A stretch of 64,000 nt of DNA from Candidatus Latescibacterota bacterium. GTDB lineage: Bacteria > Latescibacterota > UBA2968 > UBA8231. Every line of letters begins with the position of its first letter. Within the stretch, counting starts at the first letter, position 1. The stretch spans positions 2,592,001 to 2,656,000 of the forward strand of contig OZ241889.1 in the NCBI GenBank assembly GCA_965203355.1. The letters are read 5' to 3'. Of this stretch, positions 1 to 64,000 are shown piece by piece. The notes beneath the pieces are model-generated. The model saw nothing but the letters and a program-made list of their open reading frames with translations. It was not told the origin of the DNA and searched no databases. Position numbers and translations under genes: made by a program.

Positions 1-1780
1 AGCAGGGGTCGTCCAAGGGGTGCTCATCCTCTTGTGCTACCGACCACAAATTATCATCAGCACCGGCGGCTTCGTCAGTGCGCCAGTCCTCTTTGCACAC
101 AGTGTGCTGGCCAAGGTCGGCCTTTCCCGCGCTCGCGTCTTTATCTACGAGCCGAATGCCTATCCCGGGCTTTTGAATCGAGTTACCGGGCGGCTCGCGC
201 AGCGAATCGGCGTGGCGTTTGAGCAGGCGGGTCGCTGGTTCGACGCAAAGAAGGTGGCCGTGGTCGGCTATCCGGTGCGCCGCTCTTTTTTGCACCTCGA
301 CCGCACGGCCGCACGAGAAAAATTGGGCATTGACCAAGGCCGCAAGGTCGTGCTCGCCTTTGGCGGGTCAGGAGGAGCCAAGGCCATCAACGAGGCCGTG
401 CTCGAAGCCTTGCCCCGGTGGCGTGGGGCTGGACTAGTGGTCATCCACGTCACCGGTCGCTACAAAGGGGCGGATTACGACGCCGTGGCGGATACGGAGG
501 CCGCTTTAGCTGAAATGGGGATAGCGGGCGAAGACGACTGGTATCGACGCCTTGATTACGCGGATGAGATCGTCGAGCTGATTGCAGCGGCGGATCTGGT
601 CATTTGCCGGGCGGGCGCAGGAACCCTCACCGAGATGGCAGTTAGTGGGACGCCCACGCTGATTGTGCCGCTGCCGACGGCGGCTGAAGACCATCAGGCA
701 CTGAACGCACGGGAGATGGAGCGGATAGGGGCCGCACAGGTGATCTATCAGGAGGCGTTTTGGGACAAGGCCTGCATCCACAGCGGACTGGATGGCGAGA
801 AGTTGGCGCAGCAGGTGCTCGCGTTGTGCGCCGACGAGGAGCGGTTGCAGGCCATGAGTGCGGCCGCCCAGACCATGCCCAAGACCAACAGCCTCGAACT
901 GATTGCGGCTGAGCTGGACAACCTCATCGCCGGGCAGGAGCCGCCGCCGTTGCGATTGGAGGCGCCCCCGGGCAAAAAAAACGGCTTGCCGACTGCGCCC
1001 AATGCCTTGCTGCGCTGGGTGCAAGCGCGAGTCAAAGAGGTCGGGGGCGTGGAGGCGATGGAACGCGGCGAACTGGCCTATCTGCGCTATCAAGCCGATC
1101 GCCTGCTCACGTCTGAGGGGTGGTGCGAAATCCCGTTGGGGTGGCGCAATGTGGGCATCAAGCTGGTTGCGGTCTTGCGCTACCAAGAGCGGTTGCCCTT
1201 GCTGCTACAGATCCTCACCGACCGCACCCCGACCGGGTGGATGCACCGTCTTTGCGGCGGCGACTTTCGCCACGGAGGTATCATACGCCGCAATGTCGTC
1301 GAATACGGCCTGCGCGGCTTGGGGGCGACCGACGCGCCAACCCGGGCCGCACTGCTGTACGCACTCGTAGCCGATCCCTACTTTGAGGTGCGGGCGTGGG
1401 CGGCGCAGGCCCTCGGCGAGTTGTTTGCCGTTGATGGCGAGATCGAAGACGCGCTCTGTGCGGCCCTCGACGACCGCGCACCAGAAGTGATCGTCCAAGC
1501 CTTGGGAGCCCTCGGAAAAATAAGTCGCAATCCCGACCTGTTAGCGCGGCTGCGTCGCTTCTATCTACACGCGAACTGGCAGATCCGCGAGCAGGTCGTG
1601 CTGGTGTTGATCGAATTTTTGCAACGCGGCGTCTTGGCGCCAACTCAATTGGAGCGCGATCTCGACCAAGTTTTGGTTACGATGCCTTATTTTAAGCCGG
1701 AGTTCCCCCTCGGTACGCACCTGAGCCAATTGGCTGATCTCGTGCGGACCGGTCGGTCCTTGGCCGCTTCGCAGCGATGA
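1..1780 (+). CDS. murG: MurG-like GlcNAc transferase with C-terminal HEAT-like extension (5' end likely outside window)
   Basis: TGGFVSAP, EPNAYPG, GYPVR, FGGSGGA, ICRAGAGT and DHQALNA motifs. About 280 extra aa with HEAT-like motifs (DPYFEVRAWAAQALG, NWQIREQV). N-terminal GGTGGH motif absent, so probably truncated by the window edge. Confidence 0.85.
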   Translation, partial: AGVVQGVLILLCYRPQIIISTGGFVSAPVLFAHSVLAKVGLSRARVFIYEPNAYPGLLNRVTGRLAQRIGVAFEQAGRWFDAKKVAVVGYPVRRSFLHLDRTAAREKLGIDQGRKVVLAFGGSGGAKAINEAVLEALPRWRGAGLVVIHVTGRYKGADYDAVADTEAALAEMGIAGEDDWYRRLDYADEIVELIAAADLVICRAGAGTLTEMAVSGTPTLIVPLPTAAEDHQALNAREMERIGAAQVIYQEAFWDKACIHSGLDGEKLAQQVLALCADEERLQAMSAAAQTMPKTNSLELIAAELDNLIAGQEPPPLRLEAPPGKKNGLPTAPNALLRWVQARVKEVGGVEAMERGELAYLRYQADRLLTSEGWCEIPLGWRNVGIKLVAVLRYQERLPLLLQILTDRTPTGWMHRLCGGDFRHGGIIRRNVVEYGLRGLGATDAPTRAALLYALVADPYFEVRAWAAQALGELFAVDGEIEDALCAALDDRAPEVIVQALGALGKISRNPDLLARLRRFYLHANWQIREQVVLVLIEFLQRGVLAPTQLERDLDQVLVTMPYFKPEFPLGTHLSQLADLVRTGRSLAASQR

Positions 1781-2883
1781 TCTACTACCTCGGAATCTAC
1801 CTGCAAGATGCTGTCGAAGCCTTGTCGTTTTTGCGCTTGGTCGATTCGATCTTCTTTCGCGCGCTCTGCGGCGCGATTACCTCGTTGATTTTTACCATTC
1901 TCTGCGGCGGGCGGGTCATTCTCTACTTCTACGGTCGCGGGCACCGCGACATGCCCCGCGACTATCTCCACTTTGCAGCGGCTAGCAACCAAGCCAAAAC
2001 CTACGGCGGTGGCCTAATCATCGCCGCGATCTTGCTCAGCGTTGGCTTGTGGTGCAAGCTGCACAGCCTCTTCGTGTTGTTCTGCGTGGGAGCGATTGTC
2101 TGGTTTGCCGCGCTCGGATGGATTGACGACTTGCTCAAGGTGCGCTATCGCTCTAGCGATCGCGGGCTGTCCGAAAAGGCCAAGTTGGCGCTGCAAGTAG
2201 CCTTCGGGATGCTTTTTGGCACCGCGTACATCACGCAAGCGCTCCCGGCTGAGTCGGCGGGTTTGGCGACCCAGCTTTATTTGCCCTTTTTCAAAAATCC
2301 GGTCCTCGATCTTGCGTGGGGCTACGTGCCCTTTATCGCCTTCACGGTGACGGCCATCTCCAACTCGGTCAATCTAGCCGACGGGATTGACGGCTTGGCT
2401 ATTGTGCCGACCGCTTTTGTCGTGGCTGTCTTTGGGGTGTTTGCCTATGTGTCCAGCCACGCTGAGATCGCGGAGTTCCTGATCTTTCCCTTTATGCCGG
2501 GCGTGGGGGAAGTCGCCATCATCTGCTCCATCGTATTTGGAGCCTGCCTCGGCTTTTTGTGGTTCAATTCCTATCCGGCCAACGTCATCATGGGCGATAC
2601 CGGATCCATGGCGCTAGGTGGCTTGTTGGGCACGGTCGCCGTCTTGGTCAAACAAGAGTTCCTCTTCCTAATCGTCGGGGGGATCTTCGTTGGCGAGACC
2701 TTGTCGGTGGTAATCCAGGAAAAGATCGGCATCCGGTGGTTGGGGCGGCGCTTTTTTACCCGCTCGCCGATTCACCACCACTATCAACAGCGCGGCTTGG
2801 CCGATACCAAAATCGTCATTCGCTTCTGGATCGTGGCTGGCATTTTGGCCTTGTGCGGCTTGGCGACGCTCAAGATCCGCTAA
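1777..2883 (+). CDS. mraY: Phospho-N-acetylmuramoyl-pentapeptide transferase
   Basis: GWIDD, SNSVNLADGIDGL, MGDTGSMALGG and PIHHHY motifs; multiple TM helices; ATGA overlap with murG. Confidence 0.92.
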   Translation: MIYYLGIYLQDAVEALSFLRLVDSIFFRALCGAITSLIFTILCGGRVILYFYGRGHRDMPRDYLHFAAASNQAKTYGGGLIIAAILLSVGLWCKLHSLFVLFCVGAIVWFAALGWIDDLLKVRYRSSDRGLSEKAKLALQVAFGMLFGTAYITQALPAESAGLATQLYLPFFKNPVLDLAWGYVPFIAFTVTAISNSVNLADGIDGLAIVPTAFVVAVFGVFAYVSSHAEIAEFLIFPFMPGVGEVAIICSIVFGACLGFLWFNSYPANVIMGDTGSMALGGLLGTVAVLVKQEFLFLIVGGIFVGETLSVVIQEKIGIRWLGRRFFTRSPIHHHYQQRGLADTKIVIRFWIVAGILALCGLATLKIR

Positions 2884-3349
2884 GATAGAGGCCATAGGCG
2901 CAGAGGAGGACGATGGCTGCGCCTAGCAGGAAAGCCACCGAGGTAGGAAGCGGCAGGGGCTGGCGGTGGGCCTCGCGTTGATAGCGGTCGTATTCAGCCG
3001 CCAAGATGCTGTAGCTGGAAACGAGCGTGGCGATGAGGCCCGCGATGAAGCAGATGATGACTACCGGATCGGTCGAGAAGGCACAGGCTATGCTCGCGGC
3101 ATAAGCACCGAGGTTGAACAGCAGCCGGCGCGTCTGCGTCAGCAGGCCGTAGAGTGCGAGTCCGGCGCAAAACGAGCCGACGACCAGAGCCGCGAAGATC
3201 GACCGTGCGTCGTCCGCCCCAGCGAGGGCTAAGAGGCCCATGCCAATGAGCAGGTGGAGCCACATCCCGGCATAGGCGTAGAAGAAAGACGCGCGTCTAA
3301 ACGGCGCGTGCCCCATTAGATAGTGGGCAAAAGTAGTGGACCTCGGCAT
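2870..3349 (-). CDS. Hypothetical membrane protein
   Basis: 159-aa hydrophobic ORF filling the gap between mraY and recG. Confidence 0.6.
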   Translation of the reverse strand: MPRSTTFAHYLMGHAPFRRASFFYAYAGMWLHLLIGMGLLALAGADDARSIFAALVVGSFCAGLALYGLLTQTRRLLFNLGAYAASIACAFSTDPVVIICFIAGLIATLVSSYSILAAEYDRYQREAHRQPLPLPTSVAFLLGAAIVLLCAYGLYLSGS

Positions 3350-3405
3350 GGCAAGATGCGGCCAAAAATAGGCCGCGGCCCGGTCGCGTCAACGCATGGC
3401 CAACC

Positions 3406-5412
3406 ATGGAAACCCTGTCCATCCCCATTGAAAAAGTCAAAGGCGTAGGAGCCAAACGCGCGTCCGCGCTCAGAGAGGTAGAGATTCTGACGCTGGGCGA
3501 TTTGTTGTACTATCTGCCGCGTCGCTACCTCGACCGCACACAGGTTTTGCCCATGGCCCGGGCGCCAATCGGCCAAGAAGTGACCCTCATCGGCCAAGTG
3601 CGCCAGACGCGCTTCATGCCCGGGCCGCGGCCTCGCTTCGTGATGGTGGTCGCCGACGAGACCGACGATATCACCTGTACCTTTTTTCAGGGGGGGCGCT
3701 ACTTGCAGCGCAACTTTACCATCGGCGACGAGCTCGCGCTAAGCGGGAAGATCGATCTGTTCCAAGGGCGGCGGCAGATGGTGCATCCCGAATACGAATT
3801 CATCCACCGAGACGAGTCGCTCCGCCATACCGGCCGCGTCGTCCCGCTCTATACGACCAGTGCCGACATGAAGGAGCGCGGCCTGCGCAGTCGGGGATTC
3901 CGCCGCTTGATAAGCGAGGCCCTAAACGCCTTTGCCGAGCGGCTCGAAGACGATTTGCCCGCCGCCTTGCGGCAGCGCTTGGGCCTTGCCGAGTTGGGGG
4001 CTAGTCTGCGCCAAGTGCATTTTCCCGCCAGCCTCGCCCAAGCCGAGCGTGCGCGTCAGCGCTTAGCTTTTGGCGAGCTTTTTGTCTTTCAACTGCGCTT
4101 GGCGCGGCGGCGCAAAAAAAACCGCGCCCAAGCCGACGGTATTGCCTTCGCGCCGAGTGAAAAACTGGTGCCGGCCCTGTGGGATTCGCTGCCGTTTGCT
4201 CCCACCCGCGCCCAGCGTCGAGTCGCGGCCGAGATCAGCGTGCAGATGCAGCGTCCCCACGTTGTGAATCACCTCGTCCAAGGCGACGTTGGCTCAGGCA
4301 AAACCTTGGTCGGCTTGTGCGCGATGCTGACCGCCGTGGAGAACGGCTATCAAGCGGCGATGATGGCGCCGACCGAGATCCTCGCCGAGCAGCACTTTTT
4401 TAACATCCAAGCCCTTGTCGAGCCGCTCGGGCTGACGGTGGTTTTCCTCAAGGGCGGCCAGCGCAAAGCGCTTCGGCAGGAACTGTTGACGGCCATCGAA
4501 AGCGGCGCGGCCCACATTGTGGTGGGCACTCATGCGCTGATTCAGGAGCAGGTGCAGTTTGCCCGCTTGGGGCTGGCGGTCATCGACGAGCAGCACCGCT
4601 TTGGGGTCGTGCAGCGCGGTGCGCTCTACAAGAAGGGCGCGAAACCCGATTTGCTCGTGATGACGGCCACGCCCATCCCGCGGACCTTGGCGCTGACTTT
4701 GTACGGCGAGTTAGACGTGTCGATTATTGACGAACTACCGCCCGGGCGCAAGCCGATCCGCACGGCCTTGCGCGGCGCGGACCGCCGCCCGGCGATTTTT
4801 GAGTTTGCCGGCGATCAGGTGCGCCAAGGGCGGCAAGTGTACGTGGTGTACCCGCTGATCGAAGAGTCGGAAAAGGCCGATTACAAATCCGCGGTCGAAG
4901 CCTACGACGAACTGCGCCACGGCCCGTTGGCCGAATTTGCCGTAGCCCTACTGCACGGGCGCATGGCCGCCGAAGAAAAGGCCGCGGTCATGGAGGATTT
5001 TAAGCAAAATCGGGTCCAAGTCTTGGTTTGCACCACGGTCGTCGAGGTCGGCGTGGATGTGCCCAACGCCACGGTAATGATCATCGAACACGCCGAGCGA
5101 TTTGGCTTGGCCCAGTTGCACCAGTTGCGCGGCCGCGTGGGCCGCGGTGGCGAGCAGTCGTTTTGCATTCTCATCAGCCATGCCCACGCCGGGGCCGAAC
5201 TGGCCGATGCACGCGAGCGGCTCCAGACCATGGAGCGCACCCAAGACGGCTTTGAAATCGCGGAAAAGGATTTGCACCTGCGCGGCCCCGGCGAGTTCTT
5301 CGGCGTGCGCCAGGCCGGGATGCCCACCTTTAAGGCGGCGGATTTGATCGCCGACCGGGACTTGCTGCAAAGTGCGCGTGAAGAAGCCAGGCGAATTGTA
5401 GCCAGCGAATAG
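3406..5412 (+). CDS. recG: ATP-dependent DNA helicase RecG
   Basis: GDVGSGKT, DEQHRFG, MTATPIPRTL, QLRGRVGRG and DLHLRGPG motifs; wedge domain. Confidence 0.97.
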   Translation: METLSIPIEKVKGVGAKRASALREVEILTLGDLLYYLPRRYLDRTQVLPMARAPIGQEVTLIGQVRQTRFMPGPRPRFVMVVADETDDITCTFFQGGRYLQRNFTIGDELALSGKIDLFQGRRQMVHPEYEFIHRDESLRHTGRVVPLYTTSADMKERGLRSRGFRRLISEALNAFAERLEDDLPAALRQRLGLAELGASLRQVHFPASLAQAERARQRLAFGELFVFQLRLARRRKKNRAQADGIAFAPSEKLVPALWDSLPFAPTRAQRRVAAEISVQMQRPHVVNHLVQGDVGSGKTLVGLCAMLTAVENGYQAAMMAPTEILAEQHFFNIQALVEPLGLTVVFLKGGQRKALRQELLTAIESGAAHIVVGTHALIQEQVQFARLGLAVIDEQHRFGVVQRGALYKKGAKPDLLVMTATPIPRTLALTLYGELDVSIIDELPPGRKPIRTALRGADRRPAIFEFAGDQVRQGRQVYVVYPLIEESEKADYKSAVEAYDELRHGPLAEFAVALLHGRMAAEEKAAVMEDFKQNRVQVLVCTTVVEVGVDVPNATVMIIEHAERFGLAQLHQLRGRVGRGGEQSFCILISHAHAGAELADARERLQTMERTQDGFEIAEKDLHLRGPGEFFGVRQAGMPTFKAADLIADRDLLQSAREEARRIVASE

Positions 5413-5420
5413 GATATGCC

Positions 5421-6551
5421 ATGAAAAGCGAAAGTCTCATTGCGCCGGCGGATTTCGTCGGGCTCGACGCGGTGACCCATCTCTGCACCGGAGGCGAAGC
5501 CCCTTGGCTAAAAGGACAGGATGCGACCTATGCGGAATTTGCTAAAGACAAAAGCGCGGGCGACCGCGGCCGGCAGGCCATCTATGCGCGCGGGGATCGC
5601 GCCCGGCAGCGCATGGGGCAGTTGTGGGGCGTTGCGGCCGAGCGGATCGCCTTTATGCCCTCGGCGGCTGAGGGCATGGCGTGGTTGGCGCGGGGTTTAG
5701 ACTGGAGGTCCGGCGACAACGTGGTCACCACCAACTTGGAATTTCCCTCGGTCGCGTACAATTGGCGCAATGCGCGCCGACAAGGGGTTGAGTTGCGGCT
5801 GGTACCACACCGCGATTGGCTGGTGCGGGAGGACGATCTTTTGGCGGCGGTCGATGCGCGCACTCGAATCGTGGCCGTGAGTCAGGTCAGCTTCTATACG
5901 GGGCAAAACCTCGATGTCGAGCAACTGGCGGCTGCGCTGGCCGGGCGCGACGTGCTCTTGGCGGTCGATGCGACTCATGCGGCGGGTGCGGTTGCGGTGC
6001 CGGCGGCTTGTACTGACTTGTGCGTCAGCTCGTGTTACAAGTGGCTCTTGGCGACGCACGGGGTGGCGCCGTGTTATTTGAGCCAGCGGGCCGAGGCGCA
6101 GGTGCGCTCTACGGCTTTTGGCTGGCGCAACTTGGCGGTGTGGCCGGCGCAAGGGGCTGTGCGCGCACCGGATGCCGACGAAAAACCGATGCCCGATAAA
6201 ATGGAGCCGGGCAATCCGGCCATGGTGGCGGTGCTCTACCTCGACTACGCCTTGGGGCGGCTATTGGAGGTGGGGATTGAGCCGATCGCGGAGCACAACC
6301 GCGACTTGTCCGAACAAATCAGTGCTGGGCTGGCGCGGCTCGGGCGGCAGGTTATTTCGCCGAGTGCGCGGCTACAGCGGTCGGGTAACACCTGTTTTGC
6401 AGACGACGATGCGCCCGGGCTGTGCGAAGCGCTCGCCGACCGCGGGGTGTTGGTGTGGGGGGAATACGGGCGAGTGCGGGTCTCGGGGCATTTGTACAAC
6501 AATAGCGACGATGTGGAGCGGTTCTTGGCGGTTTTGGGCGAGTTGGTATAG
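5421..6551 (+). CDS. Class V PLP-dependent aminotransferase (cysteine desulfurase/lyase-like)
   Basis: EFPS, VDATHAAG, SCYKWLL (PLP lysine) and RVSGHLYN motifs. Confidence 0.85.
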   Translation: MKSESLIAPADFVGLDAVTHLCTGGEAPWLKGQDATYAEFAKDKSAGDRGRQAIYARGDRARQRMGQLWGVAAERIAFMPSAAEGMAWLARGLDWRSGDNVVTTNLEFPSVAYNWRNARRQGVELRLVPHRDWLVREDDLLAAVDARTRIVAVSQVSFYTGQNLDVEQLAAALAGRDVLLAVDATHAAGAVAVPAACTDLCVSSCYKWLLATHGVAPCYLSQRAEAQVRSTAFGWRNLAVWPAQGAVRAPDADEKPMPDKMEPGNPAMVAVLYLDYALGRLLEVGIEPIAEHNRDLSEQISAGLARLGRQVISPSARLQRSGNTCFADDDAPGLCEALADRGVLVWGEYGRVRVSGHLYNNSDDVERFLAVLGELV

Positions 6552-6622
6552 GACTGACGTGATTCAAGAGTCGCAGAGACATGGTGTTGGGACAAGGCAC
6601 TTAAAAAAGGAAAACAAAACCG

Positions 6623-7840
6623 ATGGCTGTTGCTGATCTATCCCGCCGCATCCGCCTTGGCGAGGACTCGACGTTAGAACTCAAGCGCGTCGTACTGTCC
6701 GGTGACCGCGTTACCAGTCCGCGTCGAAACGAGTTGGCCGACGAACTCGCCGCTTTTGCCAATAGCCGGAGCGGAACCCTTGTCTTGGGAGTGGATGACG
6801 AGACCCGCGAAGTCTTGGGGATCCCTTTAGAGGGCTTGGATGCGGTCGAAGGTTGGGTGCGCGAGATCTGCAACGACTCGGTGAATCCCGCACTCAGCGT
6901 TGACATCCGCAAGCTGGAATTGCCGGACGCCACTGGAGCACTCGTTCCGGTCATCTGCATTGACATTGTTCGTAGCCTGTTCGTCCACAGGAGTCCGGGC
7001 GGCTACTTCCGCAGAATCGGCAGTTCAAAGCGCGAAATGGCTGCTGAGTCTTTGGCGCGGCTCTTTCAAGAGCGCAGCCAGAGCCGCGTGATCCGCTTCG
7101 ATGAATCAGTGGTTCCTCGCACCTCGCCAGAGCACCTCGACGAGGAACTGACGCGCCGGTTCCTCCGCGAAGACGCCCGGCTGACTGAGGATACTTTGCA
7201 CAAGCTCCGCATCGTCGCTGCCGACGAGGAGGACGTCACACGCCTCACACTCGCCGGCGTTCTGCTATGTACGCGGGCGCCGCAACAATGGATGCCCCAC
7301 GCATACATACAAGCCGTCAGCTATGCAGGGGAACGGACGGATGTCAACTACCAGACCGACGCGCGCGATATTGAAGGGCCACTCGACGAGCAGGTTGCGG
7401 AAGCCTTGCACTTCGTACGGCGGAATATGCTGGTGCGAGCGACCAAAGTGACGGCCCGGGTTGATCGCCAGCAATTCAGCGAGCGGGCCGTGTTTGAGGC
7501 ACTCGTCAACGCCGTGGCACATCGGGACTATTCGCTGGGAGGTTCGCGGGTGCGCCTGCACATGTTCGGGGATCGCCTCGAACTATACGTCCCTGGTGCA
7601 TTGGCGAATACGCTCTCGCCGGATAGTCTGCATCTGCGGCAATCCAACCGCAATGAACTGGTCGTGTCGCTGCTGGCCCGTTGTCCCGCCCCGGCCGGTC
7701 TTGGACGGACGCACTTGATGGACCGACGCGGCGATGGGGTGCCGATCATCCGAGCGGAGTGCCAGCAGCTTGCGGGTCGTCTCCCCGAGTACAGCCTGAT
7801 TGACGACAGCGAGTTGCGGTTGGTGATTTGGTCGGCGTAG
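6623..7840 (+). CDS. AlbA_2 (Schlafen-like) domain plus HATPase_c_4/RecG-C-type domain protein
   Basis: GEDSTLELK, AFANSRSGTLVLGVDD and EALVNAVAHRDY motifs. Confidence 0.85.
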   Translation: MAVADLSRRIRLGEDSTLELKRVVLSGDRVTSPRRNELADELAAFANSRSGTLVLGVDDETREVLGIPLEGLDAVEGWVREICNDSVNPALSVDIRKLELPDATGALVPVICIDIVRSLFVHRSPGGYFRRIGSSKREMAAESLARLFQERSQSRVIRFDESVVPRTSPEHLDEELTRRFLREDARLTEDTLHKLRIVAADEEDVTRLTLAGVLLCTRAPQQWMPHAYIQAVSYAGERTDVNYQTDARDIEGPLDEQVAEALHFVRRNMLVRATKVTARVDRQQFSERAVFEALVNAVAHRDYSLGGSRVRLHMFGDRLELYVPGALANTLSPDSLHLRQSNRNELVVSLLARCPAPAGLGRTHLMDRRGDGVPIIRAECQQLAGRLPEYSLIDDSELRLVIWSA

Positions 7841-7845
7841 CCCGA

Positions 7846-9198
7846 CTAATCGCCAAAAAACTCGCGGTAGAGCGCACGCACGGCTGCGAGAATATCCCCA
7901 GCCGCAATCCCAAACATCATGCTGACCTCGCTCGATCCCTGATTGATCATCTCGATGTTGACCCGGGCGCGGGTAAAGGCCGTACAGGCGCGGGAGGCTA
8001 AGCCGATGGTGTGGTGCATGCCCTCGCCGACGACCATCACCAGGGCGAGGTTGCGGGCGACCGATAGTTCATCTACTGCTAACTCGGTGCGGATCCGGCG
8101 CAGGACTCGCTCTTCGGCCGCGTGGTTGAAATGCGACTCGCGCACGATCACCGACATGTTGTCAATGCCCGATGGCGTGTGCTCAAAGGCGATGCCTTCG
8201 TCTTCAAAAATGGCCAACAAGCGGCGGCCAAAGCCCACTTCGCGGTTCATCAGGTACTTGCTGATGTACACGCTGCAAAACCCATCGGTAGCGGCGATGC
8301 CGACGACCGGATGGGCGCCGACCGCGCGCTTGGGGACGATGCGGGTGCCGGGGGCCTGCGGATTATTGGTGTTTTTGACGACGACTGGGATGCCAGCGTG
8401 AAACACGGGTTCGAGGGCCTCGTCGTGAAACACGGAAAACCCCGCGTAAGAAAGCTCGCGCATCTCGCGGTAGGTAATCTCGGCGACGGCGACTGGGTTT
8501 TTGACCAGCGTGGGATTGGCCACAAAGACCGAATCGACATCTGTGAAGTTTTCGTACCCGGTCGCATCAACGGCCGCGGCGAGGATCGCGCCGGTTATGT
8601 CCGAGCCGCCGCGCGAGAAGGTGACGACGCGGCCGGTGGGCGAATAGCCGAAAAAACCGGGGAAAATGGTGATACCCGGGCGGTCTTTGAGTTGACGCAG
8701 CTGGCCGTAGGACGCCTGCAAGACGCGGGCGTTGCCCGGCTCTTCCGAGAGAATGAGGCCGCCCTCGCCGGGGTCGAGATAGTGGGCTTCGGTGCCTTGG
8801 TGGCGCAGGTACTCGGCGACGAGGCGGGCGCAGTTGTCCTCGCCACCCGCCTTCACGGCGTCTGCGTAGAGTGCTTCGTCGCTGGTGTTCATAGCTAGCC
8901 GCCGCTCAAAGTCGGCGACAATGGGTGCGAGCGCGGTGTCTGGCAAGCCGAGGTCGGAGATGATGGCGGCATAGCGGTCGATGACGCGCGTCATGGCCTG
9001 GCGGCCATCTTGGTTGGTTAGCTGGGCGCGGACCACCTCGATGAGCAGGTCGGTTACTTTGGTGTCGTCTTGGTCGCGCTTGCCCGGAGCCGAGACCACC
9101 ACGAGTCGGCGCGCTGGATCGGCGGTGACAATGGCGCAGATTTTCTCGATTTGCTCGGCTGAGGCGAGGGACGTGCCGCCGAATTTAACTACTTTCAT
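7846..9198 (-). CDS. lysC: Aspartate kinase with ACT domains
   Basis: MKVVKFGGTS, VVVSAPG, SRGGSDITG, FTDVD and YREMRELS motifs. Confidence 0.92.
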   Translation of the reverse strand: MKVVKFGGTSLASAEQIEKICAIVTADPARRLVVVSAPGKRDQDDTKVTDLLIEVVRAQLTNQDGRQAMTRVIDRYAAIISDLGLPDTALAPIVADFERRLAMNTSDEALYADAVKAGGEDNCARLVAEYLRHQGTEAHYLDPGEGGLILSEEPGNARVLQASYGQLRQLKDRPGITIFPGFFGYSPTGRVVTFSRGGSDITGAILAAAVDATGYENFTDVDSVFVANPTLVKNPVAVAEITYREMRELSYAGFSVFHDEALEPVFHAGIPVVVKNTNNPQAPGTRIVPKRAVGAHPVVGIAATDGFCSVYISKYLMNREVGFGRRLLAIFEDEGIAFEHTPSGIDNMSVIVRESHFNHAAEERVLRRIRTELAVDELSVARNLALVMVVGEGMHHTIGLASRACTAFTRARVNIEMINQGSSEVSMMFGIAAGDILAAVRALYREFFGD

Positions 9199-9357
9199 TG
9201 GCTTCCTTTGCAATTACAGGTTTACATCATAAAAAATGCACGGATCGCCGTTTTTTCAAATTTGTCTCAAGAAGATTTTATGGTTATTTTAAAGGTTTAT
9301 CATTGAATGCTAAAAATCTGCCGCGCCAACCATCCCGATCCCACGCAAAGGTCCACG

Positions 9358-10329
9358 ATGAAAGCAGTGCGTTTCCACCAGTGCGGTGGCCCGGAAGTCC
9401 TCACCTATGAGGACGTGCCCGCGCCCACACCCGGGCCGGGCGAAGCCGTCGTCGCAATCAAAGCCATCGGTCTAAATTACATCGACACCTATCACCGCGA
9501 AGGGCTGTACCCAGTCGATTTGCCCTGTATTCCCGGCATGGAAGCCGCCGGAGTCGTCGCCCGCGTCGGCCAGGGCACCGAAGGCGTGCAAGTGGGCGAC
9601 CGGGTGGCCTATGCCGGGGTGATGGGGTCGTATGCCGCAGAAGCGGTTGTGCCCGCCGACCGCTTGGTTCCGTTGCCGGCCGCCGCGTCCTATCAGGTGG
9701 GGGCCGCCGCGTTGCTACAGGGCATGACGGCGCATTATCTGGCGCGTGGGTCCTATCGGCTGAGCCGCGGAGACACGGCGCTGATCCACGCGGGGGCTGG
9801 CGGCGTGGGCTTGCTGCTGATTCAGATGGCCAAGCGGTGTGGGGCGCGGGTGTTGACCACGGTCTCCACCGAGGAAAAGGAACAACTTGCGCGGGGTGCT
9901 GGAGCCGATGAGGTCATTCGCTACACCGAGCGCGACTTTGAGCCGGACGTCATGGCACTCACCGACGGGCGCGGCGTCGATGTGGTGTACGATTCCGTCG
10001 GTCAGGCGACCTTTGACAAGAGCTTGAACGTGCTCAGGCCGCTAGGCTACTTGGTGTTGTTCGGGCAGTCGAGCGGCCCGGTCCCGCCCTTTGATCCCGG
10101 CATCCTCAGCACCAAGGGGTCGCTCTTTTTGACGCGGCCAACTATGCTGCACTATACCCAGACCCGCGCGGCCCTATTGGAACGCGCGGGCGCCGTGTTG
10201 GCCTGGATCGCCAGCGGCGAATTGACGCTGCGCATTAGCGCGCACTTTGCCCTGTCGGACGCGGCCGAAGCGCACCGCGCCTTACAGGGGCGCAAGACGA
10301 CCGGCAAGGTCGTTCTCATACCAGAGTGA
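9358..10329 (+). CDS. qor: NADPH:quinone oxidoreductase (zeta-crystallin family)
   Basis: GLNYIDTY, AGAGGVG, VYDSVG, GSLFLTRP and TTGKVVL motifs; start taken at MKAVR. Confidence 0.92.
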   Translation: MKAVRFHQCGGPEVLTYEDVPAPTPGPGEAVVAIKAIGLNYIDTYHREGLYPVDLPCIPGMEAAGVVARVGQGTEGVQVGDRVAYAGVMGSYAAEAVVPADRLVPLPAAASYQVGAAALLQGMTAHYLARGSYRLSRGDTALIHAGAGGVGLLLIQMAKRCGARVLTTVSTEEKEQLARGAGADEVIRYTERDFEPDVMALTDGRGVDVVYDSVGQATFDKSLNVLRPLGYLVLFGQSSGPVPPFDPGILSTKGSLFLTRPTMLHYTQTRAALLERAGAVLAWIASGELTLRISAHFALSDAAEAHRALQGRKTTGKVVLIPE

Positions 10330-10349
10330 AGTAGCCAAGGAGGCAGGCG

Positions 10350-11597
10350 ATGACAGAGGCAGATTCCAAGGACGAACTAACTCCGGTCGCAGACCGCACT
10401 GAACAAGGCGAAGACTTTGCTCAGATGCTCGACGCCGAAGGAACACCACCGACTCCGACCGCCAGTGAGGTCGCAGTTGGCGACGAGGTCAGCGGCGTGA
10501 TCGTCAAAATCGAGGACCAGAACAGCTTTGTCGAGTACGGCAGTCGGGATGAGGCCATGATCCGCACCAGTGAGCTCAAAGGTCCCGACGGGGAAATGTT
10601 CGCCAAGGTCGGCGACCCGATCCGGGCTTTTGTCGTGGCTACTGGGGACGAAGTGCTGCTCAGCCGCGGCTTGAGTCGCCAAGATGTCCAAGCCGACTTG
10701 CTCTACCAAGCGTACCGGGCCGGGCTGCCGGTTGAAGGCCGAGTTGACGCGGTCAACAAGGGGGGATTGGGCGTGACCATCGAGGGCGATGTGCGCGGTT
10801 TTTGCCCGATCTCGCAGGTTGATACTCAGTACGTGGAAAACGCCGAAAAGTACCGCGGCCAGACCTTACCCTTTAAAATCATCGAGTTCCGCCATCAAGG
10901 TCGCGTCATCGTCCTGTCGCGCCGGGCCTTGCTCGAAGCCGAGCGGGACCAGGCCGCTGGCTTGGTGCGCAGCCAGCTAAAGAAGGGAGCGCAACTGGCG
11001 GGCAAGATAACTCGGCTGGAGTCTTTTGGGGCTTTCGTTGATTTAGGCTCTGGGGTGGAGGGCCTAGTCCATGTCTCGGAGATCAGCCATCGGCGCGTCG
11101 GCCATCCCCAAGAAACCCTCGAGGTGGGGCAGCAGGTCCGAGTCGCGGTCTTGCGCACCAAGGAGTTGGGCCACCGGCGCAAGGAGCGGATCGCACTGTC
11201 GATCAAGGCACTGGAAAAGGATCCTTGGCAAGAGATCAAAGAGCATTTTGCCGTCGGTACAGTCGCTACCGGCAAGGTCGATGGGCTGGAGGATTTTGGC
11301 GCGTTTGTCGAGTTGGCCGGCGGCGTGCGCGGGCTGGTCCATGTTTCCGAGATCGCCGACCGCCGCATCAGCCACCCACGCGAGGTACTCTCGCTCGCGG
11401 ACGAGGTCAAGGTGGTGGTGCTCGATGTGGATGTCCGCCGCCAGCGCTTGCGCCTGTCGATCAACCAGGTTGATACCCTCGAATCCGCCGCCCATCTCGC
11501 CGAGTTCCGCCAGCGGCAACAGCAGGAACAGGCGCGGGAAGCCGAGCAGGGCAGTGCTATGCTCGAAGCACTCCGGCGCGCCAAACTGACCGATTGA
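10350..11597 (+). CDS. S1 RNA-binding repeat protein (short RpsA paralog, about 4 S1 domains)
   Basis: Repeated FGAFV.L..GV.GLVHVSEI motifs. Confidence 0.85.
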   Translation: MTEADSKDELTPVADRTEQGEDFAQMLDAEGTPPTPTASEVAVGDEVSGVIVKIEDQNSFVEYGSRDEAMIRTSELKGPDGEMFAKVGDPIRAFVVATGDEVLLSRGLSRQDVQADLLYQAYRAGLPVEGRVDAVNKGGLGVTIEGDVRGFCPISQVDTQYVENAEKYRGQTLPFKIIEFRHQGRVIVLSRRALLEAERDQAAGLVRSQLKKGAQLAGKITRLESFGAFVDLGSGVEGLVHVSEISHRRVGHPQETLEVGQQVRVAVLRTKELGHRRKERIALSIKALEKDPWQEIKEHFAVGTVATGKVDGLEDFGAFVELAGGVRGLVHVSEIADRRISHPREVLSLADEVKVVVLDVDVRRQRLRLSINQVDTLESAAHLAEFRQRQQQEQAREAEQGSAMLEALRRAKLTD

Positions 11598-11598
11598 G

Positions 11599-12849
11599 AT
11601 GCGGCTGACCGACGCCATTTTTAACCATCCACGCGCCGGGTACTACGGCGAATACGGTGGAGCCTTTGTCCCCGAAATCCTCCGCACGACCCTAGACGAA
11701 CTGACCCAAGTTTTTGCGGACGCGCGCTGCGATCCTTCCTTTTGGGCGGAGTTTGAGCAGGTGATGCGCACGTATTCCTGCCGACCCACCCCAATCACCT
11801 TGCTCGAAAATCTTTCCCGCGAGGTCGGTGGGGCGCGGCTTTTTCTCAAGCGCGAGGACCTCAACCACACCGGGGCCCACAAAGTCAACAACGTGATGGG
11901 CCAAGGCTTGTTGGTGCGCCGCATGGGCAAAAGCCGGGTCATCGCCGAAACGGGTGCCGGCCAGCACGGCGTGGCCACGGCGACGATGGCCGCGCGCTTG
12001 GGACTGGAATGCACTATCTACATGGGGGCTGTCGATGTCGAGCGCCAGCGGCCCAACGTGTTCTGGATGGAGCAACTCGGCGCCGAAGTGGTACCCGTGA
12101 CCGATGGCTCGGCCACGCTCAAGGACGCGATCAACGAGAGCCTCCGCGATTGGGCCTATTCCATGGCCGACACGCACTATGTGCTCGGCACGGCGTGCGG
12201 CCCGCATCCCTTCCCGCAAATCGTCGCCTATTTCCAGCGGATCATCGGCGCGGAGAGCCGCCAGCAGATGTTGGAGTCCGTGGGGTGCCTGCCCGATAGG
12301 GTCTATGCCTGCGTCGGGGGAGGGTCCAATGCCACGGGGCTATTCTTGGGATTTCTCGACGACGCGGCCGTTGAATTGGTCGGGGTCGAGGCCGGAGGCC
12401 GGGGGCTGGAGACGGGCGATCATGCCGCTCGCTTGGCCGGCCTCGTCGGTACGCCTGGCGTCGCTCAGGGCTACAAGACCTTCTTCTTCCAAGATCCCGA
12501 AGGTCAAATGCGGCACACGCATTCGGTAGCGGCGGGGCTAGACTACATCGGCGTCAGTCCGATTCTCGCCCACTTGGCCGAGATAGGCCGGGTGCGCATT
12601 GAAGCGGCGACCGATCGAGAAGTGCTCGCAGCCCTCAAGCGAATGATGCGCCGCGAGGGGATTATCGGTGCGCTCGAAAGCGTCCATGCCTTGGCCGGTG
12701 CCCTGCGCGAAGTGGGCGCGATGATGCCCGATCAAGTCGCGCTGATTGGCCTGTCGGGTCGCGGCGACAAGGATATTTTTACGATTGCCGATGCACTCGA
12801 GGACGAAAACTGGCAGCGATTCCTCGCCGATAGGGCCGCTCGGTCGTGA
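11599..12849 (+). CDS. trpB: Tryptophan synthase beta chain
   Basis: KREDLNHTGAHKVNN, AETGAGQHG, CVGGGSN, AGLDY and LSGRGDKD motifs. Confidence 0.97.
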   Translation: MRLTDAIFNHPRAGYYGEYGGAFVPEILRTTLDELTQVFADARCDPSFWAEFEQVMRTYSCRPTPITLLENLSREVGGARLFLKREDLNHTGAHKVNNVMGQGLLVRRMGKSRVIAETGAGQHGVATATMAARLGLECTIYMGAVDVERQRPNVFWMEQLGAEVVPVTDGSATLKDAINESLRDWAYSMADTHYVLGTACGPHPFPQIVAYFQRIIGAESRQQMLESVGCLPDRVYACVGGGSNATGLFLGFLDDAAVELVGVEAGGRGLETGDHAARLAGLVGTPGVAQGYKTFFFQDPEGQMRHTHSVAAGLDYIGVSPILAHLAEIGRVRIEAATDREVLAALKRMMRREGIIGALESVHALAGALREVGAMMPDQVALIGLSGRGDKDIFTIADALEDENWQRFLADRAARS

Positions 12850-13622
12850 ATCTGCAAGCCTATATCGAAGAGCGGCTCACCGAGCGCAAGGTGCTGCTGA
12901 TGACGCATCTGATCGCTGGTTTTCCCACGCTGGAGGCCAACTGGCGGATGCTGGAGATCATGGCCGAAGCCGAGGTCGATCTGGTCGAATTGCAGATGCC
13001 CTTTAGCGAGCCAATCGCCGACGGGCCGACCTTTGCGCGGGCCAACCAGCAGGCCCTCGAAAGCGGCCTTACCCTCGACCAATACTTCGACTTGATGCAG
13101 CGTGCCACTTCGGCTTTTGCCTTTCCGCATTTGATGATGGGCTACTACAACACAGCGTTCCGCTTGGGGCACGGCCCGTTCTGCCGCCGCTTGGCTGCCA
13201 GTGGAGCCTGTGGCTTTATCCTGCCCGATTTGCCGGTCGAAGAGTGCGGCGACCTGTGGGCCGCAAGCGCGGTGTGCGGACAAACGCCCATTGTGCTGAT
13301 GACCCCGACCAATACCGACCAGCGGCTCCAGCAGATCGGGGCCCAAGCCAAGGGGTTTGTCTATGTCGTGGCACGCAAGGGCGTAACGGGTAGCCAGACC
13401 GACTTAGGTGAGGAACTCCGGCGGTTTATTGCGCGGTGCCGCAAAGTGACAGACCTGCCGCTGGGAGTCGGCTTTGGCCTGCGCCGCCGGGAAGATGTGC
13501 GCCAGCTACAGGGCCAAGCCGAAATCGGCATCGTCGGATCGGTGCTGCTGGAGGTCTGGGAGCGAGAAGGGGAGGCGGCCTACGCCGCTCTATTGCGCGA
13601 CTTGGCTGCTGGTCGCGCGTGA
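12846..13622 (+). CDS. trpA: Tryptophan synthase alpha chain
   Basis: PFSEPIADGP, MGYYN, PDLP, GVTG and GFG motifs; overlaps trpB stop. Confidence 0.95.
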   Translation: MNLQAYIEERLTERKVLLMTHLIAGFPTLEANWRMLEIMAEAEVDLVELQMPFSEPIADGPTFARANQQALESGLTLDQYFDLMQRATSAFAFPHLMMGYYNTAFRLGHGPFCRRLAASGACGFILPDLPVEECGDLWAASAVCGQTPIVLMTPTNTDQRLQQIGAQAKGFVYVVARKGVTGSQTDLGEELRRFIARCRKVTDLPLGVGFGLRRREDVRQLQGQAEIGIVGSVLLEVWEREGEAAYAALLRDLAAGRA

Positions 13623-13626
13623 AGAA

Positions 13627-14361
13627 TCAGTCCATGTACAAACCCCCGTTGACGTCGATGGTCTCGCCGGTGATGTGCCGGGCGTCGTCCGAAGCGAGAA
13701 AAAGCGCGCAGTTGGCTACGTCTTCGGGCTGGCCAGAGTGGCCGAGGGGGATGGAGGCCTTGAGCGAGTCGTGTTCAGGGGCGGAAGTCATGGCGGTGTC
13801 AATGACGCCGGGCGCGATGGCGTTGACGCGGATTTAGTGGGGGGCTAAGGCCCGCGCTAAGCCAATGGTCAAGGTGAGGACGCCCGCTTTGGCTGCTGCG
13901 TAGGGGGGGCCAGCGGCTAGGCCGCCGGTTTTGGCCGCCAGAGAAGTCATGTTGATGATGACGCCTTGACGACGCGCCTTCATATGGGGGATGACCGCTT
14001 GGGCGCAGAGGAAAGGGCCTTTCATGTTGACATCGACGATGCGATCCCAGTTCTCTTCGCTGCACGATTCAAAGGTGGTATAAACGAGGTATCCGGCGTT
14101 GTTGACGAGGATGTCGAGTTGGCCGAACTCGTCGAGTACGCGGCTTGTGCCGGCGAGGACTGCCGCTTTGGACGCGATGTCCATTTCCAACCCCAGTGCT
14201 CCTGAGCCGATCGCGGTAGCCGTGGCGCGGGCGGTGTCGGAATCAAGGTCGGCGATGGCCACGCGTGCTCCGTGACGGGCAAAGCACTCGGCGATGGCCC
14301 GCCCGATGCCCCGGCCGGCGCCGGTGATCAATGCGGTCTTGTGCTGTAATTTTCCCGTCAT
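13627..14361 (-). pseudogene. Short-chain dehydrogenase (FabG-like) with an in-frame premature TAA
   Basis: TGAGRGIG, NNAG and YAAAK motifs. Frame reads ARALAPH*IRVNAIAPG...TGETIDVNGGLYMD*, with TAA at 13834-13836 and the natural stop at 13627-13629. Confidence 0.88.
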
Positions 14362-14499
14362 GGTGCGCTCCTACTGAGAAAATATACTTTTTTGCGCGAC
14401 GCCCCAATGCCGGTGCGGCCGTCTTGTTAAAAGATATAAGATAGGTATAAGGCTACTTAGAGGAGCTAAGCCGAACCTTAGAATCGGGAGTTTTCAGTT

Positions 14500-15759
14500 G
14501 TGAGAAATTTTATCGGAGTCATCCTCGGGGGCGGGCGGGGCACGCGGCTCTTCCCGCTGACTCAGCTTCGCTCCAAGCCAGCCGTGCCGATTGGCGGCAA
14601 GTACCGCTTAATTGACGTTCCCATCAGCAATTGTCTGCATTCTGGGATCAACCGCATCTTCGTCCTGACCCAATTCAATTCTGCCTCGCTGCACCGCCAC
14701 ATTAGCACGACGTATCGCTTTGATTCCTTTTCCGATGGCTTTGCCGAGATCTTGGCCGCCGAGCAGACTCAGGACAATGTCAATTGGTACCAAGGCACGG
14801 CCGATGCCGTGCGCCAACAGCTCAGGCATCTGCTCTCGCGCCCGGTCGAACAAGTGCTAATCCTGTCGGGCGATCACCTTTATCGCATGGATTACCGCGC
14901 CTTTGTCGAAGAGCACCGAGCGCGCGGCGCGGACGTGTCGATTGCGGTCAAGCCCGTAACGCGAGAAGCCGCGCCCGGGCTGGGGATCGTGCAGATGAAT
15001 GCTCAAGGGCGGATTGTAGATTTTCGCGAGAAGCCGCAAGACCCCGCCGAACTGGATGCTCTGCGGCTACCGGCGGCGGCCGACCCCAAGGCGTGCTATA
15101 TGGCCTCTATGGGCGTTTACGTGTTTGAGCCCCAGGTTTTGGTTAGCCTGTTGATGAGCAGCGACCAAGAGGATTTCGGCAAGCACATCATCCCAGATGC
15201 GATTCACAAGGTGGGCGTTTTTGCCCACACCTTTGAAGGATATTGGGAAGACATCGGCACTATTCGCTCTTTTTACGAAGCGAATTTGGCGCTGACCGAT
15301 CGGCAGCCACCTTTTGACTTTTACCGAGCTGACGCACCGATTTACACCCACGCGCGCTTTCTCACTGGGGCGCGGCTGGAGAATTGTCACGTTGAACGTG
15401 GGATTATCTGCGAAGGAACTTCCATTCAGTCGGCCCGGATTGAGCGCTCGGTGATTGGGATTCGCTCGGTGATTGGCGCCAATTGTCAGATTGCCAACAC
15501 CATCGTCATGGGGGCTAACTCGGAAGAGTCTCCGGCGGATCGCGTGCGCAACGCTGCCCAGGGCATTCCAGATATAGGGATTGGCGCCAACAGCGCGATC
15601 ACCGGCGCGATCATCGACAAAAACGTGCGCATCGGCGAGGGCGTTTGCATCGCCAACAAGGAGCAAGGCGTCGAGGCCGATGCGACCAATTACTACATCC
15701 GCGACGGGATCGTGGTTGTGCCTAAAGACGCGGTAATTCCGTCGGGTACTGTGGTATAG
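14500..15759 (+). CDS. glgC: Glucose-1-phosphate adenylyltransferase
   Basis: GGRGTRLFPLT, SKPAVP, WYQGTADAV, SGDHLYRMDY and YWEDIGT motifs. Confidence 0.97.
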   Translation: MRNFIGVILGGGRGTRLFPLTQLRSKPAVPIGGKYRLIDVPISNCLHSGINRIFVLTQFNSASLHRHISTTYRFDSFSDGFAEILAAEQTQDNVNWYQGTADAVRQQLRHLLSRPVEQVLILSGDHLYRMDYRAFVEEHRARGADVSIAVKPVTREAAPGLGIVQMNAQGRIVDFREKPQDPAELDALRLPAAADPKACYMASMGVYVFEPQVLVSLLMSSDQEDFGKHIIPDAIHKVGVFAHTFEGYWEDIGTIRSFYEANLALTDRQPPFDFYRADAPIYTHARFLTGARLENCHVERGIICEGTSIQSARIERSVIGIRSVIGANCQIANTIVMGANSEESPADRVRNAAQGIPDIGIGANSAITGAIIDKNVRIGEGVCIANKEQGVEADATNYYIRDGIVVVPKDAVIPSGTVV

Positions 15760-15772
15760 AAGCGAGTCGGCG

Positions 15773-15816
15773 CAACAAAAGCGGGACCGGTGTAAAACCC
15801 GTCCCGCTTTTTGTTG
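15773..15816. terminator. Bidirectional intrinsic terminator
   Basis: CAACAAAAGCGGGAC...GTCCCGCTTTTTGTTG inverted repeat between convergent genes. Confidence 0.85.
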
Positions 15817-15835
15817 TACGCCTTGCGGCAAAGTC

Positions 15836-17479
15836 CTATTTGAGCAAAGTCATTTTGCGGTGCAAGACCTTGTCGCCAGCGCGGAGGCGGTAGAAATACG
15901 CGCCAGCACTGAGGTCTGACGCATCCACCGAGACCGAGTAGGTACCAGCCATGCGCCACCCTTCGGCCAGCGTAGCGACCTGTTGGCCGAGGGCGTTGAA
16001 GAGAATCAGCTCGACGTGGCCGTCGGCCGGAATGGCGTAGGCGATGGTCGTGCTGGGGTTGAAGGGATTGGGGTAGTTTTGGTTGAGTGTGTACGCACTG
16101 GGTAGGGCGGCCGTCGCCGCCGATTCTGAGGCGACGACGGTTGCCATCTCGTTGGGCATGATACCGGCTGCCGCAAGGAAGGTCCAACCCGAGGTCCACA
16201 GTTGGCTACCGAAGGCACCCACGTAGGATACTTGGGTGTAGAAGCCGTCGTTGGGCATGGTGCCGCCGCTCCATGCCGGGCTGCCGGTTTGTGGACGCGG
16301 ATCCAAGCCGCCATCTTGGCTGCGAGAAATGCCAGTGAGCATTGGGTCGGTGACGTGGTTGTTGTGGGAAGAAAGGTGGTCGGCCGCGAACTGATCCGGG
16401 GCGATAGCGGCTAACTCATTGCCCACACCAAAGCCCCACCAGATGTTGTCGGCCAAGACGAGATCACCCGCTTCTAAACGCGCCCGGCTGTCTTCGCCCG
16501 AGTCCAAATCCTCAATATCGACGCCTTCACCGGCGAAATCGGTGAAGATGCTGTTGTGGTATTTGCCACCGGCATTGTCGCGGATCTTGAGTACCACGTC
16601 GTTGTCGCCGTTGCTGGAAAGTTCGCCGGAGCCGACGTAGGTGGCGTTGTAGATGGTGGGCGTAGCGTAGGGCATGCCGTCCTCGGGCGTGGTGCCGCCG
16701 TCGTGCTCACCCGCGCGGTTGCCGGTGTCGGCTGTCTGGATGGAAAACCAGAACTGGCCCTTGCCGCGAAAGCCTTCGTCGTAGTCAAAGGCGTCGTCGC
16801 CGTTGAACGCCGACACCAGATACTTGGTGTTGACCGTGCCGCCGAACCACTCAAAGCCATCGTCTTGGTTGTTGTACACCTCGACGTATTCGATGACCGT
16901 GCCGCTGCCAACGCCGCCCATGGTCAGGCCGTTGATTTCGTTGCCGGCGCCGATATCCGTGCCGCCGTGGCGGATGGAGACATAGCGAAAGACGCCCGAG
17001 TTGTCGCGGTCGTCGCTGCCGCCGTAGAGGCCGCGCGGCTCGGTGGTGGGAATGCCCTCAATGGGGGTTTCGCCCGGCTCGGAGTTCAGGCTAGCGCGGC
17101 CGAGGATGATGACACCGCCCCAGAGGCCGCGTGCGTCGAGCGGCAAGTCGTTGGGGTTGCTGACATCGTCGGCTTCGGCGGTGAAGATGATTGGCTTATC
17201 CGCCGTGCCTTCGGCAAAAATTTTGCCGCCGCGGGCGACGACGAGGGCGCTGGCATTTTCGCCTTGTCCCGGCTTGCCCTTGATAACGGTACCCGCGTGA
17301 ATCGTCAGCGAGGCTCCTTCGCTGACAAAAACCAGGCCGTTGAGTATGTACTCATGGTCCGCGGTCCATTCCACGCTACCGCCGACCGGAATATCGGCGG
17401 TGGTTACATCCATGGTGGCCGCTGAAGCAACGGCCGGTAGCAACGCGGTGCTGACCGCGAGCATTATCCTGCGAAGCAT
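15836..17479 (-). CDS. Secreted acidic beta-helix-like protein with T9SS/FlgD-like C-terminal domain
   Basis: Signal peptide; LWGGVIILG, EINGLT, DDGFEWFGGTV and DDAFDYDEG motifs; C-terminal QNYPNPFNPSTTI...GAYFYRL...KMTLLK. Confidence 0.85.
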   Translation of the reverse strand: MLRRIMLAVSTALLPAVASAATMDVTTADIPVGGSVEWTADHEYILNGLVFVSEGASLTIHAGTVIKGKPGQGENASALVVARGGKIFAEGTADKPIIFTAEADDVSNPNDLPLDARGLWGGVIILGRASLNSEPGETPIEGIPTTEPRGLYGGSDDRDNSGVFRYVSIRHGGTDIGAGNEINGLTMGGVGSGTVIEYVEVYNNQDDGFEWFGGTVNTKYLVSAFNGDDAFDYDEGFRGKGQFWFSIQTADTGNRAGEHDGGTTPEDGMPYATPTIYNATYVGSGELSSNGDNDVVLKIRDNAGGKYHNSIFTDFAGEGVDIEDLDSGEDSRARLEAGDLVLADNIWWGFGVGNELAAIAPDQFAADHLSSHNNHVTDPMLTGISRSQDGGLDPRPQTGSPAWSGGTMPNDGFYTQVSYVGAFGSQLWTSGWTFLAAAGIMPNEMATVVASESAATAALPSAYTLNQNYPNPFNPSTTIAYAIPADGHVELILFNALGQQVATLAEGWRMAGTYSVSVDASDLSAGAYFYRLRAGDKVLHRKMTLLK

Positions 17480-17563
17480 AGTATCCTCCTGACACTGGAA
17501 AAAGTAGTGGACGCCAGCGGTTCAAGTCGCCAGCGTCCACTATAAACGCATAAATCTGTACCA

Positions 17564-17596
17564 ATGATATGGCAGTAATGTGAATAGTTTGTTACA
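17564..17596 (-). promoter_or_regulatory. Putative Pho-box promoter of the secreted protein gene
   Basis: Minus strand reads TGTAACA-N4-ATTCACA, 9 nt, then TATCAT. Confidence 0.6.
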
Positions 17597-17601
17597 ACGC
17601 C

Positions 17602-20499
17602 TCAGCGGTTGTAACGGACCGAAATCGAGAACGAACGGCCTTTGTAGTACTGGCTGGAGATGTAATCGGTGTCTTGGTAGCGATAGGCCTTTTCAAAGGA
17701 GGAATTGAGGAGGTTTTTGGCGCTGACCTTGATTTTGTACTCCTGCCACTGCTGCGAGAAGGTGCAGTCGAGGGTGCCGCGCACTTCCTCAAACACGTCC
17801 GGGGTCCCCCCGAGACTGACCTCGGCCAAGCGCCGGCCGAAGATGTTGTAGTAGATGCCGGCCGCCGTGCCGGTGGCGAAGTGGTCGTAGCTGAGATCGA
17901 GGTTGATCAAGAAGGGCGACTGGCCTTGGAGTTGGCGGGTGTCAGCGGCCTGTGGGTTGAGGGCTCGGCGCAACTTCAACTCGGTGGAGTCAATGTTGAC
18001 CTCAGAGCGGACCAAGGAGAGGTTGCCGCCAGCGTGGAAGTGCGCTAGCGGCGGCGCGAGGAATCCGAGGCCGTGCCGCGCCTCAAGCTCAATACCGGCC
18101 ACTTGGGCGGCTTTGACGTTCTGGAACTGGACCTCGCCGTTGACGGTGAGAATGACGCGCTCGATGGGATTTTTGAAGTCCTTGTAGAACACGCTGGCCG
18201 CATACAATTCGCCGGGGTTGCCAAAATGCTCCCAGCGCAAGTCGTAGTTGTCGATCAGGGTCCGCGCTAGATCGGCGTTGCCGATAAAGGTGAAGCCGCC
18301 GACGAAGCTAAACGAGGCAAATGGAGCCAGTTCGCGGAAGGTGGGGCGGGCGAGTGTGCGGCCGTAGGAGGCGCGCAGGTTCATGCCGGGGCGAATCGCC
18401 CAGACGGCGTTGAGCGAAGGCAAAAGGTCGTTTTCAGCGAGCTGGCCCGGGGTCTTGGTCGAATCTTGGCTGGCCACGTCAATGCGCGTGGCTTCGAGCC
18501 GGGTACCGCCCACGAAGCGCAGTTGGGGGTGGATGGGCAATTCGAGCATGGCGTAGCCAGCATAGATTTGCTGATCGCCGTCAAAATTGCTCGAAAGCTG
18601 GGTGGCATCTTGGACGTAGGAGCCGAAGCGGTAGTGCCGCCCATTGCGGCTGATTAGCCCGACCTTGTCGGCGGCGAAAAAGGAGTTGGGCTGGCCGTCG
18701 TAGTTGATGGCGTCTTGGCCAAATTCGTAGCGCCGCTCGCGAAAGGTGCGCGCTTTGTCCAGTGCCAAGAAGCCGGTTTTGAAATGGCTGTTGATCCCCT
18801 GCCATTGCTTGAAAGGGAAGGTCAGGTTGAGTTGGAATTCGCGGTTGCTCTCGTCGAGGTCGCGGAAGTAGCGAGTCGGCAGCGGATAAATCGAAGGGGA
18901 GATCGAGTAGTCGACGATGTCGCCCCGCCGGACGTTGCCTTCGGCATCGCGCAGGACCTCGCCGTTTTCATCGCGCAGCGGGCGGTTGGTGAGGGTTACG
19001 TGGTTATTGGTAAAAAACCGCAGGTCAGGCTCTTCTTGGGCCGAAGCAGAAGTCGATGCCGTCCATTCGGCCCGCAGGTCGCGCAAGCCGTCAAAGTGGT
19101 GTTTGCCCGCCGCTTGCAGCGATTGGATTTGGCGCTCAGTGAACTTCAAAACGCGCGTCTCGTATATGGCGTCCTCTTCGAGGTCGCGGGGGAATGCACC
19201 GGCTAGGTAGCGGGCGACGTCTTCGCTGTTGCGGTTGTACATGTTGGTGACCGACAACTCGTGCTTGGGGGTTGGCTTGAGAGACAAGGTAACGAGACTA
19301 CCCCAAGCGATTTCCTGTGCCCCTCGGGCGTCGGCGAGATTGAAATTATTGGTCAGGGTGCTGGCCTCCTTACTGGTAAGCTGCCAGCGGGCCGAGGTGC
19401 CGTTGTCGTAAAAGGAGGAGGAGTTGCTGTAGGTCAGGGTGCCGAGAAAGCCAAGGGGTTTGTCCAAGAGCGAGACTTGATTGCCCACGGCGACCGAATA
19501 GCTCTGGTTCAGGGGGGCGGTCGTGGTGGTCGGGGCCATGACCGAGGAGAACGACTTGGAATACTCATCGAGCTGGCGGGCCTTTTCCTCGTCGTTGTAC
19601 GCGGCCCCCACATCGGGGATTGCTACGTCGTTGTTGGCCAAGGCCGCGGGGATTTCTCGGGTTCCGTCATCGACTCCGATCCAATCGAGTCCACCGCCCT
19701 CGTAGGTGAGAAACTGGTCGTTGAACGAGCTCTGGGTGTTGAACTTGGTCGAGGCCGAAACGGAAAGGGTGAAGTTATCCGGGAACGCCTTGGTGCCGAT
19801 GTTGATGGCCCCACCGGTGAAATCGCCGGGCTTGTCCGGGGTAAAACTCTTGGTGGTGACGATGTTGTCCAAGAGCGAAGTGGGAAAGAGATCCATGGGG
19901 ACGGAGCGCTTGTCTGGGTCGGCGTTGGGAAGCGAGGACCCGTTGAGCTGGACCGAGCTATAGCGATCCCCTAAACCGCGAATATAGACGTATTTACCCT
20001 CCACCACCGAGGCGCCCGTTACATGGGACATGGCCTCGGCGGCGTCGCCGCTGCCGGCGCGCGCAATCTCTTCTGCGCTGATCGCATCGCTGACAGCCGG
20101 GGCTTTTTGACGCTCCTTGAGCAGGGCAGCACCGGTATTGCGCAGCGCCTTGGCCTCGACGACGACCTCGTCGTCCAGTTCTAGGGCCTCGGGCACGAGG
20201 GCGATGTTCAGCTTGGCGACCGCCCGGTCTTGGACTTCAATGCCGATAATCGACGCATCCTGATAGCCGATCATCGAACTGGCCAGCACATAGGTCCCGA
20301 CCGGGACGTCGAAAAGCTGAAACCGACCCTCAACATCGCAGGTCGTGCCAAGTTGAGTGCCTTCTAGCAAGACGATCGCCCCCACGAGCGGGTCGCCGGT
20401 CTGGCTATCGACCACCGCGCCGGATAGGGTGCCGGTCTGAGCGAGGGTGGGGTGTGCAAGGGCCACGAGGACGCAGCAGGTGCCAATAAAGTGCCTCAT
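17602..20499 (-). CDS. TonB-dependent receptor with N-terminal carboxypeptidase-regulatory-like domain
   Basis: Signal peptide; plug (YIRGLGDRY, KSFTPD.PGDFTGG); barrel motifs ARPTFRELAP and YDLRWE. Confidence 0.93.
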   Translation of the reverse strand: MRHFIGTCCVLVALAHPTLAQTGTLSGAVVDSQTGDPLVGAIVLLEGTQLGTTCDVEGRFQLFDVPVGTYVLASSMIGYQDASIIGIEVQDRAVAKLNIALVPEALELDDEVVVEAKALRNTGAALLKERQKAPAVSDAISAEEIARAGSGDAAEAMSHVTGASVVEGKYVYIRGLGDRYSSVQLNGSSLPNADPDKRSVPMDLFPTSLLDNIVTTKSFTPDKPGDFTGGAINIGTKAFPDNFTLSVSASTKFNTQSSFNDQFLTYEGGGLDWIGVDDGTREIPAALANNDVAIPDVGAAYNDEEKARQLDEYSKSFSSVMAPTTTTAPLNQSYSVAVGNQVSLLDKPLGFLGTLTYSNSSSFYDNGTSARWQLTSKEASTLTNNFNLADARGAQEIAWGSLVTLSLKPTPKHELSVTNMYNRNSEDVARYLAGAFPRDLEEDAIYETRVLKFTERQIQSLQAAGKHHFDGLRDLRAEWTASTSASAQEEPDLRFFTNNHVTLTNRPLRDENGEVLRDAEGNVRRGDIVDYSISPSIYPLPTRYFRDLDESNREFQLNLTFPFKQWQGINSHFKTGFLALDKARTFRERRYEFGQDAINYDGQPNSFFAADKVGLISRNGRHYRFGSYVQDATQLSSNFDGDQQIYAGYAMLELPIHPQLRFVGGTRLEATRIDVASQDSTKTPGQLAENDLLPSLNAVWAIRPGMNLRASYGRTLARPTFRELAPFASFSFVGGFTFIGNADLARTLIDNYDLRWEHFGNPGELYAASVFYKDFKNPIERVILTVNGEVQFQNVKAAQVAGIELEARHGLGFLAPPLAHFHAGGNLSLVRSEVNIDSTELKLRRALNPQAADTRQLQGQSPFLINLDLSYDHFATGTAAGIYYNIFGRRLAEVSLGGTPDVFEEVRGTLDCTFSQQWQEYKIKVSAKNLLNSSFEKAYRYQDTDYISSQYYKGRSFSISVRYNR

Positions 20500-20543
20500 A
20501 AGGTGAAAGCCTCCCTTGGAGATGGGGATGTTCAAACGTATAA

Positions 20544-20587
20544 AAGGTAGGATCGCCTTGTTGACGAAGCGTTACACAAATGTTACG
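20544..20587 (-). promoter_or_regulatory. Putative Pho-box promoter of the TonB receptor
   Basis: Minus strand reads CGTAACA-N4-TGTAACG-N4-GTCAACA, 9 nt, then TACCTT. Confidence 0.7.
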
Positions 20588-20661
20588 ATTTGGCGGCGGA
20601 ATGCAGCAAAAGCCAGCTCAATAATTAGACTTACATCAGGTTTTTAACCTAAAACATCGTA

Positions 20662-20716
20662 CGTAACCCATACTTCACCCGCATGACACGCGAGTGTAAC
20701 AAAAGGCGTGTAAACT
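20662..20716 (+). promoter_or_regulatory. Putative Pho-box promoter of pstS
   Basis: CGTAACC (20662), CTTCACC (20673), TGACACG (20684) and TGTAACA (20695) at 11-bp period, 9 nt, then TAAACT. Confidence 0.75.
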
Positions 20717-20749
20717 GTTACAATCCCATAGGTGTCTGGAGGACGCAAA

Positions 20750-21712
20750 ATGGCGAAAACGTGGATACCGGTACTGAGCGTCTTTGCGCTGGTCGCCCAC
20801 GCCCAGACCATGGCGGTTGACGAGCGGATCTCGCCTTACGAGAAGGTCCGTGGCATAGCGGGCAACGCCAGCAGTATCGGCTCGGATTCCATGAATAATA
20901 CGATGGCCCTGTGGTTGGAGGCTTTTCGCAAATACTATCCCAACGTCAAGATCCAAATCGAGGGCAAAGGTTCGAGCACCGCACCGCCCGCCCTGATCGA
21001 AGGCACGGCGCAGTTCGGGCCGATGTCGCGGCCCATGAAGTCGAGCGAGGAAGACCAATTCGACCGCGCCTTTGGCTATAAACCGACGCCCTTGCGGGCG
21101 GCGCTCGACGCGCTGGCCGTTTTCGTCAACAAGGACAATCCCATCGCGGGCCTGACCCTGCCGCAGGTCGATGCGATCTTCTCCAAGACTCGGCGCGGCG
21201 AGTTTCCCGCCGACATCGCGTCTTGGGGGCAGTTGGGGCTTGGTGGCGATTGGGCCAAGGCCCGTATTAGCCTCTACGGCCGCAACTCGGCCTCGGGCAC
21301 CTATGGCTTTTTCAAAAAGCAGGCCCTGTTCCAAGGCGACTATAAGGACGAAGTCAAAGAGCAACCCGGGTCGGCGTCCGTCGTCCAAGGAGTTACTGAA
21401 GATCGCTTTGCCGTGGGCTACAGTGGCATTGGCTATCAGACCTCTGGCGTGCGCATCGTGCCCTTGGCCAAGGCCGCGGGACAGGAGTTTGAGCAAGGCT
21501 CCATGGCAAACGTACTGAGCGGCTCCTATCCCCTGGGACGCTTCCTATACATTTATATAAACAAGGCCCCCGGCCAAGCCATAGACCCGCTAGTGCGGGC
21601 GTTCTGCACGTTTATTTTTTCTAAAGAAGGCCAACAAATTGTCGTCAAAGACGGCTTTATGCCCGTGCCGTTTGAGGTGGCCCAAGCCGAAGTGGCCAAA
21701 TTGGACCGCTAA
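20750..21712 (+). CDS. pstS: Phosphate ABC transporter substrate-binding protein
   Basis: GSDSM, GKGSSTA, MSRPM, GRNSASGTY and GYSGIGY motifs; GGAGG RBS. Confidence 0.95.
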   Translation: MAKTWIPVLSVFALVAHAQTMAVDERISPYEKVRGIAGNASSIGSDSMNNTMALWLEAFRKYYPNVKIQIEGKGSSTAPPALIEGTAQFGPMSRPMKSSEEDQFDRAFGYKPTPLRAALDALAVFVNKDNPIAGLTLPQVDAIFSKTRRGEFPADIASWGQLGLGGDWAKARISLYGRNSASGTYGFFKKQALFQGDYKDEVKEQPGSASVVQGVTEDRFAVGYSGIGYQTSGVRIVPLAKAAGQEFEQGSMANVLSGSYPLGRFLYIYINKAPGQAIDPLVRAFCTFIFSKEGQQIVVKDGFMPVPFEVAQAEVAKLDR

Positions 21713-21724
21713 GAGCGCGGCCTC

Positions 21725-23917
21725 GTGAGCGACAAGCCATACAAACGAGGGGCCTCGCCCCGGGCGCGAATCATCGACTGGCTGGCTGGGCGCTTCATCT
21801 GCTTTGGTGGCATTGGCATTGTCGCCGCCGTCTTGGGGATATTCTTCTTTGTCCTGGCCGAGGCTTGGCCCCTATTCCGCGGCCCACAACTCAAGCCAGA
21901 AAAAGCACACCCAGTGTCCGGCCCATTTGCCATTGGACTCGACCCCTACTACCAGACCGCCTATGCCGTCGGCCCGCAGGGGGTGGATTTGTTGCGGTTG
22001 GACGATGGCCAAGTCTTCCGCCACGAGCGGCCGGCCGAGTTGGCTGGCCGCGAGATAACGGGGGCACAGCGCGGGCCAAACGATGTTTTGGTGCTAGGAA
22101 CGGACGACGGGCACTTGTTGTTGGCGCAGGTCCATTTCCACCTCGATTACAGCCGGGGCCAGCGTCAGGTGGTGCCGCAGTTTGCCGTTGAGCGTCTGGT
22201 TGCGGTTGATCCGTTGGGCGAGCCGCTGGTGCAGGTGGCCTGGCGGGAAGGGGACGACGGTCGCTCGGCCGCGGCGGCGATTACGGCGAGTGGTCGCTTG
22301 GTGGTGCAGGAGGCCGCGCGGCCGGGTCTGTTGGGGATGGGCGAGCAGTACGATCTAACTGCCGCCCTCGACGGAAAGGCCACTCAGGTGCTGATCGACA
22401 GCCGCATTCGCCAAGTGCTAGTGGGAACGGATCAAGGGCAGGTGTACGAGTGGGCCTTGGGCCCTGTGGAGCAAGCTCCTGTGTTGGCCGGGCGCATTGC
22501 CGTCGCGGAAGGCGCCGTTTCGGCCTTGGCGTACGCGCTAGGCGAGATTTCGCTGGTCGTCGGCGATGCGGCCGGCCACGTCAGCACGTGGTTTAAGGTC
22601 GAGGTGGCCGGGCAGCGGTCGTATCGCAAAATCCATGCTTTTGCTTCCCATACAGCGGCCGTTACCCACATTGCCGCCTCGGTACGCAACAAGCAGTTTC
22701 TCACGGCGGATGCCGAGGGGACCATTGCCCTGCACCACCTGACTTCCGCGCAGACCGCTTTCCAGCGGCCGGGCAACGCCCCGGTGACAGCGTTGGTCTT
22801 TGCGCCCAAGGCCGACGGATTTTTGGCCCTCCACCAAGATGGGTGGTTGCAGCGCTTTGTCCTCGACCATCCCCATCCCGAAATCAGCGCGGCCGTGCTA
22901 TTGGCCCCCATTTGGTACGAGGGGTACCCGGGCCGCGAATACGTATGGCAGTCCACGGGCGGCACGGACGAGTTTGAGCCTAAGCTCAGCTTGGTTCCGC
23001 TGATTTTGGGCACGGCCAAGGGCACGCTCTACGCCCTGCTCTTTGCGTTGCCGTTGGCCGTTTTAGCGGCGATGTACACGGCCGAATTTGCCTCGCCGCG
23101 CGTGCAGGGCTTGGTCAAGCCAGCCGTGGAAGTCATGGCTTCGGTGCCGAGCGTTATCTTGGGCTTTCTCGCTGGCTTTTGGCTGGCTCCCCTGCTCGAA
23201 TCGCACTTGTTGGGGAGCTTGCTGCTGCTGCCGACGGTGCCAGCCGTGATCATAGCCGCGGCTTGGGGCTGGCAATATGCTCCAGCGGCTTGGGTGCGCC
23301 CAGTGGCGTGGGTGGGGGAGGGGTACTTGCTCGGCGCGGTGACCTTGCTCGCCATTGGGTTGGCATACGCGCTGGGGCCAGTTTTTGAGGAGCTGGCCTT
23401 TGACGGGCACTTCTTGGGTTGGCTACAGCAAGACGCCGACGTGGCCTACGATCAGCGCAACGGCTTGGTCGTAGGCGTTGCCCTGGGCTTTGCCGTCATT
23501 CCGCTGGTCTTCACCATCTGCGAGGACGCTTTTTCAAGTGTACCCCGTCATTTGCGCGCCGGCTCGCTGGCCTTGGGTGCCACGCCTTGGCAGACGGCGA
23601 TCAAGGTGGTGTTGCCCATGGCTTTACCGGGCATTTTCTCGGCGGCCATGATCGGCCTCGGCCGCGCCGCTGGCGAAACCATGATCGTGCTGATGGCCAC
23701 AGGCAATACCCCGATTATGGACTGGAACATTTTTAACGGCATGCGCACCATCGCGGCCAATATCGCCGTGGAGCTGCCCGAAGCGCCGCACCAAGGTACG
23801 CTCTATCGAGTGCTTTTCCTCAGTGGCTTGGTGCTGTTTGTGGTCACCTTCTGCATCAATTCGCTGGCCGAGGTCGTGCGGCAACGCTTGCGGGATAAAT
23901 ACAATCAACTGGGATGA
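21725..23917 (+). CDS. pstC: Phosphate ABC permease PstC, long form with WD40-like domain
   Basis: SVPSVILG, GRAAGETMIV and AVELPEA motifs; large beta-propeller-like insert. Confidence 0.92.
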   Translation: MSDKPYKRGASPRARIIDWLAGRFICFGGIGIVAAVLGIFFFVLAEAWPLFRGPQLKPEKAHPVSGPFAIGLDPYYQTAYAVGPQGVDLLRLDDGQVFRHERPAELAGREITGAQRGPNDVLVLGTDDGHLLLAQVHFHLDYSRGQRQVVPQFAVERLVAVDPLGEPLVQVAWREGDDGRSAAAAITASGRLVVQEAARPGLLGMGEQYDLTAALDGKATQVLIDSRIRQVLVGTDQGQVYEWALGPVEQAPVLAGRIAVAEGAVSALAYALGEISLVVGDAAGHVSTWFKVEVAGQRSYRKIHAFASHTAAVTHIAASVRNKQFLTADAEGTIALHHLTSAQTAFQRPGNAPVTALVFAPKADGFLALHQDGWLQRFVLDHPHPEISAAVLLAPIWYEGYPGREYVWQSTGGTDEFEPKLSLVPLILGTAKGTLYALLFALPLAVLAAMYTAEFASPRVQGLVKPAVEVMASVPSVILGFLAGFWLAPLLESHLLGSLLLLPTVPAVIIAAAWGWQYAPAAWVRPVAWVGEGYLLGAVTLLAIGLAYALGPVFEELAFDGHFLGWLQQDADVAYDQRNGLVVGVALGFAVIPLVFTICEDAFSSVPRHLRAGSLALGATPWQTAIKVVLPMALPGIFSAAMIGLGRAAGETMIVLMATGNTPIMDWNIFNGMRTIAANIAVELPEAPHQGTLYRVLFLSGLVLFVVTFCINSLAEVVRQRLRDKYNQLG

Positions 23918-25317
23918 AATTTTGGCGTCGGGGCGACCCTTTTATCTGGCTTACGGGTGGGGCGTTGGCCCTGTGCTTGGCGCTGATCGCCGGCTTGGTG
24001 GGGATTATTGCCTATTGCGGCGCGGGCGCGTTCTGGCCGCAGGATTTGATCCTATTGCGCCTCAAGGACGGCCAGCAAGTCTTGGGCAAGCTGATGGCTC
24101 GACAGCCCATTCCCGGGGCCACAGGGTACTATCGAGTGCAGCTAAAAGTCGGCAACCGCGATGTGTACGGCCAGGACTTTCGCTGGGTGGATGAGGCCGA
24201 GATTGCCGAGCGTCAAACGCCCGCCGCGGCCGTGGTCTTTGAGCGGGTCGAGTGGGGGGATCTGCACGGCTTTATCACGGCCTTGTACGAAGAGGAGCGG
24301 CTGCTGGCCACCGGGGAAGGGGTTTGGGCGGTTTTACAAGGGTTGATGGAGCGTGGACTGGACGAGGGCTGGGAGGTGGAGGTCGCGCTGGCCGGTGGCG
24401 TGCCGCGCCGCGTCGCTGTCGCCGCTATCGTCCGCGCCTATCGCCCCAATTTGATGGGCACGGGAGCCAAGGTGCAGACCTATCTAGCCAAGGGCTGGGA
24501 GTTTGTGGCGGGCGAGCCGCGCGAGTCCAACACGGAGGGTGGCGTATTTCCCGCGCTCTTTGGCATGGTGATGATGGTGATGCTGATGAGCTTGGCGGCC
24601 GTGCCCTTCGGGATTCTAGCGGCACTCTACCTGCGCGAGTACGCCCGGCAGGGCTTTTGGGTGCGCCTCGTCCGCATTGCGGTCAACAACTTGGCGGGGG
24701 TGCCTTCCATTGTCTTCGGCATGTTCGGGCTGGGCTTTTTCGTGTACGGCATTGGCGGTAGCATTGACCAGCTCTTTTACGCGGACGCCCTGCCAACGCC
24801 TACTTATGGCACCGGCGGCATTCTCTGGGCCTCGCTGACCTTAGCCCTGCTGACGGTGCCCGTTGTCATCGTTGCCACCGAGGAGGGCTTGGCGGCCGTG
24901 CCCGGGGCCATGCGCGAAGGGGCGCTGGCGTTGGGGGCCACCAAGTTTCAAATGATTTGGCGCGTGGTTTTGCCCAGTGCGCTGCCGGGCATTCTCACCG
25001 GGGTTATCTTGGCCACGGCGCGCGGAGCCGGTGAGGTCGCGCCGCTTATGATCACCGGCGTCGTCAAGCTGGCCCCGGATTTACCGCTCGATACGCTGGC
25101 CCCGTTTTTTCACCTAGAGCGCAAGTTCATGCACTTGGGCTTTCACATCTACGACGTGGGCTTTCAGTCGCCCAATGTGGAGGCGGCTCGGCCCATGGTG
25201 TACACCACGGCTCTGCTGCTGTTGGCGATTGTGCTGCTGATGAATTTGACGGCGATTGTCGTCCGCAATAAACTGCGCCGACAGTACGCTACTTCGGGCC
25301 TTTTAGGGATGCTATGA
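23914..25317 (+). CDS. pstA: Phosphate ABC permease PstA
   Basis: [20 protein letters not shown] and ARGAGEVAP motifs. Confidence 0.93.
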
Positions 25318-26144
25318 GCAAGACGACCGCCCCCCTAACCGAAGACCGCACCGGCGCTACTGTTCGGGAAGCCATGGCTCCGACCCAGGCCAACGCCATC
25401 GTCGAAATGGAAGACCTGAGCGTGTTCTACGGCGATACACAAGTCTTGCACGACATCAATCTGTGCATTCCCGGGCGCGAGGTGACCGCGTTCATCGGAC
25501 CTTCGGGCTGCGGCAAATCGACGCTCTTGCGCTGCCTCAATCGCCTCAACGACTTGATCGAATCCGCGCGCATTGAAGGCGAGGTGCGAGTGGGGGGCCG
25601 CGACATTTACGCGCCCGACTGCGATGTGATCGACTTGCGGCGGCGGGTCGGCATGGTATTCCAAAAACCCAATCCCTTCCCCAAATCCATCTACGAGAAC
25701 GCAGCCTATGGCTTGCGCGTTGCTGGAGAAAATCGCCGCTGGGTCCTCGACGAGGTCGTCGAGAAGAGCCTGAGAGCCGCGGCCCTGTGGGACGAGGTCA
25801 AGGACCGGCTCAAGGACAATGCGTTGAGCTTGTCCGGCGGCCAACAGCAGCGGCTGTGCATTGCGCGCACCCTGGCTGTCGAGCCCGAGGTGGTGCTGAT
25901 GGACGAGCCGTGTTCAGCGCTGGATCCGATTGCCACCGCACGGGTCGAGGAGATGATCGCCGAGTTAAAGGCCGATTACACCATCGTCGTCGTCACGCAC
26001 AATCTGCAACAAGCGGCGCGGATTTCGACCTATACGGCCTTTTACAATCTAGGCACCTTGATCGAATTCAGTCAGACCGAAGTCCTGTTCACCAATCCCC
26101 GTAGCAAACAGACCGAAGATTACGTAACCGGCCGTTTTGGCTGA
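25314..26144 (+). CDS. pstB: Phosphate ABC ATP-binding protein
   Basis: [26 protein letters not shown] and YVTGRFG motifs. Confidence 0.97.
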
Positions 26145-26158
26145 GGCCGCAAGGAGCC

Positions 26159-26848
26159 ATGGAAAGAAAATTCGACCAGCAACTAGACGGCCTCAAACAA
26201 GATTTACTAAAAATGGGAGGGGCCGTTGAAGAGTCCATTGGGCAGGCTGTGTGCGCCCTCGTGGACCGCAACGACGCGCTAGTGCAGGCCGTTATTGAAG
26301 GCGGCAAGAAGATCGACGATTGGGAAATCGGCATTGAGGAGACTTGTCTAAAGATATTTGCGACCCAAGGGCCGATGGCACGCGACCTGCGGCTGTTGGC
26401 CTGTACGCTGAAAATCAACGAAGACCTAGAGCGGATCAACGACGAAGCCGTCAACATCGCCCAGCGCGCCGCAGTACTCAACAAGCTGCCACTCCTCAAG
26501 CCGCTGATCGACATACCGAGGATGTCCGAACTGGCCCAGCGTATGGTCAAGGATGCCCTCGATGCGTTTGTGCGCCGCGATGTGGAACTGGCCCGCGACG
26601 TTGGTCAGCGCGACGAAGAACTCGACCTGTTGCGCGACCAGATTTTTCGCGAACTGCTCACGTACATGCACACCCCGTCGCTTGGGCCGGACCCTATCGA
26701 CCGCGGCATCTACCTGATCTTGGTGTCGCGGCACCTCGAAAGGATTGGCGATCACGCCTCTAACATTGCCGAGAACGTAGTGTTCCTCGTCGAAGGGCGC
26801 ATCGTGCGGCACCAAAAGGAAAACTGGTGGGAGGAAAACGACTCGTGA
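26159..26848 (+). CDS. phoU: Phosphate signalling protein PhoU
   Basis: PMARDLR, DLERI and LERIGDHASNIAE motifs. Confidence 0.95.
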   Translation: MERKFDQQLDGLKQDLLKMGGAVEESIGQAVCALVDRNDALVQAVIEGGKKIDDWEIGIEETCLKIFATQGPMARDLRLLACTLKINEDLERINDEAVNIAQRAAVLNKLPLLKPLIDIPRMSELAQRMVKDALDAFVRRDVELARDVGQRDEELDLLRDQIFRELLTYMHTPSLGPDPIDRGIYLILVSRHLERIGDHASNIAENVVFLVEGRIVRHQKENWWEENDS

Positions 26849-27537
26849 ACGACAAAATTTTGATTGTAGAGGACGAGCCCGACATCCTCAATTTGGTCTC
26901 GTACCATCTAGAGCAATCCGGGTTTTCGGTCGTGTCAGCCGAGGACGGAGAAAAGGCGCTGAGCGCGATTGAGCAAGAGAGGGTCGGCCTCGTGATCTTG
27001 GATTTGATGTTGCCGGGGATCAGTGGCTTAGAGGTCTGCCGCTTCCTCAAGCAAAATCCCCGCACCAAGGGCATCCCGGTCTTGATGCTGACGGCGCGCG
27101 CCGAAGAGCTCGATCGCATCGTCGGCTTGGAACTAGGGGCGGACGATTACTTGGTCAAGCCCTTTTCCCCGCGCGAGCTCGTCTTGCGCATCCACGCCAT
27201 ATTGCGCCGCATCTACCGGCGCGACGAAACCGAAACCGCACAGATCGTAGCTGGCCCCTTGGCCATCGACTTGGTGGGATGTCAGGTGCAACTGGGCCGC
27301 GACATTATCGAATTAACCGCGACCGAGTTCAAGCTCCTGAAGACCCTGGCGCAGCGGCGCGGCCGGGTGCAGTCGCGGGAAGAATTGCTCAAGGTGGTGT
27401 GGGGCTACGAGTACATTGGCTATAGTCGCACGGTTGATACGCACATCCGCCGCCTGCGGGAAAAGCTCGGGGCGGCCGCCGAACTGGTCGAAACCGTGCG
27501 CGGTATGGGCTATCGCTTTCGCCGAGAGGGCCGCTAG
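26845..27537 (+). CDS. phoB: OmpR-family response regulator PhoB
   Basis: EDE, DLMLP, GADDY.VKPF, RTVDTHIRRLR and TVRGMGY motifs; pst context. Confidence 0.9.
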   Translation: MNDKILIVEDEPDILNLVSYHLEQSGFSVVSAEDGEKALSAIEQERVGLVILDLMLPGISGLEVCRFLKQNPRTKGIPVLMLTARAEELDRIVGLELGADDYLVKPFSPRELVLRIHAILRRIYRRDETETAQIVAGPLAIDLVGCQVQLGRDIIELTATEFKLLKTLAQRRGRVQSREELLKVVWGYEYIGYSRTVDTHIRRLREKLGAAAELVETVRGMGYRFRREGR

Positions 27538-28847
27538 TGCGCCTCGGGTGGGCCTGGCTGCTGAGCAACGCGCTTTTGGCCGTGCTCGTTTGGTGGAGTG
27601 CCCACATCGCGCTCGCGCTCGCGCTCGCCGCGCTTTGGACCGCTGGCCAAGTCTGGTGGTGGCGCCGCGCCGCCCGCCAGCAGGGCGTGCAGTTGCGCCA
27701 GCGCGCCGAAGCGGCTCTCGGCGACCCGACTTGGTTGGCGCCGTTCCATTCCGAGCTAGCGCGGGCCTTTGCGGATTTCGCCGAGCGCATACAACAGCGC
27801 GTCCATCAACTAGCAAGCGAAAAAAGCCGTTTAGAGGTCATCCTCGAAAGCATTACCGAGGCTATCTTGGTCGTCGATCGCGATGGCCGCGTGGTGCTGG
27901 CCAACCAGGCGCTGATCAACCTGTTTGACTTAGAGCCACCGCTCGAGGGGCTGTTGACCGCCGAGGTCGTGCGTTACGCCGCCATCCAAGACGCGCTAAC
28001 CGGGTGTTTGGCCGAAGGGCACCGTCGAGCAATGGAAGTGGAGCTAACCGGCGCACCAGAGTGCCATTTGGACATGCAGGTCGCGCCGATCCTCGAAGGG
28101 AACGAGTGCATCGGCGCGGTAGCGGTCCTCTACGACATTACGCGCCTGCGCCAGCTAGAGCGGATGCGCCGCGACTTTGTGGCCAATGTGTCCCACGAAC
28201 TGTGTACGCCGTTGACAGCCATCAAGGGCTATGCCGAGATTTTATCCGATGGCGCACTCGACGACCGAGCGACCGCGCGTCGCTTCACGGGCATTATCGA
28301 AAATCACGCCGACCGCCTGACCCACTTGCTCGGCGATTTGCTCAACCTGTCGCGGCTGGAGTCCGATCAATTAGAAGTCGAGTTGGCTCCTTGTGCGCTC
28401 AAGCCCTTAGTCGATACGTCTGTTGGCTCGGTCAGCCAAGCCGCCGCGCAAAAGCAAATTGCCATTCACTGCGACATTCCGCCGTCTGTTCAGGTGGTCT
28501 GCGACGCCAAATTGATCGAGCGCGCCCTTATCAATTTGCTCGACAACGCCGTCAAATACACGCCCGCTGGCGGCAAAGTCCGCATTGGTACGCGGCCTGT
28601 CGAAGGCGCGGATCGCCGGACGATTTACGTCGAAGATACGGGTATTGGGATCCCCTCCGAGGACTTGGGGCGGATCTTTGAGCGTTTCTATCGGGTTGAC
28701 AAGGGGCGCTCGCGCACGCTCGGCGGCACGGGTTTGGGATTGTCCATCGTGCGCCACATCGCCGAGGCTCACGGCGCGCAAGTAAGTGTGCAGAGCAAGT
28801 TAGGAGCGGGGACGACTTTCAGTTTTGAATTGCAAAGCCTTAGTTAA
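27537..28847 (+). CDS. phoR: Sensor histidine kinase PhoR
   Basis: PAS domain; DFVANVSHEL.TPL, NLLDNAVKY, FERFYRVDK and GTGLGL motifs. Confidence 0.92.
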   Translation: MRLGWAWLLSNALLAVLVWWSAHIALALALAALWTAGQVWWWRRAARQQGVQLRQRAEAALGDPTWLAPFHSELARAFADFAERIQQRVHQLASEKSRLEVILESITEAILVVDRDGRVVLANQALINLFDLEPPLEGLLTAEVVRYAAIQDALTGCLAEGHRRAMEVELTGAPECHLDMQVAPILEGNECIGAVAVLYDITRLRQLERMRRDFVANVSHELCTPLTAIKGYAEILSDGALDDRATARRFTGIIENHADRLTHLLGDLLNLSRLESDQLEVELAPCALKPLVDTSVGSVSQAAAQKQIAIHCDIPPSVQVVCDAKLIERALINLLDNAVKYTPAGGKVRIGTRPVEGADRRTIYVEDTGIGIPSEDLGRIFERFYRVDKGRSRTLGGTGLGLSIVRHIAEAHGAQVSVQSKLGAGTTFSFELQSLS

Positions 28848-29214
28848 GATCGCGATAAGGTGCTCGGCGTGGGTCGCCTTGGCGGCTGGCTGCGCGGGCG
28901 AGCGCGACGACGGCCAAGGTGCCGTGGAACAGGGCAAGGCCCTCTTCGCGCGCAATGGGTGTGCGGTGTGCCACGGGCCGGCCGGTCGCGGCGATGGCCC
29001 AGTCGCGGCAACGCTCCAGCCTCCCCCGCGCGACTTTCGCGATCCGGCCACCTACAAAAACGGCCACAGCCAAGCCGCCATTGCCCGCACGATTCAAAAG
29101 GGAATGCCCGGCACTCCCATGCCGGGCTATGGGCATCTGTCGGCCGAGGAACGCGCACAAATTGCCACTTATATCCGCTCTTTGCTGAAGAAAGAAAATG
29201 AAGACACGCCTTAG
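28825..29214 (+). CDS. Monoheme cytochrome c, probable lipoprotein (start uncertain)
   Basis: LAAGC lipobox-like motif; CAVCH; G.GDGP, PPRDF and PGTPMP motifs. Confidence 0.8.
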   Translation: MNCKALVKIAIRCSAWVALAAGCAGERDDGQGAVEQGKALFARNGCAVCHGPAGRGDGPVAATLQPPPRDFRDPATYKNGHSQAAIARTIQKGMPGTPMPGYGHLSAEERAQIATYIRSLLKKENEDTP

Positions 29215-30292
29215 CTTTTTGCTCTTATTCGCGTGGGGCCTGCTGTTTTTTGCCGCGCCCGGTCCCGTTCACGCCCACAAGCTCAACACCAGTTACACAA
29301 ATTTGATCGCGGAAGAGACCGCGCTCAAAGTGCGCGTACGCATGGACGATTTTGACCTGCTGAAGGTCGGCCTCGATCAAAACGGGGACAGCCTGCTGTT
29401 CCACGAAGAGATGGTGGCCGGTCTCGACGTTGCATTTGCCTTTGTCGAGGAGCAGATGCGCCTGCGCGCCAACGGCCAGCCGCTCACACTCGTGCGCGAG
29501 CGGGGGGACATCACCCCGGACAATCAGGGCAATATGTTCGCCAATTTGTACTTCAGCGCCGAGGTGGAAGCCCCGGTCGGCGCGCTAGCGGTGTGGATTG
29601 GCTGGCCGGCGCGCTTTGGGGACGCGCACAAAAACTTGGCCAAGATCATGTTGCCCGGTCAGCCGCTCGTGCAAGCCGTGTTTTCGGCGGAATCGCCGCA
29701 GCAGACTTTTGCTGGCGAGAAGGCGCTGTGGGACCATCTATACGAGTTCACGGTGCTCGGGGTGGAGCACATTTTTCTCGGCTACGACCACGTCCTGTTT
29801 CTGCTGGCACTCATTGTGGTGGGCGGTCGCCTGCTCAGCTTGGTCAAGGTCGTCACGGCCTTCACCGTGGCCCACAGCATCACCCTCTGCTTGGCCGCCC
29901 TGGAAGTCGTCCGGCTGCCGAGCCAGTGGATTGAGGCTGGCATCGCCTTGAGCATCGTGTACGTCGCGGTGGAAAATTTTTGGCTCAAGCGCACGGACTA
30001 CCGCTGGATGATCACTTTTGCCTTTGGGTTGGTGCATGGGTTTGGCTTTGCCAATGTGCTGCGCGAGTTGGGATTGCCCACGCGCGGGCTGGTTGCTTCG
30101 CTGTTTGCGTTCAACGCCGGCGTGGAGATCGGTCAGGTAGCTATTGTCGCGCTCGTCTTTCCGCTGATCGCTTGGCTCGGTCGGCAGTCCTATCAGCGCA
30201 CGGTCGTCTTGGTGGTGTCGGCGGTGATTGGGCTGTTTGGGTTGGGCTGGTTTGTCGAGCGGGTTTTGGGGCTGGAGTATATGCCGCTGTGA
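29198..30292 (+). CDS. HupE/UreJ-2 family membrane protein
   Basis: AHK after the signal peptide; GVEHI..GYDH, AFTVAHSITL, FGLVHG.GFA and FNAGVEIGQ motifs. Confidence 0.88.
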   Translation: MKTRLSFLLLFAWGLLFFAAPGPVHAHKLNTSYTNLIAEETALKVRVRMDDFDLLKVGLDQNGDSLLFHEEMVAGLDVAFAFVEEQMRLRANGQPLTLVRERGDITPDNQGNMFANLYFSAEVEAPVGALAVWIGWPARFGDAHKNLAKIMLPGQPLVQAVFSAESPQQTFAGEKALWDHLYEFTVLGVEHIFLGYDHVLFLLALIVVGGRLLSLVKVVTAFTVAHSITLCLAALEVVRLPSQWIEAGIALSIVYVAVENFWLKRTDYRWMITFAFGLVHGFGFANVLRELGLPTRGLVASLFAFNAGVEIGQVAIVALVFPLIAWLGRQSYQRTVVLVVSAVIGLFGLGWFVERVLGLEYMPL

Positions 30293-30374
30293 GCGCGGGC
30301 AGCGTCTATGTGGTACATTAATCCTTAATAAGCGGTTGATACTCTCCTGTTTTAACCATCCATATTGAGGCTAT

Positions 30375-30635
30375 ATGAGCAAAACGTGGCAGGTACAAGA
30401 GGCAAAGGCGCGATTTGGCGAACTTCTCGAAGCGAGTCTAAAAGAAGGGCCGCAGGTCGTGACCAAGCGCGGCGTGGAGACGGCGGTGCTCGTCCCCATA
30501 GCTCAATGGCGGAAGTTGGAGAAGAGAGCCGAGCCAACCTTGAAGGACTTGATGCTGGCGTCTGGAGCTAAGACGGAATCCCTTACCCCGCCGCGCCAAC
30601 ACCAGTGCCAGCGGGCGACGCAGGTCTTTGAGTAG
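30375..30635 (+). CDS. Phd/YefM family antitoxin
   Basis: WQVQEAKARFGEL and GPQVVTKRG..AVLV motifs. Confidence 0.88.
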   Translation: MSKTWQVQEAKARFGELLEASLKEGPQVVTKRGVETAVLVPIAQWRKLEKRAEPTLKDLMLASGAKTESLTPPRQHQCQRATQVFE

Positions 30636-30640
30636 GCTTC

Positions 30641-30706
30641 GTGTATCTCCTCGATACCAATGTCGTCTCGGAGTTGCGCCGTGTTAGGTCGCTACTGGTG
30701 GAGTAG
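30641..30706 (+). pseudogene. Truncated VapC/PIN toxin
   Basis: Reads MYLLDTNVVSELRR (canonical PIN N-terminus), then stops after 21 codons. Confidence 0.8.
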
Positions 30707-30782
30707 GGATTAAGTCGGCTCAACCATTGTTTTGTCTTCTAAAACATACGTGAGTTATATTTATATGAGGAGGATTCAGGTG

Positions 30783-31073
30783 ATGTCGAAATTGTCGGCG
30801 GGGCTAAAGAATAAGCAAGCCTATCTCATGTATTGGGCGCTAGTTTGCGCCCTCTGCGTAGGAGTGGGGGCTTGCTCGACAGATACCTTGATGGCCCCCA
30901 AGAGCAATGCACAGAGCGCCAGAGAATTGGAGGACTCAGGCGATGTCGAAATCATCGGCGAGATTGAAGAAGTCGAGGAGGACTCAGGCGATGTCGAAAT
31001 CATCGGCGAGATTGAAGAAGTCGAGGAGAAATTAGGCGATGCACAAATCACCGGAGAAATCGAGGAGGACTGA
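30783..31073 (+). CDS. Small lipoprotein with acidic tandem repeats
   Basis: GAGGAGG RBS; lipoprotein signal ending VGAC; (EDSGDVEIIGEIEEVE)x2. Confidence 0.6.
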   Translation: MSKLSAGLKNKQAYLMYWALVCALCVGVGACSTDTLMAPKSNAQSARELEDSGDVEIIGEIEEVEEDSGDVEIIGEIEEVEEKLGDAQITGEIEED

Positions 31074-31106
31074 GGCGATGTCGAAATCATCGGCGAGATT
31101 GAAGAA
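30930..31106 (+). repeat. 48-bp tandem repeat (2 exact copies, 1 degenerate, 1 partial)
   Basis: GAGGACTCAGGCGATGTCGAAATCATCGGCGAGATTGAAGAAGTCGAG at 30930 and 30978; variants at 31026 and 31065. Confidence 0.92.
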
Positions 31107-32298
31107 TAAGCAAGCCTATCTCATGTATTGGGTGCTAGTTTGTGCCCTCTGCGTAGGAGTGGGGGCTTGCTCGGATAGTGCTCTGATACAGCCAGAAGCC
31201 AGCGACAGCGGCGCGGCGTCTTTCGTTATCAGCAGCAAGGTCGTCGCTGCGACTTTGTCGCGTGTTGAGGTGGTTATAACGGGCTCAAATATGGATGAGA
31301 TACGTCAGGATCTGACCATAGATGAAGACACGATTACTGGGGTTGTGCAAAACATACCCGCCGGGAACGAACTCCGTTTTACCCTGAATGGGTACGATTC
31401 CTCTGACAACTTAGTCTATAGTGGGTCGGCAATGGCCGATGTGGTTGCCGGAGAGCAGGTAACGGTCAGAATTACAATGAAAAAGCAGGAAGACAAGATA
31501 TATTGGTTCAATGCCGGTAGCGACAGTATTGGTTTTTATCGCGCTAACCTCGACGGCTCCAAAGAGGAAAAAATCTTAGGCTTCACGTGCTGCTTTTCTT
31601 TAGGAGGACTGGTTATAGACGTGAGCAGCCGCAAGATGTATTGGACTTACCGCTCCCCCGGCAGGCCCGACCGCATTCTACGTAACAACCTCGATGGCTC
31701 ACAGATCGAAAACCTTGTTATCGAGCTCTCTGATCCATGGGGACTGGCTTTAGATGTGGGCGGTGGCAAGATGTATTGGGTAGATGATGGCACGAACAAG
31801 ATTCAACGTGCCAACCTCCTTGATGGCTCACAAGTCGAAGACCTCGTCAGCGTCGTCCATCATCCAAGGAGACTGGCTTTAGATGTGGGCGGTGGCAAGA
31901 TGTATTGGACAGAGCATAGCTCGCGCAAGATTCAACGCGCCAACCTTGATGGCTCACAAGTCGAAGACCTCGTCAGCGGTCTGAGTCGGCCAGAGGGACT
32001 GGCTTTAGATGTGGGCGGTGGCAAGATGTATTGGACAGATTATCGCACGCACAAGATTCAACGTGCCAGCCTTGACGGCTCAGAAATCGAAGACCTCGTC
32101 GTCAGGCAGAATAAGGTAGAAAATCCTACGGAACTGATCTTGGATGTGGACGACGGCAAGATGTATTGGATAGACCAGTATAGGAAGAGCATTCGACGTG
32201 CCAACCTCGATGGCTCAGAAATCGAAGACCTCGTCGTCTGGTCCGATGATGCTAGTTTTTCGGGACTAGCTTTAGATTTGGGCAACCGGAGCCAGTAG
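31078..32298 (+). CDS. Lipoprotein with Ig-like domain and YWTD (LDL-receptor class B) beta-propeller
   Basis: VGAC lipobox; six repeats of type GLALDVGGGKMYWTD...IQRANLDGS..EDL. Confidence 0.88.
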   Translation: MSKSSARLKNKQAYLMYWVLVCALCVGVGACSDSALIQPEASDSGAASFVISSKVVAATLSRVEVVITGSNMDEIRQDLTIDEDTITGVVQNIPAGNELRFTLNGYDSSDNLVYSGSAMADVVAGEQVTVRITMKKQEDKIYWFNAGSDSIGFYRANLDGSKEEKILGFTCCFSLGGLVIDVSSRKMYWTYRSPGRPDRILRNNLDGSQIENLVIELSDPWGLALDVGGGKMYWVDDGTNKIQRANLLDGSQVEDLVSVVHHPRRLALDVGGGKMYWTEHSSRKIQRANLDGSQVEDLVSGLSRPEGLALDVGGGKMYWTDYRTHKIQRASLDGSEIEDLVVRQNKVENPTELILDVDDGKMYWIDQYRKSIRRANLDGSEIEDLVVWSDDASFSGLALDLGNRSQ

Positions 32299-32406
32299 CA
32301 TAGCTACGAGGCGTTTATTCAGCGCGAGTAGCGTCTCGGCTATGGACGCGGCTACTTTCAGGGAGTGGGCGCGGCTCAAGCGCCGCAGAACTCGGCGGAG
32401 GCTCAG

Positions 32407-32580
32407 ATGATTGAAGATCCTATCGTTGAAGAAATTCGCCAGCACCGTACAGCCCATGCTGCCGAACATGGCAATGACCTTGGCCGCATTATTCAATCGC
32501 TCCGCAAGCGCGAACGAGAATCTGCTCGCCCGCTGCTGAACTTAGGGCCAAAGAAGCAAGTACGCCGAACCGAGGGCTGA
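32407..32580 (+). CDS. Small protein of the DPIVEE type, often paired with PIN toxins
   Basis: MIEDPIVEEIRQHR..HA...GNDL; GGAGG RBS; family recalled, not searched. Confidence 0.55.
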   Translation: MIEDPIVEEIRQHRTAHAAEHGNDLGRIIQSLRKRERESARPLLNLGPKKQVRRTEG

Positions 32581-32590
32581 TGTTCGGCGG

Positions 32591-33721
32591 CTAAAAATCC
32601 GCGAATGCGCCGTCCTCTGGGTGGCGGCGCATGGTTCGCTGCCGCCAAGGGCCGCGATGAGTAGCCGCCGCTAGCCCCTCGGGGTCGATCTCCACGCCGA
32701 GTCCCGGCCCTCGGGGCAATTCCACAAATCCATTTTTCATGGGCAAGGGGTTCGTGAAAAACCCTTCGCCGCCGCCCCCGCCGTATTCCATGATGAGGAA
32801 GTTGGGCGTCCCGGCCATCGCGTGTATGGAAGCGACGATGCCGAGGGGGTCGGCCGCGTTGTGGGGCGCGACCGCTATCTCGTGGACTTCGGCTAAGGCG
32901 GCGATTTTCTTCATTTCGAGCAGGCCGCCGCAGTGGCGGATGTCGGGTTGGATGATGGCTGCGGCCTGGCGCTCGCACAATTCGCGGAAACCCCAGCGGG
33001 TGGCGCAGCGCTCACCCGTGGCGATGGGGATGGCGGTCGAGCGCGTCAGTTCCAGTAGGGGGCCGATATTGTCGGTGGAACGGGTCGGCTCCTCGACGAA
33101 GAGCGGTTTTAGCGGTTCGAGTTCGCGCAGCAGCACTTTGGCCAACGCTGGGCTGGCGGCGCGGTGGAAGTCGACGGCGATGTCGATGCCCGGGCCGACG
33201 GCTTCGCGCATGGCCGCCACGTGCGACACGACTCGTTCAATGCCGGCCGGATTTTCAATGGGGCGCACCGGATTGGGGAAGGGGGTGGTTTTGAGCGCGG
33301 TAAAGCCTTGTTCGACGCGCTGGCGAGCGGCTTGGGCGGCTTGCGCTGGGGTCGCGCCGCCGGCCGCTCCATAGACGCGAATCTTCTCGCGCACGGATCC
33401 ACCTAATAGCTTCCACACGGGTAAGTTCGCGGTTTTGCCCAACAGGTCTAGGCAGGCCATTTCAATGCCGCTGAGAGCCGCCAACAGGATCGGCATCTGG
33501 CGGGAATAGCTGGAGCGGTACAGGGTCTGCCAGTGATCTTCGATTTGCAGGGGATCGCGGCCGATCAGATAATCGCCCATGTCGCGGATGGCCCGCTCCA
33601 CTGTGCGGCCGTGTTCGTAGTTCATGGGCGCACCCAGACCGGTGAGGCCAGCGTCGGTTGCGACTTGGAGCAAGAGGCCGCGATTGTTGAGCGGCGCAAC
33701 ATCAAAGCGGGTTATTTTCAT
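32591..33721 (-). CDS. Mandelate racemase/galactonate dehydratase-like enolase-superfamily protein
   Basis: SGIEMACLDL.GK, AVDFH, FVEEP, IATGER, QPD and APHN motifs; start at MKITRF overlapping the upstream stop. Confidence 0.9.
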   Translation of the reverse strand: MKITRFDVAPLNNRGLLLQVATDAGLTGLGAPMNYEHGRTVERAIRDMGDYLIGRDPLQIEDHWQTLYRSSYSRQMPILLAALSGIEMACLDLLGKTANLPVWKLLGGSVREKIRVYGAAGGATPAQAAQAARQRVEQGFTALKTTPFPNPVRPIENPAGIERVVSHVAAMREAVGPGIDIAVDFHRAASPALAKVLLRELEPLKPLFVEEPTRSTDNIGPLLELTRSTAIPIATGERCATRWGFRELCERQAAAIIQPDIRHCGGLLEMKKIAALAEVHEIAVAPHNAADPLGIVASIHAMAGTPNFLIMEYGGGGGEGFFTNPLPMKNGFVELPRGPGLGVEIDPEGLAAATHRGPWRQRTMRRHPEDGAFADF

Positions 33722-34701
33722 CGCAGCCACGCCTTGACCCGTGGGTGGTCGAGGACCGCTGGATTGAGGATGTGTTCTGGCTGGCGACCGGCGATGGCGG
33801 CCGAGACTTGCTCGATGCTCTTGGCGTCGAGGCGCGTGGTGGATTCGACCGTAATGCCGGCGTTGTGATTGGTGCAGATGATGCGCGGGTGATCCTTGTG
33901 GATGGCGCGGGTGCCGTCGACCGGATCGTCCACCACGTAGTAATAGAGTTTTTCCTCTTCGATGGCGCGGTGGACGTCCGCGTCGCTGACGAGATGGCCG
34001 CGCGAGGGATTGATCAGCGAGGCGTGGGGCTGCATCAGGCTGAGCAAGTCGTAGCCGACGATGGGGTCGTCGCCCGAGACGTGGAGCGAGATCGCGTCGC
34101 ACGCGCGAAAGAGCGTTTCGGGCGAGTCGGCGACTTCGGCTCCGCATTGGGCGGCGATGTCGCCGATGTCGGGTCGGGTGTCATAGACGAGCAAGCGACC
34201 GTTTTCGCCCAAGAGCGGCACGGCGCGCTGGGCCACCTCTTGGCCGATGCGGCCGCAGCCGTACAGGCCGAGGGTGGTGTGTTGGGCCTCATAGGTGCGG
34301 ATGATGGAGAAATCGCCGCGGTGGGACCGATGATTGAGGGTATAGACTCGTTTGAGGGTGGCCATCCACTGGGCGATGGTGTATTCGGCGACCGCGTCCA
34401 TGTGGACCGGCGTCACGGTGATAAGCACGCCGTGGCGCGTGGCGGCTGGGACATTCACTTTGTCAAAACCAACACCCCAACGGGCGACGATGCGCAGATC
34501 CTCGGCCGCCGCGTAAAACTCGTCCGTATAGACCGATGAACTGGCGATGGAAGCGATTAGGTCGGGGGCGTGCTCGGCGGTGAGGACGGCAGGCTCCGGG
34601 ATGAGGGTGCCTAAGGAGCGGAGCTTTTCGAGGCCCTGTTCGCGCGCGCTGGAGGCGAATTCGGCGTTTTGGAACTGACTGGTGAGCATGATGTTCGGCA
34701 T
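33718..34701 (-). CDS. D-2-hydroxyacid dehydrogenase
   Basis: RWGVGFD, GLYGCGRIG, LINPSRG and HNAG motifs. Confidence 0.88.
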   Translation of the reverse strand: MPNIMLTSQFQNAEFASSAREQGLEKLRSLGTLIPEPAVLTAEHAPDLIASIASSSVYTDEFYAAAEDLRIVARWGVGFDKVNVPAATRHGVLITVTPVHMDAVAEYTIAQWMATLKRVYTLNHRSHRGDFSIIRTYEAQHTTLGLYGCGRIGQEVAQRAVPLLGENGRLLVYDTRPDIGDIAAQCGAEVADSPETLFRACDAISLHVSGDDPIVGYDLLSLMQPHASLINPSRGHLVSDADVHRAIEEEKLYYYVVDDPVDGTRAIHKDHPRIICTNHNAGITVESTTRLDAKSIEQVSAAIAGRQPEHILNPAVLDHPRVKAWLR

Positions 34702-34726
34702 GTGTATTCCTCTCTACTGCAATGGG

Positions 34727-35587
34727 TTAATCTATTTCGTTTGCGGCTGGAATCGAATCCATCGCGCCCGGACGAGTAACGCACAAAGCTGCGGCTTGGA
34801 CCGCGCGGGCTATAGCGTCTCGCGCCGTCAGGCCGGCGGTCAGGCCGTGAAGAAAATAGCCGATGAAGGTGTCGCCTGCACCCGTCGTATCAACCGCTTC
34901 GACCGGCGGGGCTGGGAGGTGGAATTGCTCCGACGGGGAGCGGTAGTGAACGCCAGCAGCCCCCAGCGTGAGCGCGACTTGGGCATGGGGGCAAAGCGCG
35001 GCCAGTGCCGCGAGCGTGGCGGCCCCCGCCAGGCCCGTGGCTTCGGTTTCGTTGACGATGAGTACATGGACCCATTCGAGGGGATACGCGCGGACTTGCG
35101 GGCCAAAGGGCGCGGGGTTTAAGCATATGGTCAGGCCCCGCTCGGCCGCGGCGGCGATGATGTAAGAAATATCGTTTATCTCGTTCTGCAAGAGGATGAG
35201 GTCCCCTCGGTCAAAACGGGAGAGCACGGCGTCTATGGTACCTCTGCTTATTTGGGTATTGGCCCCGGCAAAGAGGACGATGCTGTTTTGGCCGCGGCGG
35301 TCAACTTGGATAAGGGCGTGGCCGGTGGGGACCGGGCCGACGCGGATGTGCTGCACATCCACGCCCAGCCCAGCCAACTTATCGACCAGCCATTGCCCGT
35401 CTTGCCCGACTTGGCCAGCGTGAAAGACGCGCGCGCCAGCGCGGGCCAGGGCGGCTGATTGGTTGGCTCCTTTGCCGCCGGCAAAGACTTGGTGCGACGA
35501 ACTGGCGATGGTCTCGCCCGGCCGGACGATATGTCCGACTTGATAAACGAGGTCGATGTTGAGCGAGCCGAAGTTGAGGATGTTCAT
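34727..35587 (-). CDS. rbsK: Ribokinase/PfkB family sugar kinase
   Basis: GSLNIDL, GGKGANQ, NETE and DTTGAGDTF motifs. Confidence 0.88.
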   Translation of the reverse strand: MNILNFGSLNIDLVYQVGHIVRPGETIASSSHQVFAGGKGANQSAALARAGARVFHAGQVGQDGQWLVDKLAGLGVDVQHIRVGPVPTGHALIQVDRRGQNSIVLFAGANTQISRGTIDAVLSRFDRGDLILLQNEINDISYIIAAAAERGLTICLNPAPFGPQVRAYPLEWVHVLIVNETEATGLAGAATLAALAALCPHAQVALTLGAAGVHYRSPSEQFHLPAPPVEAVDTTGAGDTFIGYFLHGLTAGLTARDAIARAVQAAALCVTRPGAMDSIPAANEID

Positions 35588-36581
35588 TGGGCTTGGTAGG
35601 TCGTCTCTAGATCCCTCAGCATGAGCTCCATCTGCTTGGGACCTTTGTGATAGATGCTAAGCGATTGTAGGGCGGTATTGGCGATAGTTACTGACTGCTT
35701 TTCTTTGTCAATGCCAATGTATCGCCTTCCTTCGCTCAGGGCGGCCAAGGCCGTGGTCCCGCTGCCGACAAAGCAATCGAGAACAATGTCGTCTGGATCG
35801 GTAAATAGTTTGATAGCTCGCCGAGGCAACTCGATGGGGAACTTGGAGTCGTGATCTGAATTGCTGCGAACAGAGGGGATTTTCCATACCAAGCTACCCA
35901 CTCTTTTTTTTGCAGCCGCGATCTATCGACTTTCGTTATGCCCGGTTTCCAAAAGATGTACAGATATTCGGACTCATCGACCGAGCGGTACGAGATAGTA
36001 TGCCAGCGCGAGTTTTCCCACGCGGCGTCTTTTACCCATAAGCGCCGATCATATAAGTAAAAGCCAGCATCTGTTGCAGATGATTCTATCAACTCGCCCA
36101 CTAGGTAAACCCTTGTTTGGAGTTGGTATTTTCCGCCGCGAATGTTGTTGCCGTTGAGCCGTCGGTCAATCGTTTGTTCACTACATTCAAAATATGCTGC
36201 AAGTTGGTAGCGATTCCACTCAGGATGCTGCTGTTTAACCGCGAGAATATCTTCTTTTGTCAGCTTGATTTTTCTGCGCGAAACATTTTCTGCCATGATT
36301 TTCGGCATACTCTCATCCTTGAAACACAGTATATCGGCGATGTTTATCGCCAAAAAGCCGCCCGGCTTAATTATAGGGAAGTGTAGTTTAATAACCTCGC
36401 GCAATAGTTCCTGCCAATCGGCAAAAGACAAATCGCGTTCGTATTCTTTACCGACATAGTAGGGAGGCGACCATATGCTCAAGGCAATGGATTCTCGGCT
36501 AATTTTCTTTAGAAACTGCCGGGCGTCGCCATGGTATATTTTATTGGGTACGAGTGCATTGAGCACATTTACGGCTGCCAT
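35584..36581 (-). pseudogene. N4/N6 DNA methyltransferase (beta class), frameshifted near 35890
   Basis: SPPY in the 5' ORF; H.SKFP.ELP and VLDCFVGSGTT in a different frame downstream; low GC. Confidence 0.85.
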
Positions 36582-36706
36582 TTGCGGAATATCTCGTGAG
36601 CTTCCATTCCGAAATCGTAAACGGCTTGGAATATCCAACGCAATGTTAGTTGTTCGATTTCCTCGATTTCGCGCGAGGATAGGGCGTGGGGATCTTTTTC
36701 TGTCAT
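36569..36706 (-). pseudogene. N-terminal remnant of an SfiI-like type II restriction endonuclease
   Basis: MTEKDPHALSSREIEEIEQLTLRWIFQAVYDFGMEAHEIF resembles the SfiI N-terminus as recalled; ends after 45 aa, overlapping the MTase start. Confidence 0.6.
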
Positions 36707-36740
36707 GTGTCTTGCTTGCTACACGGATAAGATATTGACG

Positions 36741-37481
36741 CTAAGCCGTTGCTGCGCGATAGGCGGCTTGTGCCGTGGCTTCCAAAAACCGCATGTCGTT
36801 GCTGAAGTCGATAAACTGGAAGCCCTCGGCGACGCGCTGTTTGACTTCGGCGGCGTCCTTAACCGGAATGCCGCAAGGTTTGCCCGCTTTGGCGCAGCCA
36901 GCGCGGAAAGCCTGCAAGGCGGTCTCGTGGTCGGAGTGGCCAGCGGCAACGCCCATGGACATGGCCAAGTCGCCCGGCCCGAGGAAGCCGATGTCAACGC
37001 CTTCGACGCGGGCGATGGCCTCGGCGTTTTCAATGCCCTCCATGTCTTCGATCTGCGGGATGCAGAGGACGGCGTCGTCAAAGCACTGGCGATAGTCCGG
37101 GGCCAACGTGACGCAGCGGCCCGTGCCCACCGACCGGTTGCCGCACGGTGGATAGCGCACGGCTTGGGCCAGTTTTGCGGCCTGCTCTGGGGTGCTGACG
37201 TGTGGGAAAACCAAGCCCCAGGCTCCGGCGTCGAGTAGGCGGGCGGCCGTGGTCGGATCGTGGTCCCAAGCGCGGGCTAAGGGTAGGGCACCGCGCGCCT
37301 CAATAGCGCGGAAAGTATGGGCGATGTGGCCGAGGTCAAAGGCCGAGTGCTCGGCGTCAACTACCAGCCATTTGAAACCGGCCACCGCCATGACTTCGGC
37401 GGCCAGCGGCGAGGTTAAATTGAGCCAGGAGCCAATGGAAGGGTGGCCGGCGGCCAGTTGTTCTTTGATAGGGTTTTGCAT
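36741..37481 (-). CDS. HpcH/HpaI aldolase
   Basis: VDAEHS, LLDAGA, RYPP.G.R, QIE and GPGDL motifs. Confidence 0.92.
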   Translation of the reverse strand: MQNPIKEQLAAGHPSIGSWLNLTSPLAAEVMAVAGFKWLVVDAEHSAFDLGHIAHTFRAIEARGALPLARAWDHDPTTAARLLDAGAWGLVFPHVSTPEQAAKLAQAVRYPPCGNRSVGTGRCVTLAPDYRQCFDDAVLCIPQIEDMEGIENAEAIARVEGVDIGFLGPGDLAMSMGVAAGHSDHETALQAFRAGCAKAGKPCGIPVKDAAEVKQRVAEGFQFIDFSNDMRFLEATAQAAYRAATA

Positions 37482-37599
37482 GGGATTCCCTGCTTGTGGA
37501 TGTGATTCATACCCTCACCGGGGCCAGCCAGAACTTGGGGGGATCGCTTGCCTAGAAAAAGAAGCGATACGGCCCTTCGCTCAACACGGGCGGCATGGG

Positions 37600-38736
37600 T
37601 TATCTAAAGGCGATCAACTCGTCAACTTGCTCTTTGAGTACGCCGAGGACCTCGTCGTACGGGAACTGGCCGATGAGTTGGGGGCCGCGTTTGAGATTGA
37701 CGAAGTTGGGGGCGCACCACAGCCCCAAGTCAGCGTCGTCGGTCTCGCCCGGGCCGTTGACACGGCAGCCCATGACGGCGATGGTGATCTGGTGTTCGCG
37801 GGCGTACTCGGTGAGTGTGCGCACTTGGTGGGCCAAGTCGATGAAGGCTTCATTTTCCACCCGCGAACAGGAGGGACAGGAGATGATGTTCAGGCCGGAC
37901 GGGAGCAACTTGGGCACCGAGCGGAAGCGGCCTGAGTAGATGTCGTCGAGGATCTGCCGCCCGATTTTGACCTCTTCGCCCTTGTCGTCAAACGGCAAGG
38001 TCAGCGACACGCGAATGGTGTCGCCAATGCCGGCGCTGATGAGCTGTTCAAAGGCAATGCGCGTCTTGATCACTCCTTCGGGGGGCATCCCGGCCTCGGT
38101 AACGCCGAGGTGCAAGGGCACATCGGGCCGCTCTTGGGCAAAGCGGGTGTTGGCGGCAATGACCTTGGCCGGGTCGGAGTCCTTGAGCGAGACGCAGTAG
38201 CGCGTGAAACCCAAGTCCTCAAGCAACGCGCAGTGCTCTAAGGCCGAGGCGATCATGGGCGAAATGGAATCGTCGGCCGGGAAGCGCGCGGCTTGAGCCG
38301 GATCGACCGAGCCGCAGTTGACTCCAACGCGCAGAGCGCAATCGCGTTGGGCAGCCTCGTCTGCAATAAAGGCGACTTTGTCGGCGACTGGCTTGCCCTT
38401 TTCGTGGTGGTGGAGGTGCCCGGGGTTGTAGCGGATTTTCTCCACGTGCGGTGCCACCTGGCGGATCAAGCGGTAGTTTTCTTGCAGGTCAACGGATAGC
38501 GGCACGTCAACGGTCTGGGCGATTTGGGCGAGGGCTTCCACGTCTTTTTTGCTATCTACGGCCACGCGGATGACGTCGGCCCCGGCCGCGGCCAGCAGCC
38601 GCAGTTGGCGGGTGGTGGCCGCAATGTCTTGGGTGCGGGTAGCGGCCATGCTTTGCACGGCAATCGGGTGCTGACCGCCGATGGTCGTGCGGCCAATTTG
38701 AACTGAACGGGTGGGATTTCTCGTCGCGGAATTCAT
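37600..38736 (-). CDS. ispG: HMBPP synthase (GcpE)
   Basis: [41 protein letters not shown] and VMGC.VNGPGE motifs. Confidence 0.95.
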
Positions 38737-38894
38737 GTCCTAAAAGTTAAATGCGCGGTCCTGTTTGTCAAAGTAAGAAAGGGCCGCCGACCGTGCTCTC
38801 TTGCTGGAAACGCGCCTCTTTGTGTATTTGTGTGTCGCACTGCGTTCAATAGATCGAGGAGCTTTTGCCGTGAAAGTATTGGTGCTAGGAGCCG

Positions 38895-40079
38895 GTGGTT
38901 TTGGCGGAAACGAAGGGAGCGACCGTGCCGCCTAAAGTGCCGCAGACAAGGCCCTGTATCCCCGAGGAGGACGTGGCCGCACTGCTTGAGGATTTTGCCC
39001 AGATCCTCCGCAGCGGCCGCCTGACGATGGGGCCGTATTTGGAGCGGTTTGAGCAGGCGTTTGCCGCGTGTGTGGGCGCGGAACACGCCGTGGGTATGAG
39101 CTCGGGAACTGCGCCGCTGGAGGTGGCTTTGCGCTATTGGGGGATCGAAGGGGGGGAGGTTGTGGTGCCGACGAATACGTTTATTGCCTCGTCCAATGCC
39201 GCGCTGTTGGCTGGCGGCCGGCCCGTCCTCTGCGACATAGACCCGCAGACCCTGTCGAGCGGCCTGCCGCAGTTTGAGGCCAAAGTCGGAGCAAAGACGC
39301 GGGCCGTAGTCGCCGTCCACATTGCCGGCCTAATCGCGCCCGACATCGAGGCCATTCGCTCGTTTTGCCGGGTGCGCGGGTTGTTTTTGCTCGAAGACGC
39401 AGCCCACGCCCACGGCGCGAGTGCCGCTGGCCAGCCCGCGGGGAGTTTGGGCGATGCGGCGGGCTTTTCCTTTTTTCCGACCAAGCCGCTGACGGCGGGC
39501 GAGGGGGGCATGTTGACCACCAACGACCGCGATTTGGCCGACTTTGCGCGGAGCTTCCGCACGCACGGGGTGAGTGCCCAGGGCCGCTCGTTGGCGCGCT
39601 TGGGCCACAACTACCGCCTGCCCGAACTGAGCGCGGCGCTCGGCTTGCGGCAACTGGCGCGGCTAGCCGAGCACACCGCCGAGCGCAACCGCCTCGCCCG
39701 TCGCTATCGTCGCGCATTGGCGCGCTTGGGGTGCGGCCAGGTGCTCTTGCCGGAATGTGCCAGCCGAGTACACGCGTACTACAAGTTTCCCGTGCGCTTG
39801 CCGGCCCAAAAAAGACGCGAGTGGGTGGTCGCCGAGTTGCGGGCGCGCTGGGGGATTGAAGCGGGCAGCGTGTACTGGCCGCCGTGCCACCTGACGCCGT
39901 TTTACCAGCGGGAGTTAGGCTATGGTCCCGGGGATTTTCCCGTGGCCGAGGAAGTGCTAGCGCACGTGGTGACCTTGCCGATGTTCCCAGGCTTGAGCGA
40001 CGAGGCCGTGGAAAGGGTGTGCTGCGGCTTGGCCGAGCTATTGGCCGAGGCAGAAGGAGATTGCCGTGTCGGCCAATAA
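38895..40079 (+). CDS. DegT/DnrJ/EryC1 sugar aminotransferase
   Basis: SSGTAPL, EDAAHAHG, SFFPTK and GEGGM motifs; start uncertain. Confidence 0.92.
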   Translation: MVLAETKGATVPPKVPQTRPCIPEEDVAALLEDFAQILRSGRLTMGPYLERFEQAFAACVGAEHAVGMSSGTAPLEVALRYWGIEGGEVVVPTNTFIASSNAALLAGGRPVLCDIDPQTLSSGLPQFEAKVGAKTRAVVAVHIAGLIAPDIEAIRSFCRVRGLFLLEDAAHAHGASAAGQPAGSLGDAAGFSFFPTKPLTAGEGGMLTTNDRDLADFARSFRTHGVSAQGRSLARLGHNYRLPELSAALGLRQLARLAEHTAERNRLARRYRRALARLGCGQVLLPECASRVHAYYKFPVRLPAQKRREWVVAELRARWGIEAGSVYWPPCHLTPFYQRELGYGPGDFPVAEEVLAHVVTLPMFPGLSDEAVERVCCGLAELLAEAEGDCRVGQ

Positions 40080-40698
40080 CCGGGTCTTGGTGCTCGCGCC
40101 GCACACGGACGATGGCGAGCTTGGCTGCGGGGGGACGATCAGCCGCCTGGTCGAAGAGGGGCGCGCGGTGTACTACGCGGCCTTTTCCACGGCGGCCGAG
40201 TCGGTGCCGCCGCCCTTTCCGCCCGACATTCTGGAGCAGGAAGTGCGGCAGGGCACGAAGATGCTGGGCATCCCTCCGGCGAACCTACTTGTCTATAAGT
40301 ACAAAGTGCGCCACCTGCCCCACCTGCGCCAAGAAATCCTCGAAGAGTTAGTGCGGATGAAAAGGGAAATCGACCCCGCAACCGTGTTCTTGCCCAGCGC
40401 CCAAGATCTACACCAAGATCACCAGACCATTCACCTTGAGGGCCTGCGCGCCTTTAAGACGGTCACTGTGCTCGGCTACGAGCTGCCGTGGAACAACCTG
40501 AGCTTTGACTACCGACACTTCTGCATACTCACCCGCGCACACGTGCAGACCAAGGTCGCCGCGCTGCGCTGCTACCAGTCGCAACAGCATCGTCCGTACA
40601 CCCAAGAGGAGTTTATATGGAGCTGGGCGCGGACTAGGGGTGGGCAGATCATGGTGGAATACGCCGAGGCGTTTGACGTGCTTCGGTGGGTGCGCTGA
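40066..40698 (+). CDS. PIG-L/LmbE family deacetylase
   Basis: APHTDD, DLHQDH, Y.SQ and AEAF motifs. Confidence 0.9.
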   Translation: MSANNRVLVLAPHTDDGELGCGGTISRLVEEGRAVYYAAFSTAAESVPPPFPPDILEQEVRQGTKMLGIPPANLLVYKYKVRHLPHLRQEILEELVRMKREIDPATVFLPSAQDLHQDHQTIHLEGLRAFKTVTVLGYELPWNNLSFDYRHFCILTRAHVQTKVAALRCYQSQQHRPYTQEEFIWSWARTRGGQIMVEYAEAFDVLRWVR

Positions 40699-41393
40699 TG
40701 AGCCGGGTGCTGGCGGCGCATCAGCCCAACTTCCTGCCTTGGCTGGGCTTGTTGCACAAGGTGGGGCAAGCCGACGTGTGGGTTTTGGCCGACGACGTGC
40801 AATACAGCCGCGGCAGCCTGACCAACCGCAACCGCATCCGCACGGCCACTGGCTGGCAATGGCTGACCGTGCCGGTGCTGACGCGGGGCCGGGGTCGGCA
40901 GCGGATATGCGATGTCCAGATCCAGTCCGACGGCGACTGGCGGCGCAAACACTGCCAAGCCCTGCGCTGGCACTACGGCCACGCGCCCTTTTTCGCTGCG
41001 TATGCCCCGGCGGTAGAGGACTTATACGCCAGAGAGTGGACTCAGTTGCTCGACCTAAACGTGGCCCTGCTGCGCCACCTGTTGACGCTGTTGGATTTGG
41101 CGATTGAAGTCCGCTTCAGCTCGCAGATGGACCTGCGGGACGAGCGGACCGGGCGCTTGGTGGATATGACCAAGGCGTGCGACTGCCAGGTATATCTGTC
41201 CGGGGAAGGGGCCTCGAAAGCGTATTTGGACGTAGAGGCGTTTGCTGCGGCCGGCGTTGAATGTCGCTTTACCCGTTTTGAACACCCGGTGTACCCCCAG
41301 TGTCACGCGGGTTTTGTCGCCGAGATGTCGGTGTTGGATTTGCTCTTTAACTGCGGACCGCAAAGCAGGGAGGTGCTCTTTGGCCGCGCCTGA
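40698..41393 (+). CDS. WbqC family protein
   Basis: HQPNFLPW, DDVQY, NRNRI, WLTVP, YPQ and LDLLFN motifs. Confidence 0.92.
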   Translation: MSRVLAAHQPNFLPWLGLLHKVGQADVWVLADDVQYSRGSLTNRNRIRTATGWQWLTVPVLTRGRGRQRICDVQIQSDGDWRRKHCQALRWHYGHAPFFAAYAPAVEDLYAREWTQLLDLNVALLRHLLTLLDLAIEVRFSSQMDLRDERTGRLVDMTKACDCQVYLSGEGASKAYLDVEAFAAAGVECRFTRFEHPVYPQCHAGFVAEMSVLDLLFNCGPQSREVLFGRA

Positions 41394-42537
41394 GGTGTAC
41401 CACCTGACGAATGTCCACAGCCCGTTTGACGTGCGGATTTTTTACAAGCAAGCGCAGACTTTGGCGCGGGCCGGCTACGCGGTGACGGTGGTGGGGCCCG
41501 GGCCGGAAGCGTGGTGCGGGGTGCGGGCCGGAGTGCGCGTGCAAACCGTGCCGGTGGCGCACGGGGCTGGCCAGCGGTTTGTGAACTTGTGGCGCTTGCT
41601 GCGCGTTGGGCTAGGGGCAAAAGCCGCTTGTTTCCACTTCCACGACCCCGAGCTGTTGCCGGTGGGGGCGGTGCTCAAGCTCTGCGGCCGCCGAGTCATC
41701 TACGACGTACACGAGCATTTCCCCCTGGTGGCGATGGTGCGACCCTGGGTGCCTGAGCGGCTGCGGCGGCCCCTCGCCCGGTTGGTCGATTGGGGCGAAC
41801 GCTTGCTTGCACGCTACTTTGTCACGGCTGTGGTCGGCGTGGTTGAAGAGCAAGGCGACCGCTTTGCCAGCCGTCCTTTTGCGGTAGTGAAAAACTACCC
41901 GCGCTTGGAGTGGTTTTCCCCCGGCGGCGAGGTCGGTCCTTGCTCCTTGGTCCACATTGGCTCGCTGTCTGAAGACCGGGGGGGGCTGTTCTTGCTCGAA
42001 ATTATGCGCGAGTTGGCCCAGATCTATCCGCAGGCCCGCCTCTTGAGCATCGGGGCGTTTCACTCGCCGGAGTTGCGGGAGCGGTTCGAGGCCCGGCGGC
42101 ACGCGTGGGGGCTGGAAGAGCAGGTCCACCACAGTGAAAAGCGCGTACCATACGACGAATTGGGAGCCGCGATCGCGGCGTGTCAGATCGGTTTGATTCC
42201 AGGGCAGATCTCGCCCAAGAATTTGGCCTCTTTCGCGCCGACTAAACTCTTTGAGTACCTCGCCTGCGGCTTACCCGTAGTCGCCAGTGATTTACCCTCC
42301 ATCCGCAGGTTTCTCGCGGTCGCGGATTGGGGACTGCTCGCCGACCCGCGCGACCCAGCCGCCCATGCGTGCGCCATCCGGTGCTTGCTCGCCGACCCGG
42401 TGGCCGCGCAGGCCAAGGCCGCGCAAGCGCGCCGCGCCGCCGAAGCGCATTTTAACTGGGAGGCCGAGGGCGAGAAACTGTTGGCATTCTACGAGCGGAT
42501 TGTACCGCGGAAAGGAGTTGGGCCATGCGTTGGTTAG
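41380..42537 (+). CDS. Glycosyltransferase family 4
   Basis: D.RIF, HFHDPEL, YDVHE and PTKLFEYLACGLPVV motifs. Confidence 0.9.
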   Translation: MAAPEVYHLTNVHSPFDVRIFYKQAQTLARAGYAVTVVGPGPEAWCGVRAGVRVQTVPVAHGAGQRFVNLWRLLRVGLGAKAACFHFHDPELLPVGAVLKLCGRRVIYDVHEHFPLVAMVRPWVPERLRRPLARLVDWGERLLARYFVTAVVGVVEEQGDRFASRPFAVVKNYPRLEWFSPGGEVGPCSLVHIGSLSEDRGGLFLLEIMRELAQIYPQARLLSIGAFHSPELRERFEARRHAWGLEEQVHHSEKRVPYDELGAAIAACQIGLIPGQISPKNLASFAPTKLFEYLACGLPVVASDLPSIRRFLAVADWGLLADPRDPAAHACAIRCLLADPVAAQAKAAQARRAAEAHFNWEAEGEKLLAFYERIVPRKGVGPCVG

Positions 42538-43337
42538 CCATGGGTTTGTTGGCCTGGTGTTGGGCCGGTGCGGTCTGGGCCGGGGCTTGGAGCCAGCCGC
42601 GTGGGGGGTTCTACGCCAAGCTCTCGGGCATCCACTACTCGACCACTGAAGTGTTTAACGACATGGGCAAACGCGCCGCCATGGGCATGGACGATAATCA
42701 ATTCCGCGCCCGCCAAGTTCTGGCCTACGGCGAGTACGGGTTGCTCGAGCGGTTGACGTTGACCGGGCAAGTCGGGGCGGGGCGGCTGGTGTCTGAGGAT
42801 ACCTTTGTCGAGCGCATCACTTGGGGGCTGGGCGACGTGCATTTCGGCGCGAAATACCAGATCACTAGGGGCCGGCTGGTGTTGTCGCCGCAGGTTGATG
42901 TCGCGTTCCCCAGCGGATACGACCGAACGTACGACCCGGCCCTGGGCACCGGTTATTCCGCCCAAGGGGCGCGGCTCTTGGCCGGGTTGTCGCTCTATCC
43001 GCTGCCGCTCTACGCAGGTGCCGAGATGGGATACAAGGTGCGCGGCGGTCCGTTTTCCAATCAGGTGTCCTACTTTGTCGAGTTGGGGGCTACGCCGCGT
43101 CCGTGGCTGTTCGCCAAGGGCTTTGTCTCCCAAGTGTACACGCGCGCGGCCGACTCGGAGGGTGGACAGGTGGGCGTAGTGCAGGTTTCCGAGGGCGATT
43201 TTGCCGAAGTAGGTGGCAATGTGGCCGTACAGGTGGCTGGCCCGCTGTGGATCGACTTGTTGTGGAAGTCGGTTTTCAGGGGCGAGAACATCGGAGCCGG
43301 GTCGTCGTTGGGCCTAGGGCTAGTCCTCATTCGCTAA
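42525..43337 (+). CDS. Secreted, probable outer-membrane beta-barrel protein
   Basis: Signal peptide, GAW motif, YGEYGL, alternating beta-strand pattern. Confidence 0.65.
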   Translation: MRWLAMGLLAWCWAGAVWAGAWSQPRGGFYAKLSGIHYSTTEVFNDMGKRAAMGMDDNQFRARQVLAYGEYGLLERLTLTGQVGAGRLVSEDTFVERITWGLGDVHFGAKYQITRGRLVLSPQVDVAFPSGYDRTYDPALGTGYSAQGARLLAGLSLYPLPLYAGAEMGYKVRGGPFSNQVSYFVELGATPRPWLFAKGFVSQVYTRAADSEGGQVGVVQVSEGDFAEVGGNVAVQVAGPLWIDLLWKSVFRGENIGAGSSLGLGLVLIR

Positions 43338-43347
43338 GGGAAATGCC

Positions 43348-44496
43348 ATGAACAGATCAACTAGACGTCAGTTTCTCAAGTCGAGCGGGGCGGTCCTTGC
43401 CACCGCGATCTTCCCTACGTGGGGTTGCGACGGTAATGAAGTGCGCTTCAAGCGCATGCCCACCGGGCCGGATATGGACGTTATGGACGATCTAGCCGAG
43501 GTACCCGCGGAAGAAGCACTACCGCTGCCGCCCATTACTTCTAATGCGCGGCACTACCTCCAGTCGATTAACGGGAAAAATTACGACCCCAAGGTCGCGG
43601 CCGATAGCTGGCGCTTGGCGGTGAATGGGTTGGTGGACCAGCCTCGGGCGGATTGGACCTATGCGGATATTACCGCGCTGCCCATGCAGCGGCAGGTCTT
43701 GACCATGCAGTGCATTGGCAACTGGATCGGCGGCCCCTTGGTGGGCAATGCCGAATGGGGCGGTACGCCGCTGTCCGAGGTTCTCGACCTAGCCGGGATC
43801 CAGAGCGCGGCCATCCGGGTCAAGTTTTACAGCGTCGATGGCTATACTACGTCGATTCCGCTGGATCGCGCACTCCGCGACGAGGTGATCCTCGCTTGGG
43901 AGATGAACGGGGAGCCGCTGCCTTCCAAGCACGGATTTCCCCTGCGTTTGATAAATCCCGGGCACTACGGCCAGAAGATGCCCAAGTGGATTACGCGCAT
44001 TGAGCTGATTGACGAGGTTTATCTCGGCTATTGGGAAAGCAAGCCCGAAAACAAGCCTTTCAAGTGGTCGGACGAGGCCGTGGCAACCGTGAACTCGCGG
44101 ATTGACGCGCCCTTATCGGTGTGGGACGATGTAAAGGACCCGGCCAACGGCGGCGTTTCAGTGGTGTTGCAAACCCTGCGCGGGGCCGAAGGTCGGCCTT
44201 TTGTCATCCACGGCATTGCCATGGCCGGTGAGCGCACGATAGAATCGGTCGAGGTCAGCACCAACGGCGGGCGGTCTTGGGCTGAGGCGCAGATTACCAC
44301 GCAGCGGTTGCCCAACATTTGGGTCACGTGGGCTTACGAATGGAAATTGCCCGCGGCGGGCGAGTACGAGATCGTCGTGCGGGCAACGGATAGTGCGGGC
44401 GATCGGCAGCCGAGGACCGACGCGGGTGCCGATCTGTACGATGGCCGCACCGGCTGGCATCGCGTCCGGGTGAAAGTCGCCACTAGAGCCGGGTGA
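43348..44496 (+). CDS. Tat-exported sulfite-oxidase-family molybdoenzyme (lipoprotein)
   Basis: RRQFLK, WGC, QCIGN, GNAEW.G, HGFPLRL, KW and VRATD motifs. Confidence 0.9.
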   Translation: MNRSTRRQFLKSSGAVLATAIFPTWGCDGNEVRFKRMPTGPDMDVMDDLAEVPAEEALPLPPITSNARHYLQSINGKNYDPKVAADSWRLAVNGLVDQPRADWTYADITALPMQRQVLTMQCIGNWIGGPLVGNAEWGGTPLSEVLDLAGIQSAAIRVKFYSVDGYTTSIPLDRALRDEVILAWEMNGEPLPSKHGFPLRLINPGHYGQKMPKWITRIELIDEVYLGYWESKPENKPFKWSDEAVATVNSRIDAPLSVWDDVKDPANGGVSVVLQTLRGAEGRPFVIHGIAMAGERTIESVEVSTNGGRSWAEAQITTQRLPNIWVTWAYEWKLPAAGEYEIVVRATDSAGDRQPRTDAGADLYDGRTGWHRVRVKVATRAG

Positions 44497-44505
44497 GTGG
44501 CGCGT

Positions 44506-44793
44506 TTATTCCGGGGGGAACCAGTCTTGTATCTTGTCGCAGATCGCGTGCGCTTGCTCGGTGCTTGATATGTCGAATTTGCTGCGTTGCAGAAAAGTGC
44601 CATCGCGCTTTTGGTAACGGCGAATGGATATTTTTTGCGGGCCGTACTCGCCGGTTTTGCGGTCGAGGTCTTGGTAGAGGAACATAATCGTCGCCCAAGC
44701 TCCCTTGCTGAGCACTTCTTTGGCTACTTCTTTGCGCAAGGTTTTGCCGTCTTCTTCGTAGTGGATGGTGAGTTCGTCAATCGTCTCGGCCAT
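44506..44793 (-). CDS. Small hypothetical protein
   Basis: Natural-looking 95-aa ORF (SKGAWATIMF, RRYQK). Confidence 0.7.
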   Translation of the reverse strand: MAETIDELTIHYEEDGKTLRKEVAKEVLSKGAWATIMFLYQDLDRKTGEYGPQKISIRRYQKRDGTFLQRSKFDISSTEQAHAICDKIQDWFPPE

Positions 44794-44873
44794 GGTTAAA
44801 CCTTGTTTTGGGTTAAAGGTTGGTGTGCGTGTGTTAGCGGTTGATAGGCAAAAGTGGTCTGATTATCGGAGCA

Positions 44874-44978
44874 TCATCCCGTTTTGAGATTGCCGACAAT
44901 ACGAGCAATGTTCTCTGGATCGTGACTGTCTATTAATGGTTTTTTATCGCCAAACAACCAACGCCGAAAATGAGACAT
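44874..44978 (-). other. Short ORF or gene remnant (34 aa)
   Basis: AAGGA RBS followed by MSHFRRWLFGDKKPLIDSHDPENIARIVGNLKTG*; low GC. Confidence 0.3.
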
Positions 44979-45035
44979 TTCCTTTCAGGCCAATTGATCC
45001 AATGTGTTGTGTTTGATTGGTAAGATAAACGCTTA

Positions 45036-46034
45036 TCAAGAATTCTCGATAAGCGGCAGGTCGCAAACAACGTCAATCCGGTCAATTCTGCATGGCTCAT
45101 CTTCTTGGAGTCTGAGCCAGAAAACGTTTTCGTAACCCTCATCGATTGCCGCTAACTCTAAGTACGTCCGCCACAATAATCCTGCGTCAGTGTGATAGAG
45201 CCATGATGTGCCAAGTTCATATAGAAATTGAGCCTTTTGATTTGCACTTTGCTCTTCCTCTGAGAATAGCTCAGAATGATGTACTGGAAGTGAATCATCG
45301 AAGTCCATCCAACCTGCTTCTTCAGTACTGTCAGCAGGAATGTGCATTGTTGCTTTAACACAAGTTTTAAGGCTATCCCAAATTAAAAAATAATCCTCAA
45401 TAGGATCTACAGTAATAATGCGTTCCGGATCTCCTCCCAAGAAAGCGTTGTGTTTTCGAGCAACCAATTTACGAACCTCGTAAGTAAGGCCCCATATATT
45501 TTGCAGGCGATCTCGGACATCGCTGGAAAGCTGAAAGTCAAAATTGAGCAGAAGGGGCAAGGGCGACGATTCAAAAAGTTTGTTAATATCCCTTTCAAGA
45601 CATGAAAGAGCACTCAGATCGACCCCGTCCTTAGATATCGCTTTTTGGAGTGCATATTTTAATGCCTCCCGAAGATTGTTTTCAGCAACTTGCATATCTA
45701 TGCGCTCAACCTTTTCTCTGATATAATCAATTTTATGCTCAATACGGCTTACCGTTTCTTGTAGTATGTCCATTTTATCGTGAAGGGCACGGACTTGGTA
45801 CGCGATGTACCCAGAAACCGCCAGATTCAAAAAGGAAGAGATGAGATTGACCCCACTCAGGCCGACGGATAGGCCCGATGCACCCGCCCCGGTAAAAGAA
45901 GCGACTGAGGGGCTATCTGGCGGTAAGTAGGCAATGTTACTCGGGTTAAAAATCGGCCCGTTTTGCCCCATCACTTGATAAGCGAGTCGGCCGGACTGCC
46001 CCGGCCCTAATTGGTCAAAAGGTACTGTATTCAT
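45036..46034 (-). CDS. Low-GC hypothetical protein with hydrophobic segment and coiled coil
   Basis: 332-aa ORF in AT-rich DNA; GAGGA RBS. Confidence 0.75.
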   Translation of the reverse strand: MNTVPFDQLGPGQSGRLAYQVMGQNGPIFNPSNIAYLPPDSPSVASFTGAGASGLSVGLSGVNLISSFLNLAVSGYIAYQVRALHDKMDILQETVSRIEHKIDYIREKVERIDMQVAENNLREALKYALQKAISKDGVDLSALSCLERDINKLFESSPLPLLLNFDFQLSSDVRDRLQNIWGLTYEVRKLVARKHNAFLGGDPERIITVDPIEDYFLIWDSLKTCVKATMHIPADSTEEAGWMDFDDSLPVHHSELFSEEEQSANQKAQFLYELGTSWLYHTDAGLLWRTYLELAAIDEGYENVFWLRLQEDEPCRIDRIDVVCDLPLIENS

Positions 46035-46118
46035 TAGCTTTTCCTCGCAGTTAAATGTGATTGATCGTCAGACAAACATACGCAGAATAAAGCTAAAAGA
46101 CAACGCCAAGAGCCGCTT

Positions 46119-49100
46119 ATGAAGCTGGACATTCAGGATAAATTTCTACAACGCGAGGGACGGGTCTTTCTCACCGGCGTGGAGGCGATTGTGCGCCTCG
46201 TGCGCGAAAAACAGGAGCGCGACCAAGCCACCGGCCACGTCAACCAAACCTATTTCACCGGCTATGAGGGGTCGCCGCTGGGCGGGCTGGATATGAAGAT
46301 CGTCGCCCAACTCGAAATGCTCAACGAACTGGGCCGCACGGTGCATCAGTTTGGCATCAATGAGAAAACCGCGGCCTCGGCCATGTTGGGCAGTCAGTTT
46401 GCGGCGAGTGGGGATGTGGATGCCTTTTGGTACGGCAAGGCGCATGGCACGATGTGGATTCCCGACGAGGTGTGGTTGGCCAACCTCAGCGGCACGGGCG
46501 CACGCGGCGCGATGGTCTTGCTGTCGGGAGAAGATCACCGCTCCAAGAGCTCGGTCTCGCCTGGGGCCAGCGATTGGGTGTTGCGCAGTAGCATGGTGCC
46601 GATCTTTTATCCCGCTAGCGTTGAGGACGTCATTCGCTTGGGGCTGCATGCGGTGGCTCTGTCGCGCCACGCGGGCGTAGTAACCGCGCTCAAGCTGGCG
46701 ACGCCGGTGTGCGATGGAGCGAGCACGGTTGACTTGGCCTCGGTGCGGCCCGATATCGCCTTGCCCGAGCGCGCGTTTGTCAAGCGCTTCAACCAGATCG
46801 TCATGGCCACGGGCGCCTTGCCCATGCAGCGGCAACTCGTGGAGGAAAAGTGGCCGCTAGTGGAAGCATACATCCGCGCCAACGACCTCAACCGCATAGT
46901 GGATGCGGATGCGGGCGGTGGGGTTGGCATTGTGGCGGTGGGCAAAAGCTATGCGGACGTGCGGCAGGCCCTCGGCTATTTGGGGCTGCGCGTACCGGTG
47001 TTGCACCTCGCAGTGAGCTATCCGCTCGACTGCGAAATTGTGCGCACCTTCGCCCGTGGACTGCGGCACATCTACGTGGTCGAGGAGCCAGGCCCTTTTG
47101 TCGAAGAGGGCGTTAAAGCCGCGCTGTGGGGAACGGCGGTGGAGGCGGTGTACGGCCAGTGGGACGCGGACGGCCAGCCGCTGATCCCGGCGCATGGCGA
47201 AGTGGATCCCGAGGTCTTGGCGCTCAAGCTAGGTCCGCGTCTGGGGGCTGCCGCCGAGCGTCGCGCCGCGCTCCAGCGCGTACTCGACCGCCCCTATCCG
47301 GCGGTGCCCGGCGTCACGCCTATGTCCTGCGGCGGCTGTCCGTACAACAGCTTCCGCGACTTGCGCGAAAAGCCGGGAGGGGCCATTGGCTGCTCGTCCA
47401 TCCGGGCGATTGAGGCCTATGACTCGGGCGTCCTCTACATCCCCACGATGGGGGCTGGCGGCTCCATTTACAGCGGTTGGGCTCCCTTCAACGGCAATCA
47501 GCACATCTACCAATACTTGGGCGACGGAAGCTATTTCCACAGTGGCCGCGGCGCGATCCAAAGCTGCGTCCAAGGCGAGGTGAACATCACCTTTCTACTG
47601 CTTTTCAATGGCGCGGTCGCGCTCACGGGTGGGCAGATGCCCGGCGGGCAACGGCCGGTGTCGGATGTCGTGCAGGAGCTTTTGGGGTTGGGGGTCGTGA
47701 AGGTGGGGATCGTCAGCGAGGATCCCGCACGCTATCGCCATTTGGACGGGGAGCGGATCGAGGTGTTCGGCTTGGCGCGCCACGCCGCCGCCCTCGAGCA
47801 GTTTAAGCAGATTGCCGGGACGACCGTGCTCATCCTCGACAAGGAATGCGCGACCGAGAAGGGCCGCCGTCGCCGCCGTCAGGGTTTGACGCCCGACGAG
47901 TACGTGCTCATCGACGAGGCCATTTGCGAGGGCTGCGGCGACTGTTACGCCCAGTCCGAAGGCTGTGCCGCGCTCTACAGCGTGGCGACCGAGTTCGGCG
48001 ACAAGACGCAGGTGCGGCAGGCCCAGTGCGCCCAAGATGGACTGTGCATCGACGGCGAATGCCCTTCCTTTGCCGTGGTCAAGCCGGCCAAGGGCACGCG
48101 CCTGCGCCGCCGCCGTCCAGAGCCTTTGCCCGAGCTGCCCGAGCCGCCGGAGTCCCCGCTGGACCGACCATACGCGATCTTCGCCATGGGGCGCGGCGGG
48201 ACGGGCGTGGTGACGATTTCCCATCTCATTGCCTATGCGGCCATGATGGAGGGCAAATACGTGTATTTGTCCAACAACACCGGCTTGGCGCAAAAGGGCG
48301 GGCCGGTCGAAGCACCCATTGTGATCAGCGCGGCCGAGCAGCCGGTGTTCAACCGCCTGTTCCCCGGGGAGGTCGATCTGTACTTGGGGTTTGATCTGCT
48401 GCGGGCGGCCGAGCCGGACAACCTCAAATACGCCGCGCCCTGGCGCACTCGCGCCTTGGTCAGCACCACTGAAATCGCCACTGCGGCGATGAATCGCAAC
48501 CCGCGCACCCAGCCCTTTCCCGCCGCGGCCCAACTGTGCGCCTTGATCGACCGCTGCACGAGCAAAGACAACATCTACCTCGATACCTACTGGCTGGCCG
48601 AGCGGCTTTTTTCGGATGCGATTTTCGCCAACATGCTCCTGTTGGGCGCGGCGTATCAGGCCGGGGTGTTGCCGCTGCAAGCGGCCTCTATTGAACAGGC
48701 CATAAGGCTCAACGCGCAGGCCGTAGAAAACAATATCCAGGCTTTTCGCTGGGGGCGACTGGCCGTGGCCGATCCGGCGCGGGTGGAGCGGATGTTGGGG
48801 ACTCAGCAAGGGGCTGCGGACCAAGTGTTGGCCGAGGTAAAGGAGCGGCTGGTGCCCGACGCGGGTGCGCGGGCCCTGCTCGACGAGGGGTTGGCTGCGT
48901 TGGTGGATTTGAATGCGGAGGGGCAGAAGGAGTTGGGGGTGCGGCTGGCCGAACTGTGTGCGTATCAGGACGTCGCCTATGCTCGGCGCTACTTGGCGTT
49001 TGTGCGCCGAGTGGGGGAAGCGGATCGGCGCTTGTCGCACGGCTTGCAGTTCACGCGGGCCGTGGTGCGGGGTCTGTACAAGCTAATGGCGTACAAGGAC

Positions 49101-49544
49101 GAATACGAGGTTGCGCGGTTGGCCACGCGCCATGGCAGCGAAGAGCGGATGCGTGCCCGGTTCGACGGTGCGGTGGAAATCGTCCGGCAGCTACACCCGC
49201 CCACGCTGCGGCGCTTGTTTAAGGGCAAGATCGGCTTCGGGCGCAAGTTGCGTCCGGCGTTGGTCCTGCTGAGCCGGCTGAAGGGGTTGCGCGGTACGGC
49301 CTTCGACCTCTTCGGGCACACGGCAGCGCGGCGTTTGGAGCGCGAACTGATTGGTTGGTACTGCGGGTTGATCGAAGAAATTTTGCCAGCACTAACCGAA
49401 GAAAGCTATGGGCTGGCCGTGGAAATCGCCGAATTGCCAGACGGCATTCGCGGGTACGAGCAGGTAAAAGAGGCGTCGGCTATTCAAGCTAAGCAGCAGG
49501 CGGAGCGCTTGTTGACGGAGTTGCGCGCTCAGGGCGCTTCTTAG
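46119..49544 (+). CDS. Fused indolepyruvate ferredoxin oxidoreductase-family protein
   Basis: GYEGSPLGG, CGGCP, GDGSYFHSG (TPP), CEGCGDC, G.GGTGVVT, GLAQKGG and LMAYKDEYEVARL motifs. Confidence 0.92.
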   Translation: MKLDIQDKFLQREGRVFLTGVEAIVRLVREKQERDQATGHVNQTYFTGYEGSPLGGLDMKIVAQLEMLNELGRTVHQFGINEKTAASAMLGSQFAASGDVDAFWYGKAHGTMWIPDEVWLANLSGTGARGAMVLLSGEDHRSKSSVSPGASDWVLRSSMVPIFYPASVEDVIRLGLHAVALSRHAGVVTALKLATPVCDGASTVDLASVRPDIALPERAFVKRFNQIVMATGALPMQRQLVEEKWPLVEAYIRANDLNRIVDADAGGGVGIVAVGKSYADVRQALGYLGLRVPVLHLAVSYPLDCEIVRTFARGLRHIYVVEEPGPFVEEGVKAALWGTAVEAVYGQWDADGQPLIPAHGEVDPEVLALKLGPRLGAAAERRAALQRVLDRPYPAVPGVTPMSCGGCPYNSFRDLREKPGGAIGCSSIRAIEAYDSGVLYIPTMGAGGSIYSGWAPFNGNQHIYQYLGDGSYFHSGRGAIQSCVQGEVNITFLLLFNGAVALTGGQMPGGQRPVSDVVQELLGLGVVKVGIVSEDPARYRHLDGERIEVFGLARHAAALEQFKQIAGTTVLILDKECATEKGRRRRRQGLTPDEYVLIDEAICEGCGDCYAQSEGCAALYSVATEFGDKTQVRQAQCAQDGLCIDGECPSFAVVKPAKGTRLRRRRPEPLPELPEPPESPLDRPYAIFAMGRGGTGVVTISHLIAYAAMMEGKYVYLSNNTGLAQKGGPVEAPIVISAAEQPVFNRLFPGEVDLYLGFDLLRAAEPDNLKYAAPWRTRALVSTTEIATAAMNRNPRTQPFPAAAQLCALIDRCTSKDNIYLDTYWLAERLFSDAIFANMLLLGAAYQAGVLPLQAASIEQAIRLNAQAVENNIQAFRWGRLAVADPARVERMLGTQQGAADQVLAEVKERLVPDAGARALLDEGLAALVDLNAEGQKELGVRLAELCAYQDVAYARRYLAFVRRVGEADRRLSHGLQFTRAVVRGLYKLMAYKDEYEVARLATRHGSEERMRARFDGAVEIVRQLHPPTLRRLFKGKIGFGRKLRPALVLLSRLKGLRGTAFDLFGHTAARRLERELIGWYCGLIEEILPALTEESYGLAVEIAELPDGIRGYEQVKEASAIQAKQQAERLLTELRAQGAS

Positions 49545-49699
49545 ACAACGAAAAGGAGCATCAGGGTTCGCGATGCGATTTATTCTGCTATTCATCCACT
49601 ACATCACCCTGTTGGTCGCTGGAAAATAGATACTCGGCTGGCTGTGCTCTGCGGTCGTGCACGGTCGCGTTGGCATAGTGTCGCTACGACCACTGATCG

Positions 49700-50242
49700 C
49701 TAGTATAAAGCTCCATACTGACGCAACATCTTCGTCATCTTGCTGTTGTACCTCGCGGAGCGTAACGGCGTTCCGCCGTGGTTGGCTCTGGCGTTTGGGT
49801 CTGCGCCATGCTCAAGCAACATCTTTGCGGTCTTGATGGCTTTAACCACTATTGCGGTGTATAACGGCGTCCAGCCGTCGTCGTTTTTGGCGTTTGGGTC
49901 TGCGCCATGCTCAAGCAACACCTTCGCGGTCTTGGTGGCGTTCTCAAGTGCTGCGTAGTGTAACGGCGTCCGGCCGTCGTCGGCTGTGGCGTTTACGTCT
50001 GCGTCATGCTCAAGCAACACCTTCGCGGTCTTGATGGCGTTGTTCACTGCTGCCCGGTGTAATGGCGTTATGCCGTTGTTGGTTTGAGCGTTTGGGTCTG
50101 CTCCAAATACAAGCAAGACCTTCGCGGTTGTGCTGGCGTCGTTCTCTGCTGCCCGGTGTAACCGTGTCTTGCCGTCGTTGTCTTGGGCGTTACATCCTAT
50201 GCTTCCGACAATCAACGTTGCGATTAGTAGGCTTCTGCTCAT
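49700..50242 (-). CDS. Ankyrin-repeat lipoprotein
   Basis: SIGC lipobox; about 5 repeats of G.TPLH.AA...KTAKVLLEHGADPNA (99-bp DNA period); AAGGAG RBS. Confidence 0.92.
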   Translation of the reverse strand: MSRSLLIATLIVGSIGCNAQDNDGKTRLHRAAENDASTTAKVLLVFGADPNAQTNNGITPLHRAAVNNAIKTAKVLLEHDADVNATADDGRTPLHYAALENATKTAKVLLEHGADPNAKNDDGWTPLYTAIVVKAIKTAKMLLEHGADPNARANHGGTPLRSARYNSKMTKMLRQYGALY

Positions 50243-50530
50243 GCCTTCGTCTCCTTCGGTTGTTGGTGTCCAGCTATCCGCAAGCTGGTTGCCAGCTTCA
50301 AGCTGCCTTCGGTGCTGGCTGTCAATGTCCAGTTATCCGCTCGGCCTTCGTCCGGCGGTGCTGGCTGTCGATGCTGTGCCAGCTACTCCGGCCTTTGCCG
50401 GCGTCCTTCTGAAAGGCACCTTCTTCATTAAGTGCCTAGCTTGTCTCGCCTCTCTGGGTTTGCAAGTCCTCACTCGTTACCATCCCTCTGGTAGTGATGC
50501 CTTGCTACTTCTAAAAGCGAGACATACGGC

Positions 50531-50608
50531 CTTTAGGCCGATGCGCGTACGCGCAAATGTCGTCTCTCGCTTTAGGCCGATGCGCGTACGCGCAAATGTC
50601 GTCTCTCG
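50531..50608. repeat. Exact 39-bp tandem duplication containing a 14-bp palindrome
   Basis: CTTTAGGCCGATGCGCGTACGCGCAAATGTCGTCTCTCG x2. Confidence 0.92.
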
Positions 50609-50643
50609 GTGATTTACTATTTTTTCCGTCCTTTGTTTGCGTG

Positions 50644-51483
50644 TTAGAGATCGACCAAAACCGGCTGGCGCGTCTTCAGCGCTCGCCGCAGGCTGCTGAG
50701 CAGGGCTTGGCCGCTGTCGCCTGAGTGTTCGCTCGGCGCATTTTCTCGCTCCCAAAAATCGCGCAACCAAGCAAGCTCGGCCGGAGGAGTTGCTGAGTCG
50801 GGCACGACGTGGGTTCCCTTGGTGCTGGCTAGGGCAATGCCGCTCTGCGCGGCACTGGCTGAGATTACGCCGCCGCGGCCCAATAAGGTCAGTTCGGCGA
50901 GTGCCGACTGGGGAACGACGACTAGCTGAATCGCCGCACCGCTGGGAACTGTAGCGGTCAACACCACTTGGTAGGCGCGACCCCGGCGGTTGGCGCAAAG
51001 ATGCACTTGGGCCGGCGGCTCGCCCAGCAGATCGCTGGCAAAGGCTAGCTGACCATAGCTGGCCCACCACGCCGGCAGCAAGCCCGGCTCTTGGACGCCA
51101 GTCACGAGACGCAGATAGACCGGCTCGCCAAACAAAGGATCGCTCCGCTGCTTTAGCACTTGGGCAAACAGGGGCGACCCGCAATGGACGCCACCGCTGG
51201 CGATGGGCACCGTGGCCTTGGGCACTGGCCCGGCGCAGAGGATGGCGACGCCGGCTTGGCGGCAGGTGTGGACATCGTCGCCGAGGGCTGCATAAGGCGA
51301 GAGGAAGGCGCAGACGCGGGGATTGGTTGCTTGGAGCATCGCCGACAGATCGCTAAAAAAGGGCAGGGTGCTGCTGCTGGGATGCCGGCGCGTTGGGTAG
51401 TACAGCCCCTTGATCGGCAGGGCATCGACGAGTTGGCCGACGAGCGGGGCGAGGGTGGGATGGGCGCTGAGGGCGATAGTCAT
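50644..51483 (-). CDS. Hypothetical protein, possibly a divergent Gfo/Idh/MocA-like fold
   Basis: Overlaps the stop of the upstream oxidoreductase; weak FGEPVY and C-terminal resemblance. Confidence 0.6.
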   Translation of the reverse strand: MTIALSAHPTLAPLVGQLVDALPIKGLYYPTRRHPSSSTLPFFSDLSAMLQATNPRVCAFLSPYAALGDDVHTCRQAGVAILCAGPVPKATVPIASGGVHCGSPLFAQVLKQRSDPLFGEPVYLRLVTGVQEPGLLPAWWASYGQLAFASDLLGEPPAQVHLCANRRGRAYQVVLTATVPSGAAIQLVVVPQSALAELTLLGRGGVISASAAQSGIALASTKGTHVVPDSATPPAELAWLRDFWERENAPSEHSGDSGQALLSSLRRALKTRQPVLVDL

Positions 51484-52616
51484 AGCGCTTGCTCCAGCGG
51501 CAGCTCAATGGCTGCGTTGTGCTCGACAGCGCGGTAGCCAGCGAGAATAATTTCCATCAAATCCCGCGCTTGGCGCACGCCATAGCGGGGCGGGCGGTCG
51601 TCGTCGATGGCGGCGACCAGGTCGTCGAGTCCGGCGGCTAGACCGGCGGTGTCTTCGGCCAGGGCGACGGTTGGAACGGGCGGGCCTCCGTGCCACTGCA
51701 TAGGGTCTTGGGGATCGGGCCGATAGTCGTAGCCGGTGCTGTGGTCGCGCAGATAAGCGTCCAACGCAGGTCTTTTTGCGTCGATGGTTGCACTCTGGCG
51801 TGCGCCGATTAGGTACGCCCGCGACGGACCGCCTTGAGGATGGGAGGCTGTGCCAATGCGCCCGCCGCACAAGGTTGCCACGCGGCCGTCGGCATCGGTC
51901 ATAGTTAGCGTGCCGAAATCGTCGCAGCCCTGGGCGGCGTGTTCGGGGAAGAAAAAGGCCCCGGCGTGGCCGACGACGTGGCGGATGGGGCCGAGGCATT
52001 CTTGGATTAGGCCGACGGCGTATGCGCCCACGGTCAGCAGTTCTCTTTTAATATCGGGGTATTTCCACCGGCCATTGGGGGCAGCAAAGGCGCGGCGTTG
52101 AGTTATCGGGCGGGGCCAGCCCTTGCCGAACATCACATCGACGTGGACGCCGAGCAGCGTGCCCAAATCGCCGCGGGCGAGGACTTGGCGGGTGTGCTGG
52201 GCGAGGGTGCCGTAGGCGTAGCCGGGGATGATCGCCCGGACGCCAGTGCGCTCGACCGCGACCGCCGCGGCCTCGGCCTGGGCGAGCGTGGCGCCGGGAA
52301 ACTTGTCGATCCACAGGTGCTTGCCGGCCTCGGCCGCGCGGACGATGAGCGCGGACCGCCGTTCGATCTCGCAGCCGACGCTGACAATATCGACGGCCGG
52401 GTCGTCAATGGACGCATCTAAATTCTCTGAGTAGGGTACGCCGAGTTGGCCAGCCCATTGCTGGTTGTAGGCGCGCAAGTCCGGGTCTATGTCGGGGTAG
52501 TCTGAGACGCCGATGATGCGCAGGCGGGGATGGGCCTGATACAGGGGGATGAAGTGCTGCTGGTGGCTGTGCTTGCTGAAGCTGACCAGCAGCATACCGT
52601 AGGTTTCAGCGGGCAT
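51480..52616 (-). CDS. Gfo/Idh/MocA oxidoreductase
   Basis: DDPAVDIV, AGKHLWIDK and GDLG motifs; start at MPAETY. Confidence 0.85.
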   Translation of the reverse strand: MPAETYGMLLVSFSKHSHQQHFIPLYQAHPRLRIIGVSDYPDIDPDLRAYNQQWAGQLGVPYSENLDASIDDPAVDIVSVGCEIERRSALIVRAAEAGKHLWIDKFPGATLAQAEAAAVAVERTGVRAIIPGYAYGTLAQHTRQVLARGDLGTLLGVHVDVMFGKGWPRPITQRRAFAAPNGRWKYPDIKRELLTVGAYAVGLIQECLGPIRHVVGHAGAFFFPEHAAQGCDDFGTLTMTDADGRVATLCGGRIGTASHPQGGPSRAYLIGARQSATIDAKRPALDAYLRDHSTGYDYRPDPQDPMQWHGGPPVPTVALAEDTAGLAAGLDDLVAAIDDDRPPRYGVRQARDLMEIILAGYRAVEHNAAIELPLEQAL

Positions 52617-52924
52617 GGGATGATTCCTCGTTGGCGTCGTGGAGACGCACCGGACGCTTTTCCGGTACGCGAGATAGTATAACAGCCCTGCGGATGAGTG
52701 CCAAAAGAAGCCCTTATCGGCGCGCCTCGGCATTTGTCGACGGCGCTGATTAGGGCTAGACGCGGGTAAGTTCACCTTTTTGTCTGATAAAAGTGCTCTT
52801 TTGCTGCATTTTCATCTTCATGTAAAAGTGCTGATTCCCCAGTAAACAGGAGTAATCGGTGGTCTTGGTGGGCGAGGAGAAGGTATAGTTGAGGCTTGGC
52901 TGTTGTATTATGCTCAGCACTTCC

Positions 52925-52954
52925 TTGACAACAATTGAGGACGCGGCCTATCCT
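52925..52954 (+). promoter_or_regulatory. Sigma70-like promoter
   Basis: TTGACA-N18-TATCCT upstream of AAGGAGGT RBS. Confidence 0.55.
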
Positions 52955-52979
52955 AGCCGCTCCAAACAAGGAGGTGATA

Positions 52980-53990
52980 ATGGTCAATATCGGCATTGTT
53001 GGCATCGGTTTCATGGGCATGACCCACTACAAGGCTATGGCCCAAGTAAAAGGGGGCCAGGTGGCGGCCTTGGTCTCGCGCGATCCGAAAAAGCGCGCCG
53101 GGGATTGGCGCGACATTCAGGGCAATTTTGGCGACAGCGGCGGGGAGCAGGACGTGTCGGGCATACAGTGCTACGAGACGTTGGACGAACTGCTCGCGGA
53201 CCCGGGGATTGACTTGGTCGATGTTTGTCTGCCGACGCCGATGCACGTCGAGGCCAGCATCCGCGCGCTCGCCGCGGGCAAGCACGTGCTATTAGAAAAG
53301 CCCATTGCATTGGCCTTGGATGACGCGGATCGGATCATAGCGGTGGCCGCAGAGCACCAGCGGCAGTTTATGGTTGCCCACGTGCTGCGGTATTTTCCAG
53401 AGTTCCGGCTAGTCAAACAGCTCGTCGCCGCTGGGGAACACGGCCCGGTGCTCGCCGCTCACTTTAAGCGCGTCATCTCGCGCCCGGCGTGGTGGGCACC
53501 AGAAGATTTACAGCGCACCGGCGGCCCGGCAATCGACCTGCACATCCACGACGCGGACTTCGTGCAGTTTTTGTTCGGGATGCCGACGGCCGTCAGTTCG
53601 CAAGGATACATTGGCCGGGGCCAGACCGTCGAATACATCAATACCCACTACCAGTACGACGGCCCAATGGCCATCAGTGCCGAAGGGGGCTGGTTGTCGC
53701 AACCGGGTTGTCCTTTTGAGCACGGTTACGACGTGTACTTTGAAGAGGCCACGCTCAAGTACAATTCGTCTTGGGGGCCGCCGCCGCAACTATTGACTAA
53801 GGATGGCGCGGTCTGCACACCAGAACGGCCGGGCGAGGACGGTTTCGTCGGCGAGTTGCAGGAAGCGGTGGATGCGATTGCACAGGGTAGGCCGTCGCAG
53901 GAGCTAGGCGGCCAAAGTGCGCGGAACTCGCTGCTGTTGTGTTTGCGGGAAATTGAGTCGGCGAAGACCGGGCAGCAGGTCGCGATATAA
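52980..53990 (+). CDS. Gfo/Idh/MocA oxidoreductase
   Basis: GIGFMG, AGKHVLLEKP and DLHIHD motifs. Confidence 0.92.
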   Translation: MVNIGIVGIGFMGMTHYKAMAQVKGGQVAALVSRDPKKRAGDWRDIQGNFGDSGGEQDVSGIQCYETLDELLADPGIDLVDVCLPTPMHVEASIRALAAGKHVLLEKPIALALDDADRIIAVAAEHQRQFMVAHVLRYFPEFRLVKQLVAAGEHGPVLAAHFKRVISRPAWWAPEDLQRTGGPAIDLHIHDADFVQFLFGMPTAVSSQGYIGRGQTVEYINTHYQYDGPMAISAEGGWLSQPGCPFEHGYDVYFEEATLKYNSSWGPPPQLLTKDGAVCTPERPGEDGFVGELQEAVDAIAQGRPSQELGGQSARNSLLLCLREIESAKTGQQVAI

Positions 53991-54848
53991 TTAAGGCCCG
54001 GTGTGCGCCGCCATGCCATGTCCGTGGACGGCACTGGATTCAACGTAGGACAGGGCATAGGCGAGGCCGATCCCCACGAGGAGGGAGCCGATCAGTTTGC
54101 CGCGATCGTGGCTGTGGAAGTGGATCTCCGGCAGCAGGTCGCTCAAGGCAATGCACAAGAACGCGCCCGCTGCAAAAGACAGCACATAGCCGATTGGCGC
54201 CGCTTGTTCTGAGCCAAGCCATTCCACCCCCCCAAAGCTCGCTACGGCCACCATAGGGCACAGGATGGCAAAGCCAACATTGGCCCAGGCCCGGGTGCGC
54301 TGACTGTGCCCGGCGGACTTCATTATGCCAATAATGGAGTACGCATCGAGCGGCTTGTGCAGCAGAATGGCGAGGAACACCCCGAGTCCCGCCAGGGCGA
54401 CTCCCTCTTGATGCGGCGGCTCCATCCGCATGCTGGCGCCCAGCGCGATTCCTTCGGTCGCGGTGTGTATCCCTAGGCCGAGGGCCACGCCGAACAAGCT
54501 CCGCGCATGGCCGCCGCGGTCGTGATCATCGTACAGATCGCGTGCCTCGCGGCTGAAATCGTGCCGATGAAAGTGAAAGATGCGTAGCAAGAAAATCATC
54601 AGCACCATGCCCAACACCATCCAGCCCACGGCTTTTGCTACAATGTCAGATCCAGCCATGTGATTGAGGCTGTGGGGTAAAAGGTGAAACATGGCGATGC
54701 CGAGGATGAAGCCGGCCACGAGACTCATCGCGATCTGGGTACGCGTATGCGTCATGGTGCCCAAAGCCGCCAGCTTCCCGCCGAGCAAGGAAGCGGCAAA
54801 GATGGCGGCTGAGTAGGCCGACAAAACCAGGAGCGCGTTGGCATCCAT
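53991..54848 (-). CDS. ZIP family metal transporter
   Basis: HLLPH, HFHRH, H...EG.ALG, LHKPLD and DLLPE motifs. Confidence 0.9.
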   Translation of the reverse strand: MDANALLVLSAYSAAIFAASLLGGKLAALGTMTHTRTQIAMSLVAGFILGIAMFHLLPHSLNHMAGSDIVAKAVGWMVLGMVLMIFLLRIFHFHRHDFSREARDLYDDHDRGGHARSLFGVALGLGIHTATEGIALGASMRMEPPHQEGVALAGLGVFLAILLHKPLDAYSIIGIMKSAGHSQRTRAWANVGFAILCPMVAVASFGGVEWLGSEQAAPIGYVLSFAAGAFLCIALSDLLPEIHFHSHDRGKLIGSLLVGIGLAYALSYVESSAVHGHGMAAHTGP

Positions 54849-55081
54849 GATGGCTATAATCGGAAGCTAGTCGGGTAGTCGGCGGTCGTGATTTTCTGCA
54901 ACATCATTGTTTTTTCCTTGGCGATGTCGAGTTGCGTACTATACTACGCGATCTTGATTAGGTGCCTATACAAAGTCGCGGTTGAACTTAGTACTTGCCA
55001 CTATGGTATTGGGGCTCGCGCTGGCCGACCCCGATCGCCATGTGCTCCCAGCCAGAGATGTAGTACAGGAGGGCAGATAGT

Positions 55082-56113
55082 ATGCGCGTACCCGTAGAAT
55101 TAAACGAAAAAAAGAGGCTTCAGGAAGCTACCGCCATCATCGCTGTCGGTGGGCTCACAAACGGCATACTGGGCATCGCGAAAGTCGTCCTTGGCAGTGT
55201 TGCCGGGTACCTCCCGCTGACTGCTTCAGGAGTTCACTCGCTGTCGGACATTGTATCCGATGTGGTCGCTTGGGTCGCCGTGCGGATGGGAGCGCAGTCT
55301 GAGAGACAAGGGGAAGACGTACGGTTCCACTACGGCCGCCGACGCATCGAAACCCTACTAGCACTTTTTGCCGCATTTCTGCTCGTATATGTGAGTGTGG
55401 AACTGATTATGGGAGCTTTCGGCCATAGCGAGCACGGTCATGGGATGTCCCCAGCCCTTGTGGAAGAAGTGGCAACCCATGGAATAGATGACCACGACTA
55501 TGGGCACTCCCCAGAGGAGACCGCAGGGGGCTTAGGTCATTTGCTCTTGCTCGTTGGCGGAGCGAGCCTCATTTCAGTGTTTGCCAAGGAAGTACTTTTC
55601 CGCGTGACTCGGCACAAGGGAATACGCCTGAATAGTCCCATGCTGATTGCGAAAGCATGGCATCATCGGGCCGATTCCATCAGTGCGCTAGCCGTCCTGC
55701 TGAGCCTTTTTATTTTCGCCTATTTTCCGACGCTCTCGTTGATCAATCCGATTACCACGGTCATAATCGCGGGTCTGATTTTGCATAGTGCTTGGGAAGT
55801 TGGGGGCAACGCGGTCAAAGAGTTGATAGACTTCGCGCCCTCGCTAGAGACCATAGCTCTAATTGAAGAGATGGCAGAAGAGGTAGAAGGCGTAACATTT
55901 ACGCACAATATTCGCATCCGGTCCATGGGAGGGGCTTTGTATGTTGAACTGACGGCGGAAATCGATCCAACGCTCACAGTGGCCGAAGGGTACGCGGTTG
56001 TTAAACAGATCCGCGAAAAAATAATGGATAAAGTGTCCAATGTGATCGACGTCACCACCCAGCTAACGCCGAAAGGCGAGTACATCCGTCAGTTTTTGGG
56101 GTCAGAAACGTGA
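55082..56113 (+). CDS. Cation diffusion facilitator with His-rich loop
   Basis: HSLSD, HYG..R.E and WHHRAD motifs; C-terminal dimerisation domain. Confidence 0.9.
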   Translation: MRVPVELNEKKRLQEATAIIAVGGLTNGILGIAKVVLGSVAGYLPLTASGVHSLSDIVSDVVAWVAVRMGAQSERQGEDVRFHYGRRRIETLLALFAAFLLVYVSVELIMGAFGHSEHGHGMSPALVEEVATHGIDDHDYGHSPEETAGGLGHLLLLVGGASLISVFAKEVLFRVTRHKGIRLNSPMLIAKAWHHRADSISALAVLLSLFIFAYFPTLSLINPITTVIIAGLILHSAWEVGGNAVKELIDFAPSLETIALIEEMAEEVEGVTFTHNIRIRSMGGALYVELTAEIDPTLTVAEGYAVVKQIREKIMDKVSNVIDVTTQLTPKGEYIRQFLGSET

Positions 56114-56120
56114 ATGCGAG

Positions 56121-57368
56121 TCAGGTGCTTCCAGCCCTATCGCCCGTGCTGGACCGGCCACGAAGATTGAGTAGCATATCTTCGTAGCCACGGCGCAGCG
56201 CACCGGCTTGGAAGCGCCAGATGATCAGGGCGATGAGGAGCAAAGCACTGCCCCATTGCAGGAGCTGAATGGCCGGTGCATGGGCGGTGTCGAGGTGCGC
56301 GGAAATCGCCAGACCAGCGGCGAAAAGCAGCGCATCAATGGCAATGCCGAGAACGACTGTAACCGCAATGACGGTGGCCACGTAGATGGATGCGAAGCGG
56401 GCGCCAAACTGGCTGGCGATGATGGCGATGGCGCCGGTGTTGGTAGCCGGTCCAGTCATGAGGAAAATCAGGGCCGCGCCGGGACTGACCCCTTTGGCGA
56501 CTAACGCGGCGGCGATTGGAGTACTGGCGGAGGCGCAGATATAGAGCGGAATGCCGATCAGCACCATGATCGGATAGGACAGCCAGCGGGCATACTCGTT
56601 TGCCATCAGGTCGCTCGGAATCGCCAGAAAGAGTACGCCCCCCAGCACGACCCCCACTAGCAGGGCAAAGAGAATGTCGTCGGCTATCTCAATGAAGCCA
56701 TAGCGCAAGATATGCTTGACCAGCTTTTTGAAGTCGAGTGCTCGATCGTCGGTGGGAACGGCTGCCGCAGAAGAACCACTGGTGGATTGCCTGCCAACAA
56801 TTTCCTGCAACCAATGGACTAGTAAAACCTTCAGTTGCGCGGGACTGACATAGCAATCATCCCGGTCCGCTCTGAGGGATTGGTGCGCGCCATGATCGTG
56901 CTCACAGTCGCGGCAACTCGCCTGGGCTTTGTCGCGGTCGTCTCTTATGAGGCCGATGCAAAAGAGGCCGGCGACGACTGCCGTGATGAAGCTGATGAAG
57001 GGCCGAACAAGGGCCACGATGGGTCCGAAAAAGGCGTTAGTGACTAAAATCGAATCCGCCCCGGTCTCTGGCGCGGTGATCAGGAAGGACATGCAGGACG
57101 AACGGGACGCCCCCTTATTGCGCAGCTCGGCCACCACCGGCACGACCGAACAACTGCACAGCGGCACGGGTACGCCGATGGCCGAACTCACGGTGACGGA
57201 TTTTAGGCTGTCGTCGCGGAGCCAGCGGAGTATGGCTGGGCGGGAAATGAATACGTGGATCAGGCCGGAGAGCAACAGCCCGAGCAACAGCATGGGCGCT
57301 AGCAATAAGAAGGAGGACCAGAGGAAGGCAAAAAAACTAGCTAATATCCCAAAAAGTTCAAAGGCCAT
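56121..57368 (-). CDS. DUF318/ArsP-type permease (putative metal efflux)
   Basis: PLCSCSV, PETG.DS, YICASASTP and GPATN motifs; CxxC/His loop. Confidence 0.88.
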   Translation of the reverse strand: MAFELFGILASFFAFLWSSFLLLAPMLLLGLLLSGLIHVFISRPAILRWLRDDSLKSVTVSSAIGVPVPLCSCSVVPVVAELRNKGASRSSCMSFLITAPETGADSILVTNAFFGPIVALVRPFISFITAVVAGLFCIGLIRDDRDKAQASCRDCEHDHGAHQSLRADRDDCYVSPAQLKVLLVHWLQEIVGRQSTSGSSAAAVPTDDRALDFKKLVKHILRYGFIEIADDILFALLVGVVLGGVLFLAIPSDLMANEYARWLSYPIMVLIGIPLYICASASTPIAAALVAKGVSPGAALIFLMTGPATNTGAIAIIASQFGARFASIYVATVIAVTVVLGIAIDALLFAAGLAISAHLDTAHAPAIQLLQWGSALLLIALIIWRFQAGALRRGYEDMLLNLRGRSSTGDRAGST

Positions 57369-57424
57369 TGTGATAAGAAGCAAACATGGCCTAGCAAGGG
57401 CAAGCCTCCGATCTGGAGGTGGAG

Positions 57425-57453
57425 TTGCGTTTTTTGTTTCGGACTCCTACAAT
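57425..57453 (+). promoter_or_regulatory. Sigma70-like promoter giving a near-leaderless mRNA
   Basis: TTGCGT-N17-TACAAT; ATG only 8 nt downstream; no SD. Confidence 0.6.
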
Positions 57454-57461
57454 AAAAAGCT

Positions 57462-57776
57462 ATGCTAACGCGCCAAAAGGACATTTCGACGGGCTCGGTC
57501 GCCTCGTTGGCTTTGCTCGTGCTGACGGTGCTCTTTGCGGTTATAATCGGCGGCTTACCCTTCAGCCACCAGCTTTTCCACGAGAGCCTCGTCGAGCCTG
57601 AGCACTGTCTGTCCTGTCTGTTGCAGAGCGGCCTATCGCTCTTTTTTGGCAGCTTGGCTCTCGCACTCGCAGGACTGAATGCCCCTGAGTTAAGCCGGCC
57701 CGCGCCGCGCCCCGTACCGTTTCCCCTTTTTTCTCCGCGCTTTACCCATCTCAACCGCGGCCCGCCCGGGTGCTAG
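57462..57776 (+). CDS. DUF2946/CruR-like leader protein (TM helix, His/CxxC, C-terminal RGPP)
   Basis: TM helix, H...H...HCLSC, Pro-rich linker, NRGPPGC*. Confidence 0.75.
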   Translation: MLTRQKDISTGSVASLALLVLTVLFAVIIGGLPFSHQLFHESLVEPEHCLSCLLQSGLSLFFGSLALALAGLNAPELSRPAPRPVPFPLFSPRFTHLNRGPPGC

Positions 57777-57892
57777 TGCATCCACGCAAGAAGCAGCCTT
57801 AGTGCGTGGGTGCCGCTCTCCAGATTCAATTCGCGTACCACTAAACGCCCGTCTTGTGTGCATAGACGGTCAAACCATTGGAGACTAGCACC

Positions 57893-58411
57893 ATGTTCAA
57901 AAAAAGTATGTCTGCGCTGAGCATTTTCGCCTTGGCCCTCTTTATTGCCAGTTGCGGCGATGACGATAATCCGGTCCAGTCGGATCCACACGACGAAGAG
58001 CACTCCGATGCCGTCGGTCTGATCGTGCGCGATAGCGGCGCTGAGATCGTGCGCGTTGAAAAGGGTGAGGTGACCGGCGAGATCGAGGTCGGCCACGGCA
58101 AGGAAACCGCCCTGCTTACCGTGCGCTTTATCGCCGAAGACGGCGACCTCTTCACGCCGGACGAAGACGAAGGCTACGCGCTCGACTGGGAAGTTGCCGA
58201 CGAGAACATCGCCGAAGTCGAGCATCATGCCGAGGACGGCGCGTGGGCTTTTCACATCATCGGCTTAGCGGAAGGCCACACTACCATCCGCATCAAGATC
58301 AACCACGAAAACCACGCTGATTTCGTCTCGCCGGAAATCGAGATCCACGTCAGCGAGGACGGGCCCGGTGAGGAGCACGACGAGCACGATGAGCACGACG
58401 AGGAAGAGTAA
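57893..58411 (+). CDS. His/acidic-rich lipoprotein with Ig-like domain
   Basis: IASC lipobox; HDEEH, EHH and H.NH.DF; (EHD)n tail. Confidence 0.85.
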   Translation: MFKKSMSALSIFALALFIASCGDDDNPVQSDPHDEEHSDAVGLIVRDSGAEIVRVEKGEVTGEIEVGHGKETALLTVRFIAEDGDLFTPDEDEGYALDWEVADENIAEVEHHAEDGAWAFHIIGLAEGHTTIRIKINHENHADFVSPEIEIHVSEDGPGEEHDEHDEHDEEE

Positions 58412-58437
58412 AGCGGTTAGAGCCGCTGCGATTCTTC

Positions 58438-60735
58438 ATGGGTAAAGTGACGCGGGACCGGACGCAAGCCTCCGGTCCTGCGCCTTTATGTCAAGGTCAA
58501 TTGGACTGCCGACGTAGTATCTGGCCTCGGCTGCTTTTGCGGCTCGCCCTCGTACTCAGCCTAGCCGTAGGTCCCGTTTGGGGCGATCAGACCGGTGCGC
58601 TCGCTGGCCACGTGATCGACGCCGAAAGCGGCGAACCCGTCGGTTGGACTACCGTCGTCATTGAGGGGCTGGAACGAGCGCGGATGAGCGACGCCGAAGG
58701 GTACTTCTTTTTTGCCAACGTACCGCCCGGTGAGCATGTCTTGCAAAGCCTACACGTCGGCTACCCCGAGGCCCGCTTTAAGGTGGAAGTCGTCGCCGGA
58801 GATACCGTCCACGTCGATCTGGTTATCGGCCACGAGGCCCTGCGCGTAGCGGAGATTCTCGTCGAGTGCGAACACGCGAATCCTGTTTCGCCACTCCAAA
58901 CCCCCGAAGTCGTCTTCAGCGGTAGCAAGCTGCGGCAGAGCTTGAGCCGCACGATTGCCGAGACCATTGACTACGAGCCGGGCATTGCCCAGCGCTCGAT
59001 GGGCCCCGCGCCCGCGCGTCCGGTGCTGCGCGGGCTAAGTGGCGACCGCTTATTGGTGATTGAAGACGGCGAGCGCACCGGCGATTTGTCCGGCACTTCC
59101 TCGGACCACGCCGTGGCTATCGAGCCGATGACCACGGAGCGCATTGAGATCGTGCGCGGCCCCCGCACCTTGCTCTATGGCTCCAATGCCTTGGCCGGGG
59201 TCGTCAACGTGGTGCGCGGATACGTGCCCTCTGTGCGGCCCGACGGCTTGGGCGGATCGGTGACCTATCAAGGGGAAAGCGTCAACCGAGGCTGGTCCGG
59301 CGGCTTGGCTCTCGAACAAGCGCTCGGCCCGCTGGCCCTGCGCTTCGATAGCAGCCTGCGCCAGGCCGACGACATTGCCACGCCGCATGGAGTACTCGCC
59401 AATACCGACATCCGCACGGGCAATGCCTCGGTCGGCCTGAGTCTGGTGCGCTCTTGGGGGCACGTAGGGGCGTCCGGCAGCCTGTACAACTCCGACTACG
59501 GCATTCCGCCCGACCCAGCAGGTGGCCATCCGCACGGCGTCTCCATCGATCTCCAGCGCCAACACCTCGAAGGGCGCGGCGAAATCATCACCGGGCCAGA
59601 TTGGCTCCAGCGCTTGGAGTTGCACCATTCGTTTTCGCGCTATCAGCACGGCGAATTCGAAGCCAGTGGCGACTTGGGGATGGAGTTTGGCGTACTCACG
59701 CACCACAGCGGTGCGCTGGCTCACCTAGATCGCATCGGGCCTTTTGCAAATGGTGCGGTTGGCTTGTGGTACGAGTACCGCAATTATGCTGCGGCCGGGC
59801 TCAACTTCACGCCGCCGGCCGAGGAATACGCCGGTGCGCTGTTCGCGTATCAAGAGTGGGAATATGGGCCTTGGGCGGCCAATGCGGCTTGGCGCGTTGA
59901 TGCCCGCCGCGTCGAGCCGCGAGAAGCGCGCGCATCGCGCACAGTCGGCCGCATTGAGACGCGCGACTTTGCCGGTATGTCGGCCGGTTTGTCCAATCAC
60001 TATCGCGCCAACTCGACCTTGACGCTGGGCACGACCTTGATGCGCACCTTTCGCGCGCCCGGCATTGAAGAGCTGTTCTCCGAAGGGCCGCATTTGGCCG
60101 CCTATTCGTACGAGGTGGGCGATGGAGCACTCGGCAGCGAGCGCGGCTTAGGATTGGAGCTGTTTGTCGACTACCACCTAGCAGAAGGCCATGTACACTT
60201 GGCCGTCTTCCGCAATGCGATTGACGGGTTCATTTTTCCCAAAAACACCGGTGAGCGCAGTCGGCGGCGCGATGATCTCTTTGTCTACCAGACCCAGGGA
60301 GCGCGCGTCCGCATGTATGGCGCCGAAGCCAACTTTGATTGGCATCTGGCCGAGCCTTGGAAAATGGCTGGCGCCCTCAGCTATGTGCGCGGCCACCTCA
60401 TGGACCGCGCCGACGAACCCCTGCCTCGTCTGCCGCCCCTGCAAGGGTATCTGGGCCTGACTTGCGAACCCACTGAGGTGCTGAGTGCGACCCTTGGTCT
60501 GCGCGTGGCGGCGGCTCAGAATCAGATCGGCGAGTTTGAAGAGCCTACCGAGGGCTACGTGGTGCTGGATCTTTCGAGCCAATACTACGCGCAATGGGGT
60601 GGGCGTCTGCACACCTTCGCCTTGACGCTGGAAAACGCCACGGACGCGGTGTACCGCAATCACCTCAACCGCGTCAAAGAGATTCTGCCCGAACCAGGCC
60701 GCAATCTGCGTCTGCTGCACAAGATATTTTTCTGA
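58438..60735 (+). CDS. TonB-dependent receptor (ZnuD-like metal type)
   Basis: RPVLRGL, SDHAV, RGPRTLLYG, ELFSEGPH and Y.NHL...PGRN motifs; terminal F. Confidence 0.92.
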   Translation: MGKVTRDRTQASGPAPLCQGQLDCRRSIWPRLLLRLALVLSLAVGPVWGDQTGALAGHVIDAESGEPVGWTTVVIEGLERARMSDAEGYFFFANVPPGEHVLQSLHVGYPEARFKVEVVAGDTVHVDLVIGHEALRVAEILVECEHANPVSPLQTPEVVFSGSKLRQSLSRTIAETIDYEPGIAQRSMGPAPARPVLRGLSGDRLLVIEDGERTGDLSGTSSDHAVAIEPMTTERIEIVRGPRTLLYGSNALAGVVNVVRGYVPSVRPDGLGGSVTYQGESVNRGWSGGLALEQALGPLALRFDSSLRQADDIATPHGVLANTDIRTGNASVGLSLVRSWGHVGASGSLYNSDYGIPPDPAGGHPHGVSIDLQRQHLEGRGEIITGPDWLQRLELHHSFSRYQHGEFEASGDLGMEFGVLTHHSGALAHLDRIGPFANGAVGLWYEYRNYAAAGLNFTPPAEEYAGALFAYQEWEYGPWAANAAWRVDARRVEPREARASRTVGRIETRDFAGMSAGLSNHYRANSTLTLGTTLMRTFRAPGIEELFSEGPHLAAYSYEVGDGALGSERGLGLELFVDYHLAEGHVHLAVFRNAIDGFIFPKNTGERSRRRDDLFVYQTQGARVRMYGAEANFDWHLAEPWKMAGALSYVRGHLMDRADEPLPRLPPLQGYLGLTCEPTEVLSATLGLRVAAAQNQIGEFEEPTEGYVVLDLSSQYYAQWGGRLHTFALTLENATDAVYRNHLNRVKEILPEPGRNLRLLHKIFF

Positions 60736-60738
60736 GGC

Positions 60739-61044
60739 TCAACTCCCGGGCCGCCACTCGTTGAGCGTGCGGGCAAAGAGGATATCCGAGCGCGTGACGG
60801 CTCCTTCGCTGTGGGTTGTCACCGAGACGGCGATGGTGCGCTTGCCGGTATCCAAGGAAAAGTCGGGGTGGTGGTTCTGCTCGGTGATGGTGCGGGTCAG
60901 GTGGTTGAGGAACGAGGTGATGTCCTTGAAGTTGGCAAAGACGAAGTCGCGCGAGATGATGATGCCATCGCGGTGCCAACCTGCGAGGGATTGCAATTCG
61001 GCATCTACGGCGGCGGCACTGAGGGTGGTTTTGTCTTCGGTCAT
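60739..61044 (-). CDS. Pterin-4a-carbinolamine dehydratase
   Basis: F.NF, NHHPD and TTHS.G.VT..D motifs. Confidence 0.88.
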   Translation of the reverse strand: MTEDKTTLSAAAVDAELQSLAGWHRDGIIISRDFVFANFKDITSFLNHLTRTITEQNHHPDFSLDTGKRTIAVSVTTHSEGAVTRSDILFARTLNEWRPGS

Positions 61045-61069
61045 GGCGGGTTACTCCTCGTTGAGATGG

Positions 61070-62179
61070 TTAAGTAGTTAGGATGCGGTGGATGCGGTCG
61101 GCGATGATTTCGGCTTCGCCGTCTAAGAGGGTTTGCGGCCCAACGCTGAGCGAAGTGTCGCCGCCGCTGACGAGGATCGACGGATCGCCTGCTTCAAGTG
61201 CGCGTGCCACGTCGCTGGCCGAGAGCGGGGCCGCCGCGCCAAAGTGCAGATGCACTAGCGGAGAGGCCGGCGGAAATTTGTTCTCGTAAGCCTTGGTAAA
61301 ACTAGCCTCAATACCGGCGATACCTTCGACGGCCTCGGCCACGATCCGGCCGCGGCGCTCCCACTCGGCCACGACCGCTGCTTCGTCCATTTCAAAGAAC
61401 AATTCGACAGCGCGGAGCAGGCCGCATATTTCCTCTTTGCCGACCTTCATGCCGCGACCAATGGCCGAGTGGGGGTTGGAGTTGAGGTGGCACGCGGCGA
61501 TCAGGTCTTGGCGCCCCAAGATCAGGCCCGATGACTGTGGCCCGAACAGGCCCTTGCCGCCGCTGAACACCGACAGGTCGCAGCCCATGGCCGGCAGGTC
61601 GGTCAGGTTGGAGCGCGGCGGCAATTGCGCGGCCGCATCAACGATGACCGGCACCTTGCGCTCGTGGGCCGCATGGACGAGCGCGGGCAACTCGGACAAG
61701 GGCTGGCTGCCGAGGAAATACACGACGGCCGCGGTTTTGGGGCCGATGCCGGCGACGTAATCGTCGAGCGTTGCGTTCTTGGTGGTACCGACTTTGACTA
61801 GTTCGCCGCCGCTGAGGCGAAAACCCTGATGGACGTAGTAATGCGGATCGACCCGGCTGATGACGAACTGGTTGGGTCGATTCCCGACATCGGGAAGTTG
61901 GGCAATGGCGCGCGCGTCGGTGCCGGTCAGGCAGGCCGCACCAGCCAAGAGCAGGCCACCGGCGGCACCCGAAGACACAAAGGCCGCTTCGGCACCGGTG
62001 AGCGCGGCGATGCGAGCGCCGGCTTTCTCGTGCAACTCGTTGAGGTGGACGAATTGGCGCGCCGCTTCGGCCATTGCTTCGACCACGGGTGCCGGCATGA
62101 TGGAGCCGCCGAGGGTGGTGATGGTGCCGCGGGCGTTGATGAAAGGGCGCAGGCCGAGGCGTTGATAGAGCGTGGGCAT
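61070..62179 (-). CDS. SelA-like/DgaE family PLP enzyme
   Basis: INARG..T.LGGS, VDAAA, FSGGK..GPQ.SG and GRGMKVGKEE motifs; start at MPTLY. Confidence 0.88.
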   Translation of the reverse strand: MPTLYQRLGLRPFINARGTITTLGGSIMPAPVVEAMAEAARQFVHLNELHEKAGARIAALTGAEAAFVSSGAAGGLLLAGAACLTGTDARAIAQLPDVGNRPNQFVISRVDPHYYVHQGFRLSGGELVKVGTTKNATLDDYVAGIGPKTAAVVYFLGSQPLSELPALVHAAHERKVPVIVDAAAQLPPRSNLTDLPAMGCDLSVFSGGKGLFGPQSSGLILGRQDLIAACHLNSNPHSAIGRGMKVGKEEICGLLRAVELFFEMDEAAVVAEWERRGRIVAEAVEGIAGIEASFTKAYENKFPPASPLVHLHFGAAAPLSASDVARALEAGDPSILVSGGDTSLSVGPQTLLDGEAEIIADRIHRILTT

Positions 62180-62270
62180 GGGTAGGTTCCTTGGGGAAGG
62201 GATAGTTAGCAACTTTAGTAATAAATTACGCTTACCGTTCTTTCTCATAGTAAAGGGAGCGGTAAGGGAA

Positions 62271-63773
62271 CTACGTATCCAATTCGGCGATTTCGCGCAG
62301 TAATTCATTTTTTCTTTTTTTTTTAAAATCGTACATGCTGTGAGTTCCTTTCTTGCGATTGCATTCCGAGCACAGCAATTGCAGGTTCGCCAATTCGTTG
62401 CCACCCCCTTTACTTTTGGGCTTTATATGATCGACCTCCAACAAGCCATACTCTAAAAAACGACGACAAAAGGCACAATTACCACGCTGCTTACCAAACA
62501 GGTACTCTTTATTGAACATGCAATTGTACGGACGCTCCGACTCGGGCTTGGAGGCATCCAATAGCTCTTGCTCTTCTTCAGGGGAAAGGTCCGTCCGTTT
62601 ATGGACATTCTCCGAGTGTACCACATTGTAGAACAATTGGAATGTCTGGTACAGACGCGATTTTACCAATTCAGCCGCCAACGGCGATAAATCTACACCG
62701 GCCCACTGACGATTTAACTTCTCGGCCGCTACACAAGCCGTCGCACAGCCGCAAAATGGATCAAACACTAGGTCATCTGGATTACTGCTCGCCTTAATAA
62801 TGCGTTCCAACAGAGCCAATGGCTTCTGCGTCGGATATCCTAAACGCTCCTTTGCCTGTGCTGACAACGGCGGTATATCTAATACCATACCTGTCATAGC
62901 CGCCCCAGGCGATGTGCTCAGATAGCGTTTGAAGCCGGGGACGCCATTCGCTCTGCTCGGCCAGTGAATCAACCCGGCGGCATCGAGAAAATCCAATTTT
63001 TCTCGCGTTTTCATGGCATCCCAATTCGCAGGTTTCTCTACGTGATCGGGAAACGTGCCCGGACTTCCCCAATGCCTGCCCTTAGCTGTTACATCAATGC
63101 CCCGCCAAGGTTGCCCGGAGTCGCCGGTTCGTACCTCCGCTGCCGTGAGATCGCCTACTCGATACCTACCGTGCTCGTCCTCGTAGCGATAGAACTTTTG
63201 GATGTATTCAGGGTCGTGATCTCCATATACGAGATTAAACGTATTTTTATCGCTGGCCACATAGAACAAGAGCACATCGTGGACGACCGCGAATTTGCGA
63301 CTACCTGATTTCGAGGAGGTCCGTTTCCACACGATTTCATTGCGAAAATTATCTCGGCCAAACACCGCATCCATCACCAACTTCAGATAATGACTTGCGG
63401 TCGGATCGCAGTGTAGGTAAATAGAGCCGGTGTTCTTGAGAATGCGGCGCATCTCCAGCAGCCGCACGGCCATCATCGTCAGATACGACTGCATCCCTTC
63501 GCCATGAGCATACCGGGCCGTGTCGATCACGCGATACAGGGCTGGAGCTTTATGCGCGATCTTGCCATGCCACGACACGTCCAGATCAGATAACGTCCAC
63601 GTATCCTTGAAGGCTGCACCGGCTGCCGCACTACCTATCGGTGCGCTATACGTGCGATTGGAATTGAACGGAGGGTCTAGGTAGATCAAATCTACGCTCG
63701 ACGAGTTCATACCCCGCATAATATCGAGGTTGTCGCCCGTCCACAGCGTCCGATTCTGCCAATTTGCTGTCAT
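62271..63773 (-). CDS. N6/N4 DNA methyltransferase fused to a C-terminal HNH nuclease
   Basis: YLDPPF, YPTQKP and DPFCGCAT; CAFC...VDHIKP..GG.N...NLQLLC..CN. Confidence 0.9.
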   Translation of the reverse strand: MTANWQNRTLWTGDNLDIMRGMNSSSVDLIYLDPPFNSNRTYSAPIGSAAAGAAFKDTWTLSDLDVSWHGKIAHKAPALYRVIDTARYAHGEGMQSYLTMMAVRLLEMRRILKNTGSIYLHCDPTASHYLKLVMDAVFGRDNFRNEIVWKRTSSKSGSRKFAVVHDVLLFYVASDKNTFNLVYGDHDPEYIQKFYRYEDEHGRYRVGDLTAAEVRTGDSGQPWRGIDVTAKGRHWGSPGTFPDHVEKPANWDAMKTREKLDFLDAAGLIHWPSRANGVPGFKRYLSTSPGAAMTGMVLDIPPLSAQAKERLGYPTQKPLALLERIIKASSNPDDLVFDPFCGCATACVAAEKLNRQWAGVDLSPLAAELVKSRLYQTFQLFYNVVHSENVHKRTDLSPEEEQELLDASKPESERPYNCMFNKEYLFGKQRGNCAFCRRFLEYGLLEVDHIKPKSKGGGNELANLQLLCSECNRKKGTHSMYDFKKKRKNELLREIAELDT

Positions 63774-63827
63774 AGTTTGGGCTATCTTTTGTTAGAAGAA
63801 TCGCGATTTGGAATCTATTAAAAAAAG

Positions 63828-63860
63828 AAAGCGGGCGGGATGAAACACCCCGCCCGCTTT
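63828..63860 (-). terminator. Intrinsic terminator after groEL
   Basis: AAAGCGGGCGGG...CCCGCCCGCTTT stem with an adjacent A-rich run (U tail on the minus strand). Confidence 0.85.
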
Positions 63861-63881
63861 TGCGCGTTTACTCGGCCTCCC

Positions 63882-64000
63882 TTAGTGCGCGTGGCCGTGG
63901 CCGTGGCCGTGGCCGGGGCCGTCTGCTTCTTCCTCTTCCGGCTCCTCAGCCACCAAGGCGTCGGTGGTCAGCAAGAGGGTGGCGATGCTAGCGGCATTGC
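63882..64000 (-). CDS. groEL: Chaperonin GroEL, 3' end (partial)
   Basis: [18 protein letters not shown]...[10 protein letters not shown]. Confidence 0.85.

Follow-up and report, generated by a model that had tools for sequence, protein, structure and literature searches.

RAPP and RGPP arrest peptides reportedly include ApdA, ApdP and ApcA, together with a Streptomyces set, from the work of Fujiwara et al. As these are described, they resemble the leader reported here in being small membrane or secreted proteins that have a C-terminal RAPP or RGPP core and whose gene lies 5′ of the regulated one. The characterised ones, in the published accounts, monitor Sec/YidC or unknown cues, whereas the present family carries a metal-type loop in a metal-transport context. 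RGPP and RAPP are described as robust arrest cores, under-represented in proteomes and over-represented towards the C-termini of small exported proteins encoded 5′ of TonB receptors, and in the accompanying survey TonB-dependent receptors figure as one of the downstream gene types enriched across Gram-negative phyla (PMC12992588). The main text of that survey does not name this leader family, as the terms 'Latescibacter', 'Gemmatimonad', 'zinc' and 'lipoprotein' occur 0 times each. CruR (Bp2923) of Bordetella pertussis is the DUF2946 prototype (Roy et al. 2022, PMC9426467); its motifs lie 45 residues apart, a spacing which is kept within 1–2 residues in >2000 proteins and matters for regulation (PMC9426467), and its arrest was shown in vitro with the third and fourth RAPP codons in the P and A sites (PMC12992588). 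The other relevant system is CutF from Rhodobacter capsulatus, similarly an exported metal-sensing nascent peptide, where a C-terminal proline stall lets the ribosome undo the mRNA structure shielding the next RBS, and for which the authors also report CutF-like clusters whose motifs contain only His and which have TonB neighbours (Ozturk et al., bioRxiv 10.1101/2022.11.11.516240 and 10.1101/2025.02.05.636593).

Here we examined a 64,000-nt window from a Candidatus Latescibacterota genome, in which a small ORF precedes a lipoprotein gene and a TonB receptor gene (all coordinates refer to the window and all features are on its + strand). We consider it fairly probable that this ORF acts in cis as a regulatory leader of the CruR/CutF type, at which arrest on RGPP would open the initiation region of the lipoprotein gene and a metal would set the arrest. 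A first-pass annotation, made from the letters alone, had proposed a translational attenuator equivalent to CruR in a distant lineage. Its coordinates for the promoter-like element, the ORF, the stem, TCTCCA, TGGAGA and the second hairpin were all verified on the sequence. The idea itself was partly supported: the leader-type gene, the operon and the pairings stood, while the CxxC sensor, the Pfam threshold and the geometry of the mechanism did not.

The leader ORF (57462–57776) encodes 104 amino acids, in the order first hydrophobic helix, His/Glu/Cys loop, second helix, Pro-rich tail and C-terminal RGPPGC, and it ends with TAG, which is the leader stop in 28 of 29 copies. Homologues fell in 82 protein clusters, rising to 148 once a profile was used, and the leader was found at 24 loci in MAGs of Latescibacterota/"Gemmatimonadetes"; judged by its sequence conservation, it is a real, conserved gene. 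Synonymous variation in the leader is low throughout. Tandem duplicate leaders exist, each copy having its own version of the same intergenic structure. A promoter-like element (57425–57453) consists of TTGCGT (57425–57430), a 17-nt spacer and TACAAT (57448–57453), the last with an 8-nt gap to the leader ATG at 57462, which would imply a leaderless or near-leaderless mRNA. It had been annotated as a promoter; a consensus scan of 57200–58600 called 0 sigma-70-like sites, since TTGCGT agrees with TTGACA at only 3 of 6 positions. On the other hand, GTTGCGTT-N-TAnAAT-N8-ATG recurs 5′ of the leader in most of 38 aligned copies (2 diverge), and it is this conservation that supports a candidate promoter.

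Two hydrophobic helices are predicted in the peptide, rather than the single transmembrane helix noticed at first. Codons 13–32 (57498–57557) would form a membrane anchor or export signal, with a Kyte-Doolittle (KD) 19-residue mean peaking at 2.67 over residues 13–31, and codons 53–72 (57618–57677) a moderately hydrophobic helix, with a peak of 1.76 over residues 52–70, which ends 30 residues before Pro102. The AF2 model, of low confidence (pLDDT 66), places helices at residues 10–39 and 50–72 and predicts the C-terminal 32 residues to be disordered. Between the helices lies a putative metal-sensing loop (codons 36–52, 57567–57617) with the pattern H36-x3-H40-E41-x3-E45-x3-C49-x2-C52, in which H48 precedes C49-L-S-C52. 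In 16 sequences, down to 33% identity, H36, E45 and C49 are invariant and H40 nearly so, as are, without exception, R99, P101 and P102 of the arrest motif. Position 52 is Cys in just 41 of the 118 parsed relatives, being otherwise Y (45), H (17), R (9), G (3), A (2) or L (1). Thus, the CxxC first taken for the sensor is not what is conserved; from the alignment, the putative sensor is H36/H40/E45/C49 between two hydrophobic helices.

The arrest motif, R99 G100 P101 P102, is encoded by the codons CGC GGC CCG CCC (57756–57767). Among the 118 parsed relatives, the motif is RGPP in 86, RAPP in 31 and RPPP in 1. These 118 came from 129 relatives; of the remaining 11, 4 were truncated or frameshifted and 7 had both motifs outside the parsing pattern. 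R-x-P-P stands 2 residues from the C-terminus in 114 of the 118, and the distance from the Cys motif (Cxx[X]) to the Arg of R-x-P-P is 46 residues in 108. By analogy with the CruR toeprint (PMC12992588), the expected arrest places P101 and P102 in the P and A sites, respectively.

The layout resembles that of CruR. Both genes, as far as CruR is described, are the small first gene of a TonB-receptor operon and have an N-terminal membrane or export segment, a Cys metal motif 45–46 residues ahead of an R-x-P-P that is itself 2–3 residues from the stop, a Pro-rich, C>G-skewed tail and a long intergenic region, along with a weak, co-linear HMM match. DUF2946 is the top Pfam match of the leader, but at 14.8 bits it falls under the 23.7 cut-off. 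The model matched 16 of 27 family members at E≤1 (best 5.3e-05), and in 3 of 5 related genomes the leader was its best six-frame match; among 9 distant leader relatives, only 1 was matched, at E 0.74. Unlike CruR, the leader mostly has RGPP instead of RAPP, one conserved Cys plus His/His/Glu, and a second hydrophobic helix after the motif, while the next gene encodes a His-rich lipoprotein and the receptor is ZnuD-like, not copper-type. CutF differs, in the description available, in its CxxxC, its EF-P-sensitive PPP and its cleavable signal peptide, and its target is a detoxifying multicopper oxidase, whereas the leader has RGPP and a helical hairpin and precedes an uptake operon.

The order leader, lipoprotein, TonB receptor was present in all 24 loci. 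In the lipoprotein (57893–58411, 172 aa), a lipobox (ASC-GDDD) is accompanied by a beta-sandwich of the Ig/Big_2-like kind and by a C-terminal tail rich in His and acidic residues (His/Asp/Glu); His112, His121, His138 and His141 are invariant. Its homologues fell in 139 clusters, 119 of the 120 matches listed had no Pfam domain, and its predicted structure (pLDDT 82.9) gave generic Ig-like matches. Between the lipoprotein and receptor genes there is a GC-rich 12-bp hairpin (58451–58482), perhaps a weak terminator-like or stabiliser element, which was seen by eye in 6 other loci (L005, L007, L008, L012, L015 and L023) among 14 regions inspected; a similar hairpin was also seen by eye 5′ of second leaders. 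The receptor (58501–60735) has CarboxypepD_reg, Plug and barrel domains (Pfam), and its start is likely TTG 58501, although the longest ORF begins at ATG 58438 and runs through the hairpin.

The closest solved relative of the receptor is ZnuD of Neisseria meningitidis (PDB 4rdr; E 1.2e-33, 119.8 bits, best stretch residues 157–358), followed by an unnamed TonB-linked receptor and OprC, each at about 1e-13. NCBIfam ZnuD is also its best NCBIfam model, at 174.9 bits vs an equivalog cut-off of 950, so it is not a ZnuD orthologue by the NCBIfam rule; it differs from ZnuD in its N-terminal CarboxypepD_reg, typical of FCB-group receptors. ZnuD is regulated by Zur at transcription. The neighbouring genes encode ZIP, CDF and SO_0444-type Cu/Zn permease transporters, and ZIP and/or SO_0444 permease were also found in 15 of 24 loci. 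Zinc or nickel had been suggested at first; zinc is a reasonable guess, because of the ZnuD relationship, these neighbours and the four invariant His and His/Asp/Glu tail of the lipoprotein, and judged from this context the sensed metal is probably zinc.

The same genes bear on whether the arrest, as with MifM, SecM or ApdA/ApdP, monitors membrane insertion capacity (Sec/YidC) instead of metal, with pulling by the second helix freeing the ribosome. Force-profile studies indicate that an inserting helix 30 residues away can pull on an arrested chain, which is the distance from the end of the second helix to Pro102, and the hydrophobicity of this helix is marginal. However, lipoprotein and TonB receptor genes lie downstream rather than genes for Sec/YidC components, and the invariant His/Glu/Cys loop and the metal-transporter neighbourhood would be left without a role; we regard this explanation as very improbable.

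The intergenic region between leader and lipoprotein gene is 116 nt here, 106–164 nt in 31 of the 35 measurable copies and longer in 4. The stem, the anti-SD:SD pairing and the hairpin noticed initially all appeared in the MFE and centroid folds of 57774–57900 (−41.7 kcal/mol, z −2.98; matched by 1 of 200 shuffles). When the fold was extended to 57740–57900, it reached −55.9 kcal/mol (z −3.57; matched by 0 of 200 shuffles), and all 14 nt of 57879–57892 were paired in the free RNA. Two strands flanking a hairpin contribute to this clamp. Strand 1, GGUGCUAGU (57769–57777), covers the last two codons, the stop codon and 1 nt more, and pairs with 57884–57892; strand 2 is the anti-SD TCTCCA (57817–57822), which pairs with TGGAGA (57879–57884). 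The hairpin, HP1 (57778–57813), has an 11-bp stem with arms 57778–57788 and 57803–57813, and a second hairpin, HP2 (57849–57869), lies inside the clamp loop and is longer in relatives. The lipoprotein initiation region (57879–57895), made of TGGAGA as SD, the spacer CTAGCACC and ATG, is almost invariant across 28 copies.

The pairings are also conserved in the related loci, in sequences that are closely related (mean column identity of the intergenic region 65–68%). The clamp helix, with 8 pairs counted (GGUGCUAG with CUAGCACC), had 98.2% of cells paired and 1 of 8 pairs with a compensatory change (U-A to C-G in L024); HP1 had 92.4% paired and 3 of 11 pairs changed on both sides; and HP2, over 13 aligned pairs, had 89.7% paired and 5 of 13 changed on both sides. 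The 6 pairs of the anti-SD helix were paired in 100% of cells with 0 of 6 double changes, and as 5 of the 6 are invariant, covariation cannot be judged for this helix. Thus, compensatory changes were seen in 3 of 4 helices, although they amount to few events (several in L024 alone) and many pairs never vary, because the sequences are closely related. The whole-structure covariation score was reached by 0 of 500 shuffles, and registers slid by 1–3 columns left only 28–54% of cells paired. The features exceed what chance would give, the 24 related loci sharing the ORF, the placement of its motifs and the RNA elements.

The 3′ edge of a ribosome lies at about +16 from the P site. From the arrested P site this is 57777, so an arrested ribosome would exactly hide clamp strand 1, HP1 beginning 1 nt further on. 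The mechanism sketched in the first-pass annotation, with TCTCCA pairing to the next RBS, does not follow from this geometry, as TCTCCA sits 55 nt 3′ of the arrested P site, too far for the stalled ribosome to reach, and GGAG stays paired in every modelled state. The strand that an arrested ribosome would cover is the last 9 nt of the leader, predicted to pair with the SD–AUG spacer, which that reading had not included. The predicted cost of opening SD..AUG+10 had medians, over 28 copies, of 13.5 kcal/mol for free RNA, 7.9 with an arrested ribosome and 9.3 with a ribosome at the stop codon; the arrested value was below the free one by at least 2 kcal/mol in 26 of 28 copies, but below the at-stop one by that much in only 10 of 28. 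The SD–AUG spacer had a predicted median unpaired probability of 0.00 in free vs 0.77 in arrested RNA (n=27), while that of GGAG was no higher than 0.2 in 26 (free), 27 (arrested) and 25 (at-stop) of 27 copies. Because GGAG is paired with the anti-SD in all modelled states, the predicted opening is only partial. The 3′ arm of HP1 (GCGUGGGUGC) can form an alternative helix with GCACCAUGU of the start-codon region, in which 99.2% of cells are paired. Re-clamping of the start codon by this arm after the ribosome moves on is weakly supported, as no pair of the helix changes on both sides and the arrested cost lies at least 2 kcal/mol below the at-stop one in only 10 of 28 copies.

In the mechanism we propose, the peptide would be inserted co-translationally as a two-helix hairpin, so that a short outward-facing loop presents His36, His40, Glu45 and Cys49, and the ribosome would arrest at R99-G100-P101-P102. 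In free mRNA the initiation region UGGAGACUAGCACC would be kept fully paired by the two strands flanking HP1, namely the end of the leader with its stop codon and the anti-SD CUCCA (57818–57822). An arrested ribosome, halting 1 nt before HP1, would hide the first strand and leave only the 5–6 bp anti-SD helix, and the predicted opening cost would drop by about 5–6 kcal/mol, by which translation of the lipoprotein and then of the ZnuD-like receptor would be switched on. Re-use of the leader's own last codons in a 14-nt clamp of the initiation region sets this locus apart from CruR, whose described output is Rho-dependent termination (PMC9426467).

The leader could instead encode a stable two-helix membrane subunit, e.g. 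a partner or chaperone that binds metal for the uptake system, with RGPP merely slowing translation and the RNA acting as constitutive damping or coupling without metal control. The conservation of the loop and of both helices is what a functional protein would show, the leader varies at the amino-acid level next to neighbouring genes at 80–90% identity, and the SD stays paired in all modelled states. Yet the R-x-P-P set, the 2-residue tail and the 46-residue spacing suit an arrest peptide and would not be needed in a structural protein, the last 32 residues are predicted to be disordered, pairing with the initiation region of the next gene constrains the stop codon and the codons before it, and every leader copy, tandem duplicates included, has its own intergenic structure. 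Such a subunit therefore seems improbable.

A CruR-type output, where the arrested ribosome is mainly a Rho roadblock and the clamp only keeps the region ribosome-free, is possible but rather unlikely as the main explanation. After ribosome release, Rho loaded on the C-rich, G-poor tail would terminate in the intergenic region or early lipoprotein gene. A C>G bubble (57690–57767) spans the coding sequence of the Pro-rich tail as far as the arrest codons; its C minus G is +29.5% over 78 nt, the 99.5th percentile of 14,337 sense-strand windows, and a maximum of 24–33% occurs at or near the same place (leader nt 218–257) in all 34 homologous leaders. The first 45 nt past HP1 hold 14–19 C vs 3–9 G in 28 copies, all 5 related genomes checked encode Rho, and the 116-nt intergenic region resembles the 162 nt of CruR, where the bubble, from uORF tail into intergenic region, serves as the rut region and copper control is lost with bicyclomycin (PMC9426467). 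The C richness, however, may merely reflect the CCN codons of the tail, and Rho alone leaves unexplained the precise 14-nt complementarity, the covariation and the fixed 1-nt gap from ribosome edge to HP1. As bubble and Rho are both present, Rho may contribute by acting on the leader tail, and the roadblock may coexist with the translational clamp.

In the arrest-and-clamp mechanism, how long the arrest lasts would depend on metal bound by the H/E/C loop of the nascent chain, which would stand 46 residues ahead of the RGPP Arg, the end of the second helix being 30 residues from the peptidyl-transferase centre; folding or insertion at the latter distance could pull on the nascent chain. Since the genes controlled are for uptake, metal (most likely Zn) would be expected to end the arrest and so turn the operon off. 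CutF has the opposite polarity, as copper induces the stall there; the one suggested here is read from gene context. Control by stalling leaders is already known for copper in proteobacteria; unlike Bordetella with its CruR, the lineage here is Latescibacterota, and the leader most likely switches on its lipoprotein and receptor by stalling.

The leader ORF (57462–57776, + strand) encodes a 104-aa protein with RGPPGC as its C-terminus. A word-indexed search with this protein brought up 221 candidates, of which 82 leader clusters had E ≤ 0.01; these are about 104 aa long throughout and come from MAGs labelled Gemmatimonadota or Latescibacterota. An exhaustive representative search at 50% identity yielded 8 clusters at E ≤ 0.001. 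The profile built from close and distant members matched 148 clusters, of which the best 120 all lacked a precomputed Pfam domain. Scanning of species-representative genomes gave 24 leader loci (designated here by numbers with the prefix L), and in all 5 complete related genomes the leader gene was confined to this locus, with 1–2 copies each and 8 matches in total. The leader was absent from the titles and abstracts of the papers listed for Latescibacter and TonB, and the literature on CruR and arrest yielded no further system.

In a set of 16 sequences with identities as low as 33%, residues M1, P33, H36, E45, C49, L60, R99, P101 and P102 were invariant and H40 was nearly so. The motif survey of the family examined 129 proteins, 118 of which were parsed for both motifs; 4 of the other 11 were truncated or frameshifted, and 7 had both motifs yet escaped the regular expression. 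The first-pass annotation had asked for a test of whether RGPP and CxxC are conserved. For the former, an arrest core R[G/A/P]PP was present in 118/118 parsed leaders (RGPP in 86, RAPP in 31 and RPPP in 1). In 114/118 the PP is followed by exactly 2 residues up to the C-terminus, in agreement with the C-terminal RAPP, about 3 residues from the end, by which leaders of the DUF2946 family are recognized. The CxxC sensor, on the other hand, did not hold. The window has C49-L-S-C52, of which C49 is invariant; the second-Cys position, however, was C in only 41/118 parsed leaders, with Y in 45, H in 17, R in 9, G in 3, A in 2 and L in 1; CxxC is therefore not a conserved feature of this family, although a conserved CXXC is expected of members of the known class. 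Judging from the conserved residues, we consider H-x3-H-x4-E-x3-C the candidate metal-sensor motif. Its distance from the arrest core is nearly fixed, with 46 intervening residues from Cxx[X] to the Arg in 108/118 parsed leaders (range 44–48). Synonymous variation was low throughout the leader and was not lower at its 3′ end (mean entropy 0.53 bits in codons 86–104 vs 0.48–0.54 elsewhere).

Leaders of this kind are not new. In the CruR leader of Bordetella pertussis, according to Roy et al. (PMC9426467), 45 residues lie between CXXC and RAPP, a distance that over 2000 proteins keep to within 1–2 residues and that copper control requires, and RAPP is three residues from the C-terminus; once copper is sensed, the RAPP arrest is relieved and Rho can terminate transcription ahead of bfrG, the gene of a TonB receptor (PMC9426467). 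For CutF, known from Rhodobacter capsulatus, an earlier preprint distinguished 29 sequence clusters, in some of which the motif contains His only, and counted TonB-like genes among the usual neighbours (bioRxiv 10.1101/2022.11.11.516240). Fujiwara et al. reported that RAPP and RGPP are robust arrest cores and under-represented in proteomes, and that small uORFs with RAPP or RGPP are found before TonB-dependent receptors throughout Gram-negative phyla; in vitro, CruR arrested with the P site on the third motif codon and the A site on the fourth (PMC12992588). In view of these three reports, the class of RAPP/RGPP leaders is an established one, whose breadth has already been charted in silico. 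The words zinc, Latescibacter, Gemmatimonad and lipoprotein have no occurrence in the main text of PMC12992588, the figures and supplements of which may list the leader family.

CruR belongs with DUF2946 (Pfam PF11162), with which a search of our ORF had been suggested. DUF2946 was the top Pfam match of the leader, at which residues 42–102 aligned with model positions 57–117 of 117 (the last 61 positions), but the score of 14.8 bits (E 0.051) was under the gathering threshold of 23.7 bits. DUF2946 matched 16/27 leader relatives at E ≤ 1 (best E 5.3e-05), and the leader was the best six-frame match in 3/5 related genomes (20.1, 18.6 and 18.3 bits), with 0/5 over the cut-off; the same six-frame search also gave matches at E ≤ 1 in 9/14 control genomes. 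Membership in DUF2946 was rejected, since the scores were below threshold in the window and in the 5 related genomes and only 1 of 9 distant relatives matched, at E 0.74. The DUF2946 design rule of about 45 residues (± 1–2) between the motifs is nevertheless followed by the leader family, with 46 residues between the motifs and 2 after the PP here, compared with 45 and 3 in CruR. Based on the protein sequences, the family is treated as divergent from or convergent with DUF2946, and as probably working like one.

The leader had been described with one TM helix. The hydrophobic N-terminal segment is indeed present, but Kyte–Doolittle (KD) averages over 19 residues revealed two hydrophobic segments, with means of 2.67 (residues 13–31) and 1.76 (residues 52–70). 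AlphaFold2 with the family alignment placed helices at 10–39 and 50–72 and a disordered tail at 73–104, at low confidence (pLDDT 66). The first segment would provide another property of the known leaders, a signal peptide at the N-terminus or a TM segment of N-in/C-out orientation. Since R4 and K6 precede the first helix and several Arg follow helix 2, the leader is most simply read as an N-in/C-in hairpin whose H/E/C loop presumably faces outward. Helix 2 ends 30 residues before Pro102 and so would be leaving the ribosome at arrest.

The leader is followed by genes for a lipoprotein (57893–58411, + strand) and a TonB receptor (58501–60735, + strand), and this order was found in the window and in all 24 loci where the locus was long enough. 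The leader to lipoprotein gap is 116 nt in the window, 106–164 nt in 31/35 measurable copies and 233–272 nt in the other four. The leader therefore stands where leaders of the known class stand, as first gene of a same-strand metal-homeostasis operon and before a long intergenic region. In 13/24 loci (L003, L005, L006, L007, L009, L011, L012, L013, L015, L017, L019, L020 and L021) there are tandem double modules before one receptor, as in L005:5001–9334, in the order leader A, lipoprotein A, leader B, lipoprotein B and receptor; the exception is L009, with its second leader immediately before the receptor. Leader A is mostly of the type HQLF...CPAY, and leader B of the type HQLC...CPAC, often with inserted HES or HGS repeats; the single leader of the window is of a mixed type, HQLF...CLSC. 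Perhaps the two types could serve two thresholds or two metals.

The lipoprotein family comprises 139 clusters, and 119 of the best 120 of these lack a Pfam domain. Its model is a confident beta-sandwich (pLDDT 82.9), for which the fold search returned generic Ig-like/Big_2-like neighbours only and nothing metal-specific; the protein atlas likewise places it in clusters without a name, where Big_2 scored 0.83. Residues H112, H121, H138, H141, D115, D143 and W118 are invariant, and the protein has an acidic His-rich tail. Between the lipoprotein and receptor genes (58412–58500), a conserved GC-rich 12-bp hairpin was identified at 58451–58482. A hairpin of this type, with its flanking sequence, also precedes the second leader in tandem loci. 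The start of the receptor is probably TTG 58501, which yields the signal peptide MDCRRSIWPRLLLRLALVLSLAVGPVWG, so the ORF start at ATG 58438 is likely too long.

The leader operon adjoins a metal-transporter cluster (53991–57383), which consists of a ZIP transporter (53991–54848, − strand), a CDF exporter with a His-rich loop (55082–56113, + strand) and a divergent SO_0444-type Cu/Zn permease (56121–57383, − strand; 323.2 bits, over the 300-bit cut-off). ZIP and/or the SO_0444 permease were also present in 15/24 loci, and seven loci have a second SO_0444-type permease 3′ of the receptor on the same strand, which could provide the inner-membrane step. Among solved structures, ZnuD is the closest to the receptor (E 1.2e-33); an unnamed TonB-linked receptor and OprC come next, at about 1e-13 each, so that ZnuD leads by 20 orders of magnitude in E-value. 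Sensing of Zn or Ni and a ZnuD-like receptor had been suggested for this operon. Given ZnuD as the closest solved receptor and the ZIP, CDF and SO_0444 neighbours, zinc is our best guess for the metal. Against NCBIfam ZnuD (NF038289) the receptor scored 174.9 bits, far under the curated cut-off of 950 bits. Elsewhere in the window, and unrelated to the leader operon, are a 180-aa all-ankyrin-repeat protein (49700–50242, − strand) and a DNA methylase (N6_N4_Mtase) that carries an HNH nuclease domain at its C-terminus as a fusion (62271–63773, − strand).

The promoter-like element reported before the ORF is present on the + strand at 57425–57453, with TTGCGT at 57425–57430, a 17-nt spacer and TACAAT at 57448–57453, 8 nt before the ATG at 57462. 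The consensus promoter scan called no sigma-70-like site in 57200–58600, because the −35 hexamer agrees with the consensus at only 3/6 positions. The pattern GTTGCGTT...TAnAAT-N8-ATG is repeated 5′ of most of 38 aligned leader copies, with two copies diverging, and each leader copy has its own conserved promoter-like element. A usable SD was absent before the leader ATG in the window and at the homologous sites. With only 8 nt between the −10 element and the ATG, the leader mRNA is probably leaderless or nearly so.

Downstream of the leader, the stem, the TCTCCA/TGGAGA pairing and the second hairpin of the first-pass annotation were all recovered. HP1 pairs 57778–57788 with 57803–57813, the anti-SD TCTCCA (57817–57822) pairs with the SD TGGAGA (57879–57884), and HP2 (57849–57869) lies between anti-SD and SD, with the lipoprotein ATG at 57893; all are on the + strand. 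Both the MFE and the centroid structures of 57774–57900 gave these pairs (−41.7 kcal/mol, z −2.98, 1/200 shuffles as good). The fold of 57740–57900, which had been called for, gave −55.9 kcal/mol (z −3.57, 0/200 shuffles as good) and contained, besides the anti-SD:SD helix, a further strand made of the leader's last nucleotides, here called the clamp strand. In its MFE and centroid folds, the whole 14-nt stretch that begins with the SD and reaches up to the AUG (57879–57892) is predicted to be paired, its partners being 57769–57777 and 57818–57822, which flank HP1.

Applied to the intergenic region alone, RNAalifold recovered neither HP1 nor HP2 and joined the start codon to the HP1 3′ arm, and the HP2 sub-alignment gave a poor consensus; hence the helices were defined by hand and their pairs counted in A5, an alignment of 28 intergenic copies. 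The clamp helix, between the last 8 nt of the leader, GGUGCUAG, and the spacer CUAGCACC, has 8 pairs with 98.2% of cells paired and 1 double change (U-A to C-G, in L024). For HP1 (11 pairs) 92.4% of cells were paired and 3 pairs had changed on both sides, for HP2 (13 pairs) the values were 89.7% and 5 pairs, and the anti-SD:SD helix (6 pairs) was 100% paired with 0 double changes and 5 pairs that never vary. The whole structure had 94.0% of cells paired vs 28–54% when the partners were slid by 1–3 columns, and its covariation score was reached by 0/500 shuffles, where the aligned sequences are close relatives and the covariation rests on few independent events. An alternative helix could form between the HP1 3′ arm and GCACCAUGU at the start codon, for which 99.2% of cells were paired and no pair had changed on both sides. 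The leader stop is TAG in 28/29 distinct copies, at 57774–57776 in the window, a near-constancy explained by the pairing of TAG with CUA of the downstream spacer. Rfam gave 0 matches at E ≤ 1 in 57300–58500; therefore, no known riboswitch explains this region.

An arrested ribosome covers the mRNA to about +16 from the P site, the toeprint distance. With the Pro101 codon (57762–57764) as the expected P site, the clamp strand 57769–57777 falls at +8 to +16, and +16 is 57777, the last base of the clamp strand and one base before HP1 (57778). The spacing from the arrest codon to HP1 is free of indels in 27/28 copies, the exception being L008. In L008, the closest relative among the genomes searched, the sequence that follows the RGPP codons (L008:5296–5330) differs by 2 nt, which changes the reading frame, so that its leader ORF ends RGPPALVHPRW at a TAA within the loop of HP1; the variant may be genuine, or may stem from a homopolymer error, the MAG being a long-read one. 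The mechanism first proposed relied on the anti-SD, but 57817–57822 lies outside the footprint of the arrested ribosome, and the clamp strand, which lies within it, had gone unnoticed. Two features of CutF/SecM-type control are thus found in prediction, namely an mRNA structure shielding the downstream RBS (57879–57892) and a stalled footprint, of textbook size, that overlaps one strand of the structure (57769–57777).

Three ribosome states were modelled for the 28 copies, with the cost of opening SD to AUG+10 as the measure. The median cost was 13.5 kcal/mol for free RNA, 7.9 kcal/mol with the arrested ribosome and 9.3 kcal/mol with a ribosome at the stop codon (n = 28 each). Arrest lowered the cost by at least 2 kcal/mol relative to free RNA in 26/28 copies, but relative to a ribosome at the stop codon in only 10/28. 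The median unpaired probability of the SD–AUG spacer rose from 0.00 in free RNA to 0.77 on arrest, while GGAG stayed paired to the anti-SD in nearly all copies and all modelled states (unpaired probability ≤ 0.2 in 26/27 free RNAs). Since the spacer opens while GGAG remains paired, arrest is predicted by these models to loosen the start site without fully freeing it. The HP1 3′ arm might re-clamp the start site after the ribosome moves on, a tentative step in view of the 10/28 copies.

Rho-dependent polarity could render the start-site decision irreversible, and ranks as a rival of the clamp or as an addition to it. A C>G bubble of 78 nt (57690–57767) has C minus G of +29.5%, which ranks at the 99.5th percentile when compared with 14,337 sense-strand windows taken from 12 of the window's genes, and in 34/34 homologous leaders a C–G maximum of 24–33% occurs at or near the same place (nt 218–257 of the leader; nt 226–230 in 26 of them). 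It matches the rut region of CruR as described in PMC9426467. Rho itself was over the cut-off in 5/5 related genomes, so both elements of CruR-type control, a C>G bubble in the uORF tail or intergenic region and an encoded Rho, were found, the latter in the relatives. The bubble may, however, be a by-product of Pro codons.

The observation of the first-pass annotation is confirmed, and its interpretation as a metal-sensing arrest leader is partly supported, by the motif, the spacing, the operon and the RNA pairings, and corrected as regards CxxC, DUF2946 and the reach of the anti-SD. From its sequence features, the locus is best described as a variant, in Latescibacterota, of the CruR/CutF kind of metal-sensing arrest leader. 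It keeps the R-x-P-P position and the 45–46-residue spacing of CruR, and differs from CruR and CutF in its His/His/Glu/Cys sensor motif, its probable zinc context and its specific, predicted RNA read-out. The full combination of parts would go further, and we hold it unlikely to be correct in its entirety: a nascent-chain switch for zinc, not copper, would be built on a two-helix hairpin with a periplasmic H-x3-H-x4-E-x3-C loop, metal would alter the pull of helix-2 insertion on the RGPP-arrested ribosome, and a three-strand RNA device (stop-codon region and anti-SD as clamp, HP1 as the spare strand) would be opened only by an RGPP-halted and not by a passing ribosome, with the tandem paralogues (CxxY, and CxxC with HES repeats) setting two thresholds or serving two metals.

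To our knowledge, experiments have shown metal-sensing arrest peptides in two proteobacteria only, with CruR and CutF, and in both cases the metal is copper. The main value of the present locus is its well-resolved anatomy, and it adds a well-conserved and unannotated family from an uncultured phylum of the FCB group. For annotation, it means that leaders and lipoproteins of this family now stand as "hypothetical" and that the leaders are missed by the Pfam DUF2946 model. If arrest and zinc control are true, post-transcriptional sensing by a nascent chain would extend to a second metal, and the locus would offer a compact model for turning the position of a parked ribosome into access to a start site.
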